Below are positions 1 through 64,000 of a DNA stretch of 64,000 nt, piece by piece. Under the pieces are notes generated by a model that made no database searches, was not told the origin of the DNA, and worked only from the letters and a program-made list of their open reading frames with translations. The translations under genes and the position numbers were made by a program. Each line of letters starts with the position of its first letter. Position 1 is the stretch's first letter. The stretch is from Sphyrna mokarran (Eukaryota): positions 9,052,001 to 9,116,000 of the forward strand of contig JAGIQG010000040.1 in assembly GCA_024679065.1 (NCBI GenBank), given 5' to 3'.

Positions 1-151
1 CGTTAAAATATCTAAAGATCCAGAGTCCTTTAGTTCGTAGAATTACCATTCAGAGGAGACCATTAATGCACTGAATACTAAACATTAACAAGTGCACTTA
101 AACTGGAGAGAGACACTGTGACACATTTATTGTTTCAATCTCGCAGCTCAC

Positions 152-460
152 CTGTTTCCTTGTGGATGGATTTTCTTAAAGGAGTCGGCAGATCCTGATG
201 GCTCACCACGCACTCAAACACAGCCCCACTCAGCCAGGCTTGTGTCGAGATGTTTAATTTGCTGATCAGGCTGTCAGGATCCGTTCCTGGCTTTTCGGCA
301 ATCTCTGATTTCAGATACTTCCGATCTCGGATCCAGGACATGTTAACTCCATAAGGAGCATTGGAAATGATGCAGGTTAAAGTCACGGTCGCCTCCAGTA
401 AGACCTGCTCTATTGGTGGTGCCTGTATCGTCACTGTGGAATCATGGCACTGGGGAGGAT
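152..460 (-). CDS. IGHM: IgM heavy chain constant exon Cmu3
   Basis: C1-set domain [52 protein letters not shown]. Acceptor ttcacag| at 461-463, donor |gtgag at 151-147; 309 nt, phase 1-1. Confidence 0.93.
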
Positions 461-784
461 CTGTGAATGACAAATGAAAATCAACCCAAGTTCCCTCTTC
501 CGAAGCATGTCTGTATCTGGCCTGGAATGCACATGACTCCAGATCCACAGAAACGTCTGTGCCCTCAGGGATAAGAAACAAATGCACATTCCATGAAGGA
601 ATAGCAAAAACTACTGTTGTAATGTAATTTTGAATGGAGCACTGTCCTAATGCAGCAAACCATATGGCAGTAAATTAGAAGTTCTTCTGTGCTTTGTACT
701 AATTTCAACAGATCATAATTTCAATTAAGATCAGAATGATACATTTTATTTTACACTTCACATCAGTATTCATAGGGAAGAGTG

Positions 785-893
785 ACACATAGAACATGCT
801 ACAGCACAAACAGGCCCTTCGGCCCACAAGTTGTGCCGACCATATCTCAACCAACTAGGCTATAGAACATAGAAAACTACAGCACAAACAGGC
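785..893 (-). mobile_element. Two tandem very short CR1 3' tips
   Basis: atagaac..tacagcacaaacaggc(ccttcggccc) occurs twice; same terminus as the larger CR1 copies. Confidence 0.65.
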
Positions 894-894
894 G

Positions 895-2547
895 ATTGCT
901 AGTGTCTCGGAGGGATGTGTAGACCTGTTAGAACAAATCACAATTATAAGAGAGAAAGTGTTAGATGTTTTAGCAATCGTTAACATAGACAAATCTACAG
1001 GGCAAGACGGCATTTGTCTTAGATTATGAGGGAGACAAGAGATGAAATTGCTGGGCTTCTAACAGAAATATTTGATTCTTCATTGAACACAGGTGGGATC
1101 CCAGGGGATTGGAAGATAGCAAATGTGGTCCCATTATTTAAGAAGGATAGCAAGGATAATTCAGGTAATTATACGCTGGTGAGTTTGATGTCTACGATAG
1201 AGAAATTTTGGAGGAGATTCTTAGGGATAGGATCTATACGTGTTTAGAACTGAATAGTGTCATTAGTGATACACAACATGATGTTGTACGAGGGAGGCCA
1301 TGCCTCACAAATTTGGTAGAGTTTTTTGAGGAGATGACAAAAAAGATTGAAGAGGGAAGGGCCATGTATATCGACTACATGATTTGAAGCAAATAATTGG
1401 ATAAGGTTCCTCATTCCTGATGCAAAAGATTGAATCTCATGGGATCAAAGCTGAACGAACAAGATGGATACAGAACTGGTTTGGCCATAAACCCAGAGGG
1501 TAGCAGTGGAGGTATCATTTTCTGGTTGAAGTTTGGTGATTAGCGTTGTTGTACAGGGCTCTGTACTGAGGCTTCTGCTGTTTGTGATACGATTTAGAAG
1601 AAGATGTAGCTGTTCTGATTTGTAAGTTTGGATGACACAAAGATTGCTGGAGTTGTGGATAGTGATAAACATTGTCAGAGATAGACATATCTTTGAAATG
1701 TTCATCACTATCCGCATCATATGCAGAATATAGATATGCTGGAAAATTGGGCGGAGAAGTGGCAGATGGAATTTAATCCAGAAGAATGAGAAGTAGTGTA
1801 CTTTTGCAGATTTAATGAAGGGGAGCTATACAATAAATGGCAGAACCATCAGGAGTAAAGGGACGCAGAGGGATCTGAGTGTGCAAACTCGCAGATCCTT
1901 AAAGGTGGCAACACAGCTGGAAAAGGCAGTGAAGAAGGCATATGGCATGCTTGTCTTATTGGATGGGACATAAAGTATAAAAGTAAGCATACAATGTTGC
2001 AATATATAGAACATTTGGAATACTGCGTCCCGTTCTGGTCGGCACATGAACAGAAAGTCGTGGAAGCTTCGGAGAGAGTTCAGAAAAGGTTATCCAGGAT
2101 GTTGCCTGGTATGTAGGGCCTTTGTTATGAGGTGAGATTCAGTAAGTTAGGTTGTTCTCCCTGGAAAGAGGGATGTTGAAGGGTGACATAGTAGAAGTTT
2201 ATAAAATTATGAAGAACATAGATAGGGTGAACAGTTGAAAGCTTTTTCCCCAGATGGAAATGACAGACACAAGGGGTCACAAGTTCAAGGTAAGGGGGGG
2301 GCGTGGTTCGATACAAATATACATATTTTACACAGAGGGTGAAGGGGCCTGGAATGCATTACCATGAAAAGTGGTTGAGGCAGACACGCTAGGATTATTT
2401 AAGACTTATCCAAGACTTAGGGATAGCCACATGAACAGACTAGAGATCGAGGGATACAAACAGATAGTCTAGTTAGGAACACATGATGTGTGCAGGCTCG
2501 GAGGGCTGAAGGGCCTGCTCCTGTGCTGTATTGTTATTTGTTCTTTG
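895..2547 (+). mobile_element. Degenerate CR1 LINE in Cmu2-Cmu3 intron
   Basis: DWKIANVVPLFKK..NY..VSL RT motifs with stops and frameshifts; 3' end gaagggcctgctcctgtgctgtattgtt. Confidence 0.9.
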
Positions 2548-2574
2548 CTTTTTTTCTAGGATTGAGTCTCTTAC

Positions 2575-2880
2575 CCTGAGACCCGCTGATGTTCTGACTC
2601 TGAGTGAGTTCTTGATGAGTGACCTGGCAGGTATAGACCGCTTTGCTGAACCATTCCCGAGCGGAGACTGTCAGCCGACTGCTGGCCGAGAAGTTTCCGT
2701 TCACTTGACAGGCGGGAGTGGTGACAATTCCTGAATCCATGGGTTGTCCATTCTTCAGCCACTTCACCGTCATTGAATTTGGCTGGAAATCAATGATTGA
2801 ACAGACGATAGTTGCGAATTTCCTGCTTGTGACTTCTTCACTGGAACTCGCGGTGAGGATAACGGTTGGGGGGATGTCAC
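2575..2880 (-). CDS. IGHM: IgM heavy chain constant exon Cmu2
   Basis: [45 protein letters not shown]. Acceptor ttgaag|, donor |gtaag; 306 nt, phase 1-1. Confidence 0.93.
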
Positions 2881-2989
2881 CTTCAACAAACACATGTTCA
2901 GACATTACTTAAAGATTTAGTTGACAATAATTAAAATTAGTTATTTTATTTTCGCACCAGAGCTGCAGATTTGAGAATTGTATACATGG

Positions 2990-3712
2990 TTTGGTTGAAT
3001 TGGCAGGGAAATGACGAATGGAATTCACCATCAAAAGTGCCATGCAATGCATTTGGGGAGGGCAAATAAAGCAAGAGAATAGTCAACATAATGGGAGGTT
3101 GTGAGGGATTGAGGAAATAAAAATCTTGGAGTGCGTGCCCACAGGTCCTTGTAGATGGTAAAGTAGCTGGACAAGTTGATCAAGAAAATATTCAGGATTA
3201 ATTCCTCTAATATGTGAGGTATTGAATACAAAATCAATGATGCAATGATTGAGCGTATAAAACGCTAGTTAGGCCACGTTTGGAGTGTGTTGCGCTGTTC
3301 TGACCATCATGTTGCAGGAATGACGTAATGACTCTAAAGAGAGATGAGGTTTACAGGAATGTTGGATGGGCCTGAAAATTGCAGCCATGAGGCGAGTTTG
3401 GATAGGCAGGGTTTGTTAGAAAAAGAGGCGGCTGAGGCGTGATGTAATTGTGGTTCACAAATTTATAAGGAACGTAGGCAGAAATAATTCATTCCCCAAA
3501 TGCAAGGCTCAATTTCCAGGGAACACGGTCATTTCAAAGATATCTGGATTTGCGTCTCAAGTACTTTAACATGTAAGACTACGAAGCAAGGGCGGCTGGA
3601 AAGTGGGCTTAAAATGCATGGCTAATTTATTTGTTCTCACTTGTGGCCAAAACAGATATGATTGGCTAAATAGCCTCTTTCTGCACTGTAACATTTCGAT
3701 GCTTCTCTGGTT
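2990..3712 (+). mobile_element. Old CR1-like LINE 3' fragment in Cmu1-Cmu2 intron
   Basis: Degenerate WQxEF..KC and YKTLVRPxLE-like coding; 3' gcctctttctgcactgtaac. Confidence 0.7.
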
Positions 3713-3826
3713 CTGAGCAATTTTTCAGTCAGTAGACATTTACCTGTATTTTGCACTTTTTTTTAGGAGTGTTACAAATCAGTTACATCGCAGCGTCTCT
3801 CTCTACGCAGGTTTCACAACACTTAC

Positions 3827-4126
3827 ATGGTATTTTAACGCTCTTGACTGAGCCACTGTGTCGAACCTCACAGTCAATATTGGGGCATTCTCGCACTAAG
3901 TCGCTAATGGTTAACTGGCTGCTTAGGGTGTAGGTTCCCATCGTGTTTCTCACTGACGGGTAAGTCTTAAACCCAGTAGTGATCGATTGCCCATTGTTCT
4001 TCCAGGTCAGTTTGGAGACATCCAAAGAGTAATCCATCGCCAAACATCCGTAGGTGACGGAGCCGTCGGAGTTCTGCTGCTGACAGGAGGACACCAGGCT
4101 GTAGAGAGTGGGTGGAGACGGTGTTG
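3827..4126 (-). CDS. IGHM: IgM heavy chain constant exon Cmu1
   Basis: ATPSPPTLYSLVSSCQQQNSDGSVTYGCLAMDY..TWK..YTLSSQLT..CEVRH, typical chondrichthyan Cmu1. Acceptor ttcccag|, donor |gtaag; 300 nt. Confidence 0.93.
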
Positions 4127-4652
4127 CTGGGAAAGAATAGCAGACTGAACATGTTAGACTCTTATTTTGCGTTTATTAAGTCAAACATTTTGTTACAAAT
4201 ATGTTTCCATATTAAATATAGCTCTAGGTTTAAGGGGATCAAGAGATATGGGTAGTAGCTGTGATCAGAATATTGATAAGTCATGATCAAAATGAATAGC
4301 GAAGCGGTCTCAAAGGGATGAATGGCCTACTCCTACTTCTATTTTTGATATTTCTATCTCAAACATTGAATAGAATTATGAACTGATCCTAATAGTTCCT
4401 GATTCATTCTATATACACCTTTGAGACTCCGTTCGTTCTATCATTTGGGAATTACCATCTCTGTGGAATCTCATATCCCTGTCTCTCCCTCTATCAGATT
4501 AGGAAGAAACAACATTCTGATAGCCTCAAAATAACATACCATTCATTGGATTAAGAGAGAAGAGCAAAGTTTTTCTCCATTATTGCAGCAACTATTTATT
4601 TCTCAAACACCAGCACTTTGTAATGAAGAAATTTTCTCTTAATTCATACCAT

Positions 4653-4773
4653 CCACTCACCTGATGAAGAAGCTCCAAAAGCTTGCAATTCCAAATAAAC
4701 CTGCTGGACTTTAACCTGATGTTGTGAGAATCCTTACTGTGCCCACATCAACATAACAATGACATCTCCACAT
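4653..4773 (+). mobile_element. Penelope-like terminal fragment with hammerhead relic
   Basis: tcacCTGATGAag..ctccaaaagctt followed by ccaaataaacctgctggactttaacc, shared with 30250-30340 and 32043-32090 next to the GIY-YIG fragments. Confidence 0.65.
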
Positions 4774-5169
4774 TGTAGTTTTGGAAATTGCCTGTGTTCA
4801 AGCTGACAGATGCCCATTCTTCTCTCCAACTCACTACCTCTCACTCCACAAAATGAAGATTAGTGACTTTGCTTCAAAAATACCTTCGGAATGAATACTT
4901 ACTGAATGATCAGGAAACTCTAAATGTGATTACAAATTCAAATAAAATGCAACATTGACTAAATGAAGGATCATACATTAATAGCAAGAGTTGGCCACTC
5001 GGGCCCTGAAGTCTCCTCCATCATTCACTGAGATTACAGATCATCACTGTGGTGCTAGCTCTAATCTGAACCTCTTCGTTTAGCCCATCGATCATTCACT
5101 CTCTGCCCATCTTCCCTGGCTTCTTGCCCTTTCCCCGGGTTCTCTGTCTTTCACGTGGCTCTTTTTTCA

Positions 5170-6092
5170 ATGAATGAGAGAGAGAGAGAGAGAGAATGTG
5201 AGTGCGTGAGGATGAGTGACTGAACGAGCAAGAATGGATGAGTGATGGTGTTTGAGTAACAGACAGTGGGTAAGTGAGGATAGGGAGTGAAATTCCATGA
5301 TGAGGATGACTGATTGAGAGTGTGGGTGAGGTAAGAGAGCATGAGTAAACAAGCGTGTGTGAGAGAGGCTGGGTCAGTGATGATGGCTTAATATGAGTGA
5401 GGGTGGGCGAGTGAGTGTGAGAGAATGAAAGATTGAGTGTGAGTACATGAGGATGTATGATGGTTAGTGAAGATGGATGAGCGAGAGCCAGTGAGACTGG
5501 ATGAGTGAGGGTGGGTAAGTGGGGTGAGTGAATGGGGTGAGGGTGAGTGATTAGTGGGGTTGAGTGAATGAAGAGAATGTGAATGTTGGCGAGCGACTGA
5601 GGCTTTGAGTGGGAGATGTTTAGTGAATGAGGTTAAATGACTGATAATGCGTGTGGGTAGCTGAGAGATAGTGAGTGAATGAGGGTGAGTGAGTGAGGGT
5701 GTATGGAGATCAGTGAGTTTCTGAGGGTGAGTGCGTGAGGGTGAGGGTGAATGTGAGTGTGTGAGGGTGGATGAGTGAGCAAGGCTGACTGACTGAGTAA
5801 GCGTGAATGACGATGATCAAGAGAGAGTGAGTGACTGGGGATAAGTGAGGGTGAGTGAGGGGGATGAGTGAAGGTGAGGGAGTGGGGATGACTGAGTGGG
5901 GATGAGTGACTGTGGATGAGTGAGTGAGGGTGAGTGCATGAAGATGAGTGAGTGAAGGTGAGTGAGTGAAGGTGAGTGAGTGAGAGTGTGTCGGCAAGGG
6001 AAGGAAGGTAAGTGAGGGTGAGTGAGTGAAGATCTTTGAATGAGAATGAGGTGATTGAGTAAGTGTGGGTGAGGGTGAGAGAGTCAGTGAGC
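5170..6092 (+). repeat. GAGT/GAGGGT-rich low-complexity tract
   Basis: ~900 bp of degenerate (GAGT)n/(GAGGGT)n. Confidence 0.9.
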
Positions 6093-6660
6093 CTCCTCCT
6101 CCTCTCCATCGATCTTTTCCCGATTCTCTACATTGATCAGCTTTCAGTAACAGGGCTGTGTAAAGTCAGGAATCAGTGTAGATCACCGGGCAGCTGCTTT
6201 AATGTCGGTGCATTTCTTTAAGAAACACGGATCAGTGAACAAATAGACAGACTGAGGGAGCTGGAAGGGAAGCTTACAGCAAAACTAGGGTCACACAGGA
6301 ATCAAACACCAAGTTTACATCAGTATTGGGGGGCCAGGCGGACTTAGTCTCAGACAAGTTCCTTCTTATTGATTGTGTCTTTGTGTCTGGTGCAACATAT
6401 GGAAATTCCTACTTCTGACATCATGTTGGATGAAATGTCTCATTGATGAAGCGATAGAAGATTGTTCATCCCAGAACAATCCCCTGCCGAATTCCTGCGG
6501 TTGATACCTCAACTTAGATGTTTGACCTCCAACAACCAATACCATGTTGCTTTGTGCTAAATATGACTCCAAACAGAGAAGAATTTCCCGCTGTAACTTA
6601 TTCAATTGAGTTTTACTCGGGCTCCTCGATCCCACCCTCAGTCAAATGTTATGGGGGGGA

Positions 6661-6978
6661 GGGAGTGGTGCAGTGACAGTGATTAGCGCTGCTGCATCAC
6701 AGTTCAATTCCCGATATGGGTCATTGTGCGTGGAGTTAGCAAGTTCACCCCGTGTCTGCTTCGGTTTCCTTCGGGTACTCCTGTTTCCTTTCACAGGCCA
6801 AAGATGTGCGCGGTTCGGTGGATTGGTTGTGCTAAATTACCCCATTAGTTTCACGGAACTAGTTAGATTAAACACATGCGGTTTTGGGAATAGGACTTTG
6901 GTGGGATTGCTGTTGGCGCAGACTCGATGTGTTGAATGGCCCCTTCTGCGCTGTAGGATGCTATGATTCTATTCTATG
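6661..6978 (+). mobile_element. tRNA-derived V-domain SINE (HE1-like)
   Basis: A/B-box-like head, central gtggagtt..ccccgtgtctgc..ggtttcc..ccaaagatgtgc, tail ctatgattctattctatg. Confidence 0.8.
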
Positions 6979-7009
6979 AAGCCAAAGACAGTCACTCCGA
7001 CATATGTGA

Positions 7010-7440
7010 GGTGGAAAGTGTGTGAGAGTGTGTTTGTGTTTGTGCGTGTGCGTGCGTGCGTGCGTGCGAGAGAGAGAGAGAGAGAGGAGAGAAAGAGAGG
7101 TACGCTTGTCCAAGAAGAGTTCTGAGAGAGTGTGTGTGAATAAATGTGAGACAACAGTGTTCGTGACAGAGTGTGCGAAAGCGTGAGGCTGTGTTAATGT
7201 CTGTGCGTTTGCTGTAAGAAAGAATGTGTGTGGGAGTGTGCGTGTGAATACTTTTGTGTATGAGGGTATGACAGAGTGATTGAAACAGCGAGAGTTTGCC
7301 TCTATTTGTATTTGAAAGAGTGTGTGCAAACCGAGAGAGAAAGAGAATGTGTATTGTTGTGTGAGAGAGATCATATCAGAGAGAAAGTAAGTGTGAGTAT
7401 GTATCTGTGAGAGAATACGACAGTGTGTATATGTGTGTAA
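7010..7440 (+). repeat. (TG)/(TGCG)/(GA) microsatellite-rich tract
   Basis: Visible dinucleotide and tetranucleotide runs. Confidence 0.85.
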
Positions 7441-9149
7441 GTCTCCGTCTGGCCGATTCAGTGTGGAAAAGCACACTCGCCACACATACTCAGACTTTCA
7501 CATAGTATGTGGGAGTGACAAATGAGCACAATATGACTGCGGGGCAAGGATTGGAAAAACATGTCAATCGTTCAGAAGTCGGAATTGAATAATTCCCTCT
7601 TTCCTCAAAGGCCGAAATTTGTAAAAACTCAAAAAATTTGGCACAATCCAGGGCAAAGTCACCCACAAGATTACCCGCCCCCTCATTCACCCTATTCACT
7701 CTCTCCATCACTAACAAGCAGTGTGTATTATATACAACATGCACTGCAGCAACTCACCGAGGCTCCATAGAATACACTGACCAAACCCGCTGCCTTTACT
7801 GCCTAACAGGACCAACGCAGCAGCCACATATAAATGCTATCACCTGCGAGATCCTCTCCAAAACACACACCAACCTAACTGGAAACAATACCTCAATTCA
7901 TTCATAGTCGTTGGAACTTCTTGCCAAACAACACGACGGATGCCTGCAGCATATGGACTGCAGTAGTTTAAGGATGCTTCATATCAGCACTTTCTGAAGG
8001 AATAATTAGGGAAGATTACATATTCTGGCTGAGAAGTGACTCTAAAATATCTTTAGAAGATTAAAAATAAGATGCAAATGAACTTAACCCTTCAACTGTC
8101 ATACTAAACAGCTCAGGCATTGCTTTAGTACGGAGCACAATATAGAAAATCTCACTTTGCATTTGCTCATCGAACATTCCTAAGGCCGATACATCATTGC
8201 TTAAAAATCACCCAATTCTCTCTCTACAGTCTGACGGTTCTGCTCTCTCTGATGGTCATAATATTCTTTAGGGGCCTCATTTCTGAGATGCCGAGAGAAG
8301 CATCAAGTCAAACTGTCACATTCGTCAGAGATACAAATGTATTGAAGAAATAAATCAAATTTCTTTCCCTGTAATTCAGGAGAAGGGACCAGAAGATTTA
8401 CAGTCAGGCAGATTCTTGGTCCGAACATTATGTGCACAGAAACAGAACAGACACAAACGACGCAACAGTCGAGTTCCCAGCAGGTTAATCTGTTCAATTT
8501 CATTCCAATTGTTAGATTTTCATTGATCAATGGTCAAGTTACAACAACAAATATCAATAACCTATTTTAAATTAAATTGATATCTAAATTAAACTGATAT
8601 TCAAAACTCCATCCGACTTTTAATAATTTCTCTCTATCTGTGTCACTTCTCGAAAACCAAGTAAATTATAACTTCGCTGAAAATGAGCAAGCACAAATAA
8701 CAGATTCAGGACAAAGCAGAGATGCAGTGACACAGTAACAGTTCAATATCCCTGACAGAGGTACAGTGACACAGTAACAGTTAATGTTAATAGTGTGAAA
8801 AGCACAACAGAACGATTAAAAGGGGATTACTGCTAAATTATTAATATAGAATAATTTTAGGTGAATGTGGAGTTAAATTAATAATTGCTTGATTTATATT
8901 AATTTAACTACTGAACTTGTTAATGAGAAGTCTGTGATTGCAGCAAAGACCAAGTGTCCGAATGAGCGTTGTAAGTCATGATTTACTTGAATTTGCATGC
9001 ATTAATTAAAATTTATATTAAAAACTAACTTTTTATATTTATATTTACATAAAATCTAACTTTTAGTTTTATTTTCCAAACCTGCTTGTTTTTTCTCTAC
9101 AAGGATTTTCGAACTCAAAGATTGTTTGCTTTCAACAGAAAATATCTAA

Positions 9150-10380
9150 GCTCTCAGTGACACCGAATTTAAAGAACACAGAAATATGCCGTAAAGCCAA
9201 ACCATTTCACAAATTTTAAACATTCATAGTGATGGAAAGACAGAAACTCCGCAGCAGAAACAGAACAAAACACATCAATGAGGGAATGAATCCGTTTCAT
9301 GGAAAAGCAGCTCAATTATCCATTTAATAGGATCAAACGTAACATTGCAAAAAAAGAAAATATCAATATCTAATCTAGCAAACCAGCTCTGAAACATTTA
9401 TTAAACTAAACAGAAATCTGAAATAATAGCACTGCAAGGAGGTGGAATATGCCCAATAAATTAGTATAACAACTTATTGCATTTTATTCATATTGGGTCA
9501 TATTTCAAACATATTTAAATATTTGGATGGTAAAACTTCTAGCCACCAAATGCCACCGAAATTAAACATTGCAGATACCTCAAATTCTGAATGCAATGAC
9601 AAAATATGTTCTGAACGAGTGGCGTAAACCGTTATCACTTAAGATATTTTTTTAAAAAATACAAATACAGTAAAATCTGCCTGTTTCCTGCCTGCAGTCA
9701 TGCGTCAAGCAGTTGCAAACCCGCAAAATGTTTCTATTTAATCACAAAGCGTGTAACAGCTCAGTGCCACTAAGTTTAAACAATGCAGAAACACCAAATT
9801 AATTCACAAATTTTACGTATTTAAAGTCACCCAGATTCGTAACCTTCTCACCAGAAAAAAATGCATCACTGAGAGATTCAACCCCACTTCATACAGCAGC
9901 AGCACAATTCTGCAAATGCATCATTTACAGAAACGTTGAAGATAAATTCAAACCAATTTGCCCATCACCAAAGTCATTAATGTTTACAATAACCAGAAAA
10001 TATTGCATAGCAGCGCCAGCATTGTGAATGAGTGGAACATTTTTATTGGATAAATGTAGAAATTTTAGAACTTTAAAATATTGCGTTAGATTTTAAGCAC
10101 TTGTGCAGTAGATAGTACAAACCGCAGCCACTAGATGTCGCCGAGATTAAACATTCTGGAAAAGCTGAATTGTTTAACAGACGTTCCACTTTTAAAGTCA
10201 CCCAGCCACACAGTAACATCAACAGACAAACACAAAATCACAACAACTTGGAATTGAATCCCTCAGCAGCACCTAAAGTCAAGAAACAGCAGAATTCTAA
10301 AACCCGTTTGAGCAGAATCACAGGAAACGTTGTTAGAATTCTCAATAGAGAATCCACCAAACCCATATTTAAGTAAATGA
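9150..10380. repeat. Diverged ~390-bp tandem repeat in J-C intron
   Basis: Colinear blocks at ~9153-9575 and ~9760-10160, with a third partial copy from ~10130. Confidence 0.65.
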
Positions 10381-10457
10381 ATAGATGATTAATATAGATA
10401 AAAATATAAAACAAAGGCACACGTAAACCAGTTACTCAATAAGTGCATCGTTCTTAC

Positions 10458-10505
10458 CTGCAGTCACCGTCACCATGGTTCCTTGTCCCCAGTAGCCAAA
10501 GGAAT
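10458..10505 (-). CDS. IGHJ: JH gene segment (SFGYWGQGTMVTVTA)
   Basis: WGxG motif; phase-1 donor G|gtaag at 10457; flanked by a 23-RSS. Confidence 0.95.
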
Positions 10506-10544
10506 CACAGTGTCACATTCTGTAGGCTGTGCCATACAATAACC
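10506..10544 (+). promoter_or_regulatory. JH recombination signal sequence, 23-bp spacer
   Basis: CACAGTG (10506-10512), 23 nt, ACAATAACC (10536-10544). Confidence 0.93.
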
Positions 10545-10867
10545 ATCTCTGCAAAAAATAGACAAAAAATGACCATTATTTTAATTATTCGCAAACCAGG
10601 GGAAAGGCAAAGTCATTAGATGTTCATTAAATTACAATTGGGTGTCCGAACACCATTCGCCATTCATAAATGATCCTAATGTTTTGTATTTCTCAATTAT
10701 ACATGATAATGTTATTGAAAACACCAACTGACAAATGAGTGATAATCAATATTTTCCATGTTCATTCTTGTCATGTGGTCAGTACTAGATGTAAACAATA
10801 TTGTACCGTGACTAAAGTTGGGATTTAGAAGTAATATTGATCCAACCTCACTTAATTGGCCCTGAGG

Positions 10868-10935
10868 GTTTTTTGTTTTGACAGTAACTGCTGTGCCATC
10901 CAATGATCACAGTGAGACAGAGCATGACAAATACT
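10868..10935 (-). other. DH2 segment (10896-10907, ATCATTGGATGG) with 12/12 RSSs
   Basis: V-side RSS CACAGTG-12-ACAAATACT (10908-10935); J-side RSS CACAGCA-12-ACAAAAAAC (10895-10868). Confidence 0.92.
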
Positions 10936-11244
10936 GAGGCAGACTGTTAACTGTAAAATGCAGACAGTTTATTTCACTGCAATTTCAAAAGCTTGTTTCC
11001 ATCTCGTTTCAGAATGAGCCAATGAGATATTTCGATTTTTATTGGTCATCATATTGATAAAGGGAGTGAAAAACTTTTGCACTCTGTACACATTCAGCAT
11101 GGAAATCAATAACAATAAAGTGGAAGCATTTTATATCTTAAAAAACGCACAATGCTGCTTCTACCTATTATTTTGTTGAACCCTCATTTAGTTTGGCATT
11201 CGGCAGTGGCATTGATGACAAATTTAAGTAAAGTTCTTCTCTGA

Positions 11245-11328
11245 GGTTTTTGCATGAGGATGTCGATTTACTAAGCATTGTGACCCCTCCACTGTAGTAT
11301 CACAGTGATACAGGCCCGCACAAAAAAC
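11245..11328 (-). other. DH1 segment (11283-11300, ATACTACAGTGGAGGGGT) with 12/22 RSSs
   Basis: V-side RSS CACAGTG-12-ACAAAAAAC (11301-11328); J-side RSS CACAATG-22-GCAAAAACC (11282-11245). 12/22 D1 is the shark IgH arrangement. Confidence 0.92.
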
Positions 11329-11682
11329 TGCACTCACTATGTACCGTACTGTCGCTCAATATTCACTTCAAATGGACCATTGATTCTGCTCTAATTTAAA
11401 ATGTAGACAACTACAACTATTTATAAGACAAAATCTGACAGAAATGGTAAAACGGGCAATATAGTCAGTGCTGTACTTGTCGAAACTACAACAAATATAA
11501 AGTCATTGAAAAGTTCACTCCATGAATATCGGTAAGTTTGTTAAATTTAACTGTTAAATGCTTTCTTTGTTACTTTAAAAAAAAAGACTATGATTTGGTT
11601 CTGACCACTGTCGTTAACATTAAATTTAAAACAGGTACTTACCTTCAGGTTATGATAGATATTGCTGAATCCCCTCTCGACC

Positions 11683-11721
11683 TGTTCTTGTTCGGGTCCA
11701 GCCCTGGTTCCTGTCGCTGTG
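11683..11721 (-). promoter_or_regulatory. VH recombination signal sequence, 23-bp spacer
   Basis: CACAGCG (11721-11715), 23 nt, ACAAGAACA (11691-11683). Confidence 0.9.
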
Positions 11722-12026
11722 GTCTCTTGCACAGTAATAGATGGCGGTGTCTTCGGTCTTCAGCCTTGTCATTTCCAAAGAGAAGATGTTATTTGAAGTG
11801 TCTCTGGACGCAGTAAATCGATTCTTAATTCCTGGGGCGTAGTGGTTGCTGAACGGACTTAGATAGTTAACCAGCCACTCCAGCCCCTGTCCAGGAACCT
11901 GCCGGATCCAGTACATCCAGTAACTGCCAAGGTTAAAGCCGCTGGCTTTACAGGTCAGTGTCAGGGAGCCTCTGGGACGCGCGGTCTCTGCCTTTGGCTG
12001 AGTCAACACAACCTCCGACTGGACAC
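11722..12026 (-). CDS. IGHV: VH exon, open frame
   Basis: [51 protein letters not shown]; acceptor ttttacag| at 12027-12028. Confidence 0.96.
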
Positions 12027-12157
12027 CTGTAAAAATATATGTCAAAAACCCTGAGGATTAATCCCGATGAAATGATTGTTGTTCCTGAAACATTTCAGCG
12101 ATAGACAAACAGAGAGACAGTGACATTGAGAGATTTGGACAATAAAATGCTACTCAC

Positions 12158-12203
12158 CGGATAAGAAACTCAACAACAGACTGAGAGAAATCACCGACCT
12201 CAT
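12158..12203 (-). CDS. IGHV: VH leader exon (MRSVISLSLLLSFLS)
   Basis: ATG at 12203, hydrophobic signal peptide, 46 nt, donor G|gtgagt; phase matches the V exon. Confidence 0.92.
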
Positions 12204-12290
12204 CTTTCTGGTAAATTAGTGGAAATGGTTGTGTCAGGAACTCAGTGAACAAACCAACTCCCGGACTGTTGGATTCCGGTCCCAGTGAGC

Positions 12291-12367
12291 GGTATTTAAA
12301 TACCCGGCAGAAGGGGGCGGCTTTCCAGGCGCCGCCTGTTGATTCCCTGCTGGAGGCGGCGCCTGGA
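12291..12367 (-). promoter_or_regulatory. Putative VH promoter (TATA-like, GC box, inverted repeat; no octamer)
   Basis: TATTTAAATA ~90 bp upstream of the ATG; GGGGCGG at 12314-12320; 14-bp inverted repeat 12324-12367. Confidence 0.65.
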
Positions 12368-12703
12368 TCCACATCCCACCTTCCACACCCCAACAGAATG
12401 GACTCCGAGATTTACAATAGGTTAATACTGAAATTGTCGCGTTAGATGTATCGAAATATTTATTTGGCTGAATCGATTCATTGCAGTATCTCCATTATTT
12501 CTCATAATGATATTTCAATTTGTCATTTTTGTCATTTTTTAAACTAATTACATTATAAATATGGTGCTTTTCTTACCACGCCCGTGATAAGCAGACAAAC
12601 CTAAAAATGATGAAATTACATTTTCAGAAAATAAAGGGGCCATCAGTCTGTTTTGCAATAATTTTGTCATGTTACAATAATGAAGCATAATTTATCAGTC
12701 CAA

Positions 12704-12870
12704 AAATGTGCGGGATAGTTGATTGGCCATGATAAATTGCCCCCTTGATGTCAGGAGGCTTAGCAAAGTCAATATGTCGGGTTACCGGGATAGAGCAGGA
12801 CCTGCTTGGGATTATTGTCGCTGCAGGCTCGATGGGCCAAATCTCCTCCTTCTGATTGTAGGGATTCTGC
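12704..12870 (+). mobile_element. V-domain SINE 3' half
   Basis: ccaaaaatgtgc..gattggccatgataaattgcccc..tcgatgggccaaat, same body as 6661-6978. Confidence 0.65.
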
Positions 12871-14293
12871 GATAAGAGGAATTGTTATCAATTTCTGTAA
12901 CAATGCGATGGATAAACAAAAACATTCTACTTACAGTGTGGATGGCTATCACTGTACATTTTGGGTTTGAAGATAACATGAGTTTCCTCACATTATACAG
13001 TGTTTGCTGACATTTCTCAAAATGCCCCTGCTCTGTGTAAATTATGGGTAAAAAAAAATCCTGTTTGACATGTAAACAGTGAGCTGACAGAGAAACAGAA
13101 AATTGACTTCGAAATTGACAGAGAATTTAATGAGTCAGAACGGACTCCGTGATCAATAATGTTCCCCTTCAGCACCTAAATCAGCTCATTTAATTGGCTA
13201 CCGGCTATATAACAATCACTGGTATTGGAAACACAGGATATCAGGGCTTTTTTGGCACATTAACATTATTATAAGAAAAAATGTTTTATCTTCCTTTCAA
13301 CCAGGTTATGAAGTGATCAACTATCCACTCATTGACAGCTATGAGAGGGTTTGTTAAAGAATGGAAATCAGGTTATACTATAAGTGAATATAGAGCTAAT
13401 CACATACAAGAGACGCTGTTGTTTAAATGATGTGCAGAACTTTCAGAGTATTCCAGCAATCTCCGGTTTCAGGGCAGTTTTATGACTTTTCTTTATTTTT
13501 GCGATTACACTGGTCTCATTAGACTGGGAGATTGTGACCATCAACATCTCTCTCTTTCACACTTCGTAAAACGGTTCAAGAAACAGGTTTTAGTTATTGG
13601 AATGACATCGAAATGAAATAGCATCTGGTCAGTTTATTGTTTTCCGATATAATTAATCACATAATTTACAGGGCAATAAAAGAAAAAAAAAACATTAGAA
13701 TCTTAACGATTTAAAATGGGTCTTTATTGTGCGAATGAAACCATTATTGTTTAAATGGTTGATTTCCATTTTGTTCATTCAGGTTCACGCTCATCTGTCC
13801 CATACTATATTTAGCAGCAATCCAGGCTGCTGCCAAATGCTCAAAATTATTGACAGGAAGCATCTGGCGGGTGTGTTCAGTAAATCAAAGGTGGATTTCC
13901 TCAGCACTGACCGCTTGGCTCCAAGCCAACATCAAACACTTCACATTGTCAGTGAGACATATTTGTAAAGAAATCTACCCAGCAACAGTACTGGGGGCAT
14001 CCTAATTCTTTACATTGTTCAATATGATAGTTTCCAATCTCTCAGGAAAGAAACGTCAGGCAGCTTCTCTGGCACACTGTTAGCAATAATGGTGATTTTC
14101 CCAACACATCGGGATATTGCGGTGGATGGATCGAAATAATTACAGGCAGATTGTGAGAGGTGACTCAGAGAGAGGATACATTTTGTAAAACATGAACTTC
14201 TTTGTTTGTGTTTTTTCCCCTTTATCCTTCCATGGGATATTTGAGTTGATGGAAAGTTTTGCCTGTCCTAAATTTCTTTGAACTGGCTCGCTT

Positions 14294-16445
14294 TAGAACA
14301 TAGAACATAGAACAATACAGCACAGAACAGGCCCTTCGGCCTTCGATATTGTGCCGACCAGAATAAAAAGCAATGCCCCTCCAAACTAAACCATTCCCTT
14401 CTCTTCCATATACTTATCAATTAACCTCTTAAACGCCACCAAACTTGGCGCATCTACAACAGCTGCAGGCAGGGCATTCCACTCCCTAATCACTCTTTGA
14501 GTAAAGAACCTACCTCTGATATCCGTCCTATAACTCATACCCCTTAATTTAAAGCTGTGTCACCTCGTGCTAGCTTTCTCCATCCTAGGAAAAAGGCTAT
14601 CACTGTCCACCCTATCTAAACCTCTAATCATCTTATATGCTTCAATAATATCCCCTCTTAGCCGCCTCCTTTCTAACGAAAACAACCTCAAATCCTTCAA
14701 CCTCTCTTCATAGGAACTGCCCTCCATACCAGGCAACATCCTAGTAAACCTCCTCTGTACCCTCTCCAATGCCTCCACATCTTTCTTATAATGTGGGGAC
14801 CAGAACTGCACACAATACTCCAAGTGCGGCGCACTAGAGTTTTGTACAGTTGCAACATGATGCTGCGGCTCCTAAATTCAATCCCCCTACCAATAAAAGC
14901 TAAGACTCCATATGCCTTCTTAACAACCTTATCCACTTGACTGCCAACTTTCAGGGATCTATTCACACATACACCAAAATCCCTCTGTTCATCAACACTA
15001 TTAAGAGCCCTACCATTAGCCCTATACTCTACACATTTATTATTCCTGCCAAAGTGAATTACCTCACACTTTTCCACATTAAACTCCATTTGCCACCTCT
15101 CGGCCCAGCTCTGCAACTTGTCCAAGTCTCTCTGCAAACTATAACACCCCTCTCCACTATCTACCACTCCACCGACTTTAGTGTCATCTGCAAATTTACT
15201 AATCCATCCCTCAATACCCTCATCCATATCATTTATAAAAATTACAAACAGCAGGGGCCCCAAAACAGACCCCTGAGGCACACCACTCGTCACCGAACTC
15301 CACGATGAATATCTCCCATCAACCACCACCCTCTGTCTTCTATCTGCCAGCCAATTCCTAATCCAATTAGCTAAATCACCCTCTATTCCACACATCTGCA
15401 TTTTCTGTAGAAGTCTTCCATGGGCCACCTTATCAAACGCCTTACTAAAGTCCATATATACTACATCAACCGCCTTACCCCCATCCACCTCTCTGGTCAC
15501 TTTCTCAAAAAACTCAATGAGGTTAGTAAGGCATGACCTACCCTTCACGAAACCATGCTGACTATCCCCAATCAATTCATTTCTCTCTAAATAACTATAA
15601 ATCCTATCCCTAATAATTCTCTCCAATACCTTGCCCACAACAGAAGTAAGACTCACTGGCCTATAATTCCCTGGAAGTCTCTCTTCCCCTTCTTAAACAA
15701 TGGGACCACATTCGCTATCCTCCAGTCCTCCGGAACCACACCCGTAACCAACGAGGACCTGAAGATCAGAGCCAGAGGCTCTGCAATCTCCTCTCTTGCC
15801 TCCCAGAGAATCCTAGGGTAAATCACGTCCGGCCCAGGGGACTTATCCAACTTCAAACCCTCGAGAATTTCTAGCACATCCTCCCGATCTACTACAATAC
15901 TTCCCAATTTGCAACCCTGTACCTCAGTGTTCTCCATAGCTACATTTCCAGCACTCTGCGTGAATACCGAAGAGAAATATTTATTCAGTGCCTCACCAAT
16001 CTCTTCAGGCTCCACGCACAACTTCCCACTGCTGTCTATGACTGGCCCTAATCTTGCCCTAACCAATCTTCTATTCTTAACATATCGAAAGAAAGCTTTA
16101 GGATTCTCCTTAATCCTATCAGCCAACATCTTCTCGTGTCCCCTCTTAGCTCTCCTCAATTCACTTTTTACCTCCTTCCTGGCTAATCTATAGCTATCCA
16201 TTGCACTAACTGAGCCTTCAAGCCTCATCCTGACATAAGCCTCCTTTTTCTTCTTAACCAGCAAATCAACTTTTTTCGTACACCAAGGCTCTCTTACTCG
16301 ACCATTTCCTCCCTGCCTGACAGGGACATACTTATCAAGGACTCGCAGCAGCTGCTCCTTGAATAAGCACCACACTCCAGATGTTCCCAGTCCCTGTAGT
16401 TTCCTAGTCCAATCTATGCACCCTAATTCTCTCCTGATGGCCTCC
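14294..16445 (-). mobile_element. Young 5'-truncated CR1 LINE (RT domain, 2 frameshifts)
   Basis: ORFs 15653-16375, 14697-15656 and 14560-14823 chain into CR1 ORF2 (GVPQGSVLGP, FADD); tail (tctatgt)n. Confidence 0.96.
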
Positions 16446-16784
16446 TTTCTTGGCGACTTCTGAAGATGTTAAAGAGTCAGTCATTTTGCTGTCCATCTGG
16501 AGTCACATTCTTGTGAGACCCGGTAGCAATGGCAGATTTCCTCCACTGGGAAATCAGAGAGATTCCTATGGTCGCCTTTAGTATCTATTCCACATTTATT
16601 AATTGAATTCAAATTTCACCATCTCCAATGGCCCGATTTAAATTCCTGTCCTCACATCATTGCCCCGAGCCTCTGGATCACTGGATCTAATAAATTTATA
16701 TTACGTCACCATCTATACAAACAACGAAACACGATTTTGATGCAGGAATGAATGACTGAAGAATGAATTATAGTTGGATAAATC

Positions 16785-17500
16785 AGTTAATTGTAATGCG
16801 TTGGGGTGAGTTACAGATCAAAGAGATCTCGATGTACATATTCATATCTCCTTGAAAGACAGGTACATAGAGGGTGAAGAAATCATTCGGCATGCTTGGT
16901 TTAACTGGTCAGAACACTGAATACAGGATTTGGAGCGTCTTGGTGAAGTTGTACAAGACATTGCTAAGACCACGCTTGGAATATTATGTGTAATTCTGGT
17001 CACACTATTATTAAATTAGAAAGAGTGCAGAAAAGATTTACTAGGATGCGACTGGGACGTGATGGTTTGGATTTTAACGGGAGGTTAAATAGAATGGGAC
17101 TCTTTTTTTATCTCTCTGGAGCATAGGAGGCTGAGGGGTAACCGTAGAGAGGTCTATAAAATATTGAGGGGTATAGACAAGATGGATAGTCAATACTTCT
17201 TCCCAAAATTAGGGGACTCTAAACTCGAGGGCATAGGTTTAAGATGAGAGGGGAGAAATGCAAAATTATTTCACACAGCGGGTGGTGAGTGTCTGGAACA
17301 AGCTGCCAGAGGTAGTAGTAGAGGCAGGTACATTTGTCCTTTTTTGAAAGCATTTAGTTACATGCGTACGTGGGGTATAGAGGGATACGTGCCAAATACG
17401 CTCAATTGGGGGTAGCTCATAAGTTTAAAAAAGGGACGCATGGACAAGTTGCGCCAAAGGGCCTGTTTCCATGCTGTAAAACTCTATGAATCTATGACTC
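16785..17500 (+). mobile_element. Degenerate CR1 3' fragment
   Basis: KLYKTLLRPRLEY-like coding; 3' aagggcctgtttccatgctgtaaaactctatga. Confidence 0.8.
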
Positions 17501-18344
17501 GATAAATGACAGCTGGATGCCTGAATATATTGATTGAGGAATCAGTGAATTGATTGATGAATGCATTGATAGATGGTACTTGAAAGATGTTGTTCTACAT
17601 TCCCATATTTGTGCTTGACTAGTTCATATATTGAATGAGCTCCTTTATTCCCTGTTGCATTCAGCCTAATACAGTCAATCTGTCCAGAGTTTCTGGGTGA
17701 AATCCATCCCGGGTTTATCGGGAGTTAGCAAAGTGATCCTCACAAAAAGAAAAACGAGGTTTTCCTGCGGCTCTGACTGGGTCATTTCTCTACTGATGCT
17801 GAACCTTCATATCCAAGATAGAAAGAAGGAGCATGATTCGGCTGAGGCGGGAGAATTGTAATATTTGAAACATGTGGCTCTTTCACATGCAACAAATTAC
17901 TCAACATGCCCTCACCCAAATATGCAAAGATATCTGTCTGCAAAATAAATAATGCGGCAACAGAAATATTGTGAGACTCACTGGACAATTACAAGTGTTT
18001 CATTACTTCCCAAAACTGTGCAATAATGAATAGTGATTTAAAGATTCAGTAACTTCACATGAGGTAAGAGTGGTTACATTTATATCACCATTTTGAAAAT
18101 CATTACACACTCCAGCTATGTATCAGGACTTTCTGTGTGATGATGAGGTGATTACTTGTTAATGAAACGCAGAGGCTGCTGTGTAACTGTTCATTATCCT
18201 CGGCTTAAACTAATTCTATTCCCCATTGAATTCTGGGACATGTTTTACTCCTTGGTGGCAAAAAAGGCCAATAAAATGTCAATAAATATTAATATCAATA
18301 AATTACACGAAGCAAAGTTCAGTTACTATTGTATAGAATTAAAC

Positions 18345-18960
18345 ACTGAAAAGAAACAGAAAATCTCAGCAGGTCTACAGCATCTGTGGAGACAGATTAC
18401 AGCCAACATTTCGAATCTGGAGAATGCTTGGGTAGACTATTGCTGATGTGATGGAGAGATCATCATTGTTTCTAACAAGGTGCCAGAGAAATTGAATATC
18501 TTTTCTGTGAGAAAGGAATAGTTAATATAGCTACTGTTTAATTCTATACACTATTTCGAGATACACACAACTTGTGTCAATTCATATACGATCCCAGATA
18601 TCATGATCAACTTTTCTATCCTAACTAATCTAATCAAAGCCTCAATCACTAACAGTATCTGAAAAAAAAAATCTTCCTAATCCCTATCAAGCCTCTTTAT
18701 GTCCCAATTTCATCACTCACTTCAATTCCCTCTAAACGATAAAGGGTCATCCTGACCCAAAACTTTGGGTATATTCTCTCTCATGATGTGAAGATGCTAT
18801 TAAATAAATTTTACTATCAAATCAGTTGGTTGGACTCAAATCTGGTGTTGTCAGACTTCTTATTCTATTCTCTCTCCACAGATGCTCTCAGACGTGTTGA
18901 GATTTTACATCATTTATAGTGTTTTTGTTTCAGTTTCCAGAATCGGCAATATTTTGCTTT
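18345..18960. mobile_element. Inverted pair of Penelope-like short terminal elements
   Basis: ctcagcaggtctacagcatctgtggaga (~18365-18392) is the reverse complement of tctccacagatgctctcagacgtgttgag (~18873-18901). Confidence 0.55.
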
Positions 18961-21900
18961 AACAAAGTGTTGCATATAATTGATGAAATTATTGTTTATC
19001 TTTACGGATTGATGATAATTGGTGAATTGGAACAGTCTCGGCTGGAAATTCCCCTATAAAACATTAGTAAACCTCTTTTGGACATATATTGAACATGTAT
19101 TACTGTATTTTGCTGTCGCTGGGTCGGAATGCAGAAGTACCCTCCCTAACAGCACTGTGGATGTACCTGCATTGCAGGTTTTGCAGCAGTTCATGAAGCT
19201 GGCTCACTCCCAGCTTACCGAATGCAGTTAGCAATGGGGAATAAATGGTGCCCACCTTCCATAAATCAATTTTAGATGTACTAATCTGTATGAATGGATG
19301 GGAAATGGCGACTGAAATTATTAAATAGCGAATGGATGGTAATTGTTGAAGATAATTACTATGTTTCTGAACATTTATGAATTCTCCTTATCTGCTGGAA
19401 GATTTAAAGTTTTAAGTTTACTATTAATGACACAAGCATGCTTATACTAACACTGCAATGAAGTTCCTATGGTAACACACTAATTGCTACATTCCTGTTA
19501 GGATATACTGAGAGAAAAATTATTCTGGCCAGTGTACATAACACGCATGTTTTTTTTTCGGGAGGAACTGGAGCACCCAGAGGAAATCATGTCTAAGCTT
19601 TGTTTTTTGTACCTGCTTAATATTAGGGGATTATATGTGAGGTACAGTCCTTGTTTATATTATAATTTCTAAGTTATAGCTACACCGAGTCAAGCTTCTG
19701 CTGATCAGACAAGAGACTATATCACAATTCTTACTGTCGTAGAACAGAGGAAAATGTATAAAATATCCCAAGATAATAGAATCTTCAAGACATTTTTTAC
19801 AGTAACAGCTCCCTCACGAATTCTAATTCTTTGCACTGCATTCCTTCTAACTCTGGCTGAGAGAATACATTGAACAACGTTGAATTCAGGTTGTGGAATG
19901 AAGAAGATGAACTATCGTGAAGAGACAAGACATAGAACCAGACAGGAGAAAGGCAAAGAGAGAAAGAGATGAAAAACAGAGAATGCCTACGAACATATTT
20001 GCTGTGTTATTATATTTTGGAATCAAAGGGATTCTTTCCTAATTCTGAACATAGATATTGTCATGATGATTTTCCTCATATAATTGAAGAACAAATAATG
20101 TAGAAAAAACTATCATTACTGGAATCTGTTAAACGATATGCATGGTTGTCTGTGCTGTATTGGTGGGGAAACACTTGTTATGATTTTGTCAGTCAACAAT
20201 CTAATCTGGGATTTCTATTTCTGTATTTATTTACATAAACACCTCACTGTTTACAATGAAATGTTCATGACAACAAAACCAGATAAACCGTTTCTTATTC
20301 GTCAGTTTCAACTAAAAATAGCTGTTTATTTTAAGAATATTATCAGTTGGTTCAACATGAATAGAAAACCTTTTTAACATACATTACAGCAGATGTCATT
20401 TAATTAAATGAATAAATATATTCTATTTAAGAAGTTATTCTGAAAATTCTGATGTCTTAATAAATAAAGTATCTGTGATCGGGCTGGTATTCCATTGAAT
20501 GTTAATTCGATCTATGGTATAATTTCGTTCAATTAGTCTAGTTAAATCAAAGAAAAATGATGTATGAAATATTCTTGCCACAAATAGTAAACAGACTCAC
20601 ATGAGGGAAGAATATATATGAAAAAATCCAGAGTGTTTTTCACTAAGAGAAATAATAGAAAATTCCAGAGATACTCTGACAGCAAGGCAGTAACAGTGAA
20701 ATCCATTGTCATGTCTCTGCAATCCAAGAGGTGAAATTGCATTTGATCATCTGTAACAGAAAAGAAACAATTTCATTGTAAATCAGTTTTCTTTACTTCT
20801 GCATTCCTTCACAAGAGAATGAGCATAAACAGATGGCATTACACTATCAGGATTAAGACGTCAGTCTGATTTGCAATAATTCTTTGTCTTTAACACATTA
20901 CAGCAAAAATATGATTCATTAGAGCAATTGATTCTTATTCTGACACGATGGCAATGATTAATAGGAATCCTTTTAAAATTCCATCAATTCCTACAATGAC
21001 ATCGAGAAACATATGAGGCAGAAAGTCTTGCGGAATTTTAATCATGCATGAACTGCACTATCTGAATAGCTGAAAGCTGAGTTTCTTTTTCCTTGGAACT
21101 GAACCGTTTATGGGAGATTTAGTACAACAGTTCAAAGCTTTAAAAGGGAATGTTTTACTTATTAAGAAAAATAAATACTATCCACTGGCAAACGGGTCAG
21201 TATACAGAAGACACTGCTTTATTAATTATGAATTAACTGAACCATCCCTCTGATTATATTACAGCAGTACATATTTCTATTTATGTTGTACCAGACTCAA
21301 TATTTAAGTATACGACAGTAGAGGCTATCTGGGGTGTTATTAGTGTACTTGTCCAATTCTCTCTCTCTCTGTCTCTCTTTCTCCTCTCTCAGTTAACATC
21401 GCATTCATCTTCTCTGATTTACAACATTAGATCATGTATTGTTACTATTGCATTAGGCTATGATTCCGTGGAAAATATCGTTGACCATTTTTTTCCAGAG
21501 TAGGACAATATATATGCCTATATTTCACTAAACACTGAGTGCAGATTTATCTCCTTCAGTTATTACTGCATTTTACCATGTTAATACTTCATCTTGTGCA
21601 GGAGTTGTCTCAGTTCTGACTGTACGAGACCATGTATCTTTTTCTTTCTTTCAGCACTGTATCTGTGTATACCACACAATTGAAGCTTAATTTATTAATG
21701 CAGTGAACGTTTTTTTCTATATGATCTACAATTAACCCTGTCTCAGTTATTACTGTACTTGACAATATTCAATACAATAACACATTTGGTGCAGTCTTGT
21801 ACAGTAATGCACTAGGCTATGTCTCTTTATATGCTGCGTTTATTTCATTTGAATCATTATTGCAATAGACCTTGAATTTGTTCACACTAAATTATGCGCC

Positions 21901-22139
21901 ACTTCATTTATTAATACATGAAAATATGCAATGATAAATGCTACAAATCATCATTTCTGAGCTGTTGTTGGTTAGTCAAGAGCACACTTACATTACATGA
22001 GATTCCATCTCGGATACTCTTGTGCTAGGCTCTATGAACGCATCCCTACTTTACTCTGAATCCTCATAATTTCAATAATAGTTTTTCTATAAAATGCGTC
22101 TGGTGGATAGAATGAAATAAAGAGGAGTGAGAAAAATAT

Positions 22140-22748
22140 ATAGAACATAGAACATAGAACATTACAGCACAGAACAGGCCCTTCGGCCTTCGATGTTGTG
22201 CCGACCAGAATAAAAAGTAATGCCCCTCCAAACTAAAATATACTTATCAATTAACCTCTTAAACGCCACCAAACTTGGCGCATCTACAACAGCTGCAGGC
22301 AGGGCATTCCACTCCCTAATCACTCTTTGAGTAAAGAACCTACCTCTGATATCCGTCCTATAACTCATACCCCTTAATTTAAAGCTGTGTCCCCTCGTGC
22401 TAGCTTTCTCCATCCTAGGAAAAAGGCTATCACTGTCCACCCTATCTAAACCTCTAATCATCTTATATGCTTCAATAAGATCCCCTCTTAGCCGCCTCCT
22501 TTCTAACGAAAACAACCTCAAATCCTTCAACCTCTCTTCATAGGACCTGCCCTCCATACCAGGCAACATCCTGGTAAACCTCCTCTGTACCCTCTCCAAT
22601 GCCTCCACATCTTTCTTATAATGTGGGGACCAGAACTGCACACAATACTCCAAGTGCGGCCGCACTAGAGTTTTGTACAGTTGCAACATGATGCTGCGGC
22701 TCCTAAATTCAATCCCCCTGCCAATAAAAGCTAAGACTCCATATGCCA
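22140..22748 (-). mobile_element. Young CR1 3' fragment
   Basis: Near-identical to 14294-14915; [13 protein letters not shown]; (tagaaca)n tail. Confidence 0.95.
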
Positions 22749-22949
22749 TATGTATATTAACTTAAAAATCAATATAATTATGTAGATGAAAGGAGTTCAT
22801 TAGTTAGTGTTACTAACTAAAAGGTGTCGCGTATTGTACCTAATTGCTCTCATATTGTGTGTAACATTTTTTTGAAAACTTGGGATGAATCTTGTAACAT
22901 GTTCTGGCTCAAAGGAGATTGAGGAACAGATTAAACTTATGCCACGTTG

Positions 22950-23140
22950 CTTTAAGGGGCAATTCAGCATGGCCACTCTAATTAACCTTTATACCTTTGA
23001 ACTGTAGGAAGAAAGTGATAAACCTGGAGGAAACCCACGCACACACGGGTGAATATGCACACATCACACAGACAGTTACCCAAGGCCGTAATGGAACCTG
23101 TGTCAGTAATTGTGTGAGGTACCAGTGCTAACCACTGTGT
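22950..23140 (-). mobile_element. V-domain SINE
   Basis: ggaggaaacccacgcacacacggg..cacacagacagttacccaagg..gctaaccactgtg. Confidence 0.7.
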
Positions 23141-24216
23141 AAATAACTGCAGTTGCGTTTAAGTATGCTATGGGTAACTTATTCAGTATTCAGTTACTAT
23201 GTCTCAGTCAATACCCAAAGTTAATGAATTGCCCTGGACGCTCCTGAATGTGATGTACAGCTGGCCATTCTGCTGCCAAGGCAGCTTTCAAATGATTCTC
23301 TTTCTCTGTCTCAGACTGCAACTAAATTACATAACTTCTATTTGCTCTGTCAGTATTCATTAATCACATACAGGTACATCGGAGCCGAGCTAGCTACAAA
23401 TTGACGGATTGGGGGGGGGGTAGTTTTTATTCGTTGTTTAAGGCATCTTGTGACTGAAAAGATGAAGTAAAAAGTCTCATCAGAGGAAAATTCAGTGCCG
23501 GAAACAGGCCAGTTCACTCACCTCATCTCTCTCTCCTCTATTTCTGTCACACAACACATAAAACACTGAAAGTTTCTATTTTAGAACACCTCCGAAGGAA
23601 ACAAAAAAAGTTTTAATTTTCCCTCTTTTCTATCAGTGATAATCTTCAGTCCATCTTTCCTTCAATCAATTTACGTAACCCCAAATATGATTATTTTCTT
23701 GATACATTAAAATGGGAATGGAGGTGAATGTAATGCTGAGACCAGCAGCAATCTGTGTGACTGTTCTTCGTGCTTTCAGAGTGAGTTCACCCTCACAGGC
23801 AGGAAGATTGTTCACGGTGATAACAACAAACTTGCCCCGGTTGGTTCATTCTCAGGTAACACAACTTCCTGTTTCAAACCGCACATCTCACTTCTGAGCA
23901 GAAAATAAATCCAGAGACTACAATGTGGTGAGAACATCTGTCAGTGCGGCCTATATCTGTCCACAGAGTCAGGGCAGAGTCACAACAGATCACATTGCGG
24001 TGACATTTACAGATGAGTGTGTTGTGATCTGCGTCCCACCCATGTCCTCCCCTCTGCCCTCTCCTCGTTAGCCCCATATACTTACCGTGGCTAATCCACA
24101 TACTCTAATGATAACAACATAAAATTTTGAATGGCCAATCCAACTAATACTATGTGTTGTAATATAAACGAGAGACGAGTTTTGTGCAGTAATACAGAGA
24201 CAAAGCGGAAAGCACC

Positions 24217-25133
24217 AAGAACAACAAAGAACAAAGAACAACACAGCACGGGAAACAGGCCCTTCGGCCCAACGAGCCCGCGCCGCCATCCTAACGTCTT
24301 AATGACATATAGAGACCAATATAGGGACAATTTGTTACCAATCAGCCTAAGAGCACATTTTTGGGATGTGGGAGGAAACCGGAGCACCCGGAGAAAACCC
24401 ACGCAACCATGGGGAGAACGCGCAAACTCCCGCAGACACAGGCCCAAATCCACGTGTCTGCACAGCAACAGCGATAGTCTCTGAGCTGTAATGTTGCCCA
24501 TCTGATGGTCCAGTTTAAGCATACACTAACGACATGAAGCACTAGGCCACTCCTGAAGTAACATCCAGGAGCGGCCCTCACACGACCTGCCGAATGCCTG
24601 CACCTTGTTGGTCAACAAGGTGGACCGAACAGCCTGTGGAAACAATTAAAGTATTTAAACAGTCCTCCTATATCCCTCTATCTGCAGACCGCTCATGTGG
24701 CTGTCCAAGAGACCCTTAAACAATCCTAGCGTGCCTGCTCCCACCACCTTACTCAGTAGTGCATTCCACACCCCCACTACCCTTTGTGTGAAAAAATGCC
24801 CTCTAATATTAGTCTTATACATAGCCCCCTCACCCTAAGGCCGTGACCCCTCGTTCTATCAGAATCTAATGGTGGAAAAAGCTTACCACCATTTACTCTA
24901 TCTATACCCCTCATAATCTTATATACCTCTAATAGATCCCCTCTCAGCCGACGTCTTTCACGGGAAAACAACCTCAGTGCGTTCAACCTTTCCTCGTAAG
25001 ACAGCCCTTCCATACCAGGCAGCATCCTGGTAAATCTCCTCTGCACTCTCTCCAGGGACTCCATATCCTTGCGTAGTACGGCGACCAGAACTGGACGCAG
25101 TACTCCAAGTGAGGCCTAACCAACATTCTATAC
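24217..25133 (-). mobile_element. CR1 fragment with long structured 3' UTR containing a V-domain
   Basis: [22 protein letters not shown]-terminus, then ~440 nt 3' UTR; tail (ttgttct)n; paralogue at 53457-54471. Confidence 0.9.
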
Positions 25134-26409
25134 TGCGTTCTACGCCAGATATCGATACAGCACCTGTACTAATATGAATGCAGACTGGATCCAGTTCAGT
25201 CATTACTGAGACAGTGTATACAGTGTATTACTAACCAGCGTGGTGTTTTCTCATATAAACAGAGACATGCCATTCTCAGTTTTGACAAAAACACTGTCTA
25301 TTCTAATATATGCAGAGACAATATGCGCTGTAATTTAAACTGAATCTGGTTCCAGCGCATCAGCGCTATCAGAAAATAGAGACCATGATCTGGTGTGATA
25401 TAAACAGAGATGTGGCCCAATGAAGTAAAAAGTGTGACAATGCAGAATAAATCATTAATTGATAAAGGATAGTGAGTAAAGAAACAGAGATATGGTTTGG
25501 CGCATTAAAGAAGGAGAGACCATCCAGCGCAATAAAATTGTCACCGAGTGTAATTTTGTATGATTCTGGGCATTGTATAGTATAATATAAACTGGGACAA
25601 AGCCGATGCAGTCATTTCAAACCAAATCTTTACATTGATATAATCTTTGACAGGGGCAATTGCAGCAATAAATAAATCATAAAATAGAATAATAATTAAA
25701 TACAGGATATTATTCGGTATAAATAGGGAGGTGCACTAGTACAACATTGATTGAGATATTGTCAATGTTTCTTTATACGTGACAGGTTTCAGCAATGTAA
25801 TAACTGAGACACAGTCTTGTGTAATGCAAACAGTAACATGTCCTGGTGTATTATCAGGAGAGACAGGGTCTAGTGAAGTAACAACGGAGATATGGAGTTT
25901 CATGTCATTAGACAAGAATTAATTCCATGCTGTCATAACTACCAGAATGAATGGTGTAATGTCAAATGAGGCTTGTTGTGGTATAGTAACAACAGGGATT
26001 TTGCTGGGTACAGAATCAACTGAGAACTATTGTCATATTATCAGAAATATGAATTCGTGTCACGTTTAGAATGAAGACAGATTGAGCCTATTACACAAAT
26101 AACTGAGATGATCATCTCTATCATGTCGTGTTAAAAAAAGCACTGTTTCACTGCTATCTCCTGGACTAGATTTGCTATTGCAGGTGTTGCGAAATGCAGA
26201 TTTCAGTTGCCATTTCTTATTCTTTTGTGGGCCGTATATCCAATTGATAAGGCCAGCATATATTGACAATGGATAATACACTGAATTTACTGGCTTTCTA
26301 GATCATCATAGAAGGCACGAAATCGCCAAGCACGTGTGCGCCTGGAGTCGCCTCTAGGCTAAACTTAGAAATGATGGAAGGTTTCCATTCCTACAGGGCA
26401 CTAGAGAAT

Positions 26410-28660
26410 CTGATATATTTCTGGTCATGGCCGCAATTATGGAAACAACTTTTACTATTCAAAATTGTAATTGCATTTTAAAACCGATTGTAGTTGGATT
26501 CGAATATATATCTTGAGAAATTTCCCAACCTCGGAATTACTTTCACAGAGATATTACCACTATGCCACTGTCTCCCTTTCAACATTAATAAAGTATTTAC
26601 AGCAAAGAAGGCCATTTTGGAGCGTCATGTATGCGTTGGCTCTTTAAAGGTAAAATTCATCCAATAACACTTTGTACTCCACAGTCTAGCATTTTGCTTA
26701 TTTTCAGACAATTATCCAATCCCATTTTGACACCATTTATTGGCGCTCCCTGCACTATACTCTCAAATAGCACCTTCCAGATCTGGATCACGCACTGTCT
26801 GAAAATGATTTTCGTGATGTACCCATGCTTTTTTCACCAACTTACTTCAACCTGGGCCCTCTGCATTAAGGTCTTTCTGCCATTGAACAGTTTCTCTCTA
26901 TCTACTCTGTCAAGACCCCTCAGGATTTTGAATGTCACATTAAAGTCACATCAGCAACTTACTGTCAAGGAAACTAGTCCGAACCCCTCCAAAATATTTT
27001 CGTCACTGAAGTTTCTGGTCTCTGGGATTATCCTCTTGTCTCGCCACGCACTCGCCCCCCTCCCCATCCAGCCTATTGACTTTACATTCTGCCTTACGTC
27101 CCTGTGCCCAAAATTGGAGCGATTTTTTCGGTTGACTATTTCCGAAGTGTTATCAACAAGTATAGCACAACTTCCTTGCTTCTGTATTATTTTCCCCAAT
27201 AAACAAACAGCATTTTTTTTATTTACCGCTGTCTCAACCTGTCTTGCACCATGAATGATTTATGTGCATATTCACTCAAATCCCTTGGCGTCTGCATTCA
27301 CTTTCATATCGTTTTCATCATTTCCATTTGTCTCCTCACATTCTGCTTAACAAAGCTAATCATGCAACTTTTCTCTGCAATAAATGAAATGTCCAAATTA
27401 CTCGTGCATTCCACCAATTAGTTTTTTTTGCGCTGTGAAGTTCTGCATGATCTACTGATGGTTGTCAATATTTCCAAGTTTTAGATCATTCACAGATTTT
27501 AAAAGTCTGGCCTCCATATCAAGCCCTCGGTCATTACTATGTCATGAAGATCAAGGTCCATATAACCTATTCCTGGCAACACGACTGCAAGCTTTGTTCC
27601 AGTCCAAAAACATCTACGAATTGTTTCCTGGCACTCAGGCAATTTCCTGTCAATGTTGTTCCTATTCATTTTATTCTCTGATCTCCATAGTTACTACAAG
27701 GTTGGGGTACAGCACCGTATCACATGACTTTTGGATGTCCAGTAAGAGAAACACCCTCACAATCTTTGTCACATAGCATAAAACTCAAACAAGTTAATTG
27801 AACTTGATTTGACCTGAACAAATACGTTTTGGCTGAAGTTGTCAAGAAACATATCAGTGGGATGACTTCTGCAGTGATGAAGAGAGTCAAAATATAAATG
27901 CTAAATGTGCTGACGACATAAAGATAAATCAGAAATTTGGGCATTGGCGAGGGCATTCGGCATATTTCGAATATTGTGCTCTATCTACTCTGTCAAGACC
28001 CCTCAGGATTTTGAATGTCACATTAAAGTCACATCAGCAACTTTCTGTCAAGGAAATTAGTCCGAACCTCTCCAAAATATTTTCGTCACTGAAGTTTGTC
28101 TCCTTATCTTAAGAAAGATGTTAATGCGTTAGAATAAAATTTGAGAGCCTCATTTGACATTTGAGTATTGAACTATGATCGAGTTATCTTATGAGAAAAG
28201 GATGGCGACGTCAGGTTTGTGCTCATGAGAGTTTAGAAGAGTACAGGCAAATTGAGTGAAACCTTCAAAAACCTAAGGGGTGCTAACAGTGTGGGTGTTG
28301 AGCAGAAGTTTCCTCTTGTTCAGTGTTGTGGCTTTATTGGATGTGTCTCTGAGTGCAAATATCTTAGGTCTTGGTTCAGCGCCTATTTCCAATGCTATAC
28401 TATCCACGGGAGGGCGCTCTCTGATCACTTACCGAATGTCATACCCTCTTTTTGCAGAAAATGACTATTTGCCAATACGAAAATGGGCAGAGAAAATTAA
28501 TCCCATCATTCAAATTGCATTTTCACCGTTCTTTTGATTCAACCTTTAACTTTAATACATTTATTTAACTCCAATATCCTCATTCTGAAATAGACAACAT
28601 TAAACTGCAAGCATGACTGACAAGCAAAAGAACGCGAGTCACTGGAGCCATCACTCCTAA
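26410..28660 (-). repeat. Segmental duplication arm A (inverted copy of ~50830-55440), mostly old LINE fragments
   Basis: Long colinear reverse-complement matches, e.g. ttttcagacaattatccaatcccattttga vs tcaaaatgggattggataattgtctgaaaa. Confidence 0.88.
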
Positions 28661-28714
28661 TTTCAATCAAGAAGTAATGGCAGGTCCTCTTCGTTCATTT
28701 GCTACACGCAATCA

Positions 28715-28785
28715 TTCCCTGACTCGCATCAAACCCAGGCCGCGATGGTGAGAGGACTGATTCCAAACAGATGGACCATTAGGGA
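28715..28785 (-). tRNA. tRNA-Glu(CTC) pseudogene
   Basis: TCCCTAATGGTCC..CTCTCACC..GCGGCCTGGGTTTGATGCGAGTCAGGGAA aligns to vertebrate tRNA-Glu-CTC; D-arm and T-arm degraded. Confidence 0.7.
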
Positions 28786-30249
28786 AGATAATGATGGAAT
28801 ACTTAGCCCACCTTTCCACTTCAGAATTTTAAAAACAAAACACAAGAATGTTTGTTGGACAACAATCATATCCAGAAAGAACATGAGTGACTCCTTCAGC
28901 CAATGAAATACTTATTGTTGTTACCTGGAACAAGAAACCGACAGTGAGGTGAAATAGTCCCACAGGCTTTTCATTTGTATCTTTCAATTTTCAAAACCAA
29001 GCAATCTCGTCATTGTTGATGCTATGAACTTACGAAGTAACACAAAATAGATATTCGTGTCTTGAAACTATCTGCTTTCCACCTCAGCATTTTGTAGATT
29101 TAAAAGCACCATTCTTTAAAAGTTTAAGCAATTCATTCTACTGATCACTACCGACTTGCTGTGTATTTTACATGGTGATAAAACCTGTACTTGTAATGTA
29201 AACAGCAGATAGTAGACATTCTCTGTTGATTTGGCAGCATTGTGGACACATAAAGTTCTAAATACTTCCATTCTTTCGCTTTCCTGAATTATAGTGATTA
29301 TTGTGTTTGCAGAATGGCAAAATATTTTCAAAGCACTTGACTCATTTCAGCTTGTTTTTGTTAAATGTTAAGGCATTGCATAACCTCACAATGTAGGCCT
29401 TTTACAGGCCGCCATGTCTTGAATGATATTATATAACTGAAGTTATAGATAAATTGACAAAAATTGGGCAAATGTTATTTTCTGAATCTTATGCTCGATC
29501 AATGAATATTCCACATGGCTAAGGTTTTCAGCCGAATTGGAATTCGATTAAACAAGGTTCTAAATTGCAATTAGACGGCACAGTTTGATCTGAGCAGAAT
29601 TTCTATAATTTGAGGGTTAACGTGTAGGATAGGCTCCTTGATTCGGAATGGGGTCGTACATGATCGAAATCTACTGCTTGAAAGTTCCTACATTGTAATT
29701 CGTGGTAAATTGTGAACTGAATATGGATCCAACAAAGTATTAATTTGTTCTTCACCAATTATTAGGAAAAATGCGCTCAGTAAAATTGCTACTGTCCTGT
29801 TTCTTCTTTCATTGTCTCACTCAGGGCGCAGTTGATGTAGGTTAGATGCATTAGCCATGGTAAATGTGTGAAGGGTAAGTGGCTTAGGATGGCGAAAAGT
29901 GTGTTCAGTGCAGATTAAAATCACCTCCATCTTGACTGAACGATTCTATGATATTCCCAATGATATTAAGATAGGTGTGGCTCGGACTGAGAAAACTGAT
30001 CCACCTTGGCCCAAAGACAAGACATTACAGGTACTATAAATGTCATTTCACAACTGAAAGTTTCGTAAAACTGAGGGACATGGAGTGTGCTTCAGGTCGC
30101 AGGTCTTTATCAGGAAAAATCCAGTCATTTAGTACTTTTATAGCAGTGCAGAGTCAGGTAAAAGATAAAGAAGAGGAATAAACAACAAATGGTCTTATGA
30201 TAGAAGGGAAGGCTGGAATTATTATTTGCTAAAGGGAATGATGCTAATA

Positions 30250-32092
30250 GACAATACGAAATCTCACTGGTTAAAGTCCAACAATTTATTTGGAATCACA
30301 AATATTTGGAGCAAGGCGCCTTCCTCAGATGAATGGAGAGCTGACATTACAAACACAGAGACGCAATTGCAAGAAAGTAGTTGGAATTTAAGTCTTTACA
30401 GGTAATTAAGTGTTTACAGATACAGTGTAGTGGGGGAGAATCACAGGTGAAAGTAATATGAATTGTCTCAAGACAAGATAATTAGCGGGATTTTGCAAGT
30501 CCAGGCCAAATTTTGGGGATGACATACAGTATAGTATCAACTCAAGATTCCTTTTTCAGGCCATTCTCATGCAGGACTCGGTTATCAGTTCCTGCTCGGC
30601 GATTATGCATGTCGTGTGTCTTGAAGGCCACTTTGTAGAACGCTGACCCAAAGATCGGAGGCTGAGTGCTCTTGACTGCTAACGTTTTCTCCGACCGGAA
30701 TTGCATCCTCAGAAGTCAAACACGGGACATAACCGACAGATTATCCGTCGTTGTCTGGTACTTCCGTGGAGCAGAATAAAATAAAAAAAAACATGAGATC
30801 TTCTTCGGAGCCTTCAACATGCCATTGATGCCTCCCCACTACTTGCTTTCAGACAACAGCGCAATCTCAAACAGACGGTCGTTTGCAGCAAACTATCCAG
30901 CCTTAAAGAGAACAACTACGTCGTTTCCACACAACGCTGCCACATCAACCTCTGCAGGATGTTCCGGATCATCGACATGGATACCACCACAACAAGTGAG
31001 GATACTACCCACCAGGTACACGATATATACTCGTGTGACTCGGCCAACGTTCCCTATCTCATACACAATAAGAAGTCTCACAACACCAGATTCAAATTCA
31101 AAAGGTTTATTTGGGAGCAAAAACCACATTTGTGCTGCCAAATAAACTTATTGGGCTTTATCCTTATGTTAAAAGACTTCTTACTGTGCTTACCCCATTG
31201 CAACGTCGGCATCTCATATCATATCCCACACACTGCAGAAAAGAATGTCATGAGGTGTGGTACATTGGTGGAACCATGCAGACGCTACGACAACGTATGA
31301 ATGACAATCACCAGGCAGAAGTGTTCCCTTCCGGGGGTACAGGTCAGGAGTCAAGGGCATTCATCTCAAAGAGGAGAGGATCTTCAAGAATATCATCCAC
31401 ATCGACACAAGCAACAAGTTCCTACGATGCAAGAAAGCAGACAAGTTCCCGGTAGGACTATTGTTCACGAACCCACTCAACTCGAACTTCAACACAGATT
31501 ACGTGTTGAATCTGTAATTCAACACAGAAGTTGAATTACAGAATTTCAACACAGAAGTTGCATTACAAAGTTGCACCTCTCTCACAATGCTCAAGCACCT
31601 TGTGCACCATCTCTACAGCTGACAACACAACCTGAAAACTATGATACAGTCCATATTCTGAATTTGCACTTGGAATACAGCAGGCCAGGAACGAGACATC
31701 ACCAAGCAGATATAACAAGCGGACTACACCATGAACAACAAGAACAGGTAACTTGAGAAACTCGATATCCTCAACAGCACCAACAAAGCCTCCCCCAGTA
31801 CCACAGCAGAAATCAGTAACTCTGTAGGGAAGTCCATTGTTAACTTGTCGGACTACATCATTCAACCAATCGAAATCAAGGATGTCAGTCAAGGGCTCAA
31901 TTTCTGTACCATCACCAAAATGGATCCCATTGATGTTGTGGCAGACATAAATGGAAGCACCAGATGAATGACACTCTGGCATATTTTCAACAAATCCCAT
32001 GCTGCCAACAGCCAACCCACTGGGACAACAAAATTAATTCAGCTGATGAAGGAGAAGCACTTGACTCCAAGTAAAACTGTTGGACTTTAAAT
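30250..32092. mobile_element. Rearranged Penelope-like element fragments (GIY-YIG endonuclease and N-terminal region)
   Basis: YSCDSANVPYLIH/CRKECHEVWYIGGTMQTLRQRMN is a GIY-YIG; IVNLSDY..SQGLNFC..KMDPI at ~31835-31950; inverted 3' end at 30250-30700. Confidence 0.85.
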
Positions 32093-32109
32093 TTGTTTTG
32101 CAATCAAGT

Positions 32110-32366
32110 ACCGAATGGCTGATTCCATCGTTTAGCAATCCCACATCTGATTGGCTGAGGTGGTCGTTTAGCCATCTAGTCCCTGACAGGCCGAGGCAGT
32201 CATTTAGCGATCTACTCTTTGATTTGCTGAGGTTATCATTTAGTGATCCCCGCTCTGATTGGCAGTCGTTAGAAATTTTGTCTTTGATTGCCTGAGATGG
32301 TCAGTTATTGACCCAGTCTCTTATTGGCTGGGGAAGTCAGCTAATCATTCCAGGCTTATTGGTTGT
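32110..32366 (+). repeat. 36-bp minisatellite, 8 units, CCAAT-box containing
   Basis: Unit starts 32110, 32146, 32182, 32218, 32254, 32283, 32319, 32354; consensus tctgattggctgaggnngtcrtttagcgatcyngtc. Confidence 0.85.
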
Positions 32367-32368
32367 CA

Positions 32369-33012
32369 CTACATTTTCTTTATTAATTTATTCCTTAAAT
32401 TAATAACTGATGTCACCGGATATTTCACCACGATGCTGATCTGCTCCCTGAATTTGAATTGAGTAACCACGTAAATGAATGTATTTGTGCAGCAATTTAA
32501 ATCCCGCAGCATAAATCCGACTGTTTGAAATGTATATTCAGGAATAGTGAGGTAAAATAATCCTCTCACATCTGCATAGAAAAATTTTACAACATAAACC
32601 GACCAGAGCAGAATGAAAGCTCCGGATATGCTGAAGAGTAAAATCATTGACTTCCTTCTGCTCTCCATTTCGGGATCCCTGCGATTATCTCCCTTATTCT
32701 GAGCCTTCATTCCTCTCCTCACTCGACTAGTCACTAAAATGTGACTGATTGTTAGGGCATTAATCAACAGGATTAAACTGAACAGGAGCAGTGGGGTTAA
32801 AACCTGATTAAACCAGTTAAAGCCAATCCATCCAGGATCAGTCCAAACGCTTGACTTGGCATTACAGCCCCACTTGGCATTGTCAATTATCAGTTGAGGT
32901 TCATATATAAAGTAGAAGGGAATGTTTTTCACAAAGAGCAGGATGCCAGTTGTTGCCAGAACCACAGCTGCAGTTTTCCCAGTGCAATATTTAGTTTTCA
33001 TTTTTTGGCAGG
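32369..33012 (-). pseudogene. GPR139-like GPCR, 5'-truncated (TM4-TM7 only)
   Basis: CQKMKTKYCTGKTAA..INALTISHILV..DPEMESRRKS..CCTNTFIY; homology stops just after where DRF should be; no TM1-3 found upstream. Confidence 0.8.
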
Positions 33013-33589
33013 TGATATTCTCACTCCCGTACTGAATCTTGGACTCCAGATTTTCCTCCCAGTGCCACGGAGGCACCAAACCCCAGGCTGTACATCTGGC
33101 TCCTTAGAGATAATCGAGCCCCCCTCTCCCACTGTGCAGAGCTTCATCATTACATGGCATCTCACAAATAAGATGAGCAAGAGTTTTTAATTATCTCGCC
33201 ATTAGCTTAACCTAAAATCAGGTTATTGAGCTCATGTTATTTCACAGATGGGACATTCAGACACATTTAAGATCGTCCGGTTAGTCAGGGAAAGAGAGAG
33301 TATTGGGGAGAAGGTGGGAAAATGGAGTTGAGGATAATAAGTAATCAGCCATGATTTCATTGAACGGTGAAGCAGAGCCGATGGGTTGAATGGTCCACTT
33401 CAGCTGCTTCGCCTTATGCTCTTCTGGCTCGTTAATCACACTTTTGTTCATATCTGTAACTTTGTTCTTTTGTCATGCGCATTGCTATTAATATTGAATA
33501 AATTTGCAATCTTTACTGAAGGATGCCTTTTGTCTCTTTGTTAACGCGGTGGCAAGACATGTGTTTGGTTTGGTCAACAGACCACAATT

Positions 33590-34640
33590 CACGTCACGCA
33601 GCACAAATGGAAGCCATTCGGTCCATAATACTGGCTCCTTATGGCAGATCCCGCTAACTGAAGCCAATTTATTTTTTGAAGTGAAATAATTGAAAATCCA
33701 CAGGTTTGAACTGTGGTCTCAGGACGGAGGTTCATTCGTTCAATAGCCATTCCAGTACAAACAACAAAGGAAAAAAGAAAATTACTGCGCAGGAATAGGA
33801 ATTTTGGCCCTCCAATCCTGCACCAATATTGCCCAACTGAACTAAAGCCCATTACTCTTCCGGGGACCACATCCCTTTATTTCCATCCTATGCATGTATT
33901 GTTAAGGCACCCTTTAAAACTCACTCCTGTATCCACTTCCACCTTTTGTGTAAAAAAAAAACTTGCCTCATACAAAACTGCTGCTCACACTTTGAACCTA
34001 TGCTCTCTAGTAATTGACTCTTCCAACCTGGGAAAAACCATATGACTATCCTTTCTGTCCATGCCTCTCATAATTTTGTAGCCACTTATCAGGTCACCCC
34101 CTTAACCTCTGTTGTTCCAGTGAGATCAACCCAAATTTCTCCAACCTTTCCTCATTGCGAATGCCCTGCACACCAGGTAACATCATGGTAAATATTTTGT
34201 GGACCCTTTCCAAAGTGTCCACATCTTGCTGGTAACGTGGCGACCAGAATTGAACACTATATTCTAAGTGCAGCCCAACTAAGGTTCTATAAAGCTGCAA
34301 CATGACTTGCCAATTTTTAAACTCATTGCCCCGGCCGATGAAAGCAAGCATGCCGTATGCTTCCTTGACTACCTTCTCCATTTGCGTTGCCTGTACACCC
34401 AGATCCCGCTGCCTATCAATATTCTTATGGATTCTGCCATTTACTGTATATTCCCTATCTGTTTTAGACTTTCCAAAATGTATCATCTCACATTTGTCCA
34501 GATTAAGTTCCATCTGCTATCCCTTTGATCAAACCTCCAAAGGATCCAAATCCTGCTGCATCGTCTGATCCACAAATCTACGAACCTTTGTGCCATTTTC
34601 AAACTTACTAATCAATTCACTTCCATTTTCTGTATATATA
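33590..34640 (-). mobile_element. Degenerate CR1 LINE
   Basis: ORF 34094-34513 ELNLDKCEMIHFG..QRDLGV..LYRTLV..LEYSVQFWSP. Confidence 0.85.
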
Positions 34641-35377
34641 TTACAAACAGCAATGGTGCCAGCAGTGATACCTGAGGAAAGCCCTCCACTCAGGAATGTT
34701 TGGTTTTGGTGGTCTTATTATTATACTGCCATTTCTACACACTCCATCACCCCCAGCTCCTCCCCTCCCCCACCCGCCTTAAAATATAACCACAAAAAAC
34801 AATATGAATTAAGGTAATGGGAGAGGGGAAATTTCCTAATGGGGATGAGGGATTTGAGGAGCTAACCCCACCAGGCTGGGAAAGCGAGAAAAATCCCAAA
34901 ATGTTCCCAATACCCAAAGGGAAACGTTGCTCCTATGCCCGGTTTAATTACATCTACTGCTGTGGTAATTCGAGCCATAAATGTTGGCCAGGCCAGCGAC
35001 TCCTACACACAATGTATTTGTTATTTCACTCATTGGTAAGTGCATTGCGGGCAGGGCCAGAATGTATTTCCCATCCCGAATCCCCATTGAACCGTGTGGC
35101 TTGCATTGACCGTGGCGTTGTACTTGAAGTCTCATGTAGTGAACCAGATGGGTTTTAACAACAATTAACTCATGGTTCGATTGCTGAATCCCGATTGCTT
35201 TTATTCAATACAATTTTTTTTAACTTCCATGGCTGGAATTCAATCCTCATGTATGCCCAGAGCTCTGGCTTTCTGGATTACTCACCATGCCATTATAAGA
35301 TGCTGTTATAACACTCTTGAAGAGGGAGGGAGGAACAATTTATCATAATGGGTTTTGTGTCCGTGTTGAAATAGAAC

Positions 35378-35682
35378 CGTAGAAACAACACATTGCAGAA
35401 AACGGCCATTCGGTCCATCGAGTCTGCACCAACTCTCTGAAAGAGAAATCAATCCAGACCCTCCCCTCTGCCCACGGTCAATCCTGCATATCTGTGGGAC
35501 ACAAAGGTGCATTTTAGCATGGCCAATTCACCCAACCTGTACATCCTTGGACTGAGGTAGGAGACAAGAGCATCCGGATAAAATCGATGCAGATACGGGG
35601 AGAATGTGCAAATTTAACACGGGCAGCTCCCCAAAGCTGGATTCGAACCAGTGTCTCTGGCACTGCAGAGTTCACCGCTGTG
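35378..35682 (-). mobile_element. V-domain SINE
   Basis: ggccattcggtccatcgagtctgcacc..ggggagaatgtgcaaa..ggattcgaacc (B box). Confidence 0.75.
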
Positions 35683-36974
35683 CTCAGAACTCTGGATGAC
35701 TTGCCCAGAGACCGTTACCCCGAGCATCAAACTTTAGTGTGACTGCTCAACCTGTATTTGGTATTTTAAGAGGAATAATCCAGCTCTCTTACAGGAATGA
35801 CACAAATTTCATTCTCAGTCTCGAAGTTCATGTTCTGAAAATCCTACCAGTGTTTATTTTTTTTCTGTTTCTTGGCAGCGGGAGGGTTAACCGACTTTGG
35901 GTTGCTTATTTTGATAGAAACTGTTGAGATGTAATGATACATGCGTTCTCTGCTGATTGGGGGATCCAGGGTCTGGTTGACAAGGCGACCAACGGCAGAA
36001 AGAAGTCCGCCGAGTGTGCCGTTTCACTCAACAGCTCGCTGAGCCTCTCAGTTTGTTCAAAGAGCAGAACTTGTGGTTTAATCACCCGGGACTGGAAACT
36101 CCAGCAGCGAGATGGCAGTTAGGCAGAGTGGGCTGAGTGGTGAGAGGCCAGATGTTGCCAACTGTCGACAAGCCTGAATCTTTCCAGAGACTTTCCCAGC
36201 GACTGAAGCTGCAGGAGATTTCTGCAGAAGACAGTTCGAAAGGCTCACAGGCATCTGAAAGAAGAAACAATTCTTTACTTTGCCCTCTTTCCAATCTGTC
36301 CCGCGAAAGTTAAACATTCCATCAGCTTCCACTCTAACGCCGCTGCTCCCCTCACCCCTCGGGCACCCCCCTCCCCTCCTGCCCCTACTCCTTCAAAGGA
36401 TCATATATGTTTCAAAAAATCATCAATCAATCTTCTGCACTCCAATGGACTCTGTTCAATCTTTTCTGCTATCACCCCGTCCAAAGCCCCCAATCAGGTC
36501 AAGAGCCTTAAGAAAGAAAATATACAGTCTTTACACAGTTTGGCCTTCATGTGACTCCAGATGGCATTTTTATTCATTCATGGAGCATGGGCGTTCATTG
36601 CTCATCTCCAGTTGCCCTTGGAGGGCAGTTTACAGTCAACCACATTGATGTGGCTCCAGACTCACGTGTTGGCCAAACCAGGGAAGCACAGCAGGTTCCC
36701 TTCTCTAAAGAACATAGTGACCAAGATGTTTTTTTCCTGACAATTGACAATGATTTCACTCTCATCAGCAGATTCAAAACTTCAGTTTTTTTTTATTGAA
36801 TTGAGTTTCAGGCTGCAGAATATTGGCTGAGTTTTTGGATTGACACTCAAATGATAATATCACTACGCCATTTCCACCCCCCCCCGCCGACCCAGGTTGA
36901 CTGTGAACTATGATCTGAGACGGCCATTAGCAAACTAAACTATTCAAATGCAATTAGCAAGAGCAACACAAAAT

Positions 36975-37190
36975 CGAAAAATGCTGGAAAAGCTCTGCAG
37001 CTCTGACATCATGTGTGAAGAGGGAATAATATTACCTTTTTGAGTCTGTATGGCCCTGATGAATCACCATCGAGACTCTAAACTTTGGTTATATTCTCTC
37101 TCCGCAGATACTGACAGACTCACTGAGATGTTCCAGAATGTTCTGGTTTTGTTTTGGATGAACGAATCCGCAGTAATTTGCGTTTCAGAC
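36975..37190. mobile_element. Palindromic Penelope-like short element
   Basis: aaaatgctggaaa..tctgacatcatgtgtgaagag inverted against tctccgcagatactgacaga..ttccagaatgtt, with a central ctgatga. Confidence 0.55.
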
Positions 37191-39284
37191 CAGCAACATT
37201 TTTTGGCCTTGTGAACACACTCCTAGACAAATGAATGAAAATTATTGAGAAATGATACAAGAATTAACAAGTATTTGTTTAGCCGATTTTTCAGGCAGTA
37301 ATCATTAATAAAGCAAATGAAAATGTTACACTCCAGTCAACCCTGTCACTCATTCGGTTCATATATTAAAGAACGAGGCCATTCGGCCTAACGAGTGCAT
37401 GTTTGCTATTTCAATCAGCTAAAAAAAAGCCCGACTCATTTGCCGTTCACACATGTTCCTCTGCATGTTATATTTTTGATTTTATAATGATTCTCTTTTG
37501 AAAGTCACCTCAGAAAATGTTTACTCTGGTCTTTGAGACAATGAATCCTAGAGCCTAACAGTTGGCGATGTAAACACAATTTGCTCATGTTCAATTTCAG
37601 GAACCGTTTTTGTTACCTCTCTTACAGTGCACCTTACTAAGCCGCTATGAAATTTTGATATGTATACAGTAACATACAGGCTACTGAGAAATAACAGTTT
37701 GTCACTTGGCCTCTTTCTCCCTGCTCTGCCAGTAAACAAGATTATGGTTGATCTTATTATTAGCTTCTGCCAACCCTGAGCACATTTCACCCTTTTTGTT
37801 TACTAAGAATCGAGCTCCTTCTGCCTTTAAAAATATTGAAAGTCTGCTTCCACTGCCTTCTGAGGGAGGGATTTTCAGGAACACATGACCCCCTGAGATG
37901 AAAACCTTCCCACTCTTCTTTCTCCTAAATGTGCGACACCCCTTTTCTTTAAAGACTGTCCTTGGGGTTTCACTGGAGCATTAGAGCAGATTAAGGAGGG
38001 ACTCGTGGGCAGGGAGAGCGAGATGAAAATAGGCTGTGAGTTGGAATTCTAAAAATGAGCCCCACATTTATTTTCAGGGAAGAAACCAGCATAGGCCAAA
38101 CTGCAGCATGTCAGACAAAAACAGGAAGCGTTGCCTGCATTAAACCAGCCAGTAACTGTGCAAGTGAGAAACCGAGTTCAGGTTTCAGATTGATGTCTTT
38201 GCATGAGGGCTGGAAGATGTAAGAGATGAACAGTTTTTTTTTTCACTTTTCTACACCATGTGGTAGCTGCAGCCTCTCACCTCATGTCTAACTGAATGTT
38301 TCAGAAGATAGGTAAATGTTTGGCCACATTTTTTTAGGTCATGTCTTCCCCACAGTCCAGATTGTAGGCAGATTTCCTTTCTGAAAGAACATAAAAACTG
38401 GAAGCAGGAATAAGCCATGGGGCTTTCCGAAAAGGGCTGGGAGACAGAGCGCTGTTCCTAATTGTTAAATAAAATTCACAGAGGCCTTTACAATTCAGTT
38501 TTCAGAAATTCAGATTTTCATTCCATCCTCTCCACAGCTTTTCCCCAATTCTGTCTATTTCTCTCTGCTTTCTCTCCATTTCCTTCCTCTATCCGACTCT
38601 CTTTTTCATTCTGTCTCTCCCTCTTTTGTCCCAGGAATTAATATTTAGTTGGACAATTTCTCAGTAAAATCTGGAAAGCAGCAATCCTGGGATTTTATGC
38701 TGTGTAATTTTCATTCTGGGTGTCTGGTAAGTGGGGTCTGATTTCACTGTCTCAGTCTCTCTGTGCCTCTCTCTCTTTCTGTATAAACATTTCCCAAAGT
38801 GAAAAAACAAACACTCAATACAGCCGACTGCACCTTGTGGGATCTTGCTGTGCAGCACAGGGATTTTCTTTTAAAAACGGGGGTTTTCTCAGCGGGATTT
38901 TAAAAACTTTCAGGGGACTATGGGGAAGTCTCCAGTCTTGGGACATAGGGTGGGGGTTTGGGGAGGTGCATTTTGGGGAGGATGGGCAGTGAGATTTTCT
39001 GGCATCCTGATATTCCCAACAAGGCCCAGAGATGTGAATGTTTCAACATATTACATTAACACTGCAATGAAATTACTGAGAGAGAGAGACAGAGACAGAG
39101 ACACACAGAGACATAGATAAAGAGACAGAAAGACTTTTAACCTTGCACTGCACCATTGTTTTAATGTAGACCTGGACACTGACCATCATTGAGATTTCTC
39201 TGTACATGTCAACAAATATCCCATTGTTTTCTGAATAAATGTCCCAACATTTGCAAAGTCTTTGTTTCTCATTTGTTTGTAAAA

Positions 39285-39566
39285 TCTCTACCGTACAGGG
39301 GGAGGCCGTTCGGTCCATCAAGTCTGCACTAACCACAATCCCATCCACGCCCTGTCCCCGTATCAAACATATTTACCCTGCAACTCCCCCTGTCACTAAA
39401 GCGTGCCAATTGACCTATCACGCACATCTTTGAACAGTGGGAGGAAACCGGAGCTCCCAGAGGAAACCCACGCAGACATGGGGAGAACGTGCAAACTCCA
39501 CAAAGTCGCATGAGGCCAGAATAGAACCAAATCCCTTTGAGGCAGCAGTGTGAACCAGTGCGCCAC
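39285..39566 (-). mobile_element. V-domain SINE
   Basis: gtgggaggaaaccggagctcccagaggaaacccacgcagacatggggagaacgtgcaaactccaca. Confidence 0.85.
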
Positions 39567-39604
39567 AGCGATGCCAGTATCTGGTGGTTGTTCACAGTTG
39601 GCGA

Positions 39605-40185
39605 TGGGACAATGTTAAATGGACAGTTTAGCCGGATTGGATAACCATTTGGACTTACAAAAAAGTGTTGTCAGGGCTGGGGAATTATGGTGATGAGGAG
39701 AGATTGGATAGGCAAGGTCTGTTTTCCTCAGAGCAGAGGAGGCTGAGGGGGAGTGAAATAAGATGTCCAAAATTATGAAGGATCCAACACAGAGTGGATA
39801 GCAAAGGCCTGTTTCCCCTGAGCAGAGGGAGAGGTCACTTATCATGAGTGGGTGAGGATGGGGGGGGGGAGGTTAGTGGGGGCTACACAGGTATAAAGTG
39901 AGTGGTGGAATGATTAGAGAGGGCATGAGAAAGAAGGTTCTTATTCAAGGGATGGTGGGTATCTGGAATTCACCGCCTAAACTGATGGTTCAGACAGAAA
40001 TGTCTCGGCTCACTCGCCTCACACAGATCTATAGTTGAAATGCTGGAAGCTGTAGAAAGGGGGGCTAGGGGCTGGATCACTGGAAAGTGGGATTAGAATG
40101 AAGTCTTTATTTCCCAAGCTGGTGAAGATGTGATGGGCTGAATGGCCTCTTTCTGTGCCACAACATTTTCTTTGCTTTCTGTTAG
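39605..40185 (+). mobile_element. Old CR1 3' fragment
   Basis: cagagcagaggaggctgagggg..gatgggctgaatggcctctttctgtgc. Confidence 0.65.
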
Positions 40186-40484
40186 GCCTATTGATGGGCG
40201 GAACGGAGAAGTGAGTTAGTTTTTAATTAATAATAAAAGCAGAAATAAGGGAAAATATTGAGGCGAAGCTGTTTTTTTCTGATTTCCACCCCTCCCCTCA
40301 TCAAAGTGAGTTAGAAATCATTTTACCCCTCCTCCCCACCCCTCCTCCCCACCTCTCCTGTGCTCCCTCCAAATACATTTGCCTGAATGGCAGCACATTA
40401 GCACCGTGGTTAGCACTGCAGGCTTCTAGTGCCAAGGACCCGTGTTCAATTCCAGCCTCGGATGGGTTTTCATGTTCCTCCCAT

Positions 40485-41020
40485 AAAGAGTCATAGAGGT
40501 TTACAGCATCCAAACAGGCCCTTCAGCCCAACTGCTTCATGCTGCCCTTTTTTAAAAACCCCTAAGCTAATCCCAAATGCGTGTATTTGGCCCATATTTT
40601 TCTATACCCATCACATCCATGTAACTGTCCAAATTAATTTTAAAAGACAAAATTGTACCCATCTCTACAACTATATCTGGCAGTTTGTTCCAGACACTTG
40701 TCATCCTTTGTGTGGAAAAAAAAATGCTACTCTGGATACTTTTGTATCTTTCCCCTCCCATCTTAAATCTAGGCCCTCTAGTTTTAGACTCCCCTAACTT
40801 TGGGAAAAGATATTGACTATCTAGTTGATCTGTGCCCCTCATTATTTTATAGACCTCTATAAGATCACCCCTCAGCCTTCTACGTTCCAGTGAGGAAAGT
40901 CCCAGTCTATCCAGGCTCTCCTTATAACTCAATCCATCAAGTCCCAATAGCATCCTAGTAAATCTTTTCTGCATTCTTTCTAAACTAATAATATCCTTTC
41001 TATAATAGAGTGACCAGAAT
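40485..41020 (-). mobile_element. CR1 3' fragment nested in a SINE (SINE halves ~40388-40480 and ~41030-41140)
   Basis: [38 protein letters not shown]. Confidence 0.85.
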
Positions 41021-41234
41021 ATTTGTGGGGTCTGAAAGATGGGCAGGTTAGATGGATTGACCATGTTAAATTCTCCCTTAATGTCCAAAGATGTGAATTT
41101 TAGGGGGATTAGAGGGTAACATGGGGTTACGGGAATAAAATAAAATGCTTTGTTGACATAGACTTGATGCACTATTGGGATTTTGATCGGAGAAGATATC
41201 GCAATAGTTTGATATCTGGGGCAGAGTGTTGCAA

Positions 41235-41531
41235 GACAGTGGCACAATGGTTAGCATTGCTGCTTCACAGCGCTAGGGTCTCAAATTCGATTCCCGTCTT
41301 GGGTCACTATCTGTGTGGAGTTTGCACATTCTCCCCATGTTTGCATAAATTTCCTCCAGATGCTCTGGTTTCCTCCAGCAGTTCCAAAGATGTGCTAGTT
41401 AGATGCATTGGCCATGCTAAATTCTCCGTCAGTGTACCCGAACAGGAATGTGGTGACTAGGGAATTTTCACAGGAATTGTATTGCAGTGTTAATGTAAGC
41501 CTACTTATTAGTGACACTAATAAATAAATAA
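41235..41531 (+). mobile_element. tRNA-derived V-domain SINE with (TAAA)n tail
   Basis: gtggcacaatggttagc (A box), ttcgattccc (B box), gtggagtttgcacattctcccc, tail taataaataaataaa. Confidence 0.85.
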
Positions 41532-41899
41532 ACTGAAGTCAAGGTACTGCTGTGACAACGCACCCTCTTGTTTAAACGCTCTGCAATGCTGAGACTGGGG
41601 AGAGGAGTGAACAACAGGGAGCAGCATTGCAGCTTCTCTCCCCCCATTGAAACTGGGATTGTTGCTCCATCTGCTGCACCATCCCCACCACATCCACTGG
41701 GGGGCATTCTGGACAATAGGCTGCAGTCAGGACCTCACTACGCCTGCGTCACAATCACCCACGGCGGGCGCAATCTTGCATTGCCAGGGGAAACGGCGTC
41801 CCATGCGCTGCACTCTAGGGGATTTCCACTGCCGCACATAAGCCTAGACAGTTACTTTTTAATCTTGTAATATTTTGAATCGTGATGATTGTTATTCAC

Positions 41900-42300
41900 A
41901 TCCTCACCCGTCAGACTTCCGTTTCCGTCTCTATTCGGGAAAATGTTTTTTTTTATTGCGCCTTTTTTTCAAAATAGTACAGCATACGCGCGGTTCCGCC
42001 ACCTGCCTTTTTATAAAAATATGTATTTTATTTAATTTTAATTCCAGGTGGGAATTTCTCTCACTTTCTACATTTCTGCTGTTGACGTCATGGCAATATG
42101 GCGGCTGTCCTCGCCTCTCTACAGGCCCCGGATGTTCTGCCAACGAGCAACGGTTGGCCGGCGGGGGTAGGAGGTGCCACTGGGCGAAGAAGTGCCCGGA
42201 TGTGTTACAGCGGTCCCTGGTGGTCCGGAGGGGAAATAGCAGCACTGTCTCTGCCCAAAGGCTTCCCTCGTTCCGCTGCTCAGAGACAGCGGGAATCTTT
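41900..42300 (+). promoter_or_regulatory. CpG-rich promoter-like region upstream of ZNF exons
   Basis: ACTTCCGTTTCCG 41915-41927, CRE TGACGTCA 42083-42090, YY1-like AATATGGCGGC 42095-42105, CCGGATGT at 42128 and 42196. Confidence 0.6.
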
Positions 42301-42999
42301 TCAATTGGAAGCTTCAGCTTCTCACATTCACCCCCTGTGTTCAATCATTGTTTAATAAACAATCTCTGTAGTGAAATCATAAACAACTTGTTCACATTAA
42401 AGGTGATGGGAATCTGGACCATTCTGCACAAAAGGCTCTGCTTGCCTTGAAATTTCAATGGAAATGGTCAGGATAAGAATTTACAGATGCAAGTCATGTT
42501 GCATATGGAACACTCATGATGCCACAATAAGATCAGTGCAGACATCTCACAGGGTTGTGTGACTGCAGGAGACATCAGAGATGGAGTAGTTAAATGTAGA
42601 TCTACATGGTCTGAAGCTCCGTTTTGGGTAGAATTGAGCAATAATTTTATTTTGCTTCAGATAGTTGTTGGGGACGAGAATAGAGTGGCTAGGGAGTGAA
42701 GTTTGTATCGGGGCAATCTTTCTGTCTTACATACGTAGGCACCTCTCTATCACTCTCCATCTCTCTTCACCCATTGTGTCCAGAGTCTCGTGAAGGCGCA
42801 AACCGGATGGCAGGCTCCCTGACCTGAAGGACATTGCTGAACCTGTCGGGTTATGATTATAATCCAACAGTTTTCATGATCACTTTTTCTTAGTGACATT
42901 TCCACAAATTACCAAATTTATTCAGCTCAGTTTCACAACCTGTGTTTTTATGGGTTCTCTTTCACTTGTTTTTTAATCTGTTTTAAATCAATTTCATAG

Positions 43000-45130
<2,131 letters not shown>

Positions 45131-45348
45131 GGACTGAAATATAGAGACATTGGAAACCCGTGGATTCTCAAGATTGCAATACCGATTTTGTTTTCACGTT
45201 GATTCAGTTTTCCTTATAAATTTCTTTATTCACACATTGGTGTACGTGCACATAAACAAGAACATATTTGAAGGATGGCCTTGTGTGGCATTGAAAAGTA
45301 GAAGAATTGTTGGAGTTTAAAGAAATTTTTGTTTTCTATCTCATATTT

Positions 45349-46259
45349 TCAAATCTTAAACACATTAACAAATAATCTCAGTAGATAATTCACTCCATTC
45401 TTTAATTCGGCCCTGAAATTGCTCTGAGTCCCTGCATAAATAAACGGGTTGATGCAAGAACTCAGAAACTGAAGCACATACCCGCTTTCCTCCAAAATAA
45501 ATGACCATTCACTAGTATTAGGATCTGAGAAATAAGGAACCTTTGCAATTTGGACATAGAGAATCGTCACAAAAAATAACGCATATGAGAGAATGAAAAT
45601 GCCCGATATTGCAAAGAGCAAAATAATGGACTTTCTCCGTTTCTCCATCTCTGGGTCTCTCTGCTTTTCCCCATTACTCTGTGCCCGAAGCCTCGTGCGG
45701 GTCCGATTGGCTGCCAGAATGTGTCTGACAGTCAGAGCATTGAACAATAAAATCAGAATGAATGGGATACAGGGCATTGAAATTGTTCGAAACAAATCAT
45801 AGGCGTTCCATGCGAGGGATGTATAAAAGAATTGTTTTATAACACAGAACCAAGGTATGTTGTCAACTACATACAACGGTTCAAAGATAAAATACAGGAA
45901 GGATGATTTCAGAGAGCTCAGTGTGCCCACGGTCCCTATGACCCACGCCGCTGTCTTCTCTGTGCAGTATTTGATTTTCAGTTTCTGGCAGCAAATGGCC
46001 ACGAATCGATCAAAGGTGAAAGCAACTGTTAACCAGGCAGAACTATCAATGCTTGCATAGGTTATCACAACATGAAGACTGCAGATTGGGGTGACTGACA
46101 GAAAACTACCAGGGAAATAAATCCCAGCAATCCGGTTTAATATCACGCTGGTAATAATGACCAAGAGATCTGTCACCGCCATGGACACCACATAGTAAAT
46201 TATACATCTGGAGAGACCACAGCTCCTTCGGCATAGGATTATAGCGACTGCCAAGTTAG
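45349..46259 (-). CDS. GPR139-like class A GPCR, exon 2 (intact)
   Basis: Acceptor ttttacag| at 46260-46261; ANLAVAIIL..TDLLV..FTFDRFVAICC..CINPFIY; 911 nt to stop. Confidence 0.9.
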
Positions 46260-48077
46260 CTGTAAAACAGAGAAGTCAAGAGAACATATGCATGGCAACA
46301 TTAGAGATAAGATGTTACTTTCTCACCTCACATCAAAATGATACAAGATCGCGCATGAAATTAAAAATCTTTCACTTGCTTCTGCATTGCAGACTATCCC
46401 TTCTCCCGGTTTTCATTCACACGATCACAAGAATTATAAATAAAATGGGTCTTTGACATGGAATTGCATCATGATGCAATACAATATAATGAAAGGTAAG
46501 AACATATTGAAAAACCATAAATGCAACTTCAAGAATAGTCAGCAACTTCCAACAGAATACGTTGAATATTAAATTATAAAAAACATTCATTGCAATATTC
46601 AACTGGAAAGCTTCCATTTCGCTCAGTTTCGACATTTGCTCCATCTGGCGAATTATTCCTAAAATATTCACTTTTGGAAATGTCTGCATTAAACCAACCT
46701 ATAAATCTTCAATCAAAGAAAGGGGAACATATCAGCGTTTCTCTGAATTTACAGAGGAAGTATTGAAAGGGGCTCCAACCCTGAAAAATAAGTGTAATTG
46801 CTGGTGTATAATGAATCTCTGAAACTGACAGATGCAAAGGGCGCACTTGGAGAGAGTATTGCTCTAATTGTAGGGGTTAAAATAAACAAATCTGAGGGAA
46901 GTGGATATTTGAAGATTAAGAACTCGCAAGCAGTATTGGGTCCTTGAACCTCTCTTCTGAAATTCCTGAAACAGTCGTGCAGGCATTTCCAGAATCACTT
47001 ATATTCCATCCAAAATCTGCTGACAGTTACTCTGCCTCCGTCAACATAGTCAAAATAATCAGAAAAGAATGCAGACAAATGATGACTTGTGCAAAGAGTG
47101 TCGAGGGTCGAGACTGGAGACAAAACGGTGTGCTTTGTTTGTTATTGGTGTGTGCCAATCATTCATCAGACAGCCATTATTGCAATCCTCCTATATTGTC
47201 AAAAAGTCGTTGATACCTAAGGTCTGTCAATAAAATCTTTCATGATATTCAGATAGAAATTCTTCGTACGATTCAATCAATTTATCTTAATGTCAACAAC
47301 ATGACAGAAATCTAGAATTATACCGTGATAACAACACAGGAACAGGGAGAAAATAATGCCATTTACACGTACAGGGAGGTGACAAAGCGATAATTCTAGA
47401 ATATCAATAATAAGAATAATAATAAAAAGTTACACGTTTGCAATGGAATAGTTATAATTCCCAATAGCAGCGCCAATAATTCTGCAGAAATGGGGTTATG
47501 CCGTGGTATCCAAGAGAAAATTCGTAATAGTTAGTATGTCAACGTCGTAATGGAACTACATGTATAGCATAATAACTTTCAAAGAATCCATCTATAATAG
47601 CATTGCTAAGAAAATATAACTGCATTTCTAAATTGAATTTGCAGTGATAAATGGCAAGGCTGATGGGGGCGGGGGGAAGGGGGTGGAATCCAAAGTAAGG
47701 CACAGGTCACAGATAGGCAGAACGTAGTTGAATGGGAGACATTATCATGTCAATACCTTTTTCTGTTACTTGAGTTAAAATACACTGCCTAAAACGACAA
47801 TGTTCACTATTCATTCAGCAAATTGTGCCGACAGATTCAAAACATTATATCATTCAAATGAAGAATAAAACTCTTAAAATTTATAAAATTATCGTGTGAA
47901 AAAGGACAAAATGATCAGTTGACTGGAAGAATCTGCATATTTTAGGGGAAAATTCATCACTCTAAATGATAAAAGTGAATGCCGTGTGTTAGGGATGCGC
48001 TAGTGATAAAACTGAAAAAAGAAATGTTGCAGCTGAACAAAGACGATACATGAAAGTAACTAACTACAAAACTGTAC

Positions 48078-48147
48078 CTGGAACTCCAATAGTTGCAATG
48101 AGTGGATAGTAAATGGCGAACACCAACCCTTTCGGAGGTACATGCAT
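48078..48147 (-). CDS. GPR139-like GPCR, exon 1 (MHVPPKGLVFAIYYPLIATIGVP)
   Basis: 70 nt, phase-1 donor G|gtacag; joins exon 2 to give GVPANL in TM1 and a 326-aa ORF; homologous to 62972-63041. Confidence 0.88.
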
Positions 48148-50441
48148 TTTTATCGGAGACTTTGAGCACGCACAGTCTGACAATAAATGTTGTAACATTT
48201 ATACATAATGTGAGGCTCCAGGGAAATAATTAGTTTTTTATATTATTAATTTTATTGTGAAAAACAAATTAGTGCAGCTGCTACCCAGCTGTCTTTTATG
48301 TGTGATCGAATATAATGTTTTTTTCAATGAGTTCTCAAATCTCCTTGATCGAAATACCCAGAGACTAAGGCATAATCTAGTTTGCCTGGACATTCGTTTC
48401 ATTACAGAACATAGCTACAGAACATTAAGAAATGCAAATAGTCCGTGGAAAACTGAACAGAAATGTTCAAAATCACGACCAAATGATAGGATGAAATTTA
48501 GTTCTAAAGATCTCTCATTGAGTCAACTCACTTCCAGCCATCTATTAGTGCCCATGGGAAGGACGCTTAACTAGGCTACGTTAAGAGTTGCCTTTCTTCA
48601 CGACTATGTCAATTTTTTGCCAGGACATTTCAATTACATCAAATTGGCCAAGCTTAGTTTCCAGTCCATCCCAGTTACTTTCAGGCCGAACGTCCCCAGC
48701 TCTGCACTGGTACATTGGGTATTGGGGTACTCTGCTCAATATCTGTACTGGAGTATAAACAGTTCCAGTCCAACCTGGTTACAGTCGGCCCAAACTGGCT
48801 TGTGTCTATTCAATGTCGATCAGATTCATCCCAGGAAATTCTCACGTGTTCGAGAGATCTACTTCACAAGGCTCCACTGAGTATTGTCAGGTCAAATTCG
48901 CTGTGGTTATATTCACTACTGACATCATAAATCACTTAATTCTGGCAAACGCATCTATATTTTCAGTTGACAATATCTATTTGAAAGTGATTATTTTTTT
49001 GCTGGAGGAAAGTCCAACAAAGGTACTGCCATAATGGACGTGGCAACTTCGTTGAACTAATGGAACCAACGTTTGGAGTCTGAGCTAAGATCCGAGGAAG
49101 GGTCTCCCTGATCGATGAATATTCATTTCAACTAAAACGAGATATATTAGATCATGCTGTTGTAAATTTCCAACCTATTAGTAATATGGGATTCACAGTA
49201 ACTGATAGAAATTGATGTAGTTGTGGATATAGAACTGGAACGCACCATCACATGGTGTGAATCCACTGTCTATTTAAATGGTGATCAGTGAAAATTTCAA
49301 TCATCCTCCACTGTATAACACACGGCCACTGAGTGAAGAAGCAATGGCCAGTCAAAAAAGCCTGTATCAGTCAATTTTTCTCACAACTTTCAGACATGTT
49401 GCCATTCACTGTTTTTTTTATTGACGCATTGACGGGGGCGGCAGGGGAGGGGGGGAGTTCGCTTTTGACGCCGAGCACATATTCGCATCTCGTTCAGTCT
49501 ACAACAGAATTTAGTGGGTTTATAGGTGCAGATTAATATGGTTAATCACCATCTGAAATATCTGATAGTAGCCTGTTCTCAAAAAGACAGATACAGGTGA
49601 TACTGTAAGTGAAAAAGAGGAAATGGCGTTGATTTCACAGCAGAATATTTTTTTAAATCGTTTTTCATCACTCGAAACAGAAAAAAAAAGCCACTCAGAC
49701 AGATGAGCGAATCGAGATTCAGTGCGGATCTACTGAACGTTCGTGAAACGGGGCAGAATTTATGCTCCTGAATGTTTCACACCCATAATAAAAAAGGCTC
49801 AAGGGGCACTATCAGATAATTCTGGATTTTCCTCCATTTAAATGGAGTTGACTTTGTTTAAAAGCTGACGATAATCAATCTCAAAACTGTGACCTGTATT
49901 ACCCGATGATCCAATTCGTTCTGTTGGTCAGTTATTTTTTCAATTCATTGATGTTCAATTTCACGGGTATTCAATTCATAATGAAGCCATATATGTTAAA
50001 TAATGCATTAATACTAAATTTTGAAGCAAATTCTGAGTACAATTGTATAATGAGCTTTCATAAAGAGTCATCTGGAATCGAAACGTCCGCCCCTTTCACT
50101 CGTTACAGGTGCTGTTAAACACTGTGAGATTTTGCAGCATTTTCTCTTATCCCATGGGCGCTAATTTGCTTTTATTACTAAATACAGTTGATTGAGATTA
50201 TTCGAAGAAAGATGAAAATGGTGCATTAATAAATGGGCAGAAATCGTTCTTCCTTAGATACTTGCAGCACGAACTTCTTAAGATTTTGATATTTGGGATG
50301 AGTCATACAATAAGATTGAAAGCCACAGTTATTTTCCCAAACTATGTGACACGGGTTCTCAATCTCACCATTCGAACCTGCAGCAACACAGCATAGTTGA
50401 ACACTGCAGACAGGCACTTTTGCTCCACTGCTCTTTACGTT

Positions 50442-50514
50442 GTTTCTGTAGTGTAGCGGTTATCACGTTCGCCTAACACGTGAAAAGTCCCCGGATCGAA
50501 ACTGGGTAAAAGCA
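50442..50514 (+). tRNA. tRNA-Val(AAC), probably pseudogenised
   Basis: GTTTCTGTAGTGTAGCGGTTATCACGTTCGCCTAACACGTGAAAAGTCCCCGGATCGAAACTGGGTAAAAGCA; T54>A in T-loop, C-A mismatch in acceptor stem; TTTT at 50524. Confidence 0.8.
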
Positions 50515-51304
50515 TTCATGTAGTTTTCTTATAGGGGAAATGGCGCACATTTCACAAAATAATCACGCCCAAAATAAACATTTAAAAAAGACTCAAGTGT
50601 GAAGAACAGATAATTCTTGATTCTCCTCCTTTTAAATGTAGTTGACTTTGTGTAAAAGCTGACGATAATCAAATTCAAAATTGCCATCAGTATTAACCGG
50701 TGATTCAATTCATTCTGTTGGTCAGTTATGTTTTCAATTCAGTGATCCTCAATGTCCCTTGCAAGATATTTGCTTCTGTTTAAAAACTGACTGTAGTCAA
50801 TATCAAAAAAGGTATCACGGGGTGTGTATTTCCCAGTGGCTCGCTTTCTTTTATTACTCAGTCATGCTTATAATTCATTGTTGTCTATTTCCGAGATATT
50901 CAGTTCAGAATGAGGACATTGGTGTTAAATAAATGTATTGATTTAAAGGTTGAATCAAAAGGACTAGGAATGTGCAATGTGATTGGATGGGATTTTTATT
51001 CTCCGCCCATTTTCCTATCGGTAGTCACTTTGTATAAAAAGAGGCCATGATGTTCGGTAAGTGATCAGAGAGCGTCCTCCCGTGGACAGTACAGCAGCAT
51101 TGGAACAGACGCCGAGTCAAGACCCGAGGTAACTGCATTCAGATACACATCCAATGGAACCACAACTCTAGACAGGAGGAAACTTCCGCTGAACATCCAC
51201 ACTGTTAGCACTGCTTAGTGTTTTGAAGGATTCAGGCAATTAAGTCTCCTCACTCTTCTGAACTTTCCTGAGTAGAAACCTGACGTCACCAACCTTTTCT
51301 CATA

Positions 51305-52810
51305 TAGAACATAGAACATTACAGCGCAGTACAGGCCCTTCGGCCCTCGATGTTGCGCCGGCCAGTGGACCCTCTAACCTAAACTATTCAAATATCATCC
51401 ATATGCCTATCCACCGAACATTTGAATGCCCCCAAAGTAGGCGAGTCCACAACTGCTGCAGGCAGGGCATTCCACGCCCTCACCACCCTCTGGGTGAAGA
51501 ACCTGCCTCTGACATCCGTCCTATAACTACCACCTCTTAATTTAAAGTTATGTCCCCTCGTGTTGGTCATCACCATCCGAGGAAAACGGCTCTCACTATC
51601 CACCCTATCCAGTCCTTCGATCATCTTATATGCCTCAATTAGGTCACCGCGTAACCTTCTTCTCTCTAATGAAAATAACCTCAGGTCCCTCAGCCTTTCC
51701 TCATAAAGCCTTCCCACCATACCAGGCAACATCCTGGTAAACCTCCTCTGCACCCTTTCCGATGCTTCCACATCTTTCTTATAATGCGGCGACCAGAACT
51801 GTACGCAATACTCCAAGTGCGGCCGCACCAGAGTTTTGTACAGTTGTAACATAACATCACGGCTCCTAAATTCAATCCCTCTACCAATAAAAGCTAACAC
51901 ACCGTACGCCTTCTTAACAACTTTATCAACCTGGGTGCCAACTTTCAAAGAGCTATGTACTTGTACCCCAAGATCCCTCTGATCGACAACACTATTAAGG
52001 GTCCTTCCATTAGCCCTATATTTCATATGCCTGTTATTCCTACCAAAGTGAATCACCTCACACTTATCCGTATTGAATTCCATTTGCCACCTCACGGCCC
52101 AGCTCTGCAACCTATCTATGTACCTCTGCAAACTGTAACATCCATCCTCGCTGTCTACAACTCCCCCCACTTTGGTATCATCAGCAAATTTACTAATCCA
52201 ACCCTCTACACCCTCATCTAGGTCATTTATAAAAATGACAAGCAGCAGTGGCCCTAAAACAGATCCTTGAGGTACACCACTTGTAACTGCACTCCAGGTT
52301 GAATATTTCCCATCAACCACCACCATCTGTCTTCTATCAGCTAGCCAATTCCTAATCCAAACTGCTAAATCACCTTCAATCCCATGCATCTGCACTTTCT
52401 GCAGTAGCCTACCATGGGGAACCTTATCAAACGCTTTGCTAAAATCCATATACACAACATCAACTGCCTTACCCTTATCTACCTCTTTGGTCACCTCCTC
52501 AAAAAACTCAATAAGGTTTGTGAGGCATGACCTACCCTTCACAAAACCGTGCTGACTATCCCTAATCAATTTATTTCTCTCTAGATGCTTATAAATCCTG
52601 TCCCTTATAATTCTTTCCAAGACTTTGCCCACAACAGAAGTCAGGCTCATAGGTCTATAATTTCCAGGATGGTCCCTACTCCCCTTTTTGAACAAAGGGA
52701 CAACATTTGCCATCCTCCAGTCTTCCGGCACTATACCTGTAGCCAACGACGACATGAAGATCAAAGCCAAAGGCTCTGCAATCTCCTCTCTAGCCTCCCA
52801 GAGAATCCTA
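51305..52810 (-). mobile_element. Young 5'-truncated CR1 with uninterrupted 460-aa RT/C-terminal ORF (51388-52770)
   Basis: DWRMANVVPLFKKG, QHGF, DFSKAFD, GVPQGSVLGP, FADD; no endonuclease domain; (tagaaca)n tail. Confidence 0.96.
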
Positions 52811-53456
52811 CTCGCTCATAGCTGGCAATAGTTTAGTGAACCCTCTCTGAACTTTTTTTCAAACGCATTAACTTTTTTTTAAGGTAAGTGAACAAATAGT
52901 GTGACAATATTCCAGATATGCTCAATGCCCTCGCCAATGCCCAAATTTCCAATCTATCGTTGCATCTTCAACACGATTAGTACTTGTATCTTCACTCTCT
53001 TCCTCACGGCAGAAACCATCCCACTGATATTTTTTGACAACTTCAGCCGGAATGTATTTAGTCAGGTCAAATCGAGTTTAATTAACTTGTGTGACAGAAA
53101 TTGTTTGTGAAGATATTTCTTTTAATGGGCGTCCAAAAGTCGTGTGATACGGTGCTGCACCACAGTCGTGTGCGTAACTGGGGAGATCAGAGAATAAAAT
53201 GGACAGGAACAACATGGATAGGGAATTGTCTGAGTTCCAGGAAACAATTCGTATCTATTTTTCGACTGGAACAAAGCTTGCAGTCATGTTGCCAGGAATA
53301 TGTTATATGAACCTTGATCTTCATGACATAGAAATGACCGAGAACTTCATATGGAGGCCAGACTTTCAAAATCCATGAATGATACAAAACTTGGAAACAT
53401 GACACCCATCAATACATCATGCAGAACTTCAGAACGCAAAAAAAAAGAACTAATTG

Positions 53457-54471
53457 TATAAAGTAGTTGTATAAAACGCTGGTTAGACCTCATTTGGAAT
53501 ACTGCGTCCAGTTCTGGTTGCCTTACTACCGGAAAGACGTGGAGACTCTAGAGAGAGTGCAGAGGAGGTTTACCAGGATGCTGCCTGGTATGGAAGGTCT
53601 GAGTTACGAGGAGAGATTAGGCAAATTGGGACTGTTTTCCTTAGAAAGACGTAGACTTAGAGGAGATCTGATAGAGGTGTACAATATTTTGAAGGGGATT
53701 GATAGATTAAACAGGGTTAAGCTTTTTCCTAGGATGGACTCAAATAGCACGAGGGGTCACAGGCTTAGGGTGAGGGGCGTAAGGTATAATTTGGATGCTA
53801 GAGGGAGTTTTTTCACACAGAGGGTGGTGGGGGTATGGAATGCACTGCAAAGTAAAGTGGTGGAGGCAGGTACTCTGGAGTTATTTAAGAAATACTTAGA
53901 TGGGCACATGAACAGAATGGGAATAGAGGGGTATAGAAAACTGATTTAAAATAGGGATCATGAGCCTTGGGAGTCCCTGGGAAGTGTGTAAATAGATAAT
54001 GATGATATTGATATACTTGTTTTTATCCTACAGGTGCTTTGGTCCGCCTTGTTGTCTAACGAGGGGCATACACGCGATGGGTCGTGAGAGGACTGCTCTT
54101 GGATCTTTTTCGAGAGTATCCTACTGCTTCACGTTGTTAGCGTATGCTTGACCCGGACCTTCTGATGGGCAATACGACAGTCAGTGACTATCGCTGTGCT
54201 GTGCAGATACATGGATTTGGGCCTGTGTCTGTGGGAGTTTGCGCATTCTCCCCGTGCTTGCGTGGGTTTCCTCCCACATCCCAAAGATGTGCTCTTAGGC
54301 TAATTGGCAAAACACATTCTCCCTAAATTGTCTCAAATTTGGTTTTTAAATCCATAGATCGATAATCATGGACAGGGATCGCGGGTAGAGATAGGAACAT
54401 CAAGGTGGCGGTGCGGGCTCGTTCGGCCGAAGGGCCTGTTTCCCGTGCTGTTTTGTTCTTTGTTCTTTGTT
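53457..54471 (+). mobile_element. CR1 fragment with long structured 3' UTR containing a V-domain; 7-bp TSD
   Basis: ORF 53467-53949; TSD CTAATTG at 53450-53456 and 54472-54478; single-copy empty site at ~27415-27421. Confidence 0.93.
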
Positions 54472-56029
54472 CTAATTGGTGGAATGGGCGAGCAATTTGG
54501 ATATTTGGTTTATTACAGAGGAACGTTTCATGATTAGTTTCGTTAAGCAGAATGTGAAGAGACAAATGGAAATGATGAAAATGCTACGAACATGAACATA
54601 GACGCCAAGGGACTTGAGTGAATATGTGCATACATCATTCATGGTGCAAGACATGTTGAGACAGCGGTAAATTAAAAAGTGAATAGTTTTTGTCCCTTGG
54701 GGGAAATAATACAGGAGCAAGGAAGTTGTGCTAAATGCGTAGAAAACACGTGGAAAATAGTCAAACGAAAATAAAGGATCCAATTCTGAACACCGAACGT
54801 AAGGCAGAATGTAAAATCAGTAGACTGGATGCAAGAGAAAAAAACACGAGAATAATTCCAAAGATCAAAAACTTCAGTGACGAATATATTTTGGAAAGAT
54901 TCGGACTAATTTCCTTTAATGAAGCATCCACAATCCTGAGGGGTCTTGACAGAGTAGTTAGAGGGAAACTGTTCTATGGCAGAAGAATCATGGCACAGAG
55001 AGACCAGGTTGAAGTAATTTGGTGAAAGAAGCATAGAGACATCACGAAAAACGTTTTCAGGCAGTGGGTGATGCAAGTCTGAAATGTGCTGTTTGAGAGT
55101 GTAGTGCAGGCAGCGCCAATTAATGATTTCAAAATGGGATTGGATAATTGTCTGAAAATGAACAAAATGCTAAACTGTGAGATAGAGTGTTATTGGATGA
55201 ATTACTCATTTAGAGGGCCTACATACACATGACGCTTCAAAAAGTCTTCTTCTCTGCTATAAGTACTTTATCAATGTTGAAAAGGAGACAGTGGCACAGT
55301 GGTAATATCTCTGCGAGAGTAATTCCGAGGTGGGCAAATTTCTCAAGGTATATATTTAAATGAAACTGCAAAAGTTTTAAAATACAACTGCAATTTTGAC
55401 TTTAAAGGCCGTTTCCGTAATTGCGGCCGTGACAAGAAATATATCAGATTCTCTAATGGTCTACCTCTCATGGAGGCAGGCATACCACAAGCTAAATAGA
55501 GAACACATACAGAACGGAGGTGCAAACCATGAGGTGAAACCAAGAGATTGAGGCGTATTTCACATTAGCACATAATAAACTTCAAATTTCCAAATTATGG
55601 CGAGTGTTATGGGATAATTTGAGGTGACCAACACAACGACAGACAATATAAAACTCACGAGGCAAATATCTCTGTATAAAGACGTAATATTTATTTAAAA
55701 CAAAGACACAACAAACAGCTGCTCGGAGATGACAGAAAAGGTTAAGTGGCTCTGGAATACAGCGGCAGGAACTTTCCAATGAATCTGACGTGTACAATCA
55801 ATAACAGATCAATTATAGATGTTCTTACCGATCATTCCCGCCTCATATTAGTTTAAAAAATCAATTACGTTCTGTAAACATACAGCAATAATAATTCCTG
55901 ATAAGTTGCTCAGCCAATCGCATTTTACAACACAGCATAATGATATCTCCTTCATCCATTTAAATCGGAGGCTGACTCATCTGTAATCTGTATCTGAGAG
56001 AATCATTAAGATAAAACAAAGTGATTCAG

Positions 56030-56720
56030 TCACAGAGTTCTACTGCATGGAAGCAGATCCTTCGGCCCATCATATCTATGTCACCCTTTTTAAACTAGTG
56101 AAATGTTCCCTATTGCCCGCGGTTGGCCCATATCGTCGATAACCATTTCACTCATGTAGCTGTCATAGCGTTTCTTTAAAAGACAAAATTATACTCACCT
56201 GCACCACTACCTCTGGCAGCTTGTTCCAGAGATTCACGACTCTTTGTGTGAAAAAAATATACCTGTGGACTCTTTTATAACTCTCCCTTCTCAAGTTAAA
56301 CCTATGCTCTCTAGATTTAGATACCAATGCAGTTGGGAAATGATATGCACTATCTAACTGATCTATGCCCCATATTACTTTATAGATCTCTATAAGATAG
56401 TCACTCAGCCTCAGGCACTCTGGAAAAAAAAAAGCCTATCCAAACACTTCTTATAACTCAAACCATCAAGTCCCAGGAGCATATTCGTAAATGTTTTCTG
56501 CATTCTTTCTTATTTAATAATATCTTTCCTATAATAAAGTGCCCAGAACTGTACACAGTATTCCAATGTCTAGTACAACGCCTGCAGTCAATGTCCTCAC
56601 CAATGAAACTGAGCATGTCGAATACCTTCTTCACCATCATGTCCACCTGTAACTCTACTTTCAATGAGCTCTGTCCGTGTACCCCTGGATCTCGATGTTT
56701 TGTAATTTTCCTAAACGCCC
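56030..56720 (-). mobile_element. Degenerate CR1 3' fragment
   Basis: gcagatccttcggccc terminus; LKVELQVDMMVKKVFDMLSFIG-like coding. Confidence 0.78.
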
Positions 56721-58864
56721 TAGTATTTTGGTGCTTTACTGATTTGTATTCGGCCCTTGTAGGTTCGCAGGCTGGTTTTGATATATGAACAAATAACGTT
56801 TTTGATAAGCAATGCTGAATTGCTTCCTGGTCGAAAACAATTCTGTCAGCATCAGTGGAGTGAAAATTTGAGGTTTTGCTTCCGAACTGGAGATGTCACA
56901 TGGGCAACAGGCTGAGAACAAACACAGATAGTGAAAGGCAGTGATAGGATGCAAAGCTCTGACGATGTTGACGGTGATTCAAGGTAAAAAAAAACTGCGC
57001 GGTAACAGGTCAGATTTAACCGTGTACACTGACAGAAATGTCACTCATTTCTGGATGAAATTCTCGGGCTAAATGTCAAGAAAACTTCTCACTCTATTAA
57101 ATATTAAATTATTTAACTTCATTCAGAAAGCAGTAATTGTGAGATTAACAAAGCGGGAGAGAAGAAACCTCAGCTTGAACTGTGATACTGCTGGAGGAAT
57201 GCAGAACTGAAGTTCACCCGGGAAAGCAGCAGTGTTTAAAGTTAATGGGAAGCAATCACGCTGTTCTTGTCCATCATTCACTGTGTCAGATAATCCATCC
57301 TGTCTTGCTCGCTTTCACAAACTTTCTCTTGTATTTTCTCCACTGTGTGATTCTGTCTTAAATGCCAAAAAAACCTCATCAGCTCAATTAATCTTTCGTG
57401 CGAAACGAGAACAATTCTGAAATCAGAATCATTTGGGAATGTTTCCGCCAGGTTTTCAAATCGGGAGCTTGCACAAGAGGCCAACGTGATAATCACTACA
57501 TTACAGAAACAAGGCAATGCATGAATGCAGATTCGGCTAACTGGTGGAACATCTAAACTCATTTCAAGACCGCCAGTTACTCGTTTTGCATGGTTTCTGC
57601 TGGTTCTTCCAATCAAAATGAATGATGATACATTCTATTGCATTCAATTCTAGTAATCACATGTTGGCCAAATGTGCTCATAACGTTGAACGTAACTTAA
57701 GTGAAAATTTGACAGTCGGGTGAGGAGGGGTGAGATTTGATCCTATTCCTCCACAAATATCGCTATCCTAAATTTATTCTCCCCATCAACGACATCAGCA
57801 GGGGTCATTGCAATAGGAACTGGCATTGGCTTTGAACAGGATCAAAGCAGTTGAATTAGATCACATGTTACATTGAGTCTCTTCCGCTATTTAAAATCAA
57901 GACGGATCCCCAGCTCAACAATCGCCTCATTTAAGGAATCAATTCAATGAAACTTAATTCTATAAAAAGAGGGAGAGAATAGAAGGAACGAAAACAAAAG
58001 AGGGAAATAGATAGTTGGACTGAAAGAGGGAAAGACCAAAGCAGATGTCCAAAGAAAAGGAGATAAATATAGAGGCAGAGTGGGGTAGTCAATGAACGGA
58101 ACATGTACGGTTCACCATTCCTTCGGTTTTCAAGAAGGCGAAAAAAAAACAAACTTGGAAGCATTGGAAAGAGTAAGCATTACAGCCCTGAAAAATATTC
58201 TGGCAATTGATGCAGAAGAATTGAATTTTAGAACTTGCCGCAACCTTTGCTATGCTGTTCCTCAGCTGTAGCACTGGCACCTAACCACCAATGATACAAT
58301 TTGCCCAAGATTGCCCACTTTACAAAAATCAGTTCAAATCTAACACCACCAATAACCATCAGCCTACTCTTGATCACTAGTAATGTGATGGAAGAGGCAA
58401 TAAGCAATAGTATCAAGAGGTTCCCCAATGGAAACTGGGGCAACATCACCCGATATCCCGATTCGGTACTTACTGCGTTCCGGACTGAACAATGCATTGA
58501 ACAACTTCAGAGCATCTCTTTTTCTCCAGCTTCACCCCATTTCTTGTTAGTTTGCTTCATTTCATACAGCTTATTTATTCATTTTTTACCGTTATATGTT
58601 TTCATAACTTCCATTTTACATTGTTTATTTAAAATCTCGCTTTCTATCTTGTTGCCCCCTCTCCCTCCACCCCACTCGGACCTTCTCTTACACTTTCTTT
58701 GTCCTGCCATTTACACATTCTGATCTCCTAATAGACAACCAACAACATATTTTTTAGCCATTCTCACTACCATTTAAATGCCGCTTGTTTTTGTATTTAT
58801 ATGTGAGTCTTCGCCAGCAATCCAACAAGTATCCCTTACCATTACAGTATAAATAAATGCCTTT

Positions 58865-59000
58865 GTCTTCAGCTCTGATGAAGTGTCATCCGGACTTTGA
58901 ACGTTAGCTCTATTTTCCCTTCACAGGTGCTTTCAGGTCTTTTGAGGTTTTCCAGCATGTTAAGTTCTTCTTTCAGATTCCAGAATTTGCAGTAAATTTA
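58865..59000 (+). mobile_element. Penelope-like short terminal element with hammerhead relic
   Basis: agctCTGATGAagtgtcatccggactttgaacgttagct followed by cacaggtgct..ttttccagcat..ttcagattccag, as in the 18.8, 37.1 and 50.1 kb copies. Confidence 0.6.
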
Positions 59001-59119
59001 TTCATATTTAGAAGCATTTCTTCTAATCTGCAGACAGAGTTGCCGCTGGTATATATAAAGAAATGCTGAAATAGAAACAAACGCCAGTAACATAGATTAG
59101 ATTCAAAAATCTTGAAGGC

Positions 59120-59185
59120 ACCCTTGGTGTCCATTGGTTAGGATTTGGCGCATTCACCGCAGCGGTTGGATTCCCAGGCAGGGAA
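59120..59185 (+). tRNA. tRNA-Glu(TTC)-like pseudogene
   Basis: CCCTTGGTGTCCATTGGTTAGGATTTGGCGCATTCACCGCAGCGG-TTGGATTCCCAGGCAGGGAA; T-stem deletion. Confidence 0.65.
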
Positions 59186-59239
59186 TGAAGATTTCTTGCA
59201 GCACATGATTTATGTGGAGTTGGTGTTGCTTCCTGATCG

Positions 59240-60210
59240 AAAACATGAGTGATATTGGTGCCAGACTTGATGTTGTGTGTTATGAGGAGCGACTGTATAA
59301 ACCGGGACTTTTCTGGAGCGCAGGAGGGTGAGTGGTGATGTTGTAGAGGTCTACAAAATGACTCTCAAAAGTGTAACGGCGGGACAGCTGACAAGTCATG
59401 GGAAGGCAGAATGAACGGCAGGATGTTTGGATGTACGGAAGAACATAGAGTCCTTGTGGTCCATATCCAAAGATCCGTGAAAGCAGCGGGTCAGATGAAG
59501 TGATAAGAGTTCACATAGTGTACTTTCCTTTATTAGTAGAGGTATTGATGAAAAGTGATAGAATTGTGACAGTTGGAGCCGTATAAAATTCCCATTATGC
59601 CACGGTTAGTGTACCATGTACAGGTTCATTAGGATGGTAATGGTGCCGAACCACTTTAACTAAGGGAATAAGTTCGAATTATTACACATTCGAGGGTTCG
59701 GTTCACTACACATGCAGATGTAGTTCTATTAGAAAGGATATTAAGGGCATTCAACAGGATGCTGCCTGGGCTGAAATTTGCGGCAATGAAAAGAAGCTGG
59801 ATAGGCTGGCGTTATTTTCCTTAAAGTTGAGAAGAATGAGAGGGACCGCACTGATTTGTACCAAAGTATGAGGGAGATGCCAGCTGAGAATAACCATTAC
59901 CCTTAATAAAGGTGTCAATAACCAGGGGCATGGATCTAAGGATAGGAGCATGATATTGACAGGGGATTTACAGAAAAAAAGAACAAAACAAAAACTCGTT
60001 AACCTAGAAAATGGTGAGAATTGAGAACTCACTGTCTGAAAGTACGGCAGGAGAAAGAACCCTCACATTTAAGAAGCATTTAGATGAACACTTGAAACGT
60101 CAGAGCATGCAAAGAACTGAATCAACTATTGCGAAATGGGATGTGATTAGATAGGTGTTATATGGCCGAAGGGCCTCTTTCAATGCTGGAAGTCCCCATC
60201 ATTCCATTAT
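59240..60210 (+). mobile_element. Old CR1 fragments
   Basis: Degenerate YEERL..RDLS-type coding; 3' ggccgaagggcctctttcaatgctg. Confidence 0.65.
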
Positions 60211-60392
60211 CTCTTCCAGGAAGTTAGCAACTGTGGTAACTCAGCATACATTCAGAGCAATAACAGTGGCTGTGAGCACTGTATTACGGGCCTTACATCT
60301 CCTAAGTTCTGTCTCTAAAGCCAAATAGTGTCTGATTCTAGAGAGCACATTGGTCTAAGTTGATGAAACCCAAGCATGTATTGATGTGTGTT

Positions 60393-61265
60393 TTACCCAG
60401 TGAGCTTGGTGAAGGGGCATAGCAGAACCTTCTTCAGGTCCTCTCGGAATTTGGCCTGAGCGACTACATAGATGAAGACATTGTTGCAGGAACTGACTAG
60501 CTGAAGCAAGTTTGCTGTTTCCTGAAAGATGTACCGGGGGTCTTTGAAATCCAGGCTGGTGCGGTAGCCCACACCTGTAATCCACACATAGAGGAAGTGT
60601 ATGACAAAGGTGACCCAGAGGAGGAGGAAGCTGAGGGCGATGGCGAAGAGTAGGATGATGGACCTCTTGCTGTTGGCTATCTCTGGGTCCCCGTGACACT
60701 CCGTGACGTCTCCTGCGAGCTCTGCTGGCCGCTAAGATTGTTTTACGGTCAGAGCGTTAAGAAGCAGGATGAGGAGGAACGGGAGAAACGGAGTTAAGAT
60801 GCTATCCAGACAGTCAAATGCCTGCCAGGCGGGCAGTGTGTAATAACTGGACTTAAAAGCACAGAACCAGGACACCCCGTCCAGGATGTACAAGGGCTGG
60901 TAAGTGAAGTAGAAAGGGACATTCCTGACACAGCTCAGGGTGCAGACTATTCCTATAACCAGCAATGCTGTTTTCTCGGTACAGTATCTGGTCTTCAGCC
61001 TCTGGCAGCAGATGGCCACAAAACGGTCGATGGTGAAACCAGACAGATGAATCCCGGGTGAAATAGACCAGCAGATTGCTGAATGTACATGCAGGGGTGG
61101 TTGACAGGACACTGTTCTGAAAGTAGATGCGGCCAATCCGGTTGAGGATTACGGCAGTGATGATGACAAGGAAATCAGTCAATGCTATCGCGATAAGATA
61201 GTAGATGATGCACCGTGACAGTCCGCACCGTCCTCGGGATAAGTTTACGATCGTCACCAAGTTGG
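60393..61265 (-). pseudogene. GPR139-like GPCR exon 2, frameshifted
   Basis: ANLVTIVNLSRGRCGLS / FTIDRFVAICCQRLKT / SSCNNVFIY in different frames; breaks near 61040 and 60735; acceptor ctcacag| at 61266-61267. Confidence 0.88.
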
Positions 61266-61649
61266 CTGTGAGATAGAAAGAGACAGAGAGAGGTGTTACT
61301 GAGAGGGCTGCACTAACCAATCAGTTAATGAGAACAACCTCATCCTTCACTTTCCCAACTCCAGTCTCCAGTGATTGGAAAGTCTTGGCAATTAAGCTAT
61401 TTCGAATTAGGGCAATCAGTCCAAATTGCAACTCTGCTCTCTGGTCACTGAATTGATCTGCTCAGATAACTATCAAATTTCAGATTTCCGAAAATTTGTT
61501 GTCATTTTTCTTATTGCTGCTAATCGCATCCATCCATCAACCTATTAACCCCCATTCATTTCTGTTATTATAATCTTGCCCTTCAAATTTTAAACCCTTC
61601 CAACATCTCACCTTTTTAAAATTTTGATAACATGCTACAACTATCTGAG

Positions 61650-62217
61650 ATAGAACATAGAACATAGAACATTTCAGCACAGAACAGGCCCTTCGGCCTT
61701 CGATGTTGCGCCGACCAATATAAAAAGCAATGCCCCTCCAAACTAAACCATTTCCTTCTCTTCCATATACTTATCAACTAACCTCTTAAACGCCACCAAA
61801 CTTGGCGCATCTACAACTGCTTCAGGCAGGGCATTCCACTCCCGAACCACCCTTTGGGTAAAGAACCTACCTCTGATATCCGTCCTATAACTATCACCCC
61901 TTAATTTAAAGCTGTGTCCCCTCGTGCTAGCTTTTTCCATACTAGGAAAAAGGCTATCACTGTCCACCCTATCTAAACCTCTAATCATCTTATATGTTTC
62001 GCTCAGGTCCCCTCTTAGCCTCCTCCTTTCTAACGAAAACAACCTCAAATCCCTCAGCCTCTCTTCATAAGACCTGCCCTCCATACAGGCAACATCCTGG
62101 TAAACCTCCTCTGTACCCTCTCCAATGCCTCCACATCTTTCTTATAATGTGGGGACCAGAACTGCACACAATACTCCAAGTGCGGCCGTACTAGAGTTTT
62201 GTACAGTTGCAACATGA
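61650..62217 (-). mobile_element. Young CR1 3' fragment inside GPCR intron
   Basis: Same subfamily as 14294 and 22140 (gcaatgcccctccaaactaaa 3' UTR). Confidence 0.93.
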
Positions 62218-62971
62218 CCATATCTCTGATGTGGACTTCAATGCCCCTGATTTTCAGTGTTCCTTTACCTGCCGAGACTCTAATCTCTGGAACTCCTTCT
62301 TTCAAAGACTACACTTTCCCTTTGTGCTTCAAGACGATGCTCAGAAAAATAAATTCATTGAACAATTCTAAGTCATTTTGCCTGTGAGTATAAAGTTGAT
62401 TGGTTAAAATCTTGTGAAGTATCCCCATTCTACTTATCCGAATGTCCGAAGAAACAAACGCCTCATCGCCTTCTCAAATGAAAGCTGGAGATGGACAAGA
62501 CATTTTCTTGCCGTATCTACATGCATACAGTTAGTGATTAAAATATAATTATCCGACATTTACCAGACTTACTAACACAAGATAAAATGCAAATGCATAA
62601 CTCCCACATATTTTCAAAAGTTTCCATAATTAATTCTTAAAACCTCAGTAACAATGTGGCAGCCCAGTGCTCAGAACTAATCAACGATTATGAACGGCTG
62701 GTGGTCGCAGCATAGATTCATGAATCCACTGATGTTCTACGTCAATGCGTCTAATTGAATTACTAAATTGCAATAGTTCATTTTCTGAGATTGTGCATAC
62801 CAGTGGATGAAATACCGATGACTTTATAGGCTTTATCCGGCACAATACTGAAAACATTGGATCACGCTTTACTACATTCAAATAAAACCAAATGTTCATC
62901 AATAAAAGGCTAATGTTTGTGCAACGCAATATATTTCAAGTCATGAGAAGTATTCGGTATCATTCACCTAC

Positions 62972-63041
62972 CGGGAACACCAATAGCAGCGAGAATGGGA
63001 TAAGAAATGGCGAAGAAGATACCTTTCGCTGGTCCATGCAT
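62972..63041 (-). pseudogene. GPR139-like GPCR exon 1 (MHGPAKGIFFAISYPILAAIGVP) of the frameshifted gene
   Basis: 70 nt, donor G|gtagg; homologous to 48078-48147. Confidence 0.85.
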
Positions 63042-63224
63042 CCTCTCCTCAAAAGTGAAATGAAGTTTAAACCTGAGTTTCGCGGTGGTTTCATTGTGTC
63101 CCACATTTATTCTGAGTGAGCGTCTCCAGAGGAATAATTAAGTTAGAACCTGCACCTTAGTTACAGGCCGGTGAACAAACAGATTCACTCATTGTTTTGT
63201 ACCTCCACATTGCACCATTGGCAA

Positions 63225-64000
63225 ACATAGAAACAAAGAACATTACAGCACAGCACAAGCCTTTCGGCTCTCAATGTTGTGCCGAGCTATGTCAAATCCC
63301 AAGAGGAAGCTATCCCCTTCCTATAATTCTGGAGTGCTTCATGTGCCTATCTAATAACCACTTAAAAGTTCCTAAAGTGTCCGACTGCAGGATCGCAGCA
63401 GGCAGTCTAATCCATTACCCAATCATCCTCTGAGTAAAGAATCTACCTCAGACATCCCTCCTATATCTCCCACCATGAACCTTATATTTATGCACCCTAG
63501 TAACAGCTACATCCACTGGAGGAAATATTCTCTGCACGTCCACTCTCTCAATCCCTCTCATCATCTTATGAACTCTATTAAGTCGCCTTTCATCCTCCTC
63601 CACTCCAAAGAGAAAAGCCCCAGCTCCCTCAACCTTACCTCATAAGACCTACCCTCCAAACCAGGCAACATCCTGGTAAATCTCCTCTGCACTTTCTCCA
63701 ATGCTTCCACATCCTTCTTATAGTGAGATAACCAGAACTGAACACAATATTCCAGATGAGGTCTCACCAACGTCCGGCATAGTTATAGCATAACCCCACA
63801 GCTCTTAAACTCAAACTCCTGATAATAAAGCTAGCACACTATAAACTTTCTTCACAGCTCTATATACTTGAGTGGCAACCTTCAGAGATCTCTAGATATG
63901 AAAACCCAAGATCTCTCTTTTCCTCCACGTTGCTCAGAACCCTGCCGTTGACCTTGTAATCTGCATTCCAGTTTGTCCTTCCAAAATGAATCCCCTCACA
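63225..64000 (-). mobile_element. CR1 LINE 3' portion running off the window
   Basis: [36 protein letters not shown]; tail aaagaacattacagcac. Confidence 0.9.

Follow-up and report, generated by a model that had tools for sequence, protein, structure and literature searches.

A structured RNA domain in the long 3' UTR of CR1 retrotransposons of Sphyrna mokarran and its probable origin from an R2 element

The window analyzed here, a 64,000-nt stretch of the Sphyrna mokarran assembly GCA_024679065.1 (contig JAGIQG010000040.1, positions 9,052,001 to 9,116,000), contains two diverged copies of a LINE, called copies A and B hereafter, in which the end of ORF2 is followed by a long 3' UTR (Table 1). 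An initial annotation, made from the letters of the window, had described in this UTR an RNA domain with covarying stems followed by a SINE V-domain. All the motifs it quoted are indeed found in place in both copies, including the closing stem of the domain (GGTCCG at 54041-46 with CGGACC at 54154-59 in copy A; GGTCCA at 24626-21 with TGGACC at 24512-07 in copy B) and the CAG/G that precedes it (54031-33/34 in copy A, 24636-34/33 in copy B). The long UTR itself, previously placed from 54015 onwards, starts at the ORF2 stop codon (53949).

Table 1. Features of copies A and B and of a related short-UTR element, in positions of the window.
Feature	Position	Strand	Remarks
Copy A, CR1 ORF2 3' fragment, 5'-truncated	53465..53949	+	stop codon TAA 53947-53949
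Copy A, putative R2 ORF C-terminal codon remnant, eroded	53956..53985	+	weak in copy A; clear in older lineages
Copy A, acceptor-like site from R2 UTR	54008..54034	+	TTGAT (candidate branch A at -23), CAG/G and its pyrimidine tract
Copy A, structured domain, three-way junction	54041..54159	+	folding, lineage alignment, simulation
Copy A, tRNA-derived V-SINE head, boxes A and B destroyed	54167..54232	+	refolded as two hairpins
Copy A, V-domain and short post-V SINE body	54225..54320	+	19 nt of the V-domain missing
Copy A, eroded rest of R2 3' UTR and terminus	54321..54406	+	alignment via D, old1, old2 and L332 to R2c
Copy A, CR1's own 3' tail	54407..54471	+	GGCCGAAGGGCC hairpin and (TTGTTCT)n repeat
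Copy B, CR1 ORF2 3' fragment (subfamily B)	24655..25133	-	
Copy B, shortened spacer, pyrimidine tract and CAG/G	24633..24654	-	R2 ORF remnant wholly deleted
Copy B, structured domain	24507..24626	-	
Copy B, SINE head, V-domain, short remnant, CR1 tail	24217..24499	-	
Related short-UTR CR1, same tail type	2012..2547	+	would model the state before R2 insertion

Both copies are members of multi-copy, variably 5'-truncated subfamilies, with truncation points that lie upstream of the domain, at distances ranging between 12 and at least 1500 nt. The full-length element of the family measures about 4.7 kb and codes for ORF1 and for an ORF2 with endonuclease and RT; ORF2 matches Exo_endo_phos and RVT_1 in Pfam, where the ORF1 fragment has no match. 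With an AP endonuclease and RT in ORF2, an ORF1, 5'-truncated copies and a short tandem-repeat tail, the element has the features of a LINE of the clade that we take to be CR1. Two exact motifs have 29,857 and 33,869 matches in the 2.77-Gb genome (12 and 0 for the respective controls), and DNA searches returned 2880 candidates for copy A and 857 for copy B; on these counts, the domain would be carried by CR1 in about 30,000 or more copies. Several truncated family-A copies start 2 nt before the junction and abut the tail repeat of another CR1, which suggests insertion at CR1 tails.

A diverged copy of the block formed by the acceptor-like site, the domain and the SINE part was found behind a different ORF, that of R2. 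The latter matches the R2 proteins of the PDB with an E of about 1e-174, vs. about 1e-29 for L1 ORF2, and it is a single ORF with zinc fingers and Myb (both weak domain matches), RT and a C-terminal endonuclease region. Full-length copies begin with a 28S leader, intact insertions at the 28S site were found, and a predicted HDV-like ribozyme fold was detected by descriptor at 22/30 R2 5' ends, a count that gives no independent sensitivity as the descriptor had been adjusted on these same ends. The element is not strictly specific for rDNA: by inspection, the flanks are non-rDNA at all 30 5' ends, and the assembly, in which rDNA arrays may be under-assembled, contains four exact 28S 3' junctions. 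Among 50 distinct R2 3' junctions, T, A and G were observed in 45, 40 and 36 cases, respectively. The 3' UTR, 830-870 nt long, holds an acceptor-like site, the 120-nt three-way junction and the promoter-dead front half of a V-SINE. R2 has been described in cartilaginous fishes (PMC12247875). The family comprises 506 candidate copies, hundreds of them outside rDNA, in at least five subfamilies (e.g., L322-L340, L345-L374 and L181:5920-L182:950). One full-length R2 (L323:1310-6501) occupies the canonical site in a short 28S fragment that itself lies within non-rDNA sequence. The R2 stop codon is located in a donor-like site, CAG/GTGAGA (e.g., L338), about 170-210 nt ahead of the acceptor-like one, and hairpins are found in the UTR downstream of the stop codon.

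To judge from the alignments, what is left in the long 3' UTR of CR1 is an eroded R2, a single 5'-truncated element that had inserted downstream of the CR1 stop codon, ahead of the CR1 tail. The end of the R2 ORF is present in 10 of 27 non-R2 loci, and its best blastn match in the spacers of older CR1 lineages reaches 80.6% identity over 108 nt (E 1.4e-23). At locus L332, the whole order can be followed: CR1 ORF2 stop, R2 ORF end, R2 UTR with the block, R2 terminus and CR1 tail. A single insertion suffices, because the two junctions coincide in the alignment of all CR1 lineages; the short-UTR CR1 of Table 1 resembles the empty state before insertion. Older lineages still hold the R2 ORF end and the R2 3' terminus; later ones lost the donor-like site, the ORF remnant and most of the terminus, and retained the acceptor, the domain and the SINE. 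The interpretation given in the initial annotation is upheld in part, the derivation of the whole block from R2 by one insertion having gone unseen at that stage. As the same alignments read, this is the passage of a new structured RNA element from R2 to CR1. Neither an R2 inserted into the UTR of a CR1 nor the domain itself was reported in the literature found by our search, with Repbase and Dfam outside its range, and the available parts of PMC5786205 and PMC13343379 contain nothing on either.

The V-domain is present, as announced, but it is not the whole SINE part: from about 54167 onwards, the tRNA-derived head, the V-domain and the first post-V bases of the free V-SINE (consensus of 12 local copies from 564 kb) can all be aligned with the UTR. 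The hairpin formed by GCAGAUAC and GUGUCUGU is, therefore, a remodeled SINE head. Box A and B patterns for Pol III are present in the free SINE and in 0/13 of the module consensuses; the UTR has the tRNA head and V-domain of a V-SINE without its intact boxes and independent mobility. The LINE had been considered either to have supplied the V-SINE body, as a source, or to have received it, as a sink; of these two roles, this loss of boxes A and B in all 13 modules retains the sink and removes the source. R2 is a sink as well as CR1, since its own UTR holds the same promoter-dead front half. An 18-19-nt segment of the head is retained in older lineages and deleted in A, B and C. An identical 19-nt deletion of the V-domain, between short direct repeats, is observed in copy A (window 54260) and, separately, in R2b (L291, L294).

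The domain folds as a three-way junction of 120 nt and 46 pairs. In copy A, the closing stem encloses a short hairpin (54047-64) and a long imperfect stem (about 54066-54147) capped by a hairpin at 54089-54122. Folding of the first 137 nt of single copies gives z scores of -2.3 (copy A) and -3.5 (copy B). No covariance model of Rfam 15 matches over the domain, in line with the initial annotation, which had recognized no known family; a metagenome pattern scan returned four matches, confined to the 21-mer, with flanks unlike ours. Pairing of the first 17 nt with the CR1 tail is possible, at -20 to -25 kcal/mol for CR1 lineages and at -15 to -18 for R2, in a duplex that receives probabilities of 0.00 and 0.32 when whole UTRs are folded. 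Two ideas were discarded along the way: an antisense CR1 tail as the origin of these 17 nt, as the segment derives from R2, which lacks a CR1 tail, and a pseudoknot of GUCGUG with CACGAC seen in copies A and B, the strands of which differ in R2 lineages. In old CR1 lineages (L312, L314, L332), the candidate branch region AUUGAUGU has its complement in one strand of the long stem, and an alternative pairing of the two, spotted by eye, is possible.

Selection on RNA structure had been argued from paired swaps in several stems, among them a G-C to A-U swap in the closing stem. This particular swap does not carry the argument: G-C is private to copy A, being found in no other of the 93 family-A copies scored, 87 of which have A-U. 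Genuine two-sided changes occur at other positions, and the claim itself is now backed by tree-aware simulation. We clustered 305 distinct near-complete modules, 225 of which were grouped into 13 lineages, 8 of CR1 and 5 of R2 (including the small groups R2e, R2b and D, with n=1, 2 and 3); the other 80, singletons or unassigned, were excluded. In a null model of our own, with kappa fixed at 3, no indels and no CpG effect, a living lineage was taken through the tree under neutral evolution until it was as diverged as the real ones. Across the 13 lineages, 95.3% of stem cells are paired vs. 74-79% in simulations (0/500 in each of six set-ups), 11 pairs show two-sided change vs. about 5 (2-9/500), and the alifold energy, refolded for each simulation, is -48.2 vs. 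about -9 (0/60). With one real copy per lineage, two-sided change is seen in 15/63 pairs, and slid controls pair at 33-45%. In CR1 alone, pairing reaches 97% vs. 80-85% (0/500) and the alifold energy -42.4 vs. -22 (0/100), with a modest excess of two-sided pairs (5 vs. 1.6-1.7; 10-16/500). In R2 alone, pairing is 95% vs. 85-87% (0-1/500), and the single two-sided pair is no excess over simulation. The SINE-head hairpin lies weakly above the null (15-49/500). Selection on the pairing of the domain is, thus, supported, in CR1 too.

One could argue that the block is a mere passenger in CR1, its similarity resulting from recombination among lineages and from selection acting in R2 only. Mosaic lineages do exist, and the domain of lineage D is 96-98% identical to that of A. 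Between copies A and B, identity rises from 53-60% at 40 fourfold sites to 80-82% in the domain and 94-95% in the head and V-domain, a contrast to which recombination between CR1 lineages may add by inflating UTR identity. Moreover, CR1 can do without the block: in 564 kb, 87 CR1 tails are of the short-UTR type vs. 34 of the module type (55 other), so that the module is not needed by CR1. Nevertheless, changes that arose within CR1 keep the pairing (69% of variant cells canonical vs. 34-35%; 0/500), and neighboring R2 pieces were deleted in CR1 while the block stayed, which makes a passenger improbable.

Another reading holds that the domain cleaves or processes itself, as an RNA of a class not yet described or as the decayed copy of an HDV-like one. 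A compact selected fold within a retroelement invites this thought, the base of the short hairpin (CCUUG with CAAGG) is common to P4 of the R2 5' ribozyme, and an invariant CUUCA resembles an HDV loop. All the same, the descriptor that recognizes R2 5' ends found an HDV-like fold in 0/150 shuffles, 0/13 module lineages and 0/6 whole UTRs; the domain does not show the nested double pseudoknot, L3 motif and catalytic C in J4/2 of HDV, none of the 13 consensuses has a hammerhead core (CUGANGA and GAAA), and Rfam offers no match. Homology to the R2 5' ribozyme, also considered, is non-significant (nhmmer E 0.6 or worse; best shuffle test 31/1000 among 13 tests). The 5' ends of 31 copies in 564 kb are all different, 27 of these copies reaching across the domain and 4 breaking off within it; a start shared by two subfamily-C copies, which could have marked a cleavage-defined end, disappeared once 30 more copies were added. 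A cut at the domain would, furthermore, part the ORF from its tail. The ribozyme proposed in the initial annotation is, on these grounds, very unlikely.

Protein-less R2 derivatives, called hitchhikers hereafter, offer a natural comparison. In the best 30 of 496 candidate loci for one query, the domain has no match (0/30), the SINE head and V-domain are present in 30/30, the R2 end in 26/30, and the leader was detected in 15/30. As the hitchhikers nest within the R2 clade, with R2b, R2e and CR1 outside (support 88-94), this absence is a loss; it goes back to one deletion event and could be a tolerated accident. By contrast, every protein-coding carrier sampled retains the domain. The acceptor reads AAG in 15/29 hitchhikers, TAG in 8/29 and CAG in 6/29, whereas all 13 coding lineages have CAG/G. 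In these hitchhikers (L385, L386, L389-L418), the domain is cleanly deleted between the two strands of the closing stem, and L386 lies in 28S sequence. From the 30 of 30 loci without it, we consider the domain dispensable for copying in trans and, hence, likely to serve the mRNA in cis.

The same data bear on the earlier suggestion of an RT-recognition element, according to which the domain is part of the RNA recognized by the reverse transcriptase in retrotransposition. Its position in the 3' UTR would suit this role, as R2 proteins read 3' UTR structure (PMC12180492). However, vertebrate A-clade R2 proteins work with the terminal 68-112 nt (PMC12180492), which are eroded in CR1; short-UTR CR1s copy without the domain, hitchhikers propagate without it, and elements using two unrelated enzymes retain the same fold. 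We regard such a handle as highly improbable.

The pyrimidine tract and CAG/G noticed in copies A and B are conserved well beyond them: CAG/G is invariant in the 13 lineage consensuses, vs. 4 invariant columns among the 27 upstream of it, two of which are the U and A of the branch-like motif. The site has 9-12 pyrimidines of 14, with YTRAY at -20 to -24 in 9/13 lineages. The 5' UTR of a full-length CR1 (L062:4075-4340) also contains a long pyrimidine tract with an AG end. The acceptor could be truly spliced, either to remove an intron at the R2 stop codon or to trap host transcripts, with the domain regulating the choice. The R2 donor-like CAG/GTGAGA at the stop, a TACTAAC 22 nt before CAG/G in two R2 lineages, and a CR1 copy (L235) in which ORF2 GAG/GTG is joined to the acceptor all speak for it. 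Yet none of the 100 R2 genomic copies listed (of 101) is spliced, the donor is deleted in most CR1 lineages, and L235 is the one internal join in 31 family-A copies chosen and inspected among the 153 passing a filter for breaks near the acceptor, its 5-nt microhomology being explanation enough. In R2, AGGUG can alternatively pair with an upstream CACCU. Spliced retrocopies were thus dropped, as the CR1 and R2 genomic copies inspected contain no class of recurrent spliced form, and we find true splicing improbable.

The reading that we prefer, with a probability of about one half, is that of a UTR left by a single R2, the selected junction fold of which would act in cis on the mRNA of coding elements and not as a ribozyme or RT handle. 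We infer the mechanism from the pattern of presence and absence. The domain would assist processing, export or translation of the mRNA where an element codes for protein; a protein encoded by the host or by the element would bind the three-way junction, and the acceptor-like site would recruit early 3'-splice-site factors with no intron being removed. Junction and acceptor together would raise the yield of translatable full-length RNA in elements that are intronless and end without a poly(A) tail. Export and translation elements of 3' UTRs, CTE-like or 3' CITE-like, are defined by the binding of export or initiation factors and by reporter activity. One has to keep in mind that 3'-end formation can be coupled to a terminal acceptor even if no intron is excised, although the coupling described concerns a poly(A) signal (PMC3737548), and that translation of R2 RNA presumably proceeds on uncapped molecules (PMC12203849).

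A bolder formulation, which we put forward as tentative, is that of a portable, hitherto undescribed 3' UTR element, made of an unspliced acceptor, a three-way junction and a domesticated V-SINE, that would boost the expression of intronless, non-polyadenylated retrotransposon mRNAs; it would work in two unrelated LINE clades whose transcription relies on different polymerases and would have passed from R2 to CR1 by one insertion. Alternatively, the fold may be selected as a folding insulator or stability element, which would ensure proper folding of the SINE and tail or shield the RNA from decay or silencing, and would serve neither export nor translation specifically. The better conservation of pairing than of loop sequence fits this idea, as does the capacity of unspliced intron sequence to protect against HUSH (PMC8770142); but short introns give little or no protection according to the same source, and hitchhikers retain the SINE and 3' end without the domain. 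We judge such an insulator unlikely, bearing in mind that these rival readings do not fully exclude each other.

Several known systems come close to this arrangement. With the HE1 V-SINE and HER1 CR1-type LINE of sharks and rays (PMC3747384), there is agreement in the tRNA head and V-domain, which can be aligned to the local free SINE, and in the CR1 tail type; here, unlike there, the front half of the SINE is a promoter-dead part of a LINE 3' UTR, placed behind an unrelated structured domain. The closest protein matches are vertebrate A-clade R2s of the zebra finch and big-headed turtle (PMC12180492; PDB 9nl2, 9nl3, 9dou), which likewise have a 28S leader, an HDV-like 5' ribozyme (predicted here) and the 28S insertion site. 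Their 3' UTRs measure 210-292 nt (PMC12180492), vs. 830-870 nt with domain and SINE here, where, in addition, most copies lie outside rDNA and the 3' end was taken over by a CR1. Drosophila has R2 SIDEs and R2/R1 hybrid SIDEs (PMC3414825), which are also protein-less R2 derivatives, with R2 joined to the 3' end of another LINE; the hybrids there are non-autonomous and use the R2 5' ribozyme, whereas here a protein-coding CR1 retains an internal piece of R2 3' UTR. The MITE MER6/MER6A with its V-SINE (PMC6887750) similarly spread a V-domain as the passenger of another transposon, in that case a DNA transposon with a headless SINE, for which the available part of the report describes neither a structured RNA domain nor selection on a fold. 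Finally, non-specific R2 of flatworms (PMC5035012) is found outside rDNA as it is here, but the vertebrate R2 of this study has retained insertions in 28S, and its 3' junction shows a bias to TAG.

The interest of the system would lie in a traceable LINE-to-LINE domestication of a regulatory RNA, from SINE to R2, then to CR1 and to tens of thousands of copies. The genome holds natural controls that separate the new fold from the V-domain: some CR1s lack the block, other CR1s and R2 possess it, and in the protein-less R2 derivatives the SINE is present but the domain is not. Conservation of the V-domain was left unexplained in PMC5786205 and PMC6887750, as far as their available parts go, and how uncapped R2 RNA is translated after ribozyme cleavage is an open question in PMC12203849. 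As R2 UTRs are under engineering for gene insertion, a portable element, if true, might be used as a new 3' module in such R2-based insertions and might allow the function of the V-domain to be assayed directly.

Two local observations complete the description of the window. Copy A (window 52500-54471) lies in a local segmental duplication: two further copies on the same contig (L002, L003) match it over at least 1.5 kb upstream at 97-99%. At 50441-50515, ARAGORN predicts a tRNA-Val(AAC)-like gene, below the Rfam threshold, which is probably a pseudogene.
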